Source: Acidobacteriota bacterium
GTDB taxonomy: Bacteria > Acidobacteriota > UBA890 > WLXD01
Length of the DNA stretch: 64,000 bases
Assembly (NCBI GenBank): GCA_965205505.1
Contig: CBDBHB010000008.1
Coordinates: 352,001-416,000 of the forward strand
Direction of reading: 5' to 3'
The notes beneath the pieces were generated by a model, which did no database searches, was not told the origin of the DNA, and saw only the letters and a program-made list of their open reading frames with translations. The stretch's first letter is position 1, and each line of letters starts with the position of its first letter. Shown piece after piece: positions 1 to 64,000 of the stretch. Position numbers and translations under genes: made by a program.

Positions 1-822
1 CGTCGGCGCCCAATAGCCCATCGACGTTACGGCGGCGATAGAGAGTACCGCTCGGACCGCGTCGCGAACACCAAGTCGGCACAGGCCAACGTCCGGTGCC
101 GTCTCTTGTTGCAGAATCAGACCAAGGGCATCCTGTCGTGTTTTCAGTCACCGCAGCCGCGCCTCGAGACATCTAACGCTTGCCTGTTCTGCTTTGGAGT
201 GCGTCACGAACGGCCTTGCTGTTAGCCATCACTTGTCTCTGTCAGCAGGTTAGGGTTGCACTACAACTTTCTAGCTAGAGCCCTCATCGTGCCGTATGAA
301 GACAGGCTAGCTGGCTCTGTGCCGCATGGCGGGTGGGCGCGCCGCATTGCTGCGTGTGCTGTCCGTGACCGACCAGGCAGTGGAGCTCACCGATGCTGGA
401 GGGCCACAGGCCTGGTACCGGCGCACAGACGTGTTCCGAATGGATAGTGCGCTCCTGTCGGCGCTGGTACGCGCCCGCGCTGCCGGCGACACCGCAGCCC
501 TGGAGGCGCTATGGGACCAGGCAGTGCCCTGGGCACCTGGAGGAGCAGGACGGTTGAAGGGTACGGCTCGGGCGCGCCCGTGAAGGTCGGCTCGCTGAGC
601 CCCCAGAGGTCTAAAGGAGTCCATCGTATTCCCCGAAATAATGGTGGAAATGGTGCGGGGATGTGCGACTAGTTGTTCATGTAACATATTGTAGATAAGC
701 AGTTTATAAGAATTACTATGGCGGTTTCTGCCATCGTCGGCGTTGGGGGAGTCTCGCGGCCCCAAGAGTACGCTACGGGCAGCAGAAGCCGCCCGTTGTG
801 ATTCCGAACCTGGAGGCAGACT

Positions 823-2190
823 GTGAAGCTGCGTTACGCCGTACTGGCGCTCGTCTGCTTCGTCGGGGTCGCACACACTGGCGCAGCCGCACCGCGGGTC
901 GCGGCGGCGGTGGACAGCGTGGCGCCCGAGCGCATCGTGGTGGTGGGCGGGGGCATCTCTGGCCTGGCGGCGGCGCACACGTTGCACGAGGCCGGTTACG
1001 AGGTCGTGGTGCTGGAGGCCAAGGACCACCTCGGCGGACGCGTCTGGACGGACCGCGCCACGGGGACGCCGCTGGACATGGGAGCCAACTGGATTCAGGG
1101 AGTCCAGGGCAACCCGATCAGCACGCTCGCCGACCAGCTCGGGCTCGAGCGGGTCGTGACCGACTACGACAACACTGCGGACTATGACTTTGACGGCACC
1201 CCGGAGCCGCTGAACCAGGCCCAGTACGCCAGCTGGGAGAGCGTGCTCTGGTCGTACACACGCAGTTTTCTGCGCCGCGCGCCCAACGCCACGATCCAGA
1301 TCATGATCGACCGGGCACGCCAGGCGGGTGAACTCGATACCCTCACGGATCGGCAGCTGGACTTTCTACTCAACAACTACGTTGAGCAGGAGTACGCAGC
1401 CGACGCCGCGGAGATGGCGGTTCGCGGCCTTGGTGAAGGCAAGTCGTTTCGCGGTGACGATGTCGTCTTTCCGGGAGGCTACGACGCCATCATCGCCGCC
1501 TTGGCCAGCGGCTTGAGCGTGCATCTGAGCACCGTGGTGAGGATCATCGAGCACGGGGGTTTCGGGGTCAGGGTGCATACGGACAGCGAGGTGTTCGAGG
1601 CGCAGCGACTCGTGGTAACGCTTCCTCTCGGGGTGCTCAAGTCGGGTGACGTGAAGTTCACGCCGCGGCTGCCGCTCTGGAAGCGTCGGGCAATAGAGCG
1701 GCTCGAGATGGGCGTGTTAAACAAGGTCTGGCTGGTGTTTCCGAACGTGTTCTGGGACGCCGAGGTGCATGCGATCAACTACCTGAGCCAGGGCAAGGGG
1801 CGGTTCTCCTACTGGCTGAACTTGTCACGCCACACCGGTGCTCCGGTGTTGGTGGCGTTCAACGCTGGCGCCTACGGACGAGAAGTGGAAACGCTGAGCG
1901 ACGCGCAAATCATCGACGCAGCCATGCAGGTGCTGCGGAGGATATACGGCGGCGGCATTCCCGATCCGGTGGCAACGCGCATCACGCGCTGGTCCTCGGA
2001 CCCTTTCGCGTATGGCTCGTACTCGTTCCTACCACCTGGTGCGCGGAGCGTTCACCGACGGCGGCTGGCACGAGCCGTCAAGGGCCGACTGTTGTTCGCG
2101 GGCGAGGCGACCAGCCACGAGTACCCGGCTACGGTGCACGGCGCCTACCTGTCGGGGGTGCGGGCGGCAGAGCAGATCCTGGATCGCTAG
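823..2190 (+). CDS. Secreted flavin monoamine oxidase / polyamine oxidase family FAD-dependent oxidoreductase
   Basis: N-terminal signal peptide, GGGISG FAD-binding motif, LEAKDHLGGR, C-terminal FAGEAT...TVHGAYLSG motif. Confidence 0.9.
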   Translation: MKLRYAVLALVCFVGVAHTGAAAPRVAAAVDSVAPERIVVVGGGISGLAAAHTLHEAGYEVVVLEAKDHLGGRVWTDRATGTPLDMGANWIQGVQGNPISTLADQLGLERVVTDYDNTADYDFDGTPEPLNQAQYASWESVLWSYTRSFLRRAPNATIQIMIDRARQAGELDTLTDRQLDFLLNNYVEQEYAADAAEMAVRGLGEGKSFRGDDVVFPGGYDAIIAALASGLSVHLSTVVRIIEHGGFGVRVHTDSEVFEAQRLVVTLPLGVLKSGDVKFTPRLPLWKRRAIERLEMGVLNKVWLVFPNVFWDAEVHAINYLSQGKGRFSYWLNLSRHTGAPVLVAFNAGAYGREVETLSDAQIIDAAMQVLRRIYGGGIPDPVATRITRWSSDPFAYGSYSFLPPGARSVHRRRLARAVKGRLLFAGEATSHEYPATVHGAYLSGVRAAEQILDR

Positions 2191-2570
2191 CGGATCCGCA
2201 CGGCTGCTCTACGGGGCCGCCTGTGCAGAGAATAGCCAGCCGCGTCGTGGTCGAGAGTGTCATAGTCGGCGCGCCTATCTGCGCCGTCTTCGGCACGCCG
2301 CGTGGTAGGCCGCAGAGTAGCTGACTGGATACGTCTCGACGCAACTGCGGCTCATGGCCGGCTCGCGTGCGCGGCGACGGTACCGGTCGCGTGCGGCTCT
2401 CGCGGCGCGGCGGTGTTGACGTGGCGGCGTGTCACCCCTCGCCGCTGACGCATCCGCTGCATCTCCCCGGCGCGTCGCCGTCAGGTCTCTCGTCGGTAGA
2501 GTGCGGGACTCGATCGGTCGAGAAACGATGCCCCGAGGCCAGGCCGTGTTAGACGGACGTTAGATAGAAC

Positions 2571-2611
2571 GACGAAAGGGACCAGGCGTCTCCGACTTGG
2601 TCCCTTTCGTC
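2571..2611. terminator. 14-bp-stem hairpin just downstream of the tRNA 3' end
   Basis: GACGAAAGGGACCA...TGGTCCCTTTCGTC inverted repeat. Confidence 0.6.
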
Positions 2612-2627
2612 ATCGGCACTTACGCAG

Positions 2628-2701
<74 letters not shown>

Positions 2702-2739
2702 TCCAGGAAAAAAGACGGTACGACAGGCTCCAGGGGTCG

Positions 2740-3678
2740 TCAAGCGCGCTGCCGGGACATCTCGATGAGCGGAAACGCAGCGCGGGCGCGGCGCCGTAGC
2801 AAGCGTGCCTTGAGCGTGGCCGCGGCGGCGCGCCAGGCGGCCGGTGGACGGACCAGGTGGACGGCTAGATGCAGCTGTTCGCTGATTTGCGCCAGCCGCG
2901 CCGAGGTCAAGAAACCGATGCCGCTGAACGAGTCCGTATCGTGGCCTGAGCTGCGCATCGCGCGGCGCTGCTCCTCGAGCATCTGCTCGCCGTCGTCGCC
3001 ACGCTGGTAGTACGGCGTATCCATGACAACCAGGCTGCCCTTCGGGCGAAGCACGCGGAGCGCTTCCGAGAGGGTATCTCGAAGGGAATTGGAGTAGTGG
3101 ATGCTGCCATTGAAGATCAGTAAGTCGGCGTCACTGTCGGCCAACGGCAGGCGATCGAAGCCTGCTTGGATGGTCAAGATCGAGCCGGGTTCGGCGTAGC
3201 GTGCGAGAGCACCGAGACCATCGCGTTCGTCGGCGTTGACATCGACGGCGGCGACTCGATGGCCACTACACGCAAGGCGGTGACTGAGCCAGCCATTACC
3301 CGCGCCCACGTCGACAATGCGCAGCTCGCGGTCCGCCGTACGCGACATCGGGCGGACGACGCGCCGCTCCAAGCAACGGTAGCTCTGAGCTCGGATTCTC
3401 CATACTGCGGAGTGACGTCGCGAGCGGTCCTCGAACGGCAACGCGCGGTAGAACTCTGCGTCGTCGCTGCCCCATCCCTCGGTCTCTCGCACCCGCGCGT
3501 ACTGATCCAGAAAGGGCTGGTGGGCAATGCGGTCAGCATCACGCAGGAGTCGCCAGATTCCCGCCTCGGCGTTCCACATCCGGCTCTCACTCGCGCACCG
3601 GCGAGCGTCGCCGACCGGCTCCTCGAGGCGGCTACGGCACTCCGGGCAGATGAGTCGAAACACCGGGGTTGCGGGCAC
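2740..3678 (-). CDS. Class I SAM-dependent methyltransferase with N-terminal Trm112-like Cys knuckle
   Basis: CPEC...C N-terminus, VDVGAGNGW motif I, LRVLRPKG motif. Confidence 0.85.
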   Translation of the reverse strand: MPATPVFRLICPECRSRLEEPVGDARRCASESRMWNAEAGIWRLLRDADRIAHQPFLDQYARVRETEGWGSDDAEFYRALPFEDRSRRHSAVWRIRAQSYRCLERRVVRPMSRTADRELRIVDVGAGNGWLSHRLACSGHRVAAVDVNADERDGLGALARYAEPGSILTIQAGFDRLPLADSDADLLIFNGSIHYSNSLRDTLSEALRVLRPKGSLVVMDTPYYQRGDDGEQMLEEQRRAMRSSGHDTDSFSGIGFLTSARLAQISEQLHLAVHLVRPPAAWRAAAATLKARLLRRRARAAFPLIEMSRQRA

Positions 3679-3687
3679 GCCGACAGC

Positions 3688-3699
3688 CTAGCAGGCCGT
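3688..3699 (+). repeat. CTAG-terminated repeat family member (short)
   Basis: CTAGCAGGCCGT matches the consensus end CTAGCAGGCCGTGGTGGAAG. Confidence 0.5.
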
Positions 3700-3738
3700 A
3701 CTGGAGGATCATCCCGGCGATCCTGGTACGCTAGATCC

Positions 3739-4236
3739 ATGGTCGAGGCGGAGGCACGAATCAAGCGCTGGCTCTCGGTACCGGGGAGCTCTGCCGCGTT
3801 ACAGCCGATCGTGCGCAACATGGCACGGTTGTTCGCGCCGCGTCACCGCATCGGTGTGTTCGTCGCCACCTTCGACAACGACGACCGCGTGCTCCTCCTG
3901 CGACATGTACTGCATCCGGCGGCTCCCTGGGGTCTGCCTGGCGGCTGGCTGGAGCGGCACGAGCGGCCGCAGGACGGAGCACGGCGCGAGTTTCGTGAGG
4001 AGACCGGGCTCGATGTCGAAATCGGAGACATTGCTCAGCTCGAGATCGAGAGCGAGCCCGAACACGTAACGATCGTATTTCTGGGCCGGGCGCTCGCCGG
4101 TGACGTTCGGCTCGGTGCGGAGATCGCCGACCATGGCTGGTTTGGTGAGGAAGAGTTACCGACCGGCACACCGCCATTTTTCAGGACCGCGATCCGGCAT
4201 GCTGTGCAACGCGCGCGCGAGGTCGATGCACGATGA
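3739..4236 (+). CDS. NUDIX hydrolase
   Basis: Nudix box GGWLERHERPQDGARREFREETGL; start placed at ATG 3739. Confidence 0.88.
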   Translation: MVEAEARIKRWLSVPGSSAALQPIVRNMARLFAPRHRIGVFVATFDNDDRVLLLRHVLHPAAPWGLPGGWLERHERPQDGARREFREETGLDVEIGDIAQLEIESEPEHVTIVFLGRALAGDVRLGAEIADHGWFGEEELPTGTPPFFRTAIRHAVQRAREVDAR

Positions 4237-5269
4237 CGCTCCGTGTTGGTATCGACGCACGGTTTGTCGATCCGGCCTACCCGGGGATCGGGCGTTACGT
4301 GTCGAATCTGATTCCGGCGCTAACTCGCCAGCCCGGCATCGATCGAGTGTGTGTTTTTCACCGCGCCGAGCAATCACTCGACGATCTGGCACATGGAGCG
4401 CGCCCAGAGGACGTGCGCTCGATAAGAGTGCGGGCGCGGGTGCGGTCCCTGGCTGAACAGCTCGAGCTGCCGCGTCTGGCACGGCGCCACCGACTCGACG
4501 TGTTCCACGCCCCCTACGTGCTGGCGCCCATGCGCCTTCCCTGCCCCATGGCGGTGAACATCTACGACCTGATTCCGCTACGCCCCGACGGTGGCCTATC
4601 GCCGCCGAGACGCGCTGCGTTCCGGCAGCTCGTTCGGCTGGCGTTGCGGCGGGCGGAGAGTTCCGACCGATCGGCACCGATGAGAGCCACGCGGCGCTCG
4701 CCGGCCTGGACGTTCCCGAGAGTTACCTCCTCTACGTTGGCGCTTGGCGGCCTCACAAGAACCTGGCCCGGCTGCTAGAGGCCTGGGGACGGCTTGGCGA
4801 CGCCAGGCAAGGGGCGCACCTGCTGCTAGCGGGCCCGGCGGGCGCCGATGAGGCGATGAGCTCCTCCGCAGCGGCGGGTCGCGAGCTCGACAACGTCCGG
4901 TTCCTCGGTTGTATCCCCAACGCCGTGCTGCCCTCCTTATACTCCCGAGCCCAGGGCTACGTGCAACCGTCCATCGAGGAAGGATTCGGGTTCCCGGTGC
5001 TCGAGGCGATGGCCTGCGGTGTCCCCGTCGCCTGCTCGGCGACGGCTGCTCTGCGCGAGCTCACAGGCGCGGCAGCGATCCATTTCGATCCATTCAACAC
5101 TGGCTCCATCGTTGCGTCCCTTCGGCACCTGCTTGCCGGGGAGCACGGCCGCGCCGATCGAATCCGCGCTGGTCTGCGGCGCGCCGCCGAGCTCGATTGG
5201 AGCCACACCGCCACGTCCACGGTCGAGATCTACCGCGATATCGCCCGACCGGCGGCACGGGTAGCGTGA
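4233..5269 (+). pseudogene. GT4 glycosyltransferase disrupted by an internal deletion/frameshift near 4660
   Basis: N-terminal VGIDAR...GIGRY. A different frame resumes as DVPESYLLYVGAWRPHKNL and ends with EEGFGFPVLEAMACGVPV; the segment expected between them is missing. Confidence 0.8.
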
Positions 5270-5274
5270 GTCGA

Positions 5275-6369
5275 ATGCGGGTGCTGCACGTGTACAAGGA
5301 TTACCCCCCGGTGATCGGCGGCATCGAGGGACACATACGTCTGCTCGCAGAGGCGCAGGCTCGACGCGGGTTGGAGGTGACCGTGTTGGCCACCTCGCCC
5401 GACCGCCATACATCGATCGACCAGGAGCATGGCGTACGGGTGGTCCGGGCCGGCCGGCTTGGGGAGCTGGCGTCGACACCCATCAGCCTGCGGTTGGTGC
5501 GACAGCTACAGCGCGAGCGCGCCGACGTAGTGCATGTGCACATGCCGTATCCGTTGGCTGAGCTTGCCGAGCTCACGATGGGGGGCCGGCGTGCTTGCGT
5601 GGTGACCTACCACAGCGATGTGGTAAGGCAGCGAACGTGGGCGGGGTTGCTCGCCCCGCTGCGCCGGCGGTTCTTGCAACGCACCCGATGCGTGCTCGCT
5701 ACCAGTGCCGCGTATGTGAGTAGCTCTCCGACACTGAGCCGCATGCGCGACAAGTGCCGCGTCGTTCCGCTGGGCGTCGACATCGAACGGTTCGCCGACC
5801 CCGAGCGCACCGTCCGGTCGTCGATCGACGTGGCTGGACAGGTCGTCCTTTTCGTAGGCCGCTTCCGCCACTACAAGGGGTTGTCTGTTCTGGTCGAGGC
5901 GATGACGCAACTCGATGCGAACCTGGTGCTGGTGGGCGACGGTGTCGAACGGCGCCGCCTCGAGCGTCAGATTCGCCACTCCCCGGCGCGTTCGCGCATC
6001 AGTATTATCAGCGACGTGACCGACGAGGACCTGCCCGGCTGCTACGCTCGTGCCGACGTCGTCGTGCTCCCTTCAACGCAGCGCAGCGAGGCCTTCGGGT
6101 TGACGCTGGTCGAGGCCATGGCGAGCGGCACTCCTGTGGTCAGCACCGAGCTGAGCACTGGAACGAGCGAAGTGAACGAGCACGGGGTTACCGGCTTGGT
6201 GGTGCCCCCCGACGATCCGGCGTCGCTGCGGGCCGCGCTCGATACGCTGCTGGGCGATACGACGCTGCGAGAGCGCATGGGGCGCGCCGCAACGCACCGC
6301 GCTCGTGCGTGCTACGCCGCGAGCCAGATGGTCGATGCCACCCTCGAGGCCTACGAGGACGCTCTATGA
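5275..6369 (+). CDS. GT4 glycosyltransferase (WbdB/RfaG-like)
   Basis: MRVLHVYKDYPPVIGGIE, FVGRFRHYKG, SEAFGLTLVEAMASGTPVV. Confidence 0.92.
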   Translation: MRVLHVYKDYPPVIGGIEGHIRLLAEAQARRGLEVTVLATSPDRHTSIDQEHGVRVVRAGRLGELASTPISLRLVRQLQRERADVVHVHMPYPLAELAELTMGGRRACVVTYHSDVVRQRTWAGLLAPLRRRFLQRTRCVLATSAAYVSSSPTLSRMRDKCRVVPLGVDIERFADPERTVRSSIDVAGQVVLFVGRFRHYKGLSVLVEAMTQLDANLVLVGDGVERRRLERQIRHSPARSRISIISDVTDEDLPGCYARADVVVLPSTQRSEAFGLTLVEAMASGTPVVSTELSTGTSEVNEHGVTGLVVPPDDPASLRAALDTLLGDTTLRERMGRAATHRARACYAASQMVDATLEAYEDAL

Positions 6370-7496
6370 GCTCGTACCTCACACCCACATCGCCGCGGCA
6401 GACACCCGGTGCGCTGGCGTCCGGGGGAACATCACCAAGAGTGCTGACTCCGATAGAGCGAGACGTCGTGCTGACCCTCGCTTACGCCGACATGTTCGAC
6501 TATCCGCTTACCTTGCCGGAGATACATCGCTACCTCGTCGGCACCGCCGCAGAGTTGGCCGAGGTAACCACCGCGGTCAACGGGCTGGAGGGGCGGGGCA
6601 TCGAGCGGCGCGACGGCTACGTGTTCGTAGCCGGACGTCGGCACACCGTCGACATGCGACTCCGCCGCCGGCGTTCGAGCGCACCTCGATGGGACACGGC
6701 GCGACGATACGCGTGGGCCTTGAGTCGGTGTCCGTTCGTGCGGATGGTGGCGGTGTGTGGCTCGTTGGCGGTAGACAACGTCGACGACCACGGCGATATC
6801 GATATCTTCTGCATCACCGTCCGTGGGCGGCTCTGGTGGGGGCAGGTGGCCGCCATGCTGCTACGCCGGTTGCCGGCGTTCGCGCGCCAGCATGTGTGTC
6901 CGAACTTCTTTCTATCAGCTGGCAGCCTGCGCCTCGACGACCGCAACCTGTACACAGCTCACGAGATCATCCAGGCTGCGCCACTGGCCGGCGAAGCAGT
7001 GTACCGCGAGTTCGTCGACGCCAACGACTGGCTCGACGAGCTACTACCCAACGCGCGCGGCGCAGATGTAGACACCATTGGCGGGGCCGCCGATGAGCCC
7101 GGCGGCGGACCACGAGGTGACCACCAACGCCGAGGCGCCGCGTTCATCGAACGACTGTTCGGTGGCCGGTTCGGGGACGCGCTCGACCGCATAGGCTACG
7201 AGACATTGCTCCGCTACTACGCGCTGCGGTTGCGTGCACGCGGTGTAACCCTGCAACAGCTGCGCCGCTATTACCGACGCGATCGCCAGCTGGTTGTCGG
7301 TGGGGGCTACGAGGCGATCGTTCGATCGCGGTTTGCCGCGCACCTGCGCGAGCTTCTCGGCGACCCTGGCGCGGCCGCCATGGTGGCGCGTCTGCTCCCC
7401 GTTGGCGAAGCTAGCGCCACGAACGGGCCGGGCCGCCGGCCATCGCAGCCGCTGTACGAGCAGCAGTTCGAGACTCGCTACGGAGCAGACCGGTGA
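6366..7496 (+). CDS. Pol-beta-like nucleotidyltransferase domain protein with N-terminal winged-helix-like region
   Basis: VAVCGSLA...DDHGDIDIF matches the hG[GS]x(9-13)DxD motif; translationally coupled on both sides. Confidence 0.7.
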   Translation: MSSYLTPTSPRQTPGALASGGTSPRVLTPIERDVVLTLAYADMFDYPLTLPEIHRYLVGTAAELAEVTTAVNGLEGRGIERRDGYVFVAGRRHTVDMRLRRRRSSAPRWDTARRYAWALSRCPFVRMVAVCGSLAVDNVDDHGDIDIFCITVRGRLWWGQVAAMLLRRLPAFARQHVCPNFFLSAGSLRLDDRNLYTAHEIIQAAPLAGEAVYREFVDANDWLDELLPNARGADVDTIGGAADEPGGGPRGDHQRRGAAFIERLFGGRFGDALDRIGYETLLRYYALRLRARGVTLQQLRRYYRRDRQLVVGGGYEAIVRSRFAAHLRELLGDPGAAAMVARLLPVGEASATNGPGRRPSQPLYEQQFETRYGADR

Positions 7497-9067
7497 GCGA
7501 CCTGCTGGTGGGCCAGTCCTATTTCCTACGCTTCGACCCGAAACTCTACCGGGCCATGCGGCCGCAGCCGCCACTGGGATCGTTGTGGGCCGCGTCGTGC
7601 GCCCGCCAGCAAGGCCACTCGGTGCAGGTGTTCGACGCCATGCTGGCAGAGTCTGAGGACGACTGGGCCGCGGCGCTAGAGCGGGCCCGCCCGCGTTTCG
7701 CCGTGTTGTTCGAAGACAACTTCAACTACCTGTCGAAGATGTGTCTGCTACGCATGCGCGAGGCAGCATTCCGCATGATCGCAATGGCAGGCAAGCGCCA
7801 GTGCGAGGTAATCGTGTGCGGCTCCGACGCTACCGATCACTCACGTGAGTACCTCGAGCAGGGGGCCGACTTCGTGCTCAGCGGCGAGGGTGAGGCCACC
7901 TTGATCGAGCTTTTGGCCTCACGCACCGGGCGCAGCGACCAACCGGTGGAGGCGATCGCAGGTTTGCGCTTCCTGGCAGCCGACGGCAGCTTTCGCGACG
8001 CCGGCAGCCGGCCTCTGCTGATCGATCTGGATGCGTTGCCCGCACCGGCGCGGGATCTGATCGACATGGAGCGCTATGCGTCGATCTGGCGGCAACGCCA
8101 CGGCATGTTCTCGCTGAACATGGCCACCACCCGCGGCTGTCCCTTCCACTGCAACTGGTGCGCCAAGCCCATCTGGGGGCAGGCCTACCACACCCGTAGC
8201 CCTGAGCACGTGGTCGCCGAGATGGCGCAGATAGTCGAGCAATACGGCGTGGAGCACATCGACTTCGCCGACGACATCATGGGGCTGCAGCCGGGATGGC
8301 TGGGGCGATTCGCCGACCGTCTTGCCGACGCCGGGCTCCGAGTGCCCTACAAGTGCCCGAGCCGCGCCGACCTGCTGCTGCGCGAAGGCGAGATCGGCGC
8401 GCTGCGACGCTCCGGTTGCCGCACGGTATGGATGGGGGCCGAGTCGGGCTCGCAGAAGGTTCTCGATGCGATGGAGAAGGGCACCACGGTCGAACAAGTC
8501 GAGGAGGCCAGTGGGCAGCTGCGCCAGGCGGGAATCGGCGTCGGGTTCTTTCTGCAGTTCGGCTACCCGGGCGAGACACAAGATGACATCGATCGGACGC
8601 AACAGCTGGTGCGACGCTGCGCGCCCGACGAGATCGGCATCTCGGTGTCGTACCCGCTGCCCGGCACCAAGTTCCATGATCGCGTGCAAGAGCAGTTCGG
8701 CACGCAGCGCAACTGGGTAGATTCCGACGACATGGCGATGCTCTACGCCGGCCCGTATAGCGCTCCGTTTTATCGTCGGCTGTACCACGTTGTGCAGCTC
8801 GAATTCCGTCGCGACCGAGCGCTTGCCGAGGCCATCGGCCGCGATCACCGACCGACCTCGACGCCCCGCCGACGATTGCGCTGTCTCGCCGCAGCCACGG
8901 CGCACACACTGCGTTTGCCGTTCGAACGTAGGCAACTGGAACGACTGCGGCGGCAATCGGCAAGCGGGCCGCAGCTGATCGCCCAGCCGGTCGATCGGGA
9001 AGAGGCCGCCACCCCTACCCCGCAGGCTGCCGCGCACGCCACTCCGCAGCCAATCGCGCAGGGCTGA
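7493..9067 (+). CDS. B12-binding radical SAM protein #1
   Basis: PPLG cobalamin-binding N-domain, TRGCPFHCNWC (CxxxCxxC), GAESGSQ. Confidence 0.92.
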   Translation: MSDLLVGQSYFLRFDPKLYRAMRPQPPLGSLWAASCARQQGHSVQVFDAMLAESEDDWAAALERARPRFAVLFEDNFNYLSKMCLLRMREAAFRMIAMAGKRQCEVIVCGSDATDHSREYLEQGADFVLSGEGEATLIELLASRTGRSDQPVEAIAGLRFLAADGSFRDAGSRPLLIDLDALPAPARDLIDMERYASIWRQRHGMFSLNMATTRGCPFHCNWCAKPIWGQAYHTRSPEHVVAEMAQIVEQYGVEHIDFADDIMGLQPGWLGRFADRLADAGLRVPYKCPSRADLLLREGEIGALRRSGCRTVWMGAESGSQKVLDAMEKGTTVEQVEEASGQLRQAGIGVGFFLQFGYPGETQDDIDRTQQLVRRCAPDEIGISVSYPLPGTKFHDRVQEQFGTQRNWVDSDDMAMLYAGPYSAPFYRRLYHVVQLEFRRDRALAEAIGRDHRPTSTPRRRLRCLAAATAHTLRLPFERRQLERLRRQSASGPQLIAQPVDREEAATPTPQAAAHATPQPIAQG

Positions 9068-9072
9068 GAGCG

Positions 9073-10484
9073 ATGCGGCGGAGTGTCGTCCTGTACAATC
9101 CTCAGGCGGTCTTCTTCACCATGCCGCTGGGTCTCCTGGCGGTCGGATCGGCGCTCGATCCCAGCCGCTATTCGGTACGGATCATCGATGCCCGGCTGGA
9201 AGCGAACCCGCATGAAGCGCTCGTTGCCGCCGCCGAGGACGCCGTTTGTGTGGGAATCGGTGTGCTAACTGGCGCCCCGATACACGATGCGCTGGCGGCC
9301 TCCAGGGCCGTCAAGGCCCGCTTCCCAGCACTGCCCGTGGTGTGGGGCGGCTGGCACCCGTCGCTCTTTCCGACCGCGACGCTCGATGAGCCCACCATCG
9401 ACGTATCGGTACAGGGGCAAGGCGAGCAGACGTTCGCGGAGCTCGTTGAACGGCTCGACCGGGGCGATGATCTAGCCGGCTTGCCAGGCATCGCCTATCG
9501 GAACGGCGACCGCGTGTTACAGAACCCCCCCCCCGCCCACTTGCCTCCATGGACGAGCTTCCGCAGCCCGACTACGGGCTCATCGACGTGCCCGCCTACT
9601 TCGCGAGGAAGGGCGCGCCACAGTTCGATTTCGTCTCCTCGACCGGTTGCCATTTCCGCTGTGCCTTCTGTGCCGATCCGTTCGTCTACAAGCGCGGCTG
9701 GGTGGCGCTGTCGCCGCCGCGGTTCGGCGACCTGATCGAGGAGCACTGGCGTCGCTATCGCTTCGGTGAGCTCGCATTTCAGGACGAGACCTTCTTCACC
9801 TACCGCGATCGTGTAGCGGCGATCGCCGAGGAGATCCTGCGACGCGACCTGCACTTCAGCTGGACGGCGACGATGCGCGCCGACCAGGGGACCCGGCTCA
9901 CCGGCGAGATCTTCGAGCACTGCGTACGCTCCGGCATGAGCCGGCTGCTTATCGGGGTGGAGTCGGGCGATCAGGCAACGCTCGATTGGATGCAGAAGGA
10001 CATCACGATCGACCAGGTCATGGAGTGTGCCGAGCTTTGCGCGCACTACCGAGTCGGCGCGCAGTTCCCGTTCATCGTCGGCTTCCCCGGAGAGCCGGAC
10101 AAGAGCATCGAGCGCTCGCTGAGGCTGGCACACCGGCTGCGTCGCATGAGCCCGCGCTTCGAGACGCCGATCTTCTACTTCAAGCCCTACCCGGGCTCGC
10201 CGATCACCGCACAGGCCGTGCGCGACGGTTACGCGCTGCCGGCCGACCTGGAGGGTTGGGCCAACTTCGACTTCGTCGGCTCCGCTGGCCCCTGGGTAAG
10301 CGCCGAGCTCTTTCGCCGTGTCGAGCGGTTCAAGTTCTACAACCGTTTCGCAGGCGGGCCCGACAGGTTGCTCAAGCGACCGCTCGCCTGGCTTGCTCGC
10401 TGGCGCTGCCGACACAATTTCTTCGCGCTGCCGGTAGAGAAGCTCGTCGTCGAGCAACTGGCGCCCACGCCACAGCTTTCCTGA
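9073..10484 (+). CDS. B12-binding radical SAM protein #2, frameshifted at a C homopolymer near 9524-9534
   Basis: MPLGLL...WGGWHPS B12 domain in ORF 9073-9735; GCHFRCAFC and GVESGDQ in ORF 9549-10484. Confidence 0.88.
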
Positions 10485-10488
10485 GCCC

Positions 10489-11818
10489 ATGGACCTACTG
10501 CTGACACACGCGTATTTCCTCCAGGAGGACAAACACGAGCAGCTCGCGGCACGAGTTCCGCTGCCACCTTGAGCGTACACGGCCCCGCATCGTCGGCATC
10601 TACGTCAACCTGATGACGCTCGCTAGCGCCCTCCAGACGATCTCCGACTGTCGCGAGTTCGGCAGCATCGTGGTGGTGGGTGGACCGGAGCCGGCCGAGT
10701 ACGCCGATGAGTACCTCGCAGCCGGCGCCGACGTCGTGGTCGACGGCGAGGGCGAGATCACCCTACGGGAGCTGGTGCCGCACCTACTGGAGCACGGCGT
10801 TGCAGGCCTCGATGCGATCGACGGGATCATCTACCGTTCCGAAACATCCAATGGTGCGAACCAACGCGCCCCCGTCCGCACGGCCGCGAGAGCGCAGATC
10901 AGCGATCTAGATACGCTTCCGGACCCCGACCGAGAGGCCATCGACATTGGTCGCTACGTCGACGTATGGCGCACCCATCATGGGGCCGGCTCGGTGTCGT
11001 TGATCACTGCTCGAGGGTGCCCGTACAAATGCAATTGGTGCAGCCACAGCGTGTTCGGCTTCTCTCACCGGCGTCGATCCCCGGTGCGTGTCGCCGACGA
11101 GCTCGAGCATATCGTGAGCCGCTACCGCCCCGACCAGGTCTGGTATGCCGACGACGTGTTCACGATCAATCATCGCTGGCTTCACGAGTACGGCGACGAG
11201 CTGGAGCGCCGTGGTATGCGTGTGCCATTCGAGACCATCTCGCGCGAGGATCGCCTCGATACCGAGACCATCGCGCGTCTCGCCTCGATGGGATGCCGCC
11301 GTCTGTGGGTTGGGGCGGAAAGCGGGTCGCAGCGCGTCCTCGATGCCATGCAGCGCCAGACGAACGCGCCGCGTGTCGAGCAGATCGTCCACGAGCTACA
11401 ACAACACGGCATCGAGGTCGGTCTGTTCATCATGCTCGGCTACGAAGGCGAGCGGGTGAGCGACATCGAAGAGACCGTGGCGTTTCTCAAGCGGGCACGG
11501 CCAGACCGCTTCGTTACCACGGTTGCCTATCCCATCAGGGGGACCAGATACTATGAGCGCGTCTCGGATCGGCTCGTCGTGCCGCAGTCGTGGGCGACCA
11601 GCACCGATCGCGACATCTCGGTGCGTGGCAGGCACTCCGACAGGTTCTATCGCTGCGCCACACGCTGGATGGTCAACGAGGTCGAGCGCGCGCGCCTACG
11701 CAGCAGCGATCGAACCGGCTATGGGCGGCTCGCCCGCGCCACCGTCAATGCCCACGTAGGGCGCCTCGGCATGCACCTCCTGCGGCATCAGCAGCGCACT
11801 GCGGCGCCGCAGCCATGA
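10489..11818 (+). CDS. B12-binding radical SAM protein #3 with an apparent deletion/frameshift near 10540
   Basis: MDLLLTHAYFLQED start, then IVGIYVNLMT in another frame; ARGCPYKCNWC, GAESGSQ. Confidence 0.85.
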
Positions 11819-12666
11819 GCGCACTGCCCGCCTCGCTCGTTGGCGCTTCGGCAACCTTCGACAACGTCGCAAACGACTATGACCGCACCTTCAGCCACCG
11901 GACCCTGGGCCGCTGGTTGCGTCGATCGGTGCATTCTCGCCTGCGTGCCTACACGGCAGGCGATCGCGTCATCGAGCTCGGTTGCGGTACCGGCGAGGAC
12001 GCGCTCTGGCTGGCTCGGCGCGGTGTGCGTGTGGTGGCCATCGACGCTTCGTCAGCAATGCTGTCGGTAGCGGAGCGCAAGCTCCGCAGCGCCGGAGTCG
12101 TCGACCGCGTGCGCCTAGAGCATATCGATCTCAACGCGCCTCCGACCGACCTGCGGCGAGCGCTGGTGGGCGACGATTGGGTCAACGGCGAGCTCTTCGA
12201 CGGTTGTCTCTCGAACTTCGGCGCGCTCAACTGCGTCAGTGCCCGCCCGGCGCTCGCCGGCGTGGTCGCCAGCGTCATGCGCCCCGGCGCACGACTCACG
12301 GTTGTCGTGATGGGTCCCGTTTGCCCCTGGGAGATCGCCTCGTTCACGTTCCGCGGCCGGCTACCGAGCGCCTGCCGACGACTGCGTGGACGCGCCAGGG
12401 CGCGTATCGGCGACCACACGGTCGTGGTCGACTATCCGACCCCGCGGCGCCTGCGGAGTGAGCCGACACCGTGGTTTCGAGCTCTCGGCACGCGTGGGAT
12501 CGGCGTATTGCTACCACCCTCGCAGCTCGCCCACTTGGTGGAACAATGGACGCCGGCATTCGACCGCCTGCGTCGCTGGGAGGAGCGCTTCGCACACCTA
12601 CGAACCGCCGCGTGGCTGAGCGATCACTACCTACTGGAGATGGAGCGTCGTGACGACGAAACATGA
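11815..12666 (+). CDS. Class I SAM-dependent methyltransferase
   Basis: VIELGCGTGEDA motif I, SNFGALNC; ATG overlaps the upstream stop. Confidence 0.9.
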   Translation: MSALPASLVGASATFDNVANDYDRTFSHRTLGRWLRRSVHSRLRAYTAGDRVIELGCGTGEDALWLARRGVRVVAIDASSAMLSVAERKLRSAGVVDRVRLEHIDLNAPPTDLRRALVGDDWVNGELFDGCLSNFGALNCVSARPALAGVVASVMRPGARLTVVVMGPVCPWEIASFTFRGRLPSACRRLRGRARARIGDHTVVVDYPTPRRLRSEPTPWFRALGTRGIGVLLPPSQLAHLVEQWTPAFDRLRRWEERFAHLRTAAWLSDHYLLEMERRDDET

Positions 12667-12683
12667 TCGTGCCGGCGCGCTCG

Positions 12684-13883
12684 TCAGGCGACGTTGTCGC
12701 CAGCCTCACGTCGTTGAACAACTCGTTCATAGAGCGCTGCCAGCCGCTCCGCCATCGCGGCGAAGCTGAGCCGGCGATCGAACCGATCGACGACGCACTG
12801 CGCCACCTCGGCTGGCCGAGCTGCCCAGATACTCTGAACTCGCCGCGCCAGGGCGGCGGCGTCTCCCACCGGGAACAGCAAACCGCCGAGCTCCGCGCCG
12901 AGCATCTCGCGAAACGCCGGAATGTCGGTGACCACCGGGACCACCCCGCACGACATGGCCTCGAGGACCGCGCAGCCGCTGTGCTCACGCAGGCTGGCCT
13001 GGAGTAGGAAATCGGCGCTGCTGTAGATCGCCTCCATCTCCGCAGCGGGAGCCTCGCCGTGGAGGGTGGTACGGCACGCCAGCCGCGGGAGCGATCGCAG
13101 GAAATCGCTCACCTCGTCGAGCAGGTCAGCGCTCTGATACACACAGTGCAGGCGCGCCGTCGGCAGCGCATCAACGATCGCTTCGACGCCGCGAAGCATG
13201 GTCAACGGATCCTTGACCGGATGCAGCCGCGCCACCGACAACAGCACCGGCGCGCCGTCGAATCCGGTACGCTGGCGCGCCGCTTCGCGATCCTGCGGGT
13301 TCAGGGCGCTGGAGGTCTCAACAACTTGGGCGACGCGTTCGTACCCGTCCTCCAACAACCCGGCGTCGACGTAGGGTTGAGCATGCTCGGGCGCAGTGAA
13401 GAGGAGCGTCGCCGGTCCCGTGAGCCAGCGTCGCTGCAGTCGGCGCACCAACCAGCTGCGCGCCGGCTCGCCGCCGTGATGCTGCGCCACCCACGGGGTG
13501 CCGCAGCGCCTCAGCGCCCGATCTACTAGCGCCAAGTTGATGTGTGGAACTAGGCTATGAACGTGGACCAGATCGGGCTTCAGATCCACGACGCGGGCGA
13601 CGGTCGAGCGAGCAGGGATCAGGTGCGCCGCAGCAATAGGCGACAGCCGGGCCAGACCACGACCCAGCGTCGCCGCCACGTGCCCTTCCGAAACCAAGTG
13701 GTAGCGCACACCATGCTCGCGGTAATGCGTGGCATGCGGATGTTGCACGACGACGTCGACATGGTGTCCGAGCCGCGCTACCTGCCGAGGCAGGTGCCGT
13801 AGAAGCGGAAAACGATCGAGATAGTCTGCCGGCGCCAGATCCGCGTTCGGCGGACAATATGGTTGGACATAACAGATCCTCAT
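12684..13883 (-). CDS. GT4 glycosyltransferase
   Basis: SVARLHPVKD, EHSGCAVLEAMSCGVVPVV. Confidence 0.88.
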   Translation of the reverse strand: MRICYVQPYCPPNADLAPADYLDRFPLLRHLPRQVARLGHHVDVVVQHPHATHYREHGVRYHLVSEGHVAATLGRGLARLSPIAAAHLIPARSTVARVVDLKPDLVHVHSLVPHINLALVDRALRRCGTPWVAQHHGGEPARSWLVRRLQRRWLTGPATLLFTAPEHAQPYVDAGLLEDGYERVAQVVETSSALNPQDREAARQRTGFDGAPVLLSVARLHPVKDPLTMLRGVEAIVDALPTARLHCVYQSADLLDEVSDFLRSLPRLACRTTLHGEAPAAEMEAIYSSADFLLQASLREHSGCAVLEAMSCGVVPVVTDIPAFREMLGAELGGLLFPVGDAAALARRVQSIWAARPAEVAQCVVDRFDRRLSFAAMAERLAALYERVVQRREAGDNVA

Positions 13884-15165
13884 GGACCGGTCGATGCTCG
13901 AGCGCCTAGGACGGCGACGCAAGCCTCCCTCGCTGCTGCTGCGGAACCTGGAATGCTACAGCGACGGTGAGGTATTCCATGGCGACCTTCGCCTGACGGC
14001 GGGTCGCGTCGCCGAGATCGGCAGCGGCCTGGCGGCCGGCTCCGGGGAGCGCACTCTGGATCTCGACGGCCACCTGGCGTACCCGGGCCTGATCAACGCT
14101 CACGATCACCTCGAGCTGGACTTCCTTCCACGTCTCGGGAGCCCCCCCTACCCCAGTTTCTACGACTGGGCGGACGACGTTTACCATCCCGACGAGCCGC
14201 CGATTCGAGATTTGCGTCACGTGAGCCTGTCGGACCGCCTCTGGTGGGGGGCCTACAAGAACACGGTCGCCAGCGTCACCACAGTGATGCACCACGACAC
14301 TTACCATCGTCGCATCTTTCAGAGCGGTTTCCCGGTGCGCGTCACCCACCCCTACCGATGGGCGCACTCACTGGGTTTCGGCGTCGATCCCCGCGAAGCG
14401 TACGCCAGCGGCGCGGGCCCGTTCGTGATTCACGCCGCCGAGGGTGTTGACCAACGCAGCGAGCACGAGCTCGACGAGCTCTACGACATCGGCGTGCTTG
14501 CCGACGACACCATCCTCGTGCACGGCATCGCGATCACGTCGGCACAATGGCGGCGGCTGGCGGCACGTGGGGTGGGGCTGGTGTGGTGCCCCACGTCGAA
14601 CCTGTTCCTGTTCGGCAAGACGGTGGACGTGGGCTCCCTGCCTGAGGGCGTCGACGTGGCGCTCGGCACCGATTCCACCATCAGCGGCTCGGCCGGCCTG
14701 CTCGACGAGCTCCGGATGGCACGCAACACGGGCGCGGCGAGCGCCGTACGCCTGCTTGAGATGGTGACCACGGTGCCGGCCGCGATGCTCGCCCTCGAGA
14801 CCGGCTGCGGCCGTATTCAGCAAGGCGGTCCGGCCGATGTGATCATCCTCACTCCTGCAGACAGCGCTGCATCGCTGCCCGGGGCTGACAGCGATGGCGA
14901 CGCGGCACGCGCGGCGCACGCGCTGTTGGGAGCGCACTCGGCCGACCTTGCACTCGTGCTGGTCGCCGGCCGGCCGATGCTCGCCGACCCCGACGTCGCC
15001 GCAACCCTGGGCCTCGGCCCGGCGCGCGCGCTAATAGACGGCAGCTCCAAGTGGCTTGTCGGCGACCTTCCGGCTCTTCGAGAACGCATCGCCGCGGCGT
15101 CCGACGATGCCGACGCCTGGAACGCCAACCCTGTCTGGCGCCGGCTGCAGGCGGCCCCGAGTTGA
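13882..15165 (+). CDS. Amidohydrolase-superfamily metallo-deaminase (SsnA/MTA-deaminase-like)
   Basis: PGLINAHDH (HxH), IHAAEG, LVHG, LGTD metal ligands. Confidence 0.85.
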   Translation: MDRSMLERLGRRRKPPSLLLRNLECYSDGEVFHGDLRLTAGRVAEIGSGLAAGSGERTLDLDGHLAYPGLINAHDHLELDFLPRLGSPPYPSFYDWADDVYHPDEPPIRDLRHVSLSDRLWWGAYKNTVASVTTVMHHDTYHRRIFQSGFPVRVTHPYRWAHSLGFGVDPREAYASGAGPFVIHAAEGVDQRSEHELDELYDIGVLADDTILVHGIAITSAQWRRLAARGVGLVWCPTSNLFLFGKTVDVGSLPEGVDVALGTDSTISGSAGLLDELRMARNTGAASAVRLLEMVTTVPAAMLALETGCGRIQQGGPADVIILTPADSAASLPGADSDGDAARAAHALLGAHSADLALVLVAGRPMLADPDVAATLGLGPARALIDGSSKWLVGDLPALRERIAAASDDADAWNANPVWRRLQAAPS

Positions 15166-15258
15166 CCGCTCGGCGCCTGCGCATCGGTCTGGTCGTGCCC
15201 GGCTTCAGCGCCGACGAGCACGACTGGTGGATCCCCGCGCTGCGCGACCTGGTGGTCG
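15162..15258 (+). pseudogene. N-terminal fragment of a further GT4 glycosyltransferase
   Basis: TTG overlapping the upstream stop; LRIGLVVPGFSADEHDWWIPALRDLV, then similarity ends abruptly. Confidence 0.6.
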
Positions 15259-17993
15259 GGCGTCTGTGGTGCTCAGCTCGGCGACCTCCATCGCTCCCGC
15301 CCTGAGCTGGTCGGGATCATACGATCGCGGTCAAGGTGCGTGGCTCGAGATCGGTTACGTTGCCCTGTTCGCCGCGCTGGCAACACGACTCCGCAGCGCG
15401 CAGCAATGGCGGCGCCTGAGGTTCACGATTGCCACGTCCAGCGTCCCGGTGTGCCTCTTGGCGCTGGCGGGACGATCCGGCATCCCGATCCTCCTGGGCA
15501 ACGAGCCCCTGGAGGTAAACGCCACATTCGGCAACCCGACCTTCCTCGGGGCTTTCCTGTTGCTGACTTTGTTCGTGACCGCCGATTTCGTCGTCGAGAC
15601 GGCTACCAGCATGCGAGGTGGCGAGCAGCCGGTGACCGCCCACCAGGCGCGCCTGGGGCTACGCCGCGCCGCGCTGCCGACGTTGATCATCACTCTCCAG
15701 CTCGCGGTGCTGCTTGCCACACGCGGCTCCGCGGCGTTGATCGGGCTGCTGTTCGGCCTGTCGCTCCTGGTCGCCGGGGCGTTCGCCATGCGGCGCACCG
15801 ACTCAACGACAGCGCGCTCCGCCACGGGTCGGTGGAGGCGTCGCCCGATCGTGCTGGTATCGGTGGTCGTAGTCGCGGAGATCGTCTGGCTCGGTGCCAC
15901 CGCGGATCGCACCGCCAACGGTAATCAGGTGGTCGAGCTTGCGACGATGTTCAACCCGGAGCGCGACGCCAACCGGGTCCGACTATTGATCTGGGATGCC
16001 GTCTCGCAAGCGATGGTGACCTCGGCCGGCAACGACCAGGAAGTGCGCAACGCAGCGTGGCGCTGGCTTGTCGGGTTCCGCCCGGAGACCACCTGGCTAG
16101 CCCTCGAGCACTCCTACCCGGCCGAGCTGGCTGTCGTCGAGAGCTGGCAATCGCTGCCCGACCGGGCGCACAACCAGGTGCTGGAGATTCTTCTGACGCG
16201 CGGCCTGTTGGGGGGTCGGTTGCTACCTACTAACCGCCGCAGCGCTTCTCGCCATCGGACTGCGAGCCGCCGGTCTGCTGATCGAGCCGGGATCGACGCG
16301 GCGCTTCGCGACTGCGTTGATGGCCGGAAGCACGCTGGGCGGCGTCGCCGCACTCGCGGCGTCGGGCAGATGGTCGCTCGCAGCCGTAGGGCTGATCCCG
16401 GGCATGGTCGTCGGGGCGCTGGGTTACCTGCTTGGGCGGGTGGAAGGCACAGGCGAGAGCCCGCCTCGGCCGCGTCGCCAGCGATGGCTAGCGCTGCTGC
16501 TTACTGCCGCCGTAGTCGCGCATCTCGTGGAGACCCAGTTCGGCATTGCGGTGACCGCCAGCGAGACGTATTTCTGGCTTCTTGCCGGCGCGCTGGTAGC
16601 GCTCCGCTATCGCGGCTGGAGCCCGGGCGACGCAGCCGATGCGGCCGCCCCGGGCGGCACGGTCGACGGCCTCGTAATCGGCACGATCCTCCTGACGCTG
16701 GTTTTCGGCTTGATGACTCCCGGCACTACCGTGCCCCTGGTTGTGGCGCTCGTGCTCCTGGGGGCGTGGCTAGGCGGCTGGGTGCTTTCATCGCTGGGCA
16801 TGGCAACGCCGGCGCTGTTCGGCCGGCGCGGCAAGCGCGTCGCACTTGTCAGCGCTGTGGTTGTGGCGGCGTTTATCGGCTTCCACAAGCTGCAGACGGC
16901 AACCGCCACCGCCCTCCAGACGCGCGGCGACGACCTCGCTGCCGCGTCGACGTTCGCGACTTTCTTCGACGGGTACCAGGCCTGGATGCTAGCAGCCACG
17001 CTAGCCACCGGCGTGCTGCTGGCGGCATCAAAGCACGACGACGATCAGAGCGTCGGCGATCGCTCCCCGGCGCGCACCGTCCTCACGGTGACGCTGATCC
17101 TGGCGCTCGGCATCGCACTGCCGCGCGCACCGCATTTCGCCGCCGCGCGTGCCGATATCCTGGCCGCACAAGCCGAGAGGGCGCGGCTTGCAGGACGCTT
17201 CGCCAGCGCCGGGCGCCTCTACCAGGAGGCGCTGTCGCTGGGCGCCGACGAGATCGTCTACCGCATCGGGCTCGCCAAGGCACAGACCGATTGGGCCGGC
17301 GAGACCTCCGGTGATGTACGCGACAGTCGCTTTCGACGCGCCGCACACCAACTTCGGCTGGCGCTGCAATCGGAGCAGGCGGGCGCTACCGAGCACGCCA
17401 ACATGGCACGCCTGTACACGCTGTGGGGAGAAACCGAAGTCGATGCGGAGGCGCAATCCAGCAGGCTGGCGCGTGCCGATCGCCACTATCGCGGCGCCCT
17501 TGCGATACGCCCACAATCGGCTCGCTACTACGCCGAGTGGGGGCGCCTGAGCGTGCTCCAGGGCTGGCTCGAACCGGCGCGTTGGCGCTTCGGCCGCTCC
17601 TTGGCATTGGACCCGACACAGGGACAGACCTACCTCTGGGTGCGGCCCTTGCTGAGCTCCGACCTGCTGGAGGCAAGCGACGCCCTGGCCGAGCTCGGAC
17701 CCGACGTTGGCGCCATATCGCCGGCCCAGGTGCACGGAGCGCTGGTCGAACACTTCATCGAGGCCGGCCAGTTCGAGGCAGCGATCGAGGCAGCGTTCCG
17801 GCTCGCGCAGGCAGTCCCGGAGCACCCGGTCGGCCATTGGACCCTGGCCGGCCTGTACAGCCGTACCGGCCGGCCCGCCGAGGGTCTGCCGCACGCTCGC
17901 CGAGCGCTCCAACGTGCGCAGGGGCGGCCGCGCCGTCAGATCGCCCGGCTCATCGACAACCTCGAAACCGCAATCGAGAGAACGGCGTCGTGA
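15259..17993 (+). pseudogene. O-antigen ligase/O-oligosaccharyltransferase-like membrane protein with C-terminal TPRs; 5'-truncated and frameshifted near 16210
   Basis: GSYDRGQG, ATFGNPTFLG, VRLLIW, DRAHNQVLE motifs, many TM segments, TPR-like C-terminus; frame changes at a G-run. Confidence 0.75.
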
Positions 17994-18077
17994 TCGGCAA
18001 CGCCCATGTGTGGCTGGCCGTTTCGTTCGTCGCCTCGCGGCGCTGGGCCCGTCAGTGTGGACGGTGGCTCGTCTACG

Positions 18078-18097
18078 CTTCCACCATGGCCTGCTAG
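18078..18097 (-). repeat. CTAG-terminated repeat family member
   Basis: Reverse complement CTAGCAGGCCATGGTGGAAG. Confidence 0.75.
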
Positions 18098-18207
18098 TCG
18101 GCAGCAGCACCCCGTAGCGGGGCCAAGGGGCGTTGCCAACACTCAGGTCAGTCGGAGCAGCTTGCCGACCGAGCGCCTGGAAACGGCCCGTTGACCCGAG
18201 GTCAGAG

Positions 18208-18831
18208 CTACTGGTGGTTGGCTTCCACCAGCAACTCGATCTGCACATCGCCGCCAACGATGGCGGTCTCTGCCCACGATCCCACGCCCACGCCAAAATC
18301 TCTGCGATCGATGGTCAGGCTGGCCTGAAAGCTGGCAGCCTCGGTGATGCCGCCGAGCATGTCGCGCATCGGAGCGGGAATCGATTGCACGCCGAGCACC
18401 TTGATCGGCACGTCAACCTCGCGGGCAACGCCCTTGATCGTGAGGGTGCCGGTGGCTACCAAGTTAGTGGCGTTGATTCGCTTGACCGAGCTGCTGCTGA
18501 ACGTGATGTAAGGGTAATCGTCGGCTTCGAACCAATCTCCCGAGCGCAGGTGGTTGTCGCGGCGCTCGTTACCCGTGTTGACCGAGGCAACGGCAATCGT
18601 CGCCTCTACGTGACTATTGGCTGGGTTCTCCGAATCGAAGACAAGGTCGATCTCATAGTCGTTGAACGATCCGCTGATCGGTGTGAAGAAATGGCGCACC
18701 TGGAAACCGACCTCGGTGTGGTCGCCATCGACATTCCATGTGCGCGCGTCGAGTCTGGTGGCGGCAGCGTGGCCGAACGACGAGGCGGCGATCAGACCGA
18801 CCAGAACGGTGAGGACAAGCAGCTTTCGCAT
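18208..18831 (-). CDS. yceI: YceI family polyisoprenoid-binding protein
   Basis: Signal peptide, WNVDGDHTEVGFQVRH, RDNHLRSGDWF, IDRRDFGV. Confidence 0.92.
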   Translation of the reverse strand: MRKLLVLTVLVGLIAASSFGHAAATRLDARTWNVDGDHTEVGFQVRHFFTPISGSFNDYEIDLVFDSENPANSHVEATIAVASVNTGNERRDNHLRSGDWFEADDYPYITFSSSSVKRINATNLVATGTLTIKGVAREVDVPIKVLGVQSIPAPMRDMLGGITEAASFQASLTIDRRDFGVGVGSWAETAIVGGDVQIELLVEANHQ

Positions 18832-19032
18832 GTGAACCCTTCCTGGGGAGCTAGCGTGGATGGTGCCTCGCGGCAGACGTTTCCTGGCGACCGTGAGGGT
18901 GAGCGGCGAGGTGCTCGGTCGTTTGTTCGCCGCGGCCAGCAAGCTGGTTACAGCCGTTGGGCTCCGGCACCGTCAGGAGTGTGGCGCAGATAACGGGCCG
19001 CAGCGCGCTGCGACCGGCCTCGATACCCGGCG

Positions 19033-19067
19033 CTAGCAGGCCGTGGTCGAAGCGCGACGGGCCTGGC
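19033..19067 (+). repeat. CTAG-terminated repeat family member
   Basis: CTAGCAGGCCGTGGTCGAAGCGCGACGGGCCTGGC aligns with the 28446 copy. Confidence 0.75.
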
Positions 19068-19073
19068 GACCGG

Positions 19074-21170
19074 TCACCACATCTCGCGGAGCTTCGCGCC
19101 CACGTCTGCCACAACCCCTCCAACCGCCGCCACCTCGCCATCGTCGCTTCCGCCGCCAGGGGCGAGACGCTCGAACCGATCACGGGCCTCCACCGGCAGG
19201 AACCGGCTGATCGGCGCGTACACATGTCGGCCGCCGAGACGACGCTGATGAGTCACGTAGAAGCGCAACGGATGGATGAGGTGAAGCTCGCGCTCGGCCC
19301 GCGTCATCGCCACATAGAGCAGCCGTCGCTCCTCATCGATCTCCTCGGTCGTGCCGGTCGCCATGTCGGAGGGGATGCAGCCATCCACAACGTTGAGCAG
19401 GTGCACGCTGTCCCACTCCTGACCCTTGGCAGAGTGGATGGTCGAGAGGATCAGGTAGTCCTCGTCTAGATGCGGCGGCCCAGCATGATCGCCGCTTGCC
19501 TGCGGCGGGTCGATGATGAGCTCGGTAAGGAACCGCTCGCGGTTCGGATAACGGCCCGCGATGTGCTCGAGCTGCTCCAGGTCGCCGGCCCGGACTACCG
19601 GAGCCTCGTAGAGCGCTTCGAGGTAGGGCTCGTACCAGACACGAGCACGACCCAGGTCTCCCGGCCACTGCGCATCAGCACCCGCCAGCTCGATCAACAG
19701 CTCGAGGAGCGCGGCGAATTCCTGGCGGGCGGCGAGCGGAACCTGGCATTCGCGCAGCGCCTCCCATTCGCCGTTGGCGTCGTCGAGGGACTCGATCACA
19801 CGCTGGGCCGTCCCGGGGCCGACGCCCGACAGCAGCTGCAGCACGCGAAACGCCGCCGGGCTGTCGCGAGAGTTCTGCGCCCAGCGCAGCAGGGCGAGTA
19901 GATCCTTGATGTGGGCGGCCTCGAGGAACTTCAAGCCCCCGTACTTGACGAACGGGATGTTGCGGCGCGCCAGCTCCACTTCGAGCAGATCGCTGTGGTG
20001 CGAGGTACGAAACAGCACCGCTTGCCGTTTGAGCGGCACCCCCTCCTCGCGCGTCGCCAGGATCTCCTCGACTACATACTGCGCCTGGGCGTTCTCATCC
20101 TCGACGGCCACCAGGCGCGGCCGCTGGTCGGAGACCTTGCTGGTGAACAAGTCTTTGGTATAGAGCTCGGTCGCCTGCGCGATCACGACGTTGGCGGCCT
20201 CGAGAATCGGCTGGGTGGATCGATAGTTCTGCTCCAGGGTGACGACCCTGGCGGGCGGTTCGAAGCAAGCCGGAAAGTCGAGGATGTTACGTACTGAGGC
20301 GGCCCGAAACGCGTAGATGGCCTGCGCATCGTCGCCGACCACTGTGATGCCGTCGCGGCCTGGACGCAGCGCCAAGAGGATCTGCGCCTGCAGGCTATTG
20401 GTGTCCTGATACTCGTCGACCAGCACGTGGTCGAAAAGCTCTGCAACGTACCCGGCGAGCTCCTTTTCCTTCATCATGTACGCCCAGTACAGCAGCAGGT
20501 CGTCGTAGTCGAGAATAGCGCGCTCCTGCTTGAGCTCCACGTATGCCCGGAAGAGCTTGCGCAGCGACTCCTCCCACTCCGCGCACCAGGGGAAGTGTCG
20601 CCCGAGGACCTCGTCGAGCTGTTGTTCGCTGTTCACCGTTCGTGAGTACACCGACATGCAGGTGCCCTTGCGCGGGAAGCGCTTGGCCCGGTCCGACATG
20701 CCAAGCTGGTTGCGCACCAAGTTGAGTAGGTCCTCCGAGTCCGAGCGGTCCATCACCGTGAACGACTCGGACAGTCCTACCGCCGGCCCGAAACGGCGCA
20801 ACAACCGGCCGGCGACGGAATGGAACGTCCCGGCCCACTGCAGCGACATGGGCGTCGAGCGCATCGGACGACCCGAGACGTCGTTGCTCCGTACCGCAGC
20901 GACGACGATCCGCTCTGCCCTACGACGCATCTCCTGCGCCGCCCGGCGACTGAAGGTCAACAGCAGTACACGCCGTGGATCGGCCCCGCGAACGATGAGC
21001 TCGGCAACGCGGTGGGCGAGGGTCAAGGTCTTGCCGGCGCCGGCGCCGGCAATGATCAGCAATGGCGGCACGGCGCGCAGATCGTCATCCAGCCCATACA
21101 GAACCGCTCGTCGCTGCGCTTCGTTGAGGTTGTCCAGGTGCGACGACGGCGCGCTGCTCCCCTCCTCCAT
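19074..21170 (-). CDS. UvrD/PcrA/Rep family ATP-dependent DNA helicase
   Basis: AGAGAGKT, VDEYQDT, NYRST, STIHSAKGQE, EERRLLYVAMTRA. Confidence 0.95.
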   Translation of the reverse strand: MEEGSSAPSSHLDNLNEAQRRAVLYGLDDDLRAVPPLLIIAGAGAGKTLTLAHRVAELIVRGADPRRVLLLTFSRRAAQEMRRRAERIVVAAVRSNDVSGRPMRSTPMSLQWAGTFHSVAGRLLRRFGPAVGLSESFTVMDRSDSEDLLNLVRNQLGMSDRAKRFPRKGTCMSVYSRTVNSEQQLDEVLGRHFPWCAEWEESLRKLFRAYVELKQERAILDYDDLLLYWAYMMKEKELAGYVAELFDHVLVDEYQDTNSLQAQILLALRPGRDGITVVGDDAQAIYAFRAASVRNILDFPACFEPPARVVTLEQNYRSTQPILEAANVVIAQATELYTKDLFTSKVSDQRPRLVAVEDENAQAQYVVEEILATREEGVPLKRQAVLFRTSHHSDLLEVELARRNIPFVKYGGLKFLEAAHIKDLLALLRWAQNSRDSPAAFRVLQLLSGVGPGTAQRVIESLDDANGEWEALRECQVPLAARQEFAALLELLIELAGADAQWPGDLGRARVWYEPYLEALYEAPVVRAGDLEQLEHIAGRYPNRERFLTELIIDPPQASGDHAGPPHLDEDYLILSTIHSAKGQEWDSVHLLNVVDGCIPSDMATGTTEEIDEERRLLYVAMTRAERELHLIHPLRFYVTHQRRLGGRHVYAPISRFLPVEARDRFERLAPGGGSDDGEVAAVGGVVADVGAKLREMW

Positions 21171-21285
21171 CCTGGCATGCTACAACACGCTCTGGCGGCA
21201 TCGTGGGGCGCTGGTTGCCAACCGACGGGGCATCGTCCCGCCCATGTCTGCATGGGCCCGTCGGCGGGTTGGAGGCCCGCACCAC

Positions 21286-22461
21286 ATGCCCGACAAGCAC
21301 GTCGGAGAGGCAACGTACGGAGACGCTGGCCTCTATCTCCACGCACCCTTCTGCACGCGCGTTTGTCCCTACTGCGATTTCGCCGTGCGCACCGGCAACG
21401 CACGCCGGCGCGCCCGCTTCGTCGACCACCTGATCGACGAGATGGAGCACTACCGCGAGTGGACCCGGGTGATCGACACGGTCTACGTGGGCGGTGGCAC
21501 GCCCTCGTGCATGGATCCCGCGCAGCTGGCGAGAGTGCTCGATTGCGCCAGCGTCCAGCTACCGATACGCGCAGATGCGATGTACACCCTCGAGGCCAAT
21601 CCAGAGGACGTCAGCGTCGAATCGGCCGCGGCCTGGCGCCATCTCGGGTTCGATACCCTCAACCTCGGCACGCAATCGTTCGACGACGACGAGCTCGCTT
21701 TCCTGGGCCGCAGCCACACCGCTGCCGACGCCGCCCGCTGTGTCGAGGTGGCCCTCGACGCGGGCTTTGAGTCGGTCTCGGTCGACCTTATCTTCGGCCT
21801 ACCTGATCAACGTCCCGATGTTTGGCGCTCCAATCTGCAACGAGCTGTGGCGCTCCGACCAGATCACCTCTCTTGCTACCAGCTGACCCTACACAAGGGC
21901 ACGCCACTGCATCGACGCTGGCGACGCGGCGAGTACCAGGAGCTGCCCGATGCGGATCAGGCCGAGCTCTACTTGCTGGCTCACGAGTTTCTCGCCGACG
22001 CCGGTTACCGTGCCTATGAGGTATCGAACTTTTCGCGCGCGCCGCGTCACGAATCGCGTCACAATCGCAAGTACTGGGGCCACGCGCCCTACCTCGGTCT
22101 GGGCCCCTCGGCCCACTCATTCAGCGGCGGTCGCAGCCGCTGGTGGAACCTGCGCCAGCTCAACGACTGGGAGCGCGCGATCGGCAACGGTAAGCGCCCG
22201 CTCCACGGATCGGAACGGCTGCGCCGCGAGGATCTTGCTCTGGAGGCGGTCATGTTGGGGCTGCGCACGCGCGCCGGGCTCGATTGCGATGCCGTTCAGG
22301 AACGCTGGGGGACCGACGTGTGGACGCCAAACGAGGTCACGTTTGAACGCTTCGTCACCGAAGACCTGGTTGTCGTAAGCGGCCGTTGCGTGCGCCCGAC
22401 GCCCCGCGGCCTGGCGGTCGCCGACTATCTGGCGCGCGACGTAACGATCCCGCCGGCCTGA
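21286..22461 (+). CDS. hemW: Radical SAM heme chaperone HemW
   Basis: LYLHAPFCTRVCPYCDF, GGGTPS, YEVSNF, HNRKYW. Confidence 0.9.
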   Translation: MPDKHVGEATYGDAGLYLHAPFCTRVCPYCDFAVRTGNARRRARFVDHLIDEMEHYREWTRVIDTVYVGGGTPSCMDPAQLARVLDCASVQLPIRADAMYTLEANPEDVSVESAAAWRHLGFDTLNLGTQSFDDDELAFLGRSHTAADAARCVEVALDAGFESVSVDLIFGLPDQRPDVWRSNLQRAVALRPDHLSCYQLTLHKGTPLHRRWRRGEYQELPDADQAELYLLAHEFLADAGYRAYEVSNFSRAPRHESRHNRKYWGHAPYLGLGPSAHSFSGGRSRWWNLRQLNDWERAIGNGKRPLHGSERLRREDLALEAVMLGLRTRAGLDCDAVQERWGTDVWTPNEVTFERFVTEDLVVVSGRCVRPTPRGLAVADYLARDVTIPPA

Positions 22462-22466
22462 CTACG

Positions 22467-23789
22467 ATGTCCCGCATGCAAACCGGCCTGACCGGCCGCG
22501 AGATCGCCACCACATGGTGGCCACTGGCACTCAGCTGGCTCTTCATGGCGCTCGAGCTACCGGTGGTAAGTGCCGCGCTTGCACGCCTGCCAGAGGCGCA
22601 GATCCAGCTGGCCGCCTTTGGCGGCGTGGTGATGGCGTTGCTGCTGCTGGTCGAGTCCCCGATCATCATGCTGTTGGCTGCTTCCACGGCGCTGTCGCGC
22701 GACGGTGCCAGCTACCTGTCGCTGCGTAACTTCATGCACCGGTTGAGCGCCGGGCTCACGCTGGTGCAGCTCGTGCTGGCGACCACGCCTCTCTACGACT
22801 TAGTGGTGACGAGGTTGATCGCCGTCCCCGAAGCGGTGGTCGAGCCCGCCCGGATCGGCCTGCTGATCGCGGTGCCATGGACCTGGACGATCGCCTACCG
22901 CCGGTTCAACCAGGGAATCCTCATCCGGCACGGTGCCTCTCGCGCCGTTGGCGTGGGAACGCTGCTGCGGCTCATCGCCAATGTCGTAGTGCTGGGCGCG
23001 GGGCTCTGGCTCCACCGGGTTGCGCCGCAGCTCACCCCTTCGGGGGTGGCGCTCGGCAGCAGCGCGGTGCTCGCCGGAGTCGTTGCCGAGGCAACGTTCG
23101 TCCGCTGGCGGGTCACACCGATCATTCGGCGGCATTTCGACCTCGACTCCCCGGCCGGAGAGGGCATCGCGCTTGGCGAGCTCCTACGCTTCTATGTGCC
23201 GTTGGCGCTGACTTCGTTGCTGGCGCTGATCATGCAGCCGGTCGGCAGCGCCGCTGTGAGCCGCATGCCGCTGCCGCTGCCATCGCTGGCGGCCTGGCCA
23301 GTGGTCGTCGGAGTAGTGTTCGTACTGCGGAGCCCGGGCACGGCGTTCAAAGAGGTGGTCGTCGCGTTGCTGGATCGGCCCGACCCCGAACCGGCCCTCC
23401 GCCGGTTTGCCGTGTCGCTGGTATTGATCAGCTTGGGGCTGTCGCTGTTGGCGTTCACGCCGCTCAGCCACCTGCTCCTGGTACGTTTCTCCGCCCTTAC
23501 GCCGGAGCTCGCGACGCTGGCCGGTACCGGCCTCAAGATCGCCGTATTGCTTCCCGCCATGAGTGTGCTGCAGAACGCCTACGTCGGCGTGCTGGTGCAT
23601 CGGCGCCGGACCCGCCCGGTCACCGAATCGATGGTCGTTTTCCTGTCGATCTCGATCGCCGGTCTGATTCTCGGCGTGCTCCGGGGCGGGGCGCCGGGAA
23701 TCTATGTGGCATACGCAGCGTTCACCGCCGGGCACCTGGCACAGTTGTTCTGGGTTCGACGAGCGGTCGGTCGGACTGTGTCCGCGTGA
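22467..23789 (+). CDS. MATE/ANKH-like (MOP superfamily) membrane protein
   Basis: About 12 TM segments with internal duplication (WWPLALS / FYVPLALTS). Confidence 0.7.
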   Translation: MSRMQTGLTGREIATTWWPLALSWLFMALELPVVSAALARLPEAQIQLAAFGGVVMALLLLVESPIIMLLAASTALSRDGASYLSLRNFMHRLSAGLTLVQLVLATTPLYDLVVTRLIAVPEAVVEPARIGLLIAVPWTWTIAYRRFNQGILIRHGASRAVGVGTLLRLIANVVVLGAGLWLHRVAPQLTPSGVALGSSAVLAGVVAEATFVRWRVTPIIRRHFDLDSPAGEGIALGELLRFYVPLALTSLLALIMQPVGSAAVSRMPLPLPSLAAWPVVVGVVFVLRSPGTAFKEVVVALLDRPDPEPALRRFAVSLVLISLGLSLLAFTPLSHLLLVRFSALTPELATLAGTGLKIAVLLPAMSVLQNAYVGVLVHRRRTRPVTESMVVFLSISIAGLILGVLRGGAPGIYVAYAAFTAGHLAQLFWVRRAVGRTVSA

Positions 23790-23801
23790 CGTCGCCGCCT
23801 G

Positions 23802-25241
23802 CTAGCGAAACGCTCCGGCCTCCGTCTGAGCCACGCGCACCCCGCGCGGCTGCGGCGGCTTACCGCTGGCGACGAGCTGATCATACTCGCGCCCGATAGC
23901 GTAGGCCGCGTAGAGCCACGCCACGACCAGCACCATCACGACCGCCGAGAAGCCGCTGACCGTCAGACCGAGGGTAGTGCCGGCGAACACCAGTCCCGCG
24001 GCGAGCACGTCTCCGGCACGCTGGCTGAAGGAGTCCGTTACCTGTTTGGCTTTGTACTTCTGCTCGCGCGTGGTCGGCAGGAAGAGCATGGCGCGCAACG
24101 TGTTGTAGAGCGAGTAATCGGTGGCGTTCTCGAAGGTCTTGGTCCAGCGAACGACGGCCAGCGTCGGCACCATGGCGATCAACCCATAGGCGCCAAGCGA
24201 ATAGAGCGGCAGCAGCAGCAGGGCCCGGCGGAGCCCGACATACTTGATCACTCGCGAGGTAATGAAGAGCTGAATCAGCAGGCTCACCGTATTCATGACG
24301 GCGAAGAAACCAGCGTAATAGCTGCCAAGGTACTCGCCGACGGATAACTCGCCGCCGGCAGCAACGGCCGCCGTCGCCGCCTCCGAGAAGGTGCGGCTGA
24401 GGATGTAGCCGCCGAGCGTATTGACCCAATTGAGGAACAGGACCAGGACGCCGATGAGCAACAGATACCGGGTGCGCCACACGAGCTGGAACGCCGACAT
24501 GCCGCTGCCGGGCTGTTCGAAGTCCTCGACGACCTCGCCGCGCTCCTTGGCCTCGTAAAGTACCCTCTCGCGCTCGGCGAGCTCCTCGAGCTCCTCGATC
24601 GTCTTTGACGCCTGGAAGACGCCGGTCGCGGCGATCGTGGCCGTGGTCTTGATGTCGGGCACCCCCGCCTCGCGGATGCCGCGCTCGCGCGTATCGACAT
24701 AGTTGGTGATCAGCAGCCCGAAGAGCAATATCACCGCCGACATGATCATCGGGATGTAAAGGCCAAGGGGCTCGATCAGGCCCCCGACGAACGTCGCGCC
24801 AACCACCCCGCCGACCGACGCGCCGACGGCGACGATCGGGAACAGCCGCTCGCCCTCGTCGCGCATGTAGATGTCGTTGGCAAACGACCAGAACTGCGCC
24901 ACGATCATCACGTTGAAAATGCTGCCGAAAACGAAGAACGGTATGCCGATACTGAGGCCAGCCATACCGGCGACGGCGAACGCGACGAGCATTCCACCGA
25001 TGACCCAGGTGACAAGGCTGATCAGCCGGCGGCGCGGGAAGCGGTCGGCCATCCTGCCGTACACCGGAACGAGCACGGCCAGGACGGCGACGTTGGCGAC
25101 CTGCAGATAGGTGGGCATCTCCGGGCCCCACTCGGCCGTGACGATACCGTCCCGCATCGGTCGGATCATGTAGTAGGAGCCCAGGATGACGAAGACATTG
25201 CTGGCCAGCAGCACGGCGGTGAGCCCCTCGCCGGCGCGCAC
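23802..25241 (-). CDS. NTT/TLC family (ATP/ADP translocase-like) MFS transporter; true start probably ~25294 with a 1-bp indel
   Basis: YYMIRPMRD, FWSFANDIY, ENATDYSL, KYKAK motifs; upstream in-frame LDRFLRLFTDVRAGEG. Confidence 0.82.
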   Translation of the reverse strand: MRAGEGLTAVLLASNVFVILGSYYMIRPMRDGIVTAEWGPEMPTYLQVANVAVLAVLVPVYGRMADRFPRRRLISLVTWVIGGMLVAFAVAGMAGLSIGIPFFVFGSIFNVMIVAQFWSFANDIYMRDEGERLFPIVAVGASVGGVVGATFVGGLIEPLGLYIPMIMSAVILLFGLLITNYVDTRERGIREAGVPDIKTTATIAATGVFQASKTIEELEELAERERVLYEAKERGEVVEDFEQPGSGMSAFQLVWRTRYLLLIGVLVLFLNWVNTLGGYILSRTFSEAATAAVAAGGELSVGEYLGSYYAGFFAVMNTVSLLIQLFITSRVIKYVGLRRALLLLPLYSLGAYGLIAMVPTLAVVRWTKTFENATDYSLYNTLRAMLFLPTTREQKYKAKQVTDSFSQRAGDVLAAGLVFAGTTLGLTVSGFSAVVMVLVVAWLYAAYAIGREYDQLVASGKPPQPRGVRVAQTEAGAFR

Positions 25242-25308
25242 GTCGGTAAAGAGCCGTAGGAAGCGATCGAGCGCGCTGGCTGGTTACGGGCCAAGCGGCC
25301 CTCCCGCG

Positions 25309-26130
25309 TCAGCGGCCGAGGCGTCGCTGCCGCTGGCTGTAGGCGCGCAGCGCGCGGTACAGGTCGATGCGGCGGAACGCTGGCCAATACGTGTCGCTGA
25401 AGTAGAACTCCGAGTAGGCGCTCTGCCACAGCAGGAACCCGCTGAGCCTCACCTCGCCGCTGGTCCGCAGAATCAGGTCCGGCTCTGGCTGGCCCGACGT
25501 GTACAGGAAGCGCTCGATCGACGCATCGTCGAACTCGGCCGCCATCTGCGCGAGATCTCCGCCGCGTTCGGCCTGATCGCGCAGGTAGGCGCGGAACGCC
25601 TCGGTGATCTCCTGGCGTCCGCCGTAGGCCATTGCGATGTTGAGCTTGAATCGGTCGTAGTGGCGGGTGGCGTGCTCCACTTCCTCGATCACTGCCTGCA
25701 GGCTCTCGGGCAGCAGCTCTGTCTTGCCTATGTAACGAATCCGTATCTCGCTCTCGTGAACATCGGGGCTATCGATGAGCTCGCGGGTTCGCTCCTCGAA
25801 CAGGCGTAGCAGATCGGTGACCTCGGACTCGGCGCGATCAAAATTATCTAGCGAGAAACTCCAAACGCTGACCACCGGGATGCCCAACTCCTGGCACCAG
25901 CGCAACACGTCGCGCAGCTTCTCGGCGCCGCGCGCGTGTCCGAACAGTACGTGCCGGCGGCCAAAATCGCGCGCGAACCTGCGGTTGCCGTCCATGATGA
26001 TGCCGATGTGCCGGGGCAACCTCCAGGTGTGCGCCTCGGCCGCTAGACGGCGTTCGTACAGAGCATAGAAGGGGAGCTTGATGAGGTGTTTGGCGGCACG
26101 CCAGAGCCCCGGTATTGTGCCAACGACCGG
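25309..26130 (-). CDS. cis-prenyltransferase (UppS / Rv1086-like short-chain type); start uncertain
   Basis: HIGIIMDGNRR, FSLDNFDR, PDLILRTSGEVRLSGFLLWQS. Confidence 0.92.
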   Translation of the reverse strand, partial: PVVGTIPGLWRAAKHLIKLPFYALYERRLAAEAHTWRLPRHIGIIMDGNRRFARDFGRRHVLFGHARGAEKLRDVLRWCQELGIPVVSVWSFSLDNFDRAESEVTDLLRLFEERTRELIDSPDVHESEIRIRYIGKTELLPESLQAVIEEVEHATRHYDRFKLNIAMAYGGRQEITEAFRAYLRDQAERGGDLAQMAAEFDDASIERFLYTSGQPEPDLILRTSGEVRLSGFLLWQSAYSEFYFSDTYWPAFRRIDLYRALRAYSQRQRRLGR

Positions 26131-26300
26131 GCCAACGAAGGATTCCTTAGGATCCGCGCTCGTTTCCGCGCGGCGGGTCGTCGATTCCAAAGCAGCAACG
26201 TCCTGGGAGGGCGTAGAGTTGCTTGAGGCTGGGAGCAGGCAACGCCGGAAGGGGCTGCAGCTCGACGAGATTGTACCGCAGCGCGGGCGCCTATCGTTGC

Positions 26301-26798
26301 TTACTCGACCGGGTAGTACCAAACCCGCCGGATACGGCCGTCGCGGATCTCGTAAACAGCAAGCGAAGCTTGCGAGACTTCCTCGCCACCTTGCATCCAG
26401 TACGCGCGCTCGCGTACCGCGGCGAAGCGCCCCACGCTGAGGCGCTCCTCGATCTCCGCCCGGGCGCTGGACACAGACGCAAAGTAGGGTTTCATCGAAC
26501 GACGAAACTCCTCGCGGCCACGCAGCTCCACGCGCGTCATGTCCGGATCGACCGCGAACCAGGCGAAATCCTCCGCAAGGTTGGCCACCATGGCGTTGAC
26601 GTCGTGGGCGTTGAACGCAGCCAGCTGCGCATCGATCACCGCGAACGGATCGATAGGATCGGTGGCCGGCTCCGCCTCTTGCCGGGCGGCTTCGGACTCA
26701 CGTTGCCGCCCGGCGTCCAGCGGCAAGACCGGCCACGCGACAGCTCCCGTCGCTACGAGACTCACCAGCACCCCAAGCGAAAGCGCGCGACGCATCAT
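26301..26798 (-). CDS. Exported SnoaL/NTF2-like domain protein
   Basis: GGAGG RBS, signal peptide, QLAAFNAHD...AVYEIRDGRIRRVWY. Confidence 0.82.
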   Translation of the reverse strand: MMRRALSLGVLVSLVATGAVAWPVLPLDAGRQRESEAARQEAEPATDPIDPFAVIDAQLAAFNAHDVNAMVANLAEDFAWFAVDPDMTRVELRGREEFRRSMKPYFASVSSARAEIEERLSVGRFAAVRERAYWMQGGEEVSQASLAVYEIRDGRIRRVWYYPVE

Positions 26799-26925
26799 GT
26801 CCTCCGTGGTGGAAGTGAGCATTGGCGCGCCGCGGCGGCCAGCCTTGCTACGTCGTTCCTCGTCAACGATGGGGTGACCATCGCTTCCTCCTTTCTCCTT
26901 GCCTCCGCCTCGCAAGCCCCCTGGC

Positions 26926-26951
26926 GCCAGACCCGCCACACTTCCTGCTAG
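26926..26951 (-). repeat. CTAG-terminated repeat family member, internally deleted
   Basis: Reverse complement CTAGCAGG-AAGTGTGGCGGGTCTGGC. Confidence 0.7.
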
Positions 26952-27120
26952 TGCGGTCGGTCCGCTTAACGTACCCTGTTGCGACGTTGTTCACGCACCT
27001 CCCACGGGGGGCCGCACGCCAAGCGAAGCGGCGTGCTCCGAACCTCGGGGTGTACCCTCCGGCGCGCCCCCGATGCGGGCAGCGAGGGATCGTGCGTGTT
27101 CCCTACAAGGATCCGAGGCG

Positions 27121-28445
<1,325 letters not shown>

Positions 28446-28449
<4 letters not shown>

Positions 28450-28480
28450 CAAGCCGTGGTGGAAGTGTGGTGGGTCTGGC
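28446..28480 (+). repeat. CTAG-terminated repeat family member overlapping the ino1 stop
   Basis: CTAGCAAGCCGTGGTGGAAGTGTGGTGGGTCTGGC. Confidence 0.8.
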
Positions 28481-28483
28481 TCG

Positions 28484-29659
28484 CTACTGCCCGGCGGAGA
28501 CCGTCGAGCCGTTGATCGCCGACAGCAGCAGTTGATATCGCACAATCACGCTGCGGCCGGCGCGCTGCTCTACCCGGAATACGTGCTCGCCGCGATGCGC
28601 ATCCCACCCCTGGAACGACAGAATGCCGTTGACCACCAGCTCACCATCAGGGCTGTATACGTCCACCGGAAACTCGGTAGCATCGGCATCCACGACATAC
28701 GGAAAGACGAATAGCCGGCCCTGGTCATCGGTCTCGATGCCCGCCAGCGCCGGGAAGTAATCGGGCCAGATAGCATCCGCGTCCTCGGCCAGGTTGGCCG
28801 CCATCGTGCGCCCGACCCGCTCGGCCCGTCCGGTGGTCTTGGCCACCAGGTGCTCGGGAATCGGCTCGCGCGGCCAGGGCGCCTCCAGCACCCAGACAAC
28901 ATCGGCGTTGAGATCGAACGCGGCTACCTCGTAGATGGCGCTGGCGGTGGCATACACACGATCGCCTCCTACCACGAACGCCTCTTTCGGCCACAGGTGG
29001 ATGTCACCGGCGCGATCCTGCTCGGGCGCCTTGAATACGGTGAAGCGACCGACAACGCTGCCATCCTCGGCAACTAGACTCAGCACTCCGGTGGACAGCT
29101 CGCGGGCTACTGTCCGCTCATCACGAATCGGGTGTGGAAAGACGATCCCCGGCGCTGTCTCGACACCACGTAGATACGTACCATCGGACGCGAAAGTGGA
29201 CAGGCGGCCGGGCTCGGAAGGGTCAGGCGACAACTGCGCAATGACCAAGCCATCATGCCGAGCACCGATCGTCACCAGACTGCCCGGCGGTGTGGACTCC
29301 AGCACCACCTTGGCGCTTGTCCAGTCGCCCACGGCGATGCCTTGCGGTGTGAACGCCCCCAACCACACATCAGCGAGCGTATCGAACTTGAAGATTCTAC
29401 CCCCGGAGCCGACCGCGATGGCCAGCGCGTTGGGGAACTGCGGGTCTGCCGGAGCCACGTCGATCACCAGCTCCTCCACGGTGCCGACGCGAACGCGACC
29501 AGGACCCGCGGCCACCACCGCGACGCTGCGACGGGGGACGTCGTCGGCTACATAGAGAACAACCTCGTCCGCGCTCGTATCACCCGCTTCCGTGCCGCCA
29601 CAAGATATCAATAGTGCCCCAGAGGCAACTATCAACAGTATCAACCACTTATGTATCAA
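28484..29659 (-). CDS. Lipoprotein, probable 6-bladed beta-propeller (NHL-like)
   Basis: LLISC lipobox; repeated beta-rich units (IAVGSGGRIF, IETDDQGRLFV, DVYSPDGELV). Confidence 0.7.
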   Translation of the reverse strand: MIHKWLILLIVASGALLISCGGTEAGDTSADEVVLYVADDVPRRSVAVVAAGPGRVRVGTVEELVIDVAPADPQFPNALAIAVGSGGRIFKFDTLADVWLGAFTPQGIAVGDWTSAKVVLESTPPGSLVTIGARHDGLVIAQLSPDPSEPGRLSTFASDGTYLRGVETAPGIVFPHPIRDERTVARELSTGVLSLVAEDGSVVGRFTVFKAPEQDRAGDIHLWPKEAFVVGGDRVYATASAIYEVAAFDLNADVVWVLEAPWPREPIPEHLVAKTTGRAERVGRTMAANLAEDADAIWPDYFPALAGIETDDQGRLFVFPYVVDADATEFPVDVYSPDGELVVNGILSFQGWDAHRGEHVFRVEQRAGRSVIVRYQLLLSAINGSTVSAGQ

Positions 29660-29691
29660 GTATCCCCCTTACACCCAAGGGAATAGTTTAG

Positions 29692-29725
29692 CTAGCTCGT
29701 GGTGCTTACTAGCTCGTGGTGCTTA
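29692..29725. repeat. Perfect 17-bp tandem duplication CTAGCTCGTGGTGCTTA x2
   Basis: Direct reading. Confidence 0.9.
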
Positions 29726-29736
29726 AAGGAAGCCCG

Positions 29737-29781
29737 AAGAAAAGAAAGTGGGGGTACCCGATTGACAACCGGGCACCCCCC
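29737..29781 (-). terminator. Rho-independent terminator after the small Cys-rich peptide gene
   Basis: Minus strand GGGGGTGCCCG-loop-CGGGTACCCCC followed by ACTTTCTTTTCTT. Confidence 0.75.
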
Positions 29782-29820
29782 GTATGTTCAGCTCCGATTG
29801 CTCGGAGCACAGGTACCGCT

Positions 29821-29991
29821 CTAGCGGCACGATCTCCAGCAGCCCGAAACGGATCCGCCCATTGCGATGCAGGCTCTCATACACGAGCGCGGACCTGCCT
29901 CGGCCGGGGCGACGCTCAGCTGAAGTATGCCGAGAGCCATCACGGTGCCGAAGAGTAGCGTCGCTGCAATACGCAGCGTTCGCCTAGTCAT
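29821..29991 (-). CDS. 56-aa exported precursor of a four-cysteine peptide (CX3C-X9-CX3C)
   Basis: GGAG RBS; Sec-type signal ending A-E-A; predicted mature GPRSCMRACIAMGGSVSGCWRSCR; followed by a hairpin and a terminator. Confidence 0.75.
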   Translation of the reverse strand: MTRRTLRIAATLLFGTVMALGILQLSVAPAEAGPRSCMRACIAMGGSVSGCWRSCR

Positions 29992-30396
29992 CCTCTTTAC
30001 TCCGGGGAGAGGGACCCTCGATGGAGGGGCCCGATGAGGTTTGGAAGACTTCACAGGTGTTGGGTCATTCCCCCTTCGGCACAGCTATTCGGGGAGGTGA
30101 ACGGTCGCACGGTCTGATCACCACATCAGCTGCCCGCGGTTGTGCCTACCGCGGGAGCCTCGCAGCAACCAAGGTCTTCGCCGAGCGACCCGGACAAAGC
30201 GTTGTTCGTGGTCAGGTACTAACGGTCGATAAGATCGAGTAGAACATCGACATCGGCTTCTCTGAGCGCCCCAGACCAGACGCGTTCAACAACAGCGTCG
30301 GCTCCCACCAGAACCGTTATCGGCACTAGCGGGACTGGGCCTCCCCCGATTTCCCGGACACCTTTGGAAGTCCGATAATGGGCTCGGAGGTGAAGC

Positions 30397-30690
30397 ATGG
30401 GGTCACGACGGCGGTACAGTCGCGAGTTCAAGATTGAGGCAGTGAGGATGGTGACGCAGCTGGGCCATCCGGTGTCTGAGGTGGCCCGGGATCTGGGTGT
30501 TGGCCGCGGCATGTTGACCAAGTGGCGCAAACAGCTCCAGGAGCAGGGGGTCACGGCGTTTCCGGGCGCGGGGAAGATGCCCGACCAGGACCTGGACGGG
30601 CAACAGCTACGGCGGCACCTGCGGCGAGTACGGCAGGAGCGCGACATTCTAAAAAAAGCGTTGGCGATCTTCTCGGAACGCCCGCGATGA
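30397..30690 (+). CDS. IS3 OrfA (HTH)
   Basis: RRYSREFKIEAV...ERDILKKA; A7G slippery site at 30651-30658. Confidence 0.92.
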   Translation: MGSRRRYSREFKIEAVRMVTQLGHPVSEVARDLGVGRGMLTKWRKQLQEQGVTAFPGAGKMPDQDLDGQQLRRHLRRVRQERDILKKALAIFSERPR

Positions 30691-31682
30691 AGTACCCGAT
30701 CATCAAGCAACTGTCCGGCAAGTTCCCGGTGCGGCGGTTGTGCAAGATGCTCGAGGTGTCTCACGGCGGTTACTACGAGTGGCGAGGAAGGGGGCCGAGC
30801 CCGAGAGCGCGAGAAGATCGCCGTCTACGTGTGCAGATCAGAGCTGCATTCCGAGAGAGCCGCGACCGTTACGGAAGTCCGCGCATCCACAAGCAACTTC
30901 GGCAACGAGGGATCCGCTGCTCTCGCAAGCGGGTAGCTCGGCTGATGCGCCAGGAAGGACTTCGAGCTCGCCAACCCCGTCGGTTCCGGGTGACAACACG
31001 GCCCACACCTGGCCGGTCAGCGGCGCCCAACGTGCTGGCACGGCGCTTCACGGTGGATGCCGTGGACAGCGTCTGGGTGGGCGACCTGACATACCTGTGG
31101 ACGCAGGAAGGATGGCTATACCTGGCCGTGGTGATGGATCTGTGCTCGCGACGGATCATCGGCTGGGCGGTGAGCGAGACGATGACGGACGATTTGACGC
31201 TGGCGGTCCTGGATCAGGCCTTGGAGCAACGCCGTCCCGGTTCCGGAGTGCTCCATCACAGCGACCGCGGCAGCCAGTACAGCAGCGACGATTACCTAGA
31301 CAAGCTGCGTGACCGTGGCTTCACCATCAGCATGAGCAGGAAAGGAGACTGCTGGGATAACGCGCCGATGGAGAGTTTCTTCTCTACCCTGAAGTTCCAA
31401 CTCGGTGGCTGCTTCAGTTCCCGGGCGGCGGCCCGAGCCGAGTTGTTCCACTACATCGAAGTGTTCTACAACCGGGCTCGCATGCACACCTCGATCGGAG
31501 ACCAGAGTCCGGCTCAGTTCGAGGCGGCAATGCGGCGGCCAGGCCAGAGCGGCCAATCAGCTGTGGAAGCTGACGCGCCCGTGGAAATCGACTCCCGATT
31601 TCCACCGTCGCTTGGACAACGCTCCGCGTTGCCAACAGCTCCCACAGCCGCTAATACGACTACGACAATGGATCTTAACTAA
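30687..31682 (+). CDS. IS3 OrfB DDE transposase (rve)
   Basis: YGSPRI, WVGDLTY, HHSDRGSQY, CWDNAPMESFF. Confidence 0.95.
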   Translation: MKYPIIKQLSGKFPVRRLCKMLEVSHGGYYEWRGRGPSPRAREDRRLRVQIRAAFRESRDRYGSPRIHKQLRQRGIRCSRKRVARLMRQEGLRARQPRRFRVTTRPTPGRSAAPNVLARRFTVDAVDSVWVGDLTYLWTQEGWLYLAVVMDLCSRRIIGWAVSETMTDDLTLAVLDQALEQRRPGSGVLHHSDRGSQYSSDDYLDKLRDRGFTISMSRKGDCWDNAPMESFFSTLKFQLGGCFSSRAAARAELFHYIEVFYNRARMHTSIGDQSPAQFEAAMRRPGQSGQSAVEADAPVEIDSRFPPSLGQRSALPTAPTAANTTTTMDLN

Positions 31683-32392
31683 GTGTCCGGGAAAGCGGGG
31701 CAAGGTCAGACCTTCAGCGCAGCGCTAGCGGCGAGCTGGTCGTCTGGGAGCCACAGCGGCCATGCCACCCCCATCTCGGTGACGTAGCTTCGCGTCCGCT
31801 CCGCGTCGTCGAGGGAAACGCCAACGAACGGGACGCCGCTCGCGGCATACGCCTCGGCAAGCCGCTCCCAGGCAGGGAGTGTTTCCTTGCAGAAGGGGCA
31901 AGTAGTGGTCAGAAACGCGATCACGCCGCCACGCGGCACGATGTTGCTCAGGGCTGACGGTCGACCGGCAAGATCGGTGAGCAAGACCGCAGGCAACGTG
32001 TCGCCCGCCTGCAACGAGGGGCCCAGCGTCGAAGAAGACTGAGCGCGGAGCTGGGCGATGTCGCTCTTCAGCTCACGGTTCTCGCTAACCAACGCCCACA
32101 TTACGTAGGCCGTACCAACTGCCAGGGTCAAAAATAGCGCACTACTGACCCATTCAGGCATATGACGTCCGAATATCATGTTTTCACCTCCCAACTACTC
32201 GATCAAGATTTTTACAGTGTTTTAACTAGTGAAAATATTTAATGACATATTTTAGTTAGTTAGTGACTCATAGGTCAAGAGTGGTCAAGAGTTGTTAGAC
32301 TTGTTTTTAACTTAATTTACCTTGATTCATATCGATTTATATCTAATTTAATTTATAAGAATGAATTTCTATGTTTTTCTATTTTTAACTAG

Positions 32393-32539
32393 CTAATACT
32401 GACTTTTACTAGGCCCCCAAGATCCCCGGACGGTGCCTGCTCGAGGGGGCTCAAGCGACCACATCACGGAGGCAACGCCAATCGACAGGATCAGCAACAG
32501 CGCACTGCCGGTCCATTTGGGCATACGCAACCGGAGCAT
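32393..32539 (-). pseudogene. Truncated paralog of the N-terminus of the TlpA-like gene
   Basis: MLRLRMPKWTGSALLLILSIGVASVMWSL versus MIFGRHMPEWVSSALFLTLAVGTAYVMWAL; similar GGGAGG...AAAACATG start context. Confidence 0.65.
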
Positions 32540-32850
32540 GTTTTTCTGACCCTCCCGGGACTCGTTAGGTCTGGCAATCGGGGACAGCGTGCCGAGCTGT
32601 CTCAACTCGTGATTCCTCCGAGAATTACTTCTTGATGACTCACAACCCCGCTCGAAGGCGGTCACTTGTTCGCCGGGTTTGACTCGCGGTTCCAACAGGC
32701 GTCACGATGAGGTTTCTGGTAAACCCGCACCCAAGGAATAGTCCGCGTGGCCGATTTCCGAAGTTGTAGGCGCGTATCCTTGGCGCGGCCCCGGCGACGC
32801 GCCTCGGCGCACGGCCGGACGCGGCCTCGCCAGGGCCTTTGAGCTGAGGC

Positions 32851-33753
32851 ATGGTCGACGACCTCACGACGGTCATCTGGCTGGCCGGGGCCGGTCGCTG
32901 GCTCGCCTACGCGTGCACGCTCTGGATCGGTGGCACCGTCCTGGCGGAGCTCTTGCTGGTCGGCGCGGACGTCGACCGGCGACCAATGGGTCGCCGACTC
33001 GCCGGGCCAGCAATTGCCGCAGCCGCCGGCTTGGTGGCGCTGCGCGCGAGCCTGCTCTGGGCACAGGCATGGCTGCTGTTCGCTCTCGATGAACCGGTTA
33101 CGTTCGAGCTCGTACGCGTGGTGGCGCTACGGACCAGTTGGGGGACCGGATGGCAATGTCAGGTCGCCGCCGGGATCGTGGCGCTGATCGGCTTCGCGCT
33201 TCGTCGGGCGGGTGCACCCGCCGGACGGGTGGTGGCCGCGGTCGGCTGTGCCGGCGCGGCGCTAAGCGTGCCGCTGACCGGGCACGCCGTCGAGCAAGGA
33301 TGGCTGAACGTGCCGGTCGGAACACAGATGCTGCATGTGGTCGGCGCCACCGCCTGGATCGGAACGCTAGCGGTGCTGGCGACTGTGCTCCTCCGCCCCG
33401 GCGCGACCGTTACCCACCACGAGGTAGCGCGCGCCATTCACCGCTTCTCGCCGTTGGCGCTGACCGCAGCGGCGACTCTATTGCTCACCGGCGTCACGAC
33501 CTCGTGGTTCTACATGGGCGAGATCAACGCACTCTGGACAACGAACTACGGGCGAGCGCTGGCGCTCAAGGCTCTGGTGTTCGTAACGATCGGGTCCATC
33601 GGCTACATCAACTGGCGACGGGTGCGTCCGCAGCTCGGAACCAGCGCCGGCACCGATCGCCTGCGCCGCAGCGTCGCCGTCGAGCTAACGTGGGCGACTG
33701 TGCTCCTGCTCGTCACCGCGGTACTGGTGGCGTTGCCGATGCCCATGGGCTGA
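32851..33753 (+). CDS. copD: CopD family copper resistance membrane protein
   Basis: LTGHA, LHVVGATAWIGTL, RFSPLA, TNYGRALALK. Confidence 0.85.
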   Translation: MVDDLTTVIWLAGAGRWLAYACTLWIGGTVLAELLLVGADVDRRPMGRRLAGPAIAAAAGLVALRASLLWAQAWLLFALDEPVTFELVRVVALRTSWGTGWQCQVAAGIVALIGFALRRAGAPAGRVVAAVGCAGAALSVPLTGHAVEQGWLNVPVGTQMLHVVGATAWIGTLAVLATVLLRPGATVTHHEVARAIHRFSPLALTAAATLLLTGVTTSWFYMGEINALWTTNYGRALALKALVFVTIGSIGYINWRRVRPQLGTSAGTDRLRRSVAVELTWATVLLLVTAVLVALPMPMG

Positions 33754-33839
33754 TTCGACGCGGATCGGCGCGCGATATCATCGTCTCGAACGGACGCGAG
33801 GTCCTTCCAGCACCAGCACAGGCGCCCGAGGAGGTCATC

Positions 33840-34133
33840 ATCAACGACGAACGCGAGCCCCCGCGCGTGACCGTCAACCCGGTCACGGAACAGCTGGAGA
33901 TGGAATATCCATGCCAGTGGCTCTACAAGCTGATCGGTGCTGACGAGACCTCGCTACGGCAGGCTGTTCTCGAGGTGATCGACGTGCAGGAAGTGACGAT
34001 CGAGCTGTCCAACACCAGCTCCGGCGGCAACTACGTGTCGATCAACGTCGCGGTCCGGGTCTCCAACGCCAACGAACGCACTGGGTTCTATGAATCGCTG
34101 CGAGCGCATCGATCCGTCCGCATGGTGCTTTGA
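33840..34133 (+). CDS. YbeD/HP0495 (DUF493) family protein; start uncertain (ATC 33840 or ATG 33900)
   Basis: EYPCQWLYKLIG, SSGGNYVSINV, VRMVL* C-terminus. Confidence 0.82.
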   Translation: MNDEREPPRVTVNPVTEQLEMEYPCQWLYKLIGADETSLRQAVLEVIDVQEVTIELSNTSSGGNYVSINVAVRVSNANERTGFYESLRAHRSVRMVL

Positions 34134-34191
34134 GTCAGCACGGGCGCTGGGTTCTGAAGAAACCGGGATTCGTGACTCCCAGGGGCACGAT

Positions 34192-36078
34192 TCAGACGAT
34201 GCGTTCCGACCCTGTCGGTTTTCCGATGTACCGCGCGGCCGCGTAGATCGCCGCCGCCCCCGCCAACATTCCGACCCACCAGGGCATTCCGAACCCGCTC
34301 GGCAGCGTGCCCAGCCCCACGGCCACCGTGCCCGCCAGCAAGGCGTACGGCATCTGCGTGCGCACGTGCTCGATGTGATCGCACCCCGACGCCATCGAAG
34401 ACAGGATGGTGGTGTCGGAGATCGGCGAGCAATGGTCCCCGAGCACCGCACCCGCCAGGACACACGACACGGACGAGTAAAGAATGTGCATCTGACTCTG
34501 GGCACCCGCGGCGCTCAACACGGCCCACACGAGCGGCACGACGAGCGGCATGAGGATTCCCATCGTCGCCCAGCTCGACCCGGTCGAGAACGCCGTGGCG
34601 CCAGCGAGAACGAACACGAGCGACGGCACCACAGCCGGCGTCAGCGAATCGCCGAGGATCGTGACCAGGTAGCTCGCTGTCTGGAGTCCGCCGGAAACAG
34701 CGGCGAGTGACCACGCCAACACCAGGATGATCATCGCGAAGAGCATCTGCTTGAGCCCTGCGTACCAGGCGTCGACGATCTCCGTCAGGGTCAGGATGCG
34801 CTGACCGATCGTCATTGCAACTGCCACCACAGTGCCCAGCAGCGAGCCCCACATCAGCGCCGTGTTGGAGTCGGCGGTGCCAATGATGTCGCGAATCGAA
34901 TCGCCGGTACCGGTGGCGTAGAGTCCGCCGATTACCCCGAAGATGAGCACCGCCAACGGGATGATCGAATTGATGGCGCGTATCGGGCGGCCCTCTTTGA
35001 GCCGCAGCTCAGTGGCGTCGGCCGCCGCCGCGTCGTCGACCTTGGCGCCAGGTCCCAGAACCTGGCCGGTCGTGCGGGCCCGCGTCTCGGCCGCGTGCAT
35101 GGGTCCGAAATCGCGGCGCAAGCCGGCCACGGTGAACACCATGAACATGGTCAGGAACGGATAGTAGCTGTAGGCGATCGAGTTGAGGAAAATTGCGTAG
35201 CTCGACACCTGTATCGCAGGGATCGACGCGATCGCGGTATCGATCAGACCTACCTGATAGCCGATCCAGGTCGACACCAACGCCACGCAGGCGACAGGGG
35301 CGGCAGTCGAGTCGACGATGTAGGCGAGCTTCTCGCGCGATATCCTCAGGCGATCGGTTACCTGCCGCATGGTGTTGCCGACCACCAGCGTGTTGGTGTA
35401 GTCGTCGAAGAAAATCGCCACGCCGAGAGCGCCGGTGGTGAGTTGCCCGCGGCGCCGGTCGGTGGCAAAGCGCACGATGATGTTGACCACACCCTGCATT
35501 CCGCCGTTCTTGATGACGATACCGACCATGCCGCCGATCATGAAGGAGAACAGCAGGATCTGCGCCTGGCTGGGAGTCGAGACCGCGCCCAACACATAGA
35601 CCGCGTAGGTATCGAGCAGGCCGCGAAAGATTCCCCACGGCCCGAACCCGACCAGCGCGGTGGCGCCAAACCACATGCCGAAGAACAGCGCCGGGATCAC
35701 TTGCTTGAACGTCAGCGCCACGGCAATTGCCAGTAGCGCCGGGACGATCGAAATCCAGCCCGGCAACACTCGCACATCGACGGTGGCCACCACTGTCCCG
35801 GCAGACAACAACTCCAACCGGGAATCGCCACGTTGCAGTGTCACATCCACGAACGTCGCCGTGTCGCCGTCGACGCTCGCCTGATAGCGGTTTCCGCCGG
35901 CGCGCAGAACCAGCCCTGGCAGAGTATCGGGTGGACCCGTAGCAGCAACCTGCGTCGGCACGCCGGCGAGCGCGACAGCGGGCGGCTGCAACGCGTAGTC
36001 GGCCTCTTGAGCGTGCGCTGGAGCTGCGGTGAGGAGAAGACAGAAGGCAACGAGCGAGCTCAGGCGGATACGCGACAA
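34192..36078 (-). CDS. NhaC-family Na+/H+ antiporter-like transporter with exported N-domain
   Basis: IFFDDY, SREKLAYIVDSTAAP, TGSSWATM, GDHCSPISDTTILSS. Confidence 0.9.
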   Translation of the reverse strand: MSRIRLSSLVAFCLLLTAAPAHAQEADYALQPPAVALAGVPTQVAATGPPDTLPGLVLRAGGNRYQASVDGDTATFVDVTLQRGDSRLELLSAGTVVATVDVRVLPGWISIVPALLAIAVALTFKQVIPALFFGMWFGATALVGFGPWGIFRGLLDTYAVYVLGAVSTPSQAQILLFSFMIGGMVGIVIKNGGMQGVVNIIVRFATDRRRGQLTTGALGVAIFFDDYTNTLVVGNTMRQVTDRLRISREKLAYIVDSTAAPVACVALVSTWIGYQVGLIDTAIASIPAIQVSSYAIFLNSIAYSYYPFLTMFMVFTVAGLRRDFGPMHAAETRARTTGQVLGPGAKVDDAAAADATELRLKEGRPIRAINSIIPLAVLIFGVIGGLYATGTGDSIRDIIGTADSNTALMWGSLLGTVVAVAMTIGQRILTLTEIVDAWYAGLKQMLFAMIILVLAWSLAAVSGGLQTASYLVTILGDSLTPAVVPSLVFVLAGATAFSTGSSWATMGILMPLVVPLVWAVLSAAGAQSQMHILYSSVSCVLAGAVLGDHCSPISDTTILSSMASGCDHIEHVRTQMPYALLAGTVAVGLGTLPSGFGMPWWVGMLAGAAAIYAAARYIGKPTGSERIV

Positions 36079-36131
36079 GGGCAGTCCTTCCTCGCAGGGG
36101 TGACGATCAGGTCCGCCGAATATAGTGCTTT

Positions 36132-36740
36132 TCAGAAGCTCAGCACCAGTCCGACCGACATCTCGAAGTTATGTACGGTCTTGTCGGCAGTCAGGCCGAT
36201 CAGCGGCAGCACGGCCGGATCGATCTTGTCGATCTTGAGCGGGGTGATGTGGTCGCGCACGTCGATGCGCGCCCCCACCGCGCCAAGTCCGAGCTTCACG
36301 CCAACGCCGACGTTGTAGCCCAGGGTAGTGTAATTGTCGGCATCGACGACATCGAACGACAGTCGGTGCAATCCGATGCCGCCTGCCAGGAAGGGGCCTA
36401 CCGGGCCGGGAACCAACTTGACCGCCACGGCAATCTCGGCGTACGTGATACTCGAGCCGATCTGCCCGGGGGTGTCAACGAACAGATCCGTCGGGCTGTA
36501 GAGAATCGCCCCTTCGGCTTGCAACAGGATCGCTCCCAACGACACGCGAGCGCCATACATTCCGGCGTCGCCGAAGCCCAGGCCAACCCCGTTATCTACG
36601 GCATCGAGCACGTCGTCGCCGCCGACGCGGCCGACGGTCAGCGCGACCTCCTGCGCGGTGGCCGCGGCAGGGCTCAGCAGTGCCCCCAGAAGTACCGCGA
36701 AGAAAACACCGCGGACGAACCTTGTGTGCGCAGAGCCCAT
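36132..36740 (-). CDS. Outer-membrane beta-barrel protein
   Basis: Signal peptide, amphipathic strands, C-terminal Phe. Confidence 0.7.
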   Translation of the reverse strand: MGSAHTRFVRGVFFAVLLGALLSPAAATAQEVALTVGRVGGDDVLDAVDNGVGLGFGDAGMYGARVSLGAILLQAEGAILYSPTDLFVDTPGQIGSSITYAEIAVAVKLVPGPVGPFLAGGIGLHRLSFDVVDADNYTTLGYNVGVGVKLGLGAVGARIDVRDHITPLKIDKIDPAVLPLIGLTADKTVHNFEMSVGLVLSF

Positions 36741-36879
36741 CACCACCCCCAAACGTAGCCACTCATGATCTGAGCCCCCCAACAACGAACATTGTCTCGG
36801 ATCCAACCCCACCTGTCATGCCCATCGGCTAAAGTAGCCGGCGGGCGTGTCCGCGCCCCCATTGTCGACAGAGGATCCG

Positions 36880-38319
36880 ATGGCCCGCACACCGCTGCTC
36901 TGGATCGTACTCGTGACCGGCCTGGTCGCTCCCGCCGAGGCGCACCCGCAGACCTCCGCCCCGCCGCCGCCCGCCGTCGACCCGCGCATCTATGAGCTCG
37001 TCGACGCAACCTCTGCCGACCGCGTCGAGGCGTACATCCGACGGCTGGTCGGCTTCGGCACCCGTCACACGATGTCGGAGACGGAGTCGCAAACCCGGGG
37101 CATCGGTGCCGCACGCCGCTGGATCAAGGCCGAGCTCGACAATATCTCGGAACAGTGCGCCAGCTGCCTCGAGGTGAGCCTCCAGAGCTACTTGCAGGAG
37201 GGCGACCCGAGCACCCGCATCCCCACCGATACCGAGATCGTCAACGTGGTTACGATTCTTCGCGGCACGGTGCACCCGAACCGTTACGTGATCATGAGTG
37301 GCGACATCGACTCGCGAGTGTCTGACGGCCTCAACGCCACCAGCGATTCACCCGGCGCCAACGACAACGCCTCCGGAATGGCAGGCACCATCGAAGCGGC
37401 GCGCGTTTTGTCGCGCTACAAGTACGGGTCGAGCATCATCCTGGTGGGGCTGTCCGGAGAGGAGCAGGGGCTATTCGGTGGTCGCCATATGGCGGCCGTG
37501 GCTCGTGACGAGGGCTGGGATATTGCCGGCATCTTGAACAACGACATGATCGGCAACATCGTGGGGGTCGACGGCGTTATCTCCAACGACACCTTCCGGG
37601 TCTTTTCCGAGCCCACGCCGGTCACCGAGTCGGAGGAGAGCCGGCGGCGCAGACGCACCACCGGCGGCGAGGTCGACGGAGTCTCACGGCAGCTCGCCCG
37701 CTATGTGGCGCGCATCACCGATCTCTACATGACCAACCTGCGGGCCATCATGATCTATCGGCTGGACCGTTTCGGTCGCGGCGGCCACCACCGTCCGTTC
37801 AACGACGCCGGGTTCGCAGGCGTGCGCATCATGGAGACGCACGAGAACTACACGCGCCAGCACCAGGACCTGCGGGTTGAAGACGGCATCCACTACGGCG
37901 ACGTGATCGACGGGGTCAACTTCGACTACGCGCGGAAGCTGACCGCGGTGAACATTGCGTCGCTGGCAGCGCTTGCCTGGGCACCTCCGCAACCGGCGGA
38001 GGTGGCGATCGCTGGCGCGGTGCGCCCCGCCGCGACGTTGCGGTGGCTTCGCGTCGACTCGCCGCTGGTCGCCGGTTACAAGCTCTACTGGCGCGAGACC
38101 ACAGCGCCCCAGTGGCAGAAATCGCGCTGGGTCGGCAGCGGCAACGACTGCAACTTCGAGTCGCCGGCGGGTGACGACTGTCGCGAATACACCCTCGACG
38201 GACTGGTGATCGACAATTTCCTGTTCGGCGTTGCCGCCGTGGGACACGATGGCAACGAGAGCGTCGTCGTGTTTCCAGGCGCCTCGGCGCAGCTCACGCC
38301 GCCACGCTTCCGGCGTTAG
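36880..38319 (+). CDS. M28 family peptidase with C-terminal FN3-like domain
   Basis: PGANDNASG, SGEEQGL, NNDMIG. Confidence 0.9.
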   Translation: MARTPLLWIVLVTGLVAPAEAHPQTSAPPPPAVDPRIYELVDATSADRVEAYIRRLVGFGTRHTMSETESQTRGIGAARRWIKAELDNISEQCASCLEVSLQSYLQEGDPSTRIPTDTEIVNVVTILRGTVHPNRYVIMSGDIDSRVSDGLNATSDSPGANDNASGMAGTIEAARVLSRYKYGSSIILVGLSGEEQGLFGGRHMAAVARDEGWDIAGILNNDMIGNIVGVDGVISNDTFRVFSEPTPVTESEESRRRRRTTGGEVDGVSRQLARYVARITDLYMTNLRAIMIYRLDRFGRGGHHRPFNDAGFAGVRIMETHENYTRQHQDLRVEDGIHYGDVIDGVNFDYARKLTAVNIASLAALAWAPPQPAEVAIAGAVRPAATLRWLRVDSPLVAGYKLYWRETTAPQWQKSRWVGSGNDCNFESPAGDDCREYTLDGLVIDNFLFGVAAVGHDGNESVVVFPGASAQLTPPRFRR

Positions 38320-38340
38320 CAGACCGGCGGCACATCGATC

Positions 38341-39735
38341 ATGGAGCCGCTACCAACGCTCGGCAACGCCGTTGCAGCCCAGCTGAGCTCGATGCTGGGC
38401 AGGCGCTTCAGCACGGCAGACGCCATCCGCAGCCATCATGCGCACGGCGAGGGCTGGGACGCGCCGGTGCTTCCCGGCGGGGTCTGCTTCCCGGAAAGTA
38501 ACGAGGAGGTGGCGGCTATCGTCGCCACGTGCGCCCAACATCGCACGCCCGTTGTTCCCTTCGGCGCCGGCAGCTCGCTCGAAGGGCATGTCGTCCCTCC
38601 GGCGCACGGCGTGTCCATCGACATGACGCGCATGAACCGCATCCTGCGGGTGAATCAGGAGGACCTCGATTGCCGCGTGCAGGCAGGGGTGACGCGCCAG
38701 CAGCTCGACGCACACCTGCAGCCGCAGGGGATGTTCTTCCCTGTCGACCCGGGTGCCGACGCCACGCTGGGAGGCATGACCGCTACCGGCGCCTCCGGAA
38801 CCACCACCGTGCGCTACGGCGCGATGCGCGAGAACGTGCTCGGCCTCACGGTGGTGCTCGCCGACGGAACTATCGTGCAAACCGGAGGTAGAGCACGCAA
38901 GTCTTCGGCCGGCTACGACCTCACGCGATTGTTCATCGGCTCGGAAGGCACGCTGGGAATCATCACCGAGGTCCAGCTCCGGCTGCGCGGCGTTCCGGAG
39001 GCGATCTCGGCCGCCGTCTGTCAGTTCGACCGCATCGGCGCCGCGGTCGAAACGGTAATCGAGGCAATGCAGATCGGCGTGGATCTGGCGCGTAGCGAGC
39101 TGGTCGACGCGCTGATGATGAAGGGCTTCGCACTGCATTCTGGCCTCGACGAGTACGCCCAGCAGCCGACGCTCTTTCTCGAGTTCCACGGCACTCCGGA
39201 ATCGGTCGATGAGCAGGGCCGCCTGGTGGCCGAGGTGTGCGCGCGCAACGGTGGCTCCGAGGTACGTCGGGCGAGCCGCACCGAGGATCGCAGTCGGCTA
39301 TGGAAGGCGCGTCACGACGCCTACTACGCCGTCATCGCGCTCGCGCCAGGCAAGCGCGGCCTGATCACCGACGCCTGCGTGCCGCTTTCCCGGCTCACAG
39401 AATGCATCGAGGCGACGCAGGCCGATATCGAGGAGAACGGGCTGCTGGCCCCGATAGTGGGGCACATCGGCGACGGCAATTTCCACTGTCAGGTGATGTG
39501 CGACCCCGACGACGAGGACGAAGTTGCCGCGGCCAAGTCGTTCGTGACCCGGCTCGCCGAGCGCGCTATCGACATGGGGGGTACGTGCACCGGCGAGCAC
39601 GGCGTGGGCAGCGGCAAGATTGACTTCGTCGAGCGCGAGCACGGTGCCGCGGTCGATGTCATGCGCACCATCAAGCAGGCCCTGGATCCCCTCAACCTCA
39701 TGAACCCGGGCAAGGTGCTGCGGATCGCGCCGTGA
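38341..39735 (+). CDS. FAD-linked oxidase (D-lactate dehydrogenase/GlcD-like)
   Basis: PFGAGSSLEG, GSEGTLG, GHIGDGNFH, TGEHGVG, MNPGK. Confidence 0.92.
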   Translation: MEPLPTLGNAVAAQLSSMLGRRFSTADAIRSHHAHGEGWDAPVLPGGVCFPESNEEVAAIVATCAQHRTPVVPFGAGSSLEGHVVPPAHGVSIDMTRMNRILRVNQEDLDCRVQAGVTRQQLDAHLQPQGMFFPVDPGADATLGGMTATGASGTTTVRYGAMRENVLGLTVVLADGTIVQTGGRARKSSAGYDLTRLFIGSEGTLGIITEVQLRLRGVPEAISAAVCQFDRIGAAVETVIEAMQIGVDLARSELVDALMMKGFALHSGLDEYAQQPTLFLEFHGTPESVDEQGRLVAEVCARNGGSEVRRASRTEDRSRLWKARHDAYYAVIALAPGKRGLITDACVPLSRLTECIEATQADIEENGLLAPIVGHIGDGNFHCQVMCDPDDEDEVAAAKSFVTRLAERAIDMGGTCTGEHGVGSGKIDFVEREHGAAVDVMRTIKQALDPLNLMNPGKVLRIAP

Positions 39736-39751
39736 CGCGGCACCGTCCGGG

Positions 39752-40333
39752 TCAGCCCGACGGTTCGCTGCTCACTGCCGACCGCCGGCGACCGCCAAAC
39801 ACCCGATACAGCAAGTACAGCAAGCCGATGGCGAGAGTGAATGTCACCACCGGCACGAAGATAGACAGCACGGAGCCCGACAGGCTCACCACGTCCTCCA
39901 CCATGCTGAGCGCCGGATTGGCGACGCCCGCTGTCGAGGCCGACGACACCAGGCGCGCACCCGACTTGGCGGCGTGCACACCGCCCGCTACCGAGCCGCC
40001 AATAATGACACCGACGACCAGTCCGGTGAGCGGATCGAGGGTGGTAATCGGTGAGGCGGCAGCTACGGCTCCGGCGATCGGTCGCGCGAACGTACCGGCC
40101 ACGTCGAGCAGGTGATCAACAACCGGGAACTTGTCGCCGAGCACCTCCGCACCCACCGCAAGCGCGAAGACGGTCAATGCTGGTGTCGAGGCCATCCACT
40201 CGAAGGACCCGCTGAGCGCGATGACTTCGAAACGGCCCGCCAGTCCCACTACCAACAGCGGCAGGAATGCCCGCAGGCCGGCGGACGCCGCCAGGCCGAC
40301 GCCCATCATTAGCTGCCATGCCAGCTCAACCAT
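39752..40333 (-). CDS. DUF4126 membrane protein
   Basis: GLAASAGLRAFLPL, EVLGDKFPVVDH, NPALSMVED. Confidence 0.85.
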   Translation of the reverse strand: MVELAWQLMMGVGLAASAGLRAFLPLLVVGLAGRFEVIALSGSFEWMASTPALTVFALAVGAEVLGDKFPVVDHLLDVAGTFARPIAGAVAAASPITTLDPLTGLVVGVIIGGSVAGGVHAAKSGARLVSSASTAGVANPALSMVEDVVSLSGSVLSIFVPVVTFTLAIGLLYLLYRVFGGRRRSAVSSEPSG

Positions 40334-40356
40334 ATGGCGATTCTAGCAGCCAGCTG

Positions 40357-41097
40357 CTAGCCGTTGAGCGCCGGGGACTCCTCCAGCGCGTCTACCAGCA
40401 CATCGGCGATGCGATGCAGGCAAGCTCCGTCGGTGACGTGCCGCTGGTTGACCTCGAGCTCGATTCCCACGAAACGCTGTGGCGAATGCTCCCGTCGCAT
40501 CGCCGGCAAGATGCCGTCTGCAGTGCCGCTGTAGGGGCGGTTGAACCAGACCACGAGGTCGGTCGTGCGCTCGAATCGAGCCTTGATATCGGCGCACACG
40601 GCGTGCTCGATGCCCCAATGCGGATCGTGTAGGAGACCGATGTCGTTGCCGCGGGCGCTTCCCGCTAGCGCCGGCGTGAAGGTGTGCACGCACACCTGCA
40701 CGCAACGTCCCTGGCGGGCGACAATCTGGTCGGCGGCGGCGGCCACCCCATCCCTGTAGGGCCGGTAGTAGAGATCGATACGAGACTTCCGATCGTCGGC
40801 GCTGAGTCCGTAGTTGAACGGCACCCGATGACCGTCGGAGATCCGCCGAATCAGCATCCGGTTGTCGACCGAGCGGTTCAGATCGACTACCAGGCGAGAG
40901 AACTCACCGCTCCAAACAGGCACCTGCCATCGCCCGGCGATGCGTTCGGCGATCACCAGCGCACCCGGATCCCACGCGATGTGAAGATCCAGCAGGTGTC
41001 GGTCGAGGGTGAGCTCCCTCGGCAGGCGATTCGACGCGTGCTCACAGGTCACCAGCACTTGTTCGCGCAGCATGGGCAAGTGGCTCCCTTCGCACAT
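40357..41097 (-). CDS. N-formylglutamate amidohydrolase family protein
   Basis: TCEHAS, HIAWDPGA, SRLVVDLNR, HTFTP. Confidence 0.88.
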   Translation of the reverse strand: MCEGSHLPMLREQVLVTCEHASNRLPRELTLDRHLLDLHIAWDPGALVIAERIAGRWQVPVWSGEFSRLVVDLNRSVDNRMLIRRISDGHRVPFNYGLSADDRKSRIDLYYRPYRDGVAAAADQIVARQGRCVQVCVHTFTPALAGSARGNDIGLLHDPHWGIEHAVCADIKARFERTTDLVVWFNRPYSGTADGILPAMRREHSPQRFVGIELEVNQRHVTDGACLHRIADVLVDALEESPALNG

Positions 41098-41169
41098 CCA
41101 TCGCCGTGGCGGCGGCCCCGGTCGGGTATTGTAGCCAGCGGCTGGTGAACCCGCTGACAGGAGAGAGCT

Positions 41170-41334
41170 TTGGCGGCCACGCCCGCGGCGGCTCGGCGCT
41201 TCGAAGCGCTGGGAGCCTCGATCGTGCTCGTGCCCACCGACTCTGCCGTGGCGTCGTGGGAACGCTCCGACTGCTTCAGCGAGCTCTATCGAGATTCCGC
41301 GTGGCTCGCCGTCCGCGTGAATGGCGCCTGCTAG
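41170..41334 (+). CDS. Possible 54-aa ORF or gene remnant ending in the repeat's left CTAG
   Basis: GGAG + TTG; open frame LAATP...LYRDSAWLAVRVNGAC*. Confidence 0.3.
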   Translation: MAATPAAARRFEALGASIVLVPTDSAVASWERSDCFSELYRDSAWLAVRVNGAC

Positions 41335-41401
41335 CAGGCGGTGGTGGAAGTGTGGCCCGAAGGGTTACGGCCACCACACTTCCACCACGGCGGCCTGCTA
41401 G
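41331..41401. mobile_element. Complete 71-bp MITE-like element with inverted ends and CTAG at both termini
   Basis: CTAGCAGGCGGTGGTGGAAGTGTGG...CCACACTTCCACCACGGCGGCCTGCTAG. Confidence 0.8.
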
Positions 41402-41735
41402 CTCAGCGCAAACACACGGGCAAAGACCTTACCGTCGACGCGCGCAGCGCCATCGCTGCCTACGCAGACGACGCTTGGAGCATCCACCTCCGCTTCCAGC
41501 AGCCGGCAAACCAGGTCCTGCGCGACCCCCACCATGTCGGAACGCTGCTGTTGCGAAGCGAGGTGGTAGCAGATCGGCTCGACTCGCACCTCGACCTCGA
41601 AGCCCGTCAGGGAGCTCTCGACGCTGAACAGGTAGCACGCCGTTTCCACCATCGGATCGCGAGCAAGCGCCTGCACCAGCCGAAGTTGATACGTCTTACC
41701 CGCCGCCTCCTCCTCGTGCCCGTCAGCCTCAGGCG

Positions 41736-41739
<4 letters not shown>
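41398..41739 (-). CDS. Hypothetical protein
   Basis: Coupled to the upstream CMD gene by a GTGA overlap; no recognised motif. Confidence 0.55.
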
Positions 41740-44190
<2,451 letters not shown>

Positions 44191-44442
44191 TTACAACTGT
44201 GCGCGCGGCATCGTAACCAGACCCGTCGGAGTTCCACCAGGGATCTGACAAGCCCGACCTGCCACGAGCTAGGAGTCTGATTATGCACCAGGGCATGGCC
44301 GGCGGCGCTCGACGACCAGCTCGGGTTTCGCTCCCCTGTCGACACGTGTTGCCGCTGCTACAATTGCGCCTGACCGTGGACCTTTGGGGGCGGGGCGGTC
44401 CACGTCATTTCCCGTTTCACCGCACCGCGAGGAGGTGGGCCC

Positions 44443-45939
44443 GTGCAAGATACCTGGAATCGGGTGACCGAGATGCTGGGCGGCAATCTGCCAACGCTGC
44501 TGGCCGCGCTTGCCGTGTTGGTGGTGGGGTGGCTGCTGGCGTTCGTGGCGGCTGCCGTCGTGCGCAGTGTCATGAAGCGTACCCAGCTCGACGACCGGCT
44601 GGCGCTGTGGATCGGCGACGACGACACGCTGCCGCACGACGCCTTCGCGCGCTGGATTCCACGCCTTGTCTACTATGTCGTGCTGCTGTTCGTGCTGGTG
44701 GCGTTCCTGCGCACGCTCGGGCTGGCCATCGTCACGGAACCTCTCAACGCACTGCTGAGCGAGATCTTCGAATTTACGCCTCGCATCGCCGGCGCTATCG
44801 CGTTGCTAACAGCGGCCTGGATCATCGGCACCGTGTTGAGGCTGGCCGTTTCGCGCATTCTTCAGGCGTCGAACTTTGAGGGGCGCCTGGGCTCCGCCGC
44901 GGCGCTCGACAGCTCTCGTCAGATGTCGATCGCCAGGACCCTGGGCGACTCGATCTACTGGCTCATCTTCCTGTTGTTCTTGCCGGCAGTTCTCGACACC
45001 TTGAACCTGCAGGGGCTCCTCGCACCGGTGCAAACGATGATGGATCGGGTTCTGGGATTCCTGCCGAACCTGTTTGCCGCAGCGTTGATTGCCGGCGTTG
45101 GGTGGTTCGTCGCCCGCATCCTGCAGCAGATCGTCTCGAACCTCCTCGCCGCTCTCGGCGTCGATCAACTGGGCGAGAACCTCGGCCTCGGAACACTACT
45201 TGGTCAGCAACGACTGTCGAGCGTCGTCGGGTTGATCGTTTACATCCTCATCCTGATTCCGGTGTTTCTGGCCGGGCTCGATGCGCTACAGCTGCGAGCC
45301 ATCACGCAGCCCGCCAGCAATATGCTGGATGCCATCCTGCAGGCGATCCCGCTGGTGTTCGCCGCCGGCTTGCTGCTGTTCATCGCCTACATCGTGGGTC
45401 GAGTCGTCGCCGGGTTGATCGCCAACCTGCTCGCCGGCGTCGGCTTCAACCATCTGCTCGCCCAGCTGGGCGTCGGACCTAGCGTCGAGGAAGGCGAGCG
45501 TAGCGCGTCGGAGATCGCCGGCTACCTCGTGCAGGTATCGATCGTGCTCTTCGCCTCGGTTGAGGCGTCTCGGTTGCTCGGTTTCGATGTGCTTGCCAAC
45601 CTCGTGGCGCAGTTCCTGGTCTTCGCCAGCCAGGTAGCTCTCGGGTTGGTAATCTTCGCCGTCGGGCTGTACCTGGCGAATCTGGCCGCACGAGTGATCC
45701 ATTCGAGCGACGCGGCGCAGGCAAACCTACTGGCGTTGGCAGCTCGGGTCTCCATCCTCACGCTGGCCGGCGCCATGGCAATGAGCCAGATGGGACTCGC
45801 CAGCGACATCATCAACCTCGCGTTCGGCATCATCCTCGGCGCCATCGCGCTGTCTATGGCGCTCGCCTTCGGCATCGGCGGTCGCGAGGTGGCGGCTCGC
45901 CAGCTCGAGGAATGGAAACGCCATTGGGACGATCGCTGA
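44443..45939 (+). CDS. Conserved TM-helix repeat protein (MscS/CmpX-associated)
   Basis: Repeated FLPNLFAAALI-type units; C-terminal ALAFGIGGRE. Confidence 0.85.
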   Translation: MQDTWNRVTEMLGGNLPTLLAALAVLVVGWLLAFVAAAVVRSVMKRTQLDDRLALWIGDDDTLPHDAFARWIPRLVYYVVLLFVLVAFLRTLGLAIVTEPLNALLSEIFEFTPRIAGAIALLTAAWIIGTVLRLAVSRILQASNFEGRLGSAAALDSSRQMSIARTLGDSIYWLIFLLFLPAVLDTLNLQGLLAPVQTMMDRVLGFLPNLFAAALIAGVGWFVARILQQIVSNLLAALGVDQLGENLGLGTLLGQQRLSSVVGLIVYILILIPVFLAGLDALQLRAITQPASNMLDAILQAIPLVFAAGLLLFIAYIVGRVVAGLIANLLAGVGFNHLLAQLGVGPSVEEGERSASEIAGYLVQVSIVLFASVEASRLLGFDVLANLVAQFLVFASQVALGLVIFAVGLYLANLAARVIHSSDAAQANLLALAARVSILTLAGAMAMSQMGLASDIINLAFGIILGAIALSMALAFGIGGREVAARQLEEWKRHWDDR

Positions 45940-47270
45940 GATCGACGCTCGCCTGGCTGCTCGCCGCAGGCGTGGTAGCGAGCACGGCCTGTGGCCGCGC
46001 CCGTCCGCAGGTCGTTCCCGGCGAGAACCCGGGGATCGCCACGGCTCCCAGGGGGCTGGCGGAGTCGCTAGGGGCGGCGTTCGATGCCTATCGCTCGCCT
46101 GGCCTGGAACAACGGCAATTCGATCCGGCGCACTACTGGCGGACGCTGCTTGCCGTCGTCGATGGCGCGCCGGATCGATTTGACGTCGCACCGATCGGCA
46201 CTAGCGTCGAGGGCCGACCGCTGCGCCGCATCGACTTCGGACGCGGCGACACCACGGTAATGCTGTGGTCACAGATGCACGGCAACGAGTCGACCGCGTC
46301 GCGGGCCCTGATCGACGTGCTGCGCTTCCTGCTCGACAACCGCCGGCATCCAATGGTGCGCCGCATCGAGAGGCAGCTCGCCGTGACAATCGTACCCGTG
46401 GTCAACCCTGACGGAGCGGCGCGCTTCGTTCGCCAAAACGCTCTCGGGATCGACCTGAACCGCGATGCCCGCCGGCTGGCCACGCCGGAGGCGCGGGCGC
46501 TCAAGGCGGTGCGCGACGACATCGACGCCGACTGGGGCTTCAACCTGCACGACCAGAACGTACGCACGCGGCTCGGCAACACCGGCCGCGATGTGCGCAT
46601 TGCCCTTCTGGCACCACCTCCGGGGCCCGGTGAGGTCACCGACGTGAACCGCGCCGCGCGACGCATGTGTTCCCTCCTGGCCAGCGCTCTCGAGCCGATC
46701 GTCGACGATCAGGTGGCACGCTACGACGAGGGGTTCAATCCGCGCGCCTTCGGCGATTCGATGGCGCGCTGGGGAACGTCCGTCGTGTTGATCGAGTCCG
46801 GTGGCGAGCTTGGTGACCCACACAAGGAGACGCTGCGCCGCGCCAACTACGTGGCTCTGCTGGTCGCCCTCGACGCGATTGCCAGCGGCAGCTGGGCCGA
46901 CGTCCCCCCGCAGCGCTATCTCGATCTGCCGCTCAACACCGCGTGGGTCTACGACCTGATCGTTCGCGGTGGGTCGATCGTGCTACCGGGGCGTGAGCCG
47001 GTGATGGCCGACTTCGCGATCAACTATGCCGACACGCTGTCCAAGACCGGCGGCGCGATAGTCGAGGTGGGCGACCTCGAGGAGGCCAACGCGCTCGAAA
47101 CCATCGATGCCACGGGGCTCTTTTTCTTGCCCGCCGCGGCCAGCCTTTCTCAGGAAGGCGGGCCGCACCTGCGTATCGGCGACCCCGCCGATGGGCTGCT
47201 CGCACGCGACGTGCGGGGCACCGAAGTCGAGTGGCGCTTCGGCAATGAGCTCGCGACTCAACAGCGCTAG
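45912..47270 (+). CDS. M14 zinc carboxypeptidase family lipoprotein
   Basis: STAC lipobox, SQMHGNE, NPDG, DLNRD, FNLHDQ. Confidence 0.88.
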   Translation: METPLGRSLRSTLAWLLAAGVVASTACGRARPQVVPGENPGIATAPRGLAESLGAAFDAYRSPGLEQRQFDPAHYWRTLLAVVDGAPDRFDVAPIGTSVEGRPLRRIDFGRGDTTVMLWSQMHGNESTASRALIDVLRFLLDNRRHPMVRRIERQLAVTIVPVVNPDGAARFVRQNALGIDLNRDARRLATPEARALKAVRDDIDADWGFNLHDQNVRTRLGNTGRDVRIALLAPPPGPGEVTDVNRAARRMCSLLASALEPIVDDQVARYDEGFNPRAFGDSMARWGTSVVLIESGGELGDPHKETLRRANYVALLVALDAIASGSWADVPPQRYLDLPLNTAWVYDLIVRGGSIVLPGREPVMADFAINYADTLSKTGGAIVEVGDLEEANALETIDATGLFFLPAAASLSQEGGPHLRIGDPADGLLARDVRGTEVEWRFGNELATQQR

Positions 47271-47280
47271 CGTGCCGGGG

Positions 47281-48681
47281 TCAGTCTAGCTGGAAGCCGT
47301 CTCCGAGCTCCGGCACCACCACGTCCGCGCTGTGCTCGTCGCGCAAAGCACGCCCGAGCGCCGCCGCGGCCTTGGCTTCGCCGTGTACGACAAAGGTACG
47401 CTTCGGCACTGCGCCGAGGCTACTGAACCAATCGAGCAGGCCGGAGCGGTCAGCGTGCGCCGAAAAGCCCCGAATGCTCTCGATGCGCGCCCGAACCGGG
47501 TACCAGTCGCCAAAGATCCGCACCGGATCGATCCCCGACTGAATGACGTGCCCGAGCGTCCCACGTGCCTGGTAGCCGACGAACAGCACGGTAGATCGCG
47601 GGTCCGAGATGTTGTGCTTCAGGTGGTGCTTGACGCGTCCGGCAGTGCACATGCCCGATGCCGAGATGATGACCGCCGGATACCGGCTTTCGTTGATCGC
47701 CTTGGATTCGTCGACGCTGGTTACCAGCCTGAGGCCCTCAAACTGGAGCGGCTTGTCGCCCGAGCAATACAGGCGGCGTGCCTCCTTGGAGTAGGCCTCG
47801 GGGAATCGTGTAAACACGTGGGTCGCCTCGACCGCCATCGGCGAATCGACGAACACCGGTATCCCCTGCAGCCGACCGGACTCGACCAGATCGTTGAGCC
47901 GCGCCAGGATCTCCTGCGTCCGCCCGACCGCGAACGACGGCACCACGACCTTTCCTCCCTTGCTCGCGGTGCGACTGACGATGTCGTAGAGCAACTCGGT
48001 GGGATCCTCCGCGGCGTCACGATCGCGATCGCCATAGGTCGACTCGAGGATCATCACCTCCGCCGCCTCGACCGGCGCCGGCCGCGACAGCAAGCGCGCG
48101 CCGTCGACACCGAGATCACCGGAAAACGTCAAGTGGCGGCAATCGTCCCCGTCATCGATCTCGAGCTCCACGATGCTGGCACCGAGGATGTGCCCAGCCA
48201 TCGCGAACCGCACCCGCCCGATGCCATCCAGATGCTTCCAACGATCGAACTCAGTCTCGACGAACAGGCGGAGGGCCGCCGCCGCATCGTCGGCGGTGTA
48301 CAGCGGGGTGATGCCCGAGGCGTCCTTGCCGCGCTTCTTTAGCCGCTTGATCGTCCAGCGCGCGTCTTCCTCGTGAATATGTGCCGAGTCGGCGAGAAGA
48401 ATCTTGGCGAGCGCCACGCTGGCAGCGGTAGCGTAGATCGGACCCGTGAAACCATCGCGCACCAGCAGTGGCAGGCGGCCGCAATGATCGATATGGGCGT
48501 GCGATAGCAGCACCACATCGATCGAGGCCGGGTCGAACGGGAACGGTGCGCGGTTGCGCTCGTGCCGCTCCTTGCCACCCTGAATCATGCCGCAATCCAT
48601 CAGCACGCGGCCGGCGGTGGTCTCGATCAGATGGCAAGAGCCGGTAACTTCACGCGCCGCGCCGTGGAAGGAGATACGCAT
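47281..48681 (-). CDS. MBL-fold beta-CASP ribonuclease-like hydrolase
   Basis: SHAHIDHCG, AGHILG, ESTYG, FSAHAD, VVHGE. Confidence 0.93.
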   Translation of the reverse strand: MRISFHGAAREVTGSCHLIETTAGRVLMDCGMIQGGKERHERNRAPFPFDPASIDVVLLSHAHIDHCGRLPLLVRDGFTGPIYATAASVALAKILLADSAHIHEEDARWTIKRLKKRGKDASGITPLYTADDAAAALRLFVETEFDRWKHLDGIGRVRFAMAGHILGASIVELEIDDGDDCRHLTFSGDLGVDGARLLSRPAPVEAAEVMILESTYGDRDRDAAEDPTELLYDIVSRTASKGGKVVVPSFAVGRTQEILARLNDLVESGRLQGIPVFVDSPMAVEATHVFTRFPEAYSKEARRLYCSGDKPLQFEGLRLVTSVDESKAINESRYPAVIISASGMCTAGRVKHHLKHNISDPRSTVLFVGYQARGTLGHVIQSGIDPVRIFGDWYPVRARIESIRGFSAHADRSGLLDWFSSLGAVPKRTFVVHGEAKAAAALGRALRDEHSADVVVPELGDGFQLD

Positions 48682-48761
48682 CAACGCCTCAACACACGAC
48701 GACCGCACCCACTGCTACGCGGCAGCGGATGCGGTCTCGAAGATCGGTAGGGAACGCCGGC

Positions 48762-48965
48762 TCAGTCAACCCCGAAGGCGATCTTGACGGTCGTCTTGTA
48801 GCTGACGATCTCGCCTCCCTCGACCTTGGCGGTCATGTGCTCGACCTCGACACCGGTGATGTTGTTGACAGTCTTGGACGCCGTGCGCACCGCATTTTCC
48901 GCCGCCTCGTCCCAGCTCTTGGGGGACGAGCCCACGATCTCGATAATCTTGGCAATATCTGCCAT
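48762..48965 (-). CDS. Dodecin family protein
   Basis: GGAGG RBS; KIIEIVGSSPKSWDEAAENAV...VKIAF. Confidence 0.9.
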   Translation of the reverse strand: MADIAKIIEIVGSSPKSWDEAAENAVRTASKTVNNITGVEVEHMTAKVEGGEIVSYKTTVKIAFGVD

Positions 48966-49099
48966 TGCTGCCTCCTGAAGGTGGGCTCCGAAAAGCCAGG
49001 CCACGCCGCAACGCCGGGGCGCGGGCGCGCATCATAACATAGGGGTTTCGACCCCAAAGTGGCCCATCCTCGACCCCGCAACGACGCTCACGGAGCCCG

Positions 49100-50464
49100 A
49101 TGAAACACGCGCTCATGGCCCTCGAACGCATGGGGCTGTCGACGGATCTTTACGAGCTGACGATGGCGCAAGCGTTCCTCGAGGCCGACCTCGTCGAGCG
49201 CCAGGCCACCTTCGATCTGAGTGTGCGCGCGCTGCCGAGCGAGCGCGGCTACCTGATCGCTGCCGGGCTCGAACAGGCGCTGGCCTACATACGCGACCTT
49301 CGGTTCCGGCCCGAGGCGCTCGCCTATCTCGAGGGCTCGGGGCACTTTCAACAGAAATTCGTCGACTACCTGGCGTCGATGCGCTTCACGGGCTCGGTCG
49401 ATGCCATACTCGAGGGGACTGTCTACTTCCCACCCGGTCCCTTGCTTCGCATCACCGCACCGATCATCGAGGCGCAGATCCTCGAGACCTACCTGCTGAC
49501 CACGCTGACGTTTCAATCCGTGGTCGCCTCGAAAGCCTCGCGCGTCGTCGGTGCCGCCGACGGTCGCGCCGTCATCGACTTTTCACCGCGGCGCGACCAC
49601 GGACCCCAGGCCGGGCTGCTGGCAGCGCGAGCGTCGTACATCGGAGGCTGTATCGGCACCTCGAACGTGCTCGCCAACGATCACTTCGGGATCCCGATCT
49701 TCGGCACCATGGCGCATTCGTTCGTGATGTTTCACCGCGACGAGGAAGAGGCGTTCCGGGTGTTCTCGCGCTCGTATCCAAACGATCCCACCTTACTCAT
49801 CGATACGTTCGACACGCTCGAAGGCGCACGAATAGCGGTAAAGCTGCTGCCGGAGCTGGCGGCACGAGGTCAGCGTCTTGCCGCCGTTCGACTGGACTCC
49901 GGCGACCTGCTCGAGCTTTCCATGCAGGTGCGCGAGATCCTCGACGCTGGCGGCGCCGCCGACACGCAGATCTTCGCCAGCGGCGACCTCGACGAGCACA
50001 AGATCGCCCGCCTGGTGGCCGACGGCGCCCGCATCGACGGCTTCGGAGTGGGCACTCAGCTCGGCACCAGCGGCGACGCCCCGACCCTCTCGAGTACCTA
50101 CAAGCTGGTGGCCTGCGAGGGCGACGGGGGCAGCGAAGTTCCGGTGATCAAGCTCAGCGCCGCCAAAGTATCGCTGCCCGGCCGCAAGCAGATATGGCGC
50201 CGGCACGACGATGACGGCGGGTTCATTGGCGACACCGTGGGGATGGAGGACGAGGATCTGCCAGGCAGTCCACTGCTGGTGCCGTACATGGCCAACGGCC
50301 GGCTGTTGCGGCGCGCGCCGGCGCTCGAGGAAATCCGCGCCCGAGCTACCGATCAAGTTGCCAGGCTGCCCGTCGGAGCTCGCAAGCTACGCGATCCGGA
50401 AGCCTATCCGGTAGAGATCTCTGACGGCCTGGCGGCTCTGATGGAGCAACTCCAGCGACGCTGA
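49100..50464 (+). CDS. pncB: Nicotinate phosphoribosyltransferase
   Basis: TDLYELTM, GTMAHS, LIDTFD, VRLDSGD, FGVGT. Confidence 0.94.
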   Translation: MKHALMALERMGLSTDLYELTMAQAFLEADLVERQATFDLSVRALPSERGYLIAAGLEQALAYIRDLRFRPEALAYLEGSGHFQQKFVDYLASMRFTGSVDAILEGTVYFPPGPLLRITAPIIEAQILETYLLTTLTFQSVVASKASRVVGAADGRAVIDFSPRRDHGPQAGLLAARASYIGGCIGTSNVLANDHFGIPIFGTMAHSFVMFHRDEEEAFRVFSRSYPNDPTLLIDTFDTLEGARIAVKLLPELAARGQRLAAVRLDSGDLLELSMQVREILDAGGAADTQIFASGDLDEHKIARLVADGARIDGFGVGTQLGTSGDAPTLSSTYKLVACEGDGGSEVPVIKLSAAKVSLPGRKQIWRRHDDDGGFIGDTVGMEDEDLPGSPLLVPYMANGRLLRRAPALEEIRARATDQVARLPVGARKLRDPEAYPVEISDGLAALMEQLQRR

Positions 50465-50647
50465 GAACAATCGCCGCTCACGGCCGTGCACGGAACGTGG
50501 GCGACCCGGCACCAGCCCTTGCAGGCGATTTGTGGGGCCGTCGAGTAGACAGTACGATGGGCTTCGATGGGTGGAGACGCCGCTCAACCTGTGGGGGCGG
50601 GGCGTTATCGATCCGTCGAGGCCGCCGCGCGTGCACGGATGTGAGCA

Positions 50648-51802
50648 ATGACCGAGACGAAGGTCGAGAGCGAACCGAAGAAAGTCGCCGGACTTGCCGG
50701 CATCATCGCTGGCAAGTCGTCGGTCGGGTTCATCGACGGCAAGGTCGGAGACCTCCGTTACTTCGGTTACGACATTCACGAGCTCGCCGAGCACTCAACG
50801 TTCGAGGAAACCGTTTACCTGCTGTGGCACGGCGATCTGCCGTCGCGCGCCGACCTCGCCGACTTCACGACGTCACTTGCCGCTCAGCGCCCGGTGCACC
50901 CGGCCGTCCTCGACTTCATTGCCGCCGCACCCCCCGACGCCACGCCGATGGGTCTGCTGCGAACTGCCGTCTCGGCACTCGGGCACTACGACCCCGACGC
51001 CGAGGACATGTCCGTTGCCGCCAACAAGCGCAAGGCGGGACGGCTCACGGCGCAGCTCGCCACGTTGGTGGCGGCGATTCACCGTGGACGACTGGGCCTC
51101 GAGACGGTGGCGCCGGACCCGGCACTCGGCCACGCCGCCAACTTCCTCTACATGCTGAACGGCGAGCGCGCCGACCCCACCACGACACGCGCCTTGGACG
51201 TCGCGTTGGTGTTGCACGCCGACCACGGCTTCAACGCCTCGACGTTCTCCGCCAAGGTTACGGCGGCGACACTCTCGGACATGCACTCGGCCGTGACCTC
51301 GGCGGTCGGCACCCTGAAGGGCCCCCTGCACGGCGGTGCCAACCAACGCGTGCGCGCCATGCTTGACGATATCGGCACAGTGGAGCGAGTCGAGGAGTGG
51401 GTCGATGCCGAGCTCGAAGCCAAGCGCAAAATCATGGGATTCGGCCACCGCGTGTACAAGGTGGAGGATCCGCGAGCCCGCCATTTGCGCGAGCACGCGC
51501 GGGCGCTCCAGGGCGCCGCGGACGGCAGCCACACGGACCTGGTGGGAATCTCACAGCGAGTGATAGAGGTCGTGGCCGAGCGCAAGGGCCTTGCAGTCAA
51601 CGTCGATTTCTGGTCGGCCAGCCTGTACTCGTACCTCGGGGTTCCCCCCGACCTGTTCCCGATGATCTTCGCGCTCTCGCGCATCTCCGGCTGGACGACG
51701 CATGTGATGGAGCAATACGCCGACAACAAGTTGATTCGTCCGCGCGCCGAGTACATCGGGCCTGCACATCGCGCCTACGTCCTGGTCGCTGACCGGGGTT
51801 AG
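50648..51802 (+). CDS. Citrate synthase / 2-methylcitrate synthase (CitZ/PrpC type)
   Basis: LHADHGFNAST, GPLHGGAN, MGFGHRVYK..DPR, NVDF. Confidence 0.95.
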   Translation: MTETKVESEPKKVAGLAGIIAGKSSVGFIDGKVGDLRYFGYDIHELAEHSTFEETVYLLWHGDLPSRADLADFTTSLAAQRPVHPAVLDFIAAAPPDATPMGLLRTAVSALGHYDPDAEDMSVAANKRKAGRLTAQLATLVAAIHRGRLGLETVAPDPALGHAANFLYMLNGERADPTTTRALDVALVLHADHGFNASTFSAKVTAATLSDMHSAVTSAVGTLKGPLHGGANQRVRAMLDDIGTVERVEEWVDAELEAKRKIMGFGHRVYKVEDPRARHLREHARALQGAADGSHTDLVGISQRVIEVVAERKGLAVNVDFWSASLYSYLGVPPDLFPMIFALSRISGWTTHVMEQYADNKLIRPRAEYIGPAHRAYVLVADRG

Positions 51803-51835
51803 TGTCCTGTTACAGGCCACTTCTATGAGAAGGCC

Positions 51836-52081
51836 TAGTTCGGTCAAGGGCAATGTGGTGCCCAGCGAAGAATCGATCTGCACGCCATGCTCCTATTCGC
51901 ACTCTGGTGGACGAGGATTCAGGTCGTCCGGTGCATTCTGGGGTCCGTCCCGATTCGAGGCGCTGCAATCTAGCTGCCGAGCTCGAAGCTCGTAGTGACC
52001 TTCGCAGTCGCCCGGACCGGGCGGTCAGATCGATAACCGTTGGGTCGCGTCGCCCTACCGACCTCCTGGTTGCGGGTTAGT
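51836..52081 (-). ncRNA. Putative seek/bridge RNA in the IS1111 downstream non-coding region
   Basis: Position typical of the IS1111 group; internal loop at 51959-52012 carries segments matching both flanks of the insertion site. Confidence 0.6.
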
Positions 52082-53127
52082 TCATGCTGCTGAAACCTCT
52101 ACAGGTGCGCGCAACGGTTCGTACTCGTCTCCACTCAGCCACAGTCGGTGCAGCACAACGGCGAGCTTACGGGCGACAGCAACTGCTGCCTTTTTGTTGC
52201 CATGAGGACCACCGCGTCCGGCCAGCTTGAGCCCCCAGCGTCTGAGCTCAGTATCGGGCCCGAAGGGGCCCAGGATGTAATGCGCCGAGCCCACCAACAG
52301 GCGTCGGAGCATTTTGTCGCCCGCCTTGGTTATTCGTAGCGCAGGGTCCTTGTCCCCCGACTGCCGTTTCTTCGGTCTCAGTCCCAGGTACGGGCCCACG
52401 GCTCTGGAGGTATTGAACCGCTCCGGCTCCTCGAGCGTCAGCACATACGCCAGTGCGGTCAGAGCTCCGACCCCGGCCACTTGCTGGAGCTGCTGTGTCT
52501 CCGGGTATCGCCCCTGGCACAGCTGCACGATCTGACGCTCGTATTGCTGGATGTTGCCCGTCAGCATGGCGATCGTTTCAAGCACCGGCTCGAGCGCTCC
52601 CTTGAGCCGCTCCGGTATGTGCTCTGGCGCGGTGCGCGCGAACGCCGGCGTCGAGCACCTGGGAATACGACAACCGGCCGACTTGACCGCACCACGCACA
52701 TGGCTCACCAACTGCGTGGGCTCTTTACCAGAGCATCTCGGCTCCGAATCACGGCTAGATCCGCTCGCGCTTGTCTGCCTCGATGCTGCACCGTCTTAAG
52801 CAGCTTTGGGTCCATTCTGCCCACTCGTGCCAGGTGCTCGGCATCCAACCGGTCGGTCTTGTCGTGCTCGCCATAGATCAGCTTCAGCCGCCTCGGGTTA
52901 GCCACCAGCACCTCATGACCCAGTTGCTTCAACTGCTCACTCATCCACGGCGAGTGCGTTCCAACCTCCAGCACTACTCGAGCGGGCTCCTCGCACCCGA
53001 ACCGCCTCGCCAGCCCCTCCGGGCTCGTCCTCACCCGCCCTTCCTCCATCACCCTGCCCTTACTGTCGAGCACGCACATACGGCTGTACCGGTCGCTTAC
53101 GTCCAGTCCAATCGTTACACTCCTCAT
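52082..53127 (-). CDS. IS110 DEDD recombinase/transposase, frameshifted near 52710
   Basis: IGLDVS, VLEVG, KTDRLDA; C-terminal GVGALTA, YLGLRP..RQSG, AVARKL. Confidence 0.9.
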
Positions 53128-53494
53128 CGGCCAACCTCCTTGGGCTTCGAGCCCGTTACGTTTGAAGAAACGTTTGCAGAGCCGTCAGGCTACTGCGTTC
53201 AGGAGGTTGGCCTTCTCATCTCATCTAGCTTGAGCGAGCGGTGCCGAAACACCCTCGTATTGCGGCCACAGTGACCCTGTCTCGCCGCAGTTGCCGATCC
53301 CAGAACGTTGAAGTCCCGTCGGAACGGGGCACTCATGGTCGATCGGTGCGGTTCGCGCTAAGCTTACATATGGAGGGGGCGCTGTTGGGCTCGTCTATTC
53401 ACGAAGCTGTCCCGTCTAAAACACCAGAAACCGGGGTCACGTACCCCGCACCGAACCACGCAACCATGAATCTCGGTCGAGGAGAACAGCGCAA

Positions 53495-55123
53495 ATGAGC
53501 ATCTGGAACAGGACCGGCCTGGCCACCACCGCCACGTTAATCGGCGTGGGGCTGCTCTTGGGGTTGTCGGTGGCTGGGGTTGCGCCCGCCGTCGGCACCG
53601 TGACCCAGCAAACGCAAAACGCCGTGGTCAGCGACGCCCGCATGCCGGACATGGTGCCGCAGGGGCTGTTCGTCGACGTGGCCGATGAGACCAGCCGCGC
53701 GGTGGTGTTCATCGAGGCCGAGCGTCCGCAGCGGCAACAAGCCCGGGGCAGCCGCTTCAACGACTTCTTCGACAACTTCTTCGGCCGTGATCGCGAGAGC
53801 GATGAAGAAGAGCCCGAGCAAGACGAGTTCCAGTTCGAGGATCGTGCCCGGAGCCAGGGCTCCGGTGTGCTCGTCACCGCGGACGGCTACATCCTCACCA
53901 ACGCGCACGTCGTGGCGGTGCTCAACACCGACACCGCAGCGACCGACCTGGCCAGCTCGGTGCGGGTCACTCTGGCCGACGATCAGATCTTCGAGGCATC
54001 GATCATCGGCGCCGACCTGGGCACCGACATCGCGTTGCTCAAGATCGACGCACGGCGTCTTCCCTTCGTCCCGCTCGGCGACTCTGACCTGGTGCGAGTG
54101 GGCGAATGGGTGATGGCTATCGGTGCCCCGTTCGGCCTGCAGAACACCGTCTCCGCCGGCATCGTTTCGGCGCTCGGCCGCGCCAACCTCGGCGGCATGG
54201 CTCAAACGGCGTATCAGAACTTCGTGCAGACCGACGCGGCGATCAACCCCGGCAACTCCGGCGGACCGTTGGTCAACCTGCGCGGCGAGGTGGTGGGGAT
54301 CAACACCGCGATCGCCACCGGCGGTGGCTTCAACCCGACCTTCAGCGGCGTGGGCTTCGCGGTCCCTGCCAACCTGGCTGGCCGGGTGATGGACCAGCTG
54401 CTCGCGCACGGTCACATTATCCGCGGCTACCTGGGCGTAACCGTACAGCAGCTATCGCGTGACCTGATCGAAGGCTATGAGCTTGATCCGATGGTGCGCG
54501 GCGCCATCATCAATACGGTCACTCCCGATGGTCCGGCGCTCGAGGCGGGCGTGGAGCCGGGCGACATCGTTGTGGGCACCGATGGCGTTCCGTTGGAGAG
54601 CCAACCGGACTTCCTGCAGCGCGTCGCCAACAAGGCGCCGGGCGAGCAGATCGTGCTCAACGTGTTGCGCAACGACGAGGACGGCTACGCCGAGGTCGAC
54701 GTCCCCGTGGTGCTCACCGAGCGTCCCGACGAGGCCGAGATTCTGGTCGGCCGGTTGAACGGTGGGCGCGGCGGCAACGATCGCGACGAACGCGACTCGC
54801 CAGACGACCGCGGATCGATGAGTGGCCGCCGGCTGGGTCTACGGGTGATCGAGCTCACCGGTCGACTGACCCGCCAGCTAGACATTCCCTCCGAGGTCGA
54901 GGGCGTTGTGGTGACCGGGGTGGCCCCGAACAGCCCGGCAGCCCGAGCAGGTCTTGATCAGGGCGATGTGATCCGGCGCGTCGGCCGTGTCAGCATCACC
55001 AGCATCGATGAGTTCGACGACGCGATCTCGGCATACGATGACGGCGACGCCGTGTCGATCTACTTCTACGACAGCAGCAGCGGCAGCAGTATCTTCGCGG
55101 CGCTGCGCATGCCACGCGAGTAG
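53495..55123 (+). CDS. HtrA/DegP (Do) serine protease with two PDZ domains
   Basis: GSGV, TNAHVV, DIALLK, INPGNSGGPL. Confidence 0.95.
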   Translation: MSIWNRTGLATTATLIGVGLLLGLSVAGVAPAVGTVTQQTQNAVVSDARMPDMVPQGLFVDVADETSRAVVFIEAERPQRQQARGSRFNDFFDNFFGRDRESDEEEPEQDEFQFEDRARSQGSGVLVTADGYILTNAHVVAVLNTDTAATDLASSVRVTLADDQIFEASIIGADLGTDIALLKIDARRLPFVPLGDSDLVRVGEWVMAIGAPFGLQNTVSAGIVSALGRANLGGMAQTAYQNFVQTDAAINPGNSGGPLVNLRGEVVGINTAIATGGGFNPTFSGVGFAVPANLAGRVMDQLLAHGHIIRGYLGVTVQQLSRDLIEGYELDPMVRGAIINTVTPDGPALEAGVEPGDIVVGTDGVPLESQPDFLQRVANKAPGEQIVLNVLRNDEDGYAEVDVPVVLTERPDEAEILVGRLNGGRGGNDRDERDSPDDRGSMSGRRLGLRVIELTGRLTRQLDIPSEVEGVVVTGVAPNSPAARAGLDQGDVIRRVGRVSITSIDEFDDAISAYDDGDAVSIYFYDSSSGSSIFAALRMPRE

Positions 55124-55242
55124 CGACTCAAGACCGATAGTCGTCGGGCCACCAGGCACGCGCCTGGTGGCCCGACTTGCGTGCCCCGCATCGCGAACGA
55201 CCATTGCGTGAAGTACGGTGAGTTCGAGCAAGGGAGGACACC

Positions 55243-55545
55243 GTGGGGGTCGAGCTCGAGCTGTACGTTCTTCTGTTGATTCTTCTCGTCGGCACATCGG
55301 TATTCGCGGTCTTCGAGGTGGAAACTGCTCGATGGCGGAAGGTGCTGAAATGGCTCATCCTCAGCGCCGGAACGATCGGGCTGTACTACGCGGTGGGCCA
55401 TCTCGCGCTGATTTTTCCTCTGACTCTCATGACAGTCGGCACCATCGTCCACTTCTCGTGGTGCCGCCGGCATGGCATCCACCCGATCCACGCGACGCCC
55501 CGCCGTAAGTACTACGAGCTTCGTGGGTGGCCGTGGCCGGAGTAG
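55243..55545 (+). CDS. Small membrane protein
   Basis: GGAGG RBS; 3 TM segments; HFSWCRRHGIHP...YYELRGW. Confidence 0.7.
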   Translation: MGVELELYVLLLILLVGTSVFAVFEVETARWRKVLKWLILSAGTIGLYYAVGHLALIFPLTLMTVGTIVHFSWCRRHGIHPIHATPRRKYYELRGWPWPE

Positions 55546-55718
55546 CTAGCCGACGCAGCGCACCGCGATCCTGACCACGCAACTCGCCGGACCCCTATTC
55601 CTCCAGCACGTCATGCTCCGGACCGTCATCAGCGAGCGACTCATCAGCGAAACCGTCACCCAGCTCGTCTGCCGATTGCGCGACAGCGGCTGATTTCGCA
55701 CCATCAAGAGGGAACGAC

Positions 55719-56477
55719 ATGGATTTCACCGACAAGCAGGTTTTGGTTACGGGCAGCAGTCGGGGTATCGGCTTCAGTATTGCGAAAGCCTTCGTCGCCG
55801 CTGGCGCGCGGGTCGCCATCAACGGCAGAACAAGCCAATCCGTGAGCGCCGCCATGGAGAGACTGGGCGATGGTGCGCGCCTGGTCGCAGCGCCCGGCGA
55901 TATTGGAACCGTTCCCGGCTGCGAGTCGGTGGTGAAGACGGCGAACGACGCCTTCGGTGGCCTCGATATTTTGGTAAACAGCGCCGGTGTCGGTTCCGGT
56001 AGACCCATCGAGGATTGCGACGAGGCTATGTGGGACGATCACGTCGACGTCAACCTGAAGGGCACATTCTTCTGCTGCCGTGCGGCATTATCGGAATTGC
56101 GCAAGTCCAACGGCAATATCGTCAACATCGCCTCGGACGCCGGCCTGATGGGGGTGCCAGGGATCGTCGTGTACTGCGCGTCAAAGGCCGGGGTCGTCAA
56201 CATGACCCGCGCCATGGCGTTGGAGATCGCGCCCGACGTACGGGTGAATTGCGTATGCCCGGGTTATGTCGATACCGACATGATTCGGCGCGACCATATT
56301 GAGAAGAAAGACGACCCAGCCGCCGCGGAGCAGAGGATGATCGACTATGCGCCGATGAAGCGCATCGCGACGCCAGCCGAGATCAGCCAGGGGGTCCTCT
56401 ATCTGGCCTCATCCGAGGCACGTTTCGTTACTGGTGCGGCGTTGCCGATCGATGGTGGGGCGACTGCTGGCCGTTGA
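55719..56477 (+). CDS. SDR family oxidoreductase
   Basis: TGSSRGIG, NSAG, YCASK. Confidence 0.93.
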   Translation: MDFTDKQVLVTGSSRGIGFSIAKAFVAAGARVAINGRTSQSVSAAMERLGDGARLVAAPGDIGTVPGCESVVKTANDAFGGLDILVNSAGVGSGRPIEDCDEAMWDDHVDVNLKGTFFCCRAALSELRKSNGNIVNIASDAGLMGVPGIVVYCASKAGVVNMTRAMALEIAPDVRVNCVCPGYVDTDMIRRDHIEKKDDPAAAEQRMIDYAPMKRIATPAEISQGVLYLASSEARFVTGAALPIDGGATAGR

Positions 56478-56616
56478 GTTTGCGTCTGCCCTTGGCCAAC
56501 GAGCTCGGGCTCGGCCGCAACAACTCTGGCATTATTCGTCGCGCGAGGGTCGCCCATCTCGCCGCCCTTCCCAAGAAACCGCTCACCTCAAACCGCTGTA
56601 CTTGCCCGGAGTCCCC

Positions 56617-59600
56617 ATGCGTTTCCCTGGAGCCCTCGTCGCACTGCTATCGACCATCGTGCTCATCGCGTCTGTTTCCGCCCTGGGAGCAGCGCCCCAG
56701 GCCGCTGCGGATGCGAACACCATCGTCGATCCGGCCCTCTATCAATCGCTGCGCTTCCGCTTCCTGGGCCCCTATCGGGGTGGGCGATCCGGCGCCGTCA
56801 TGGGCGTTCCCGGCGAGCCGCACACCTTCTACCTGGGCGCCTCGGGCGGGCTCTATAAGACCACCAACGCCGGCGAGACCTGGAACGTCATCTCCGACGA
56901 GCACTTCGAGGTGAGCACCATCGGCGCCATCGCGGTGGCGCCGTCGGACACCAACGTCGTCTACGTGGGCACGGGTCAGAAGACCATCCGCAGCAACGTG
57001 TCGATCGGCAAGGGTATGTACCGCTCCACCGACGCCGGCCGCAGCTGGACCCACATCGGACTGCGCGATGCCGGACAGATCGGGCGCATCCGGGTACACC
57101 CGGACGATCCGGACCTGGTCTACGTGGCGGTGATCGGCAACCCGTTCGGGCGCAGCGAGACACGCGGGGTATTCCGCTCGCGCGACGGCGGTGACAACTG
57201 GGAGAAGGTCCTCTACTTCGACGATGACACCGGTTCGAGCGAGCTGGAGCTCGACCTGTCGAACCCGCGCAACCTGTACGCCACCGCCTGGACCGTCGAG
57301 CGCAAGCCGTGGACGATCATCTCGGGCGGCGACGACGACGGCATCTACAAGAGCACCGATGGCGGCGACACCTGGAAGCGGCTCGCCGGTGGGCTCCCCG
57401 AGACCACGATGGGCAAGATCGGGCTGACGCTGTCGGCGTCGAACCCCGACAAGCTCTATGCGCTGGTTGAGACCGACCCCGAGGTGTCGGGACTCTATAT
57501 CTCCGATGACGCCGGCGAGACCTGGCGGCTGCAGGAGACCAACGTCGGCCGCAACCTGTACGAGCGCTCCTGGTACTACACCCACATCTTCGTTGATCCG
57601 CAGAATGAGAACCTCGTCTACGCGTTGGCCGTGGGCTTGTTCAAATCCACCGACGGTGGGCGCACGTGGGAGCGCCGCAGTGCCCCGCACGGGGACTTTC
57701 ACGATCTGTGGATCAACCCGAACGACTCCGACATCCTGGCCATCGCTGACGACGGTGGGGTGCAGGTGACGCTCGATCAGATGAACACCTGGACGACGTA
57801 TCTGAACCAGCCGACCGCGGAGATCTACAACATCTTCGTCGACAACCTGTTCCCCTATCACGTGTACGGATCGCAGCAGGACAACTCCACCATCCGACTC
57901 CCGAGCCAGTTCCAGGGCGCCCTGACGCCCTACGGTTACTGGCGCAGCGTGGGCGGCTGCGAGTCGGCGCACATCGGCTTCGACCCCGACAACCCGGTGG
58001 AGATCTACGCCGGCTGCTACTCGGGCGAGATCAGCCGGGTGAACCTGGTGACCGGCGACCGGCAGGCGATCATGGTGTACCCGCAGATGGAGTTCGGGCT
58101 GCCGGCCTCCGACCTGAAGTTCCGCTTCAACTGGAACGCGCCCATCCGCATGTCGCCGTATGACCAGTCGGTCGTCTACCACAGCGCCCAGCGTGTCGTG
58201 CGGACACGCGACGGCGGCCACAGCTGGGAGGTGATCAGCCCCGACCTGACGACGAACGACCCCGAGACGCAGATTCGTTCCGGGGCGCCGATCACGTACG
58301 AGGACACCGGCGGCGAGGTCTACAACACGATCTTCGCGTTCGAAGAGTCGTTCTACGAGAAGGACCTGCTGTGGGTGGGCACCGACGACGGCAAGGTGTG
58401 GGTGTCGCGCGACGCAGGTGGCAACTGGAGCGACATCACGCCACCGGGCATGCCGGCACGCGGCACGGTCAACAACATCGAGCTGTCGGCGCATGATCCG
58501 GGGCGCATCTTCGTGCCGGTGAAAGCGTTCATGCTCGACAACTGGGAGCCTTACATCTTCGCCACCAGCAACTACGGCGCCAGCTGGACGCGGCTCACCA
58601 CGGGAGACAACGGCATCCCGGCCGACACACCGGTGCGCATCGTGCGCGAGGACCCCGAGGTGCGCGGGCTGCTCTACGCCGGCACCGAGTTCGGCCTCTA
58701 CGTGTCGTTCGACGACGGGACCCACTGGCAGAAGATGCAGCTGAACCTGCCGCCGATCCCGATCACCGACATGCGCGTGCACCGCAACGACCTGGTGATC
58801 TCCACCCAGGGGCGCGGCATTTACGTCCTCGACGACATCACACCGCTGCGCCAGGCGCGCCAGGCGCATGCAGCGATCGTCGACGGCTCCGCACCGGCCC
58901 ACCTCTTCCCTCCCCGCGAAACGGTGCAGGCGTTCACCAGCGGTCGCTCGGGGCCGGAGGCGCGGAGCGGCGAGAATCCGCCGGCCGGGGTGCAGATCTT
59001 CTACGCGCTGCAGGCCGACGCTGCTGCGGCGGCTGAGGACGACGACGACGCGGGCGCAGCAGATCAGGACGACGCGCTGACGCTCGAGATCTTCGGGCCC
59101 AATGGCGATCTCGTGCACACCTTCCACAGCCACCGCGATCCCGAGTCCAACCCCCGGGACATCGACTTCGCCTCACGTGGCCAGATCCGATTGACCGCCG
59201 ACACAGGCATGAACCGCTTCCTGTGGAACACGCGCTACCCGCCCATCGACCGGCCCGACGGCATGGTGATCTACGGTCTGACCCACGGCCCGCGCACCAT
59301 CCCGGGCGAGCACCGTGTGCGGCTGTCGATCGGAGATTGGAGCCAGGAGGCAACGTTCCAGATCGTCGGCGATCCGCGCCTCGACACGCCGCAGGCGCAT
59401 CACGATGAGCGGCTGGAGATGGAGCTGCGCATGCGCGACGACCTGCAGGCGGTCTTCGGCGCGATTCGCACCCTGTCGTCGGTGCGCGATCAGATCGGCA
59501 ACCGTCTCGACAGCATGCGCGCGGCTGGAATCGATCTTTCCGAGATCGAACCGGCGGCAAAGTCGATCACCGAGCACCTCGGCGAGCTCGAACTGCTGCT

Positions 59601-59868
59601 GTGGAACCCGAAAATCGAAGGCTACAACGACATCCACCACTTCGTCGCCGGCTACGACACCAAGGTGGCGTACCTGTACGACAAGGTGGACTCATCGGAT
59701 CACCGCCCCACCACTGGGCAGCGCCTGCGCTACGAGGAGCTACACGCCGAGCTCGAGAAGCTGTTCGCTCAGCTAGAGGAGTTCTATGCCTCCGACGTCG
59801 CGGCGCTCGGCCAGATGATGCGGGACTCCGGGGCGATGCCGGTGCAAGTACCAAAGCAGGATAGCTGA
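56617..59868 (+). CDS. Exported VPS10/BNR-repeat (sialidase-like beta-propeller) protein
   Basis: GPYRGGRS; many SxDGGxTW Asp-box repeats. Confidence 0.92.
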   Translation: MRFPGALVALLSTIVLIASVSALGAAPQAAADANTIVDPALYQSLRFRFLGPYRGGRSGAVMGVPGEPHTFYLGASGGLYKTTNAGETWNVISDEHFEVSTIGAIAVAPSDTNVVYVGTGQKTIRSNVSIGKGMYRSTDAGRSWTHIGLRDAGQIGRIRVHPDDPDLVYVAVIGNPFGRSETRGVFRSRDGGDNWEKVLYFDDDTGSSELELDLSNPRNLYATAWTVERKPWTIISGGDDDGIYKSTDGGDTWKRLAGGLPETTMGKIGLTLSASNPDKLYALVETDPEVSGLYISDDAGETWRLQETNVGRNLYERSWYYTHIFVDPQNENLVYALAVGLFKSTDGGRTWERRSAPHGDFHDLWINPNDSDILAIADDGGVQVTLDQMNTWTTYLNQPTAEIYNIFVDNLFPYHVYGSQQDNSTIRLPSQFQGALTPYGYWRSVGGCESAHIGFDPDNPVEIYAGCYSGEISRVNLVTGDRQAIMVYPQMEFGLPASDLKFRFNWNAPIRMSPYDQSVVYHSAQRVVRTRDGGHSWEVISPDLTTNDPETQIRSGAPITYEDTGGEVYNTIFAFEESFYEKDLLWVGTDDGKVWVSRDAGGNWSDITPPGMPARGTVNNIELSAHDPGRIFVPVKAFMLDNWEPYIFATSNYGASWTRLTTGDNGIPADTPVRIVREDPEVRGLLYAGTEFGLYVSFDDGTHWQKMQLNLPPIPITDMRVHRNDLVISTQGRGIYVLDDITPLRQARQAHAAIVDGSAPAHLFPPRETVQAFTSGRSGPEARSGENPPAGVQIFYALQADAAAAAEDDDDAGAADQDDALTLEIFGPNGDLVHTFHSHRDPESNPRDIDFASRGQIRLTADTGMNRFLWNTRYPPIDRPDGMVIYGLTHGPRTIPGEHRVRLSIGDWSQEATFQIVGDPRLDTPQAHHDERLEMELRMRDDLQAVFGAIRTLSSVRDQIGNRLDSMRAAGIDLSEIEPAAKSITEHLGELELLLWNPKIEGYNDIHHFVAGYDTKVAYLYDKVDSSDHRPTTGQRLRYEELHAELEKLFAQLEEFYASDVAALGQMMRDSGAMPVQVPKQDS

Positions 59869-60033
59869 GGGCCGTCAGCGCGCTCGCATTCTCCCTCATC
59901 CGCGACTGAATCACAGGTGCACTGCTCTAGCATGCCTGGAGGGCGCAAAGTGGATCCGCAAGATCGAGTTTTCTGCAGAGGATCGTCCCGGTTTCTGGGA
60001 GGTGCGCGGTTACTCCAATACCGCTGAGCCTTG

Positions 60034-60079
60034 GCTGAACGACCGCTATATGAGCTGAACGACCTCTACGTGAGCTGAG
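60034..60079. repeat. Imperfect 20-bp tandem repeat, about 2.3 copies
   Basis: GCTGAACGACCGCTATATGA / GCTGAACGACCTCTACGTGA / GCTGAG. Confidence 0.7.
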
Positions 60080-60140
60080 TCCGCGCGGCGCTCAGTCTGA
60101 CCCACAGGTCGAGCTCAACTGGTTCGACGAGCTGAAGCGC

Positions 60141-60173
60141 CTAGCAGGCCGTGGTGAAAGTGTGGCCTGCTAG
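60141..60173. repeat. Collapsed CTAG-bounded MITE-like element
   Basis: CTAGCAGGCCGTGGTGAAAGTGTGGCCTGCTAG; right CTAG is the amidohydrolase stop. Confidence 0.8.
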
Positions 60174-61450
60174 CGATCGTCCCGGTACACAACACCGCGC
60201 TTCATGACGAAACTTACCGACTTGAGCACCTCGATCCGATCGAGTGGGTTAGCTGGCGTGGCGATCAGATCCGCCGTCATACCGGGGGCGATCCCGGCGT
60301 GGCTCGCCTCGATGCCGAGGAGGCGGGCGCCGTTGATCGTCAAGGCGCGGAGAATGTCTGCGGCCGGCACATCGGCGGCGGTCCAGGCGTCGAGGTTCTC
60401 GATCGCCGCGGTGCCGTGGGTGTGGCTCGGCGTCTTCATGTAAATGTCGGATCCGAAGGCCATCGTAACGCCGACAACATGGGCACGCCGCAGGCGATCG
60501 ATCACCTGGGCATAGAGATCGACGTCGGGATCGTCGCCGAAACCCTCCCAGGCCTTCATGACGGGTTGCGCCAGATCGGTGCCCACGAGCACTACACCCT
60601 CGTCGCGAGCCCAGCTGAGCGTCTCGTCGCTCATCTCGAAGCCGTGCTCGATCGACGCCACCCCCGCCTCGATCGCGTTGCGCGCTCCCATCTCGGTGTA
60701 GCTGTGCGCCGCCACCCGCACGCCCGCGGCGGCGGCTTCCGCGATGGCAAAGCGGATGTCCTCGACCGAGTAGAGGTAGCGCTGGTCGTCGACAACGATC
60801 TTGATCCAGTCGGCTCCGTAGTGGAGGTTCTGGCGAATCGCCTTGCGCAGCTCGTCCCGAGTGTCGGCATAGATGTAGTCCTGTAGGCCGAGGTCGGGGA
60901 ACTCGGGAGCGACGACGAACTGTCCTCCGAACCCGGCGATGATCTTGCCGGAAATGAACATCGTCGGGCCATCGACCAGACCAGCGTCGATGGCCGCCTT
61001 GAGCGCCGAGTCGCCATAGTTGCCCGAGTTGCCCAGGTCGCGGACGGTGGTGAAACCAGCTTGCAGCATCGACTCGGCGTTGGCGGCTCCCTCCAGAACG
61101 CGGTACGCAGTGGGCACGTCGAGGGTGTACGCCTTCAGCGACGTCACCGTCGTATCGACCGCCGAGCACAGGTGAGTGTGCGAATCGATCAGCCCGGGAA
61201 GCAGCGTCATACCCGACAGGTCGATCACCGTCGCGCCTTCGGGAATCGCGACGTTGGCGCCGACGGCCGTAATCGTCGAGCCCGACACGACAACCACCTG
61301 ATCGACGCTCACCGTGCCGCTGGCCGGATCGACAATTCGTGCGGCGCGGATGGCCGTCACCTGAGGATGCGCCAGCGCGGCGGGCACGCACGCGAGCAGG
61401 ATACCGACGGTGATACCGATGGCTCTACGCAAGCTTGTGTTCTTCATCAT
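60170..61450 (-). CDS. Exported amidohydrolase (Xaa-Pro dipeptidase-like, metal-dependent)
   Basis: PGLIDSHTH, GFTTVRDLG, WIKI, AAHS, SIEHG, FGSD. Confidence 0.9.
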   Translation of the reverse strand: MMKNTSLRRAIGITVGILLACVPAALAHPQVTAIRAARIVDPASGTVSVDQVVVVSGSTITAVGANVAIPEGATVIDLSGMTLLPGLIDSHTHLCSAVDTTVTSLKAYTLDVPTAYRVLEGAANAESMLQAGFTTVRDLGNSGNYGDSALKAAIDAGLVDGPTMFISGKIIAGFGGQFVVAPEFPDLGLQDYIYADTRDELRKAIRQNLHYGADWIKIVVDDQRYLYSVEDIRFAIAEAAAAGVRVAAHSYTEMGARNAIEAGVASIEHGFEMSDETLSWARDEGVVLVGTDLAQPVMKAWEGFGDDPDVDLYAQVIDRLRRAHVVGVTMAFGSDIYMKTPSHTHGTAAIENLDAWTAADVPAADILRALTINGARLLGIEASHAGIAPGMTADLIATPANPLDRIEVLKSVSFVMKRGVVYRDDR

Positions 61451-61572
61451 CTCGCGAACCTGTTCCGGTTTCTCCGCCACGCGCGTTGGCTGCCTCAGCC
61501 ACAGAAAGGGCCGCGGCGCTGGCTGCGGCCCACGCCGCCGGGATCATCTACCGGGATCTGAAGCCGGAGAGT

Positions 61573-62838
61573 CTACGGCCTTGGCGAGGATCTCTCTGAT
61601 TGGCTTGCTGGAATATGGGACGGGATGATCGGTTCGTCGCGCTTCACGCGATAGCGGAACCATCCTTCCATCATCTCGTCGCGCGAGTCCTGACCATAGA
61701 CAACCTTTAGGCTCGGGTTCGGGTTCCGGGGATTATTCTCGGAGTTGTCGAAATGGGCAGTAACCCGAAGCTTTGTTCCCTTCGTTAGCGGCACAGGCTC
61801 CGCCAAGTAGTAGCTTAGCTGCCAGTTGAAATCGTAGTTCGGAACCGACAACAGGATCTCTTCCCGGCCGTCTGGATAGATCACCTCGTACATCATGTCT
61901 TTACCGCGATAGTGCATGTGGGGCTCGAAGCTTAGCAGCTCGGCGTCGACGTCGAACTCCATTTCGGCGACGCTTTCATAATTCGGCTCGTACGGTGGGA
62001 TCTCGATCTTCCGATCTCTGACAAGGCCGTCGCGAAGCACGTCGGTGATCGGATATCGTGCCAGCCAGACACCGACCTGGGCGCGATCGAATTCTTCCTG
62101 GCCGCTCGGGTGGTAGTGCATATCGAACTGTAACGTCGATCCGGCCGGGATCACCTTGCCCGCGCCTTGCGGGAGAATGTGCGGGTGAAGTCCGGGGATT
62201 ATGTTGCCGACGTAGGTGGGGCTGCCGTCCGGACGTACCGCACTCACACTGCCGTGGTGAATCACCCGGGGATTGCCTCGCATCTCCACCGCCCTGGCCC
62301 AGATGTCCTCTGCGAGGTTTGCAGGCGCCGTGATGTGAGGGAATTGGTCCGGGCCACCCGCTGGAATGCGATACGGCTCTTCCATCTCGAAGATGTAGTC
62401 AGGCGGCCCAAGCTCGGCGCTGAGGGCCCAGCCCTCGACGAAGGCCGGCGACGTGAATTCGCCCTCTCCCCGGGGAGCCCCCGCTGAGACCCACTCTACG
62501 ATCGTTCCGACCTGCTCGCTGGTCAGGCGGCGATCATTGGCAAACCGACCGTAGCGCGGATCTGCCTTCCACGGCGGCATGATCCGCTCGCGAACAACTT
62601 GTCTGATCGACTTGGCCCAGGGGCGTACTTCCTCATAGCTCAACAGGGACATGGGAGCAACTTCCCCCGGTCGGTGGCAGCTCATGCAGCTGTCCGCCAG
62701 TAGGGGGCCGACGTCGCGCGTCCACGTCGGCACGCTCGTATCCTCGGTGCTTGATTGGCCGAGGCTGGCTCGACCGAGAGTCGCCACACCAACCGTCGCC
62801 ACCAACGTCGCCACTGTTCCAACGAGGACCTTCCGCAT
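61573..62838 (-). CDS. Exported cytochrome c / copper type II monooxygenase-like fusion
   Basis: CMSCH heme motif; VIHH, MHYH, PHMH, DEMM in PHM-like order. Confidence 0.75.
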   Translation of the reverse strand: MRKVLVGTVATLVATVGVATLGRASLGQSSTEDTSVPTWTRDVGPLLADSCMSCHRPGEVAPMSLLSYEEVRPWAKSIRQVVRERIMPPWKADPRYGRFANDRRLTSEQVGTIVEWVSAGAPRGEGEFTSPAFVEGWALSAELGPPDYIFEMEEPYRIPAGGPDQFPHITAPANLAEDIWARAVEMRGNPRVIHHGSVSAVRPDGSPTYVGNIIPGLHPHILPQGAGKVIPAGSTLQFDMHYHPSGQEEFDRAQVGVWLARYPITDVLRDGLVRDRKIEIPPYEPNYESVAEMEFDVDAELLSFEPHMHYRGKDMMYEVIYPDGREEILLSVPNYDFNWQLSYYLAEPVPLTKGTKLRVTAHFDNSENNPRNPNPSLKVVYGQDSRDEMMEGWFRYRVKRDEPIIPSHIPASQSERSSPRP

Positions 62839-62896
62839 CGTGCTCTTCCCTCTGTTTCATGGCACGCCGTACCGTTCTCCAACTAACGGTCTGGGC

Positions 62897-63640
62897 TCAG
62901 CCTTCATCATCCTCCGGCGGTACCAGCTCGATCGTGTCGATCTCGATCTTCTCTCCCCTCCAGGTGCCCGCCACCCGCACCCTTTGGCCGGCGTAGCCCA
63001 GCAGTTCCTCTTCGAACTCCGCCGTATTGGTGAACTCGATGGCGATCCCGCCAAGTCGTGAGATCAGCGCCAGGTCCTCCGCCGAGTGCACGCGTTCCCT
63101 CACCCAGGCGGCTGGGTCTTCGGCGTCCTCCGGCGGAGCGAGCTCCGTGCGGTGGCCGACCACGCCAGGGTGGTCTGTGTAGAACTCCTCAGGCTCACCG
63201 ACATAGAGAAGGCCCGTGTCCTGCCTGTTCCCTACAATCTCGAACTCGCCCAAAGGGCTCACGACGGTGCCCGTGACCCGATCGCCGTCGAGGCTGAGCG
63301 TGTACTCGTAGGCCCCGAACTCGACAAACATCGTGCCATCCTCCAAGCGGAAGTCATCGACTCCGACCAGGCTGTCGGCCACCGAGGTCATCTGGGCGCG
63401 CAACTCCCCGTCGGCTCCCTCCACTTTCAGAACGACCGTCTTGCCCGCACCCGAGGAGGGTGCCGCGGCGGGCATCATCTGACCCCCGAGGCGCCGCCCT
63501 GGGACTTCACTCGACTTCAGGTTCCAGGTGCCAACGGGGTCCGGCTCTGATTCCATCGAGGCTGTGCAGGCCGCCAAGACGATGATGGCCAGCCCGGCAA
63601 ACACGCGGGGTCGCACGCCGCTTCGCAATGCTGTCCCCAT
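62897..63640 (-). CDS. Hypothetical lipoprotein
   Basis: GGAGG RBS; LAAC lipobox; acidic beta-rich body. Confidence 0.7.
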   Translation of the reverse strand: MGTALRSGVRPRVFAGLAIIVLAACTASMESEPDPVGTWNLKSSEVPGRRLGGQMMPAAAPSSGAGKTVVLKVEGADGELRAQMTSVADSLVGVDDFRLEDGTMFVEFGAYEYTLSLDGDRVTGTVVSPLGEFEIVGNRQDTGLLYVGEPEEFYTDHPGVVGHRTELAPPEDAEDPAAWVRERVHSAEDLALISRLGGIAIEFTNTAEFEEELLGYAGQRVRVAGTWRGEKIEIDTIELVPPEDDEG

Positions 63641-64000
63641 CAGATCCTCCCGGACACAAGCCTACGGTCTGCCCCCGAACAGGCGGGCGGCGTCAGGCGC
63701 AATCAGCACCGTGCTGGCGAGAAAGCCGCCGCCCACTGCGGCTGCGAGGGGCGCCTACGGGGGACTCGTCCTAACGATCATCGATGTCCTCCTTCCGCCG
63801 GCCGAGTGTTGCTCCCGCCGGCTAGTGTATCCGCCACGCTCCATCGGAAATAGGGCGCACGCCCCCGCGGGTGGATCGACAAGGTGAACGACCGGCACGA
63901 ATCCACGCTCTGGTTGATGAACGCCGCCGGCACGCCGGCCCCGTACTTGGAAGTGTTGGGTAAGGGCGACAAGACTGCGCACGGTCCCGCTCGAAGGTAA

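Follow-up and report, generated by a model that had tools for sequence, protein, structure and literature searches.

The window, a stretch of 64,000 nucleotides, carries on its minus strand the three genes of a cassette for a membrane-anchored redoxin, a small exported peptide with four cysteines and a beta-propeller lipoprotein. In our reading, the trio is probably a cassette dedicated to exporting a small disulfide-stapled peptide and to folding it oxidatively. The copy in this genome is decaying, with its redoxin doubly broken. The trio would be one branch of a widespread and apparently undescribed disulfide-peptide system.

Results and Discussion

The peptide gene (29821..29991, minus strand, read from 29991 to 29821) encodes a precursor of 56 aa, and its ATG is preceded by AGAGG and, at 8 nt, by GGAG. 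An n-region with three Arg, a hydrophobic stretch of about 20 residues and the site A-E-A together have the anatomy of a conserved Sec-type signal, so that the 24-residue core C-X3-C-X9-C-X3-C is presumably released by cleavage after export. Tat export was rejected because the homologs do not retain the Arg pair. A twin-CX3C pattern at the C-terminus occurs in 69 ORFs genome-wide; only two of these have a hydrophobic leader and both adjoin a CPFC redoxin, showing that the peptide ORF is not a chance product. Indeed, the gene is present in 8 of 10 family genomes and in none of 15 sister-family genomes, its dN/dS lies between 0.10 and 0.43 in all 15 pairs, and the four Cys are invariant in the aligned homologs. 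This confirms that the exported-peptide gene, first proposed by a model from the letters alone (the sequence-only reading), is real and conserved in the family. The hairpinin-type spacing noted there also holds: of the 25 family cores, 16 have 3-9-3 spacing, one has 3-5-3 and eight are extended to six Cys. Pfam has no family for the peptide; in the ESM Atlas the best feature score was 0.77 and the clusters are unnamed.

Upstream of the gene we found a conserved leader (29992..30125, minus strand) with two motifs that are kept in all 12 aligned copies, namely TGTGCC..AAGG, starting at 30083, and CTCCCCGGAG, which starts at 30009 and contains the likely SD sequence GGAG. Its consensus fold is weak (-5.83 kcal/mol, 8 pairs). 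A riboswitch reading is unsupported, given that two of three tested leaders fold no better than shuffles and that Rfam gave no match on eight loci at the gathering threshold or on 29600–30340 at E up to 10. The motifs do not mark a regulon either, with one nhmmer match in the genome, a single copy. Directly after the peptide stop, folding reveals a 7-bp hairpin with a GCAA loop (29791..29808, minus strand), which is kept with a changed loop or stem in the relatives G001, G002 and G004. It is followed in the gap before the propeller gene by an intrinsic-terminator-like hairpin of 14 pairs with a U tract (29750..29780, minus strand). Folded together, the two reach -41.2 kcal/mol (z -4.88; none of 200 shuffles as good), and a long GC-rich hairpin of differing sequence stands behind the peptide gene in all ten relatives' copies. 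Of the features claimed earlier, the peptide gene thus has a likely ribosome binding site, a 3' hairpin and a terminator-like hairpin of its own. Further upstream, an AT-rich block (32200..32400, minus strand; GC 0.405 versus about 0.64 around it) holds a sigma-70-like promoter candidate, TTGACC-18-TAAAAT at 32278–32249, which is weak evidence by itself because two such sites were found where 1.3 are expected. In G001 and G002, a similar AT-rich block with TTGACC precedes the second redoxin copy.

The 5' part of the redoxin gene (31709..32179, minus strand, start at 32179) encodes an N-terminal hydrophobic membrane anchor and a TlpA/ResA fold with CPFC (CP[FY]C in the family) and the Pro loop, as seen with Pfam and in the ortholog alignment. 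AhpC-TSA (E 4.6e-11) and Redoxin (E 6.2e-9) both exceed their cut-offs, and the closest solved relatives are ResA proteins (E 2.1e-12). By NCBIfam the protein falls far below the cut-offs of all named equivalogs, that is ResA (36.8 of 170 bits), TlpA, StoA, DsbE and MauD (13.6 of 188.6 bits). The gene is interrupted by an IS3-family insertion sequence (30336..31708, plus strand; Pfam rve, HTH_21 and HTH_Tnp_1) with orfA at 30397–30690, orfB at 30687–31682 and a 3-bp target duplication GAC. Eight other near-full copies of this element, more than 99.5% identical, are present in the genome; contigs from three other studies reach both ends of the insertion and none spans it. Behind it lies the 3' remnant of the redoxin gene (30126..30335, minus strand), 64–74% identical to the genus orthologs by tblastn. 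Here 38 codons run to a premature TAG at 30221–30219, leaving an unread 30-codon tail where the relatives read on into 30 residues with a D-P-x-C-C motif. The TAG shows no variant in the runs X4, X5 and X8, and read-through was rejected in favor of a nonsense change, as the relatives' codons at this position are sense. The sequence-only reading was right about the split by the insertion, the CPFC motif and the anchor, and missed this second lesion. Strains from three other studies carry both lesions, together with a propeller frameshift and changes in the peptide; the decay is a property of the species, and the redoxin is a pseudogene here.

That reading had also taken the same thioredoxin gene up to 32539. 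We found instead that 32393..32539 (minus strand, 48 codons) is the stub of a separate, first redoxin copy that was deleted. In a 25-aa alignment it shares 56% identity with the redoxin N-terminus, and in a 107-nt alignment 90.7% with the beginning of the G004 redoxin gene. The genus carried a tandem redoxin-peptide duplication, of which both units are retained in G001 and G002.

The order redoxin-peptide-propeller is the same in 8 of 10 family relatives, and the redoxin adjoins the peptide in all eight that have the peptide. Moreover, redoxin and peptide are duplicated together in G001, G002 and the Gemmatimonadota locus L085. Five family genomes have a broken redoxin or none, namely G000, G003, G004 (CPFG), G007, whose frameshift is possibly an assembly error, and G001 in one of its copies. 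Because peptide and propeller are still open in four of these (G000, G001, G004 and G007), the redoxin may be dispensable, and the claim that this genome's own thioredoxin folds the peptide is not supported. The window copy is hence a poor starting point for further work, and intact cassettes such as those of G002, G005, G006 and G008 are better suited.

The third gene (28484..29659, minus strand, read from 29659 to 28484) encodes a lipoprotein of 391 aa with the lipobox L-I-S-C. The protein is acidic (52 D+E versus 29 K+R) and has no Cys after the lipobox, which leaves the peptide as the only disulfide client. Its model (pLDDT 78) is a six-bladed NHL-like beta-propeller, with NHL domains as the best Foldseek matches (E 1.9e-10). 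The window protein matches no Pfam family at E 0.1, and its relatives carry PF17170 (DUF5128) and PF01436; for PF17170 the G005 ortholog stays below the cut-off (15.5 of 22.9 bits) and the relative at L073 passes at 30.5. The family propellers form one clade of seven (support 98 in a tree made with a quick method) with a clade-specific, flexible, Arg-rich insertion at about 269–293. Among 82 sampled related propellers, 64 have no redoxin neighbor. Most related propellers stand without a peptide, so that the propeller is best read as an optional partner of the cassette. Co-folding of residues 36–381 with the peptide (27–56), run without controls, scored 0.07 and 0.02. The proposed role as immunity protein or receptor is neither supported nor contradicted by these data. 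Among 24 runs, none listed with the locus is RNA; the one run presumed to be RNA yields just one contig of 179 nt, within the propeller gene, which is no evidence of expression.

The model of the mature peptide has the two helices that were expected (34–43 and 48–55, pLDDT 82–87), joined by a loop, and from the geometry of this hairpin C1-C4 and C2-C3 would be the disulfide pairs. It overlays the thionin helical hairpin of hellethionin D with an rmsd of 0.5–0.8 Å over 22 residues, which is not significant (E 2.4–3.7). Profile matches to alvinellacin, kappa-hefutoxin and conotoxin vil14a are weak (E 0.35–0.91); in the PDB profile search the best E value was 0.35, and the 11 matches listed include no hairpinin. 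The same 19-residue module is repeated two to seven times in 45 of 49 unrelated matches, many of them secreted proteins. As the motif is common to unrelated eukaryotic families, the likeness to hairpinins and thionins is best read as convergence.

The tie between redoxin and Cys-rich exported peptides is borne out across phyla. The redoxin clade lies beside such a peptide in 42 of 65 loci, against a background of about 1% (this genome has 4289 long ORFs, of which 46 pass a similar filter). By source, an adjacent ORF with a signal and at least four Cys accompanies the redoxin at 20 of 30 loci from metagenomes, 14 of 20 from the order, 6 of 12 from outside it and 2 of 3 from non-acidobacterial genomes. 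All these rates are inflated, since peptide-adjacent redoxins served as seeds for the search alignment, several of the loci are related to these seeds and the 20 order loci were chosen among the best-scoring matches. Small Cys-patterned ORFs, whose absence would have spoken against the idea, do accompany homologous loci. The 65 loci brought up 41 distinct peptides, and the Cys count is even in 40 of the 41 (one MauE row dropped). MauE itself, a DsbB-like oxidase, adjoins the redoxin in L096 and L100. The full trio, with unrelated peptides, occurs in 6 of the 20 order loci and in L073; a propeller within 1.5 kb was seen in 2 of 30 metagenome loci, many of them short, and in none of the 12 outside the order (1.5-kb flanks).

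Even Cys counts and MauE neighbors suggest full disulfide pairing. In intact cassettes, the membrane-anchored periplasmic redoxin would form or reshuffle the two nested disulfides of a Sec-exported helix-loop-helix client of 20–35 residues, which could be made in excess through its own conserved leader and terminator. The redoxin could then be re-oxidized by the VKOR or MauE of the cell, both of which this genome encodes, with no match for DsbB; in some other lineages the cassette itself encodes MauE. MauE substitutes for DsbB in E. coli, according to the available text of bioRxiv 10.64898/2026.03.05.709764. For the frequently recruited, Cys-free, acidic propeller lipoprotein, the likeliest role is to bind, hold or present the peptide once it is folded. 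The oxidizing direction is our proposal; against it stand the ResA proteins as nearest solved relatives of the redoxin and a DsbD/CcdA membrane domain, also present in the genome. ResA proteins are reductases.

Could the peptide instead be an antimicrobial hairpin of bacteriocin type, cationic and exported by Sec, to which the propeller lipoprotein gives immunity? The core is net +4 in this genome, the overlay on hellethionin D and the weak toxin matches point this way, and in deep pairs the core changes faster than the signal (pN about 0.25–0.36 versus 0.09–0.16). In the portions available, PMC7191063 describes the hairpinin motif as the active part of thionins, and PMC6405829 reports that glycocin clusters encode thiol-disulfide oxidoreductases plus an immunity protein. 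Still, the net charge of the 25 family cores ranges from 0 to +4 and 32 of the 41 peptides beside the redoxin clade are net acidic; no dN/dS exceeds 1; the 22 ORFs scanned between 19 and 42 kb, of which ORF 22386–23786 has no family, include no peptidase-ABC exporter or glycosyltransferase; and the structural matches are not significant on a convergent scaffold whose module is common in unrelated secreted proteins. The antimicrobial role suggested earlier is thus unsupported and in our eyes rather unlikely; we would sooner expect an extracellular ligand or signal than an antibiotic that lyses membranes.

A Cu(I)/redox buffer would ask for the opposite chemistry: the redoxin keeps the CX3C pairs reduced, the peptide binds a soft periplasmic metal and the C-C tail of the redoxin hands on metal or electrons, modeled on TlpA, which reduces the CX3C chaperone ScoI. 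We judge this improbable. A CopD gene is indeed divergent from the cassette in G000, G001, G002 and G004 and near it in G006, the best redoxin matches are of ResA type and most family redoxins have the tail. Yet no CopD match was obtained within the G005 and G007 stretches fetched, the cores show no conserved Met or His, the G006 redoxin lacks the tail, and the Cys parity with the MauE neighbors suggests full pairing. The three types of parts also match mauB-mauD-mauA, and MauB has a propeller fold. Methylamine dehydrogenase has a disulfide-rich small subunit, a propeller as large subunit and MauD and MauE as maturases; by analogy, the peptide might be a small structural subunit of the propeller or a lid on it, and the two together might work in the periplasm as an enzyme or binding protein. 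The single propeller clade with its Arg-rich insertion would fit. The terminator between both genes in all copies, which implies unequal amounts, the absence of a conserved Trp pair from the aligned family cores and of a MauG-like neighbor, the poor MauD score and the duplication of peptide genes without the propeller in family relatives make this very improbable.

For the preferred oxidative-folding reading, one may speculate further. Many little-studied bacterial phyla could run a general, so far unrecognized "cysteine-rich peptide" program as plants and animals do. In it, redoxins of a T-T-C-P-[FY]-C clade would fold, together with MauE, exported peptides of 4 to 12 Cys that are freely exchanged and have hairpinin-, thionin- or defensin-like scaffolds. 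The NHL propeller lipoproteins cognate to these peptides would receive or display them in signaling between cells or with a host, and the present family would be the minimal two-disulfide member. We hold this to be rather unlikely. If the oxidative-folding reading holds, the redoxin clade would be a simple marker for a large bacterial pool of disulfide-rich peptides without a class-defining modifying enzyme, MauE/MauD-type oxidation would gain a biological client outside methylamine metabolism, and there would be a first way into the function of the abundant DUF5128-like propeller lipoproteins. The 24-residue, two-disulfide peptide is cheap to synthesize and test.

Comparison with Known Systems

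No publication on the redoxin-peptide-propeller trio was found by title or abstract opening in a search of the literature outside subscription journals; the S2 Table of PMC7794033 could hold related clusters. In its available text, that 2020 study, decRiPPter, describes candidate RiPP clusters of Streptomyces in which homologs of mauE and mauD accompany precursors with at least eight Cys, and a role in disulfide formation was proposed (PMC7794033). Like the cassette, these lie apart from methylamine dehydrogenase clusters and pair a small Cys-rich precursor with a MauD/TlpA-type thioredoxin, in some cases also with MauE; they differ in phylum, and that text gives no characterization of them and mentions no propeller, whereas our cassette has a peptide with four Cys, no MauE and a redoxin far below the MauD cut-off. 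The cassette does not sit in a mau cluster, as no MauE or cytochrome peroxidase family occurs among the scanned neighbors. Glycocin clusters such as that of sublancin (sunA-sunS-sunT-bdbA-bdbB, sunI) share the small disulfide peptide with its own thiol-disulfide oxidoreductase, as far as the available text of PMC6405829 describes them. Such a dedicated oxidoreductase is present in our family and is a pseudogene in this genome. Unlike those clusters, the cassette has neither glycosyltransferase nor peptidase-ABC exporter, a Sec-type A-x-A leader, another Cys spacing and a propeller instead of SunI.

In Bacteroidales NVEALA/DUF5128 neighborhoods, a small exported Cys protein stands beside a DUF5128-like propeller lipoprotein. 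The cassette belongs to a different phylum and has another Cys pattern, and neither the window peptide nor nine other cassette peptides scanned match NVEALA (PF14055). With plant alpha-hairpinins, the thionin core, kappa-hefutoxin and conotoxin vil14a, the peptide has CX3C-Xn-CX3C and the predicted helix-loop-helix in common; the bacterial precursor is single-module after its signal, whereas the plant precursor described in the available text is multi-module (PMC7191063). Finally, NHLRC2/SOQ1 joins a TlpA-like thioredoxin to an NHL propeller of six blades in one unit, and its propeller is thought to bind proteins rather than to catalyze; in the part of the account available, the bacterial homologs have no conserved neighbors in the seven genomes examined (PMC6107167). 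Theirs is a single fused chain with a CCINC motif and, in that account, no small peptide, whereas the cassette keeps separate genes and CP[FY]C.

Results and Discussion

The three co-oriented genes described by the sequence-only reading were indeed borne out, all on the minus strand: a membrane-anchored CPFC redoxin, a 56-aa four-Cys exported peptide and a propeller lipoprotein. The window corresponds to G000:C8:352001-416000, and its close relatives carry Acidobacteriota labels. Most upstream, 48 codons (32539-32393, minus) remain of a first redoxin copy; an AT-rich block containing a sigma-70-like site separates this stub from the redoxin downstream of it. The redoxin starts at 32179 (minus) and is interrupted by an IS3 element (30336-31708, target duplication GAC, eight other near-full copies); its 3' remnant ends at a TAG at 30219 (minus). 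A conserved leader (29992-30125) precedes the peptide gene (29991-29821, minus), which is followed by a hairpin and terminator (z -4.88), and the propeller gene (29659-28484, minus) comes last. Two leader motifs occur in 12/12 aligned copies, for which a promoter, a processing site or translational control is conceivable; they gave no Rfam match and have no second copy in the genome. A 17-base tandem duplication (29692-29727) 5' of the propeller gene is missing in sequencing runs X4 and X5. Where the ino1 and propeller genes converge, we found between their stops the lone end (28445-28479) of a ~278-bp miniature inverted-repeat element; genome-wide, 192 ends of this element occur, and 51 copies are paired. 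Divergent from the cassette is a gene for a CopD-family membrane protein (32851-33753, plus), conserved in the genus.

The peptide gene is real. The genome contains 69 ORFs with a C-terminal twin-CX3C pattern; just two of them start with a hydrophobic leader, and each of these two adjoins a CPFC redoxin. With a profile built from 11 peptides, we detected the peptide in 8/10 family genomes and in 0/15 sister-family genomes. Cys-patterned small ORFs had been expected at homologous loci, and the peptide is found between redoxin and propeller in eight relatives, with identical redoxin-peptide-propeller order in G001, G002, G004, G005, G006, G007, G008 and G009, as read in stretches fetched around the best family propeller matches. 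In G003 the propeller is truncated beside IS genes and the peptide is absent, while in G010 the redoxin ends 120 bases before the contig end. The Cys residues are invariant at four positions, the peptide dN/dS is 0.10-0.43 in 15/15 genus pairs, and a strong GC-rich hairpin lies 3' of 10/10 peptide genes examined in relatives. After database searches the family comprises 25 distinct cores with net charges of 0 to +4, 16 of them with the CX3C-X9-CX3C pattern, one with 3-5-3 spacing and eight with six Cys. Tandem double redoxin plus peptide units are present in G001 and G002; the source genome G000 retains the stub of unit 1 plus unit 2, and G004 the unit-1 redoxin, peptide 1 with a frameshift, and peptide 2.

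The window copy of the cassette is decaying. The CPFC redoxin had been read as IS-split; redoxin and split were confirmed, and the premature TAG was found besides. Contigs of three other studies show no difference at this TAG and reach both ends of the IS3 element, none joining across. Additional variants, each based on one contig at depth 2-6, are A32V at -1 of the peptide's predicted cleavage site together with the loss of 11 bases from the propeller gene (run X8), and G33C, a fifth Cys of the peptide (X4 and X5). Redoxin lesions are also seen in relatives (CPFG in G004, a frameshift in G007, one frameshifted copy in G001), and the G003 locus has no redoxin. The propeller dN/dS is 0.40 for G000-G004, compared to 0.25 in deeper pairs. 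This leaves two readings: the genus is losing the cassette, or the two-disulfide peptide manages without a private redoxin.

The propeller is an acidic, six-bladed NHL-like lipoprotein with no Cys after the lipobox; its relatives contain PF17170 and PF01436. Matches were obtained in 10/10 family, 10/15 sister-family and 0 of 35 more distant genomes. A propeller completes the trio in 6/20 loci from the same order and in locus L073, where the gene order varies and the peptides are unrelated. Just one of 20 stretches fetched around sister-family propellers holds a trio. A quick tree was built of 82 propellers, a sample deliberately dominated by G011; in it the 18 redoxin-adjacent ones require six changes, at least three forced by strong branches, and the family orthologs form one clade of seven. 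The single sister-family trio and the six changes indicate that the propeller was repeatedly recruited from a large family, or often lost. In G011 (C1, L057-L074), DUF5128-like propeller lipoproteins are greatly expanded in tandem arrays, with 13 within one 19-kb stretch (L069), almost all copies standing without peptide or redoxin. A functional link of redoxin and propeller is plausible because NHLRC2/SOQ1 fuse thioredoxin and NHL propeller folds (PMC6107167); the cassette has both folds in common with them, whereas motif and architecture differ.

The redoxin is a TlpA/ResA-fold protein that stays under all named NCBIfam cut-offs. Its relatives from the sister family, from two genomes of Gemmatimonadota and from another G000 locus (G000:C8:1252160-1254826, L040:8161-10827, minus) each have a signal-plus-Cys peptide of a different kind beside them. 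This second G000 locus encodes an ECF sigma factor, a zinc-finger anti-sigma-like protein, an 8-Cys exported peptide and a CPFC redoxin followed by small zinc-finger-like ORFs, and its peptide-redoxin pair is found again in G001-G004, G006 and G007. We gathered redoxins of this clade with a broadened alignment and scored a peptide wherever a neighbouring short ORF combined four or more Cys with a hydrophobic leader. Such a neighbour was present at 20/30 metagenome loci (one counted via a MauE ORF, with a true peptide there nonetheless), 14/20 order loci, 6/12 loci outside the order and 2/3 non-acidobacterial genome loci; seeding, kinship and the picking of best-scoring loci inflate these rates, and still the gap to the G000 background (46/4289 long ORFs, similar filter) is large. 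Several negatives are short contigs or the weakest matches. At the level of sequence, the redoxin clade thus tracks predicted Cys-rich exported peptides. The Cys count is even in 40/41 distinct redoxin-adjacent peptides (one MauE row dropped), and 32/41 are net acidic.

MauE adjoins the redoxin in L096 and L100. According to a 2026 preprint (10.64898/2026.03.05.709764), MauE substitutes for DsbB and is proposed to act via DsbA or MauD. All five family genomes searched gave VKOR, MauE-like and DsbD/CcdA matches, and none gave a DsbB match. A C-terminal D-P-x-C-C tail is encoded at 30126-30218 and in most family redoxins (L031-L039, L095), is absent in G006, and was not seen in either redoxin with a MauE neighbour; the tail might take the place of a redox partner in the membrane. 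A 312-codon frame (L169, G000:C8:1239335-1240273), with counterparts in G002 and G007, combines a MauE domain with a CPHC thioredoxin-like segment and lies about 12 kb away from the second cassette. The VKOR gene has identical scores at G000:C7:404333-404719 and C9:4181-4567, and other short G000 ORFs are duplicated across different contigs as well, which suggests overlapping contig ends in the assembly.

The peptide is predicted to form a helix in the signal and, in the core, a helix-loop-helix with helices at 34-43 and 48-55 (pLDDT 82-87). The top three Foldseek rows are thionins (rmsd 0.5-2.1 Å over 22-25 residues, E 2.4-3.7), and the best PDB rows of the profile are alvinellacin, conotoxin vil14a, kappa-KTx and kappa-hefutoxin (E 0.35-0.91). 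The CX3C-Xn-CX3C motif with C1-C4/C2-C3 pairing is common to hairpinins, such animal peptides and the thionin core, as stated in PMC7191063. The proposed hairpinin likeness holds for the scaffold; membership of the hairpinin, thionin or animal-peptide families is unsupported, the matches (E 0.35-3.7) not being significant. Moreover, of the 49 database matches outside the family (P0020, P0023-P0070), otherwise unrelated proteins that mostly have signal-like N-termini, 45 carry between 2 and 7 copies of a 19-residue module, C-X3-C-X3-G-X5-C-X3-C. Among the proteins scanned it has no Pfam family of its own and cross-matches only Thionin, Ole e 6 and Toxin_25. Judged by these matches, it is a common small, apparently extracellular module.

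As to the candidate function, we lean towards dedicated oxidative folding: the redoxin would oxidatively fold the Sec-exported disulfide hairpin peptide, which its own leader and terminator would allow to be produced in excess, and the propeller would serve as its binding partner. Even Cys parity together with MauE favours oxidation. The ResA likeness and CcdA leave room for reduction, and a peptide that is kept reduced and binds metal, in connection with the divergent CopD gene, strikes us as quite improbable. Somewhat better placed, if still unlikely, is a bacteriocin peptide with its immunity protein. The recurrence of the module in many unrelated proteins with signal-like N-termini means that the hairpin alone implies no antimicrobial action, and the earlier proposal of the propeller as immunity protein gained no support, the propeller being a partner that was either taken up several times over or frequently lost. 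That the peptide is the small subunit of a propeller enzyme is very unlikely.

Conclusion

In summary, the cassette is real and its function, read from sequence, is putative. Within the literature covered, we found no publication on the redoxin-peptide-propeller trio or on the peptide family. A peptide with a private oxidoreductase is already known from sublancin (PMC6405829), and Streptomyces mauD/mauE with Cys-rich precursors were flagged earlier as candidate RiPP clusters (PMC7794033). Compared to these systems, new here are the two-disulfide hairpin family, the even Cys counts and net acidity that prevail in the wider class, the association with MauE and the decaying state of the window copy.
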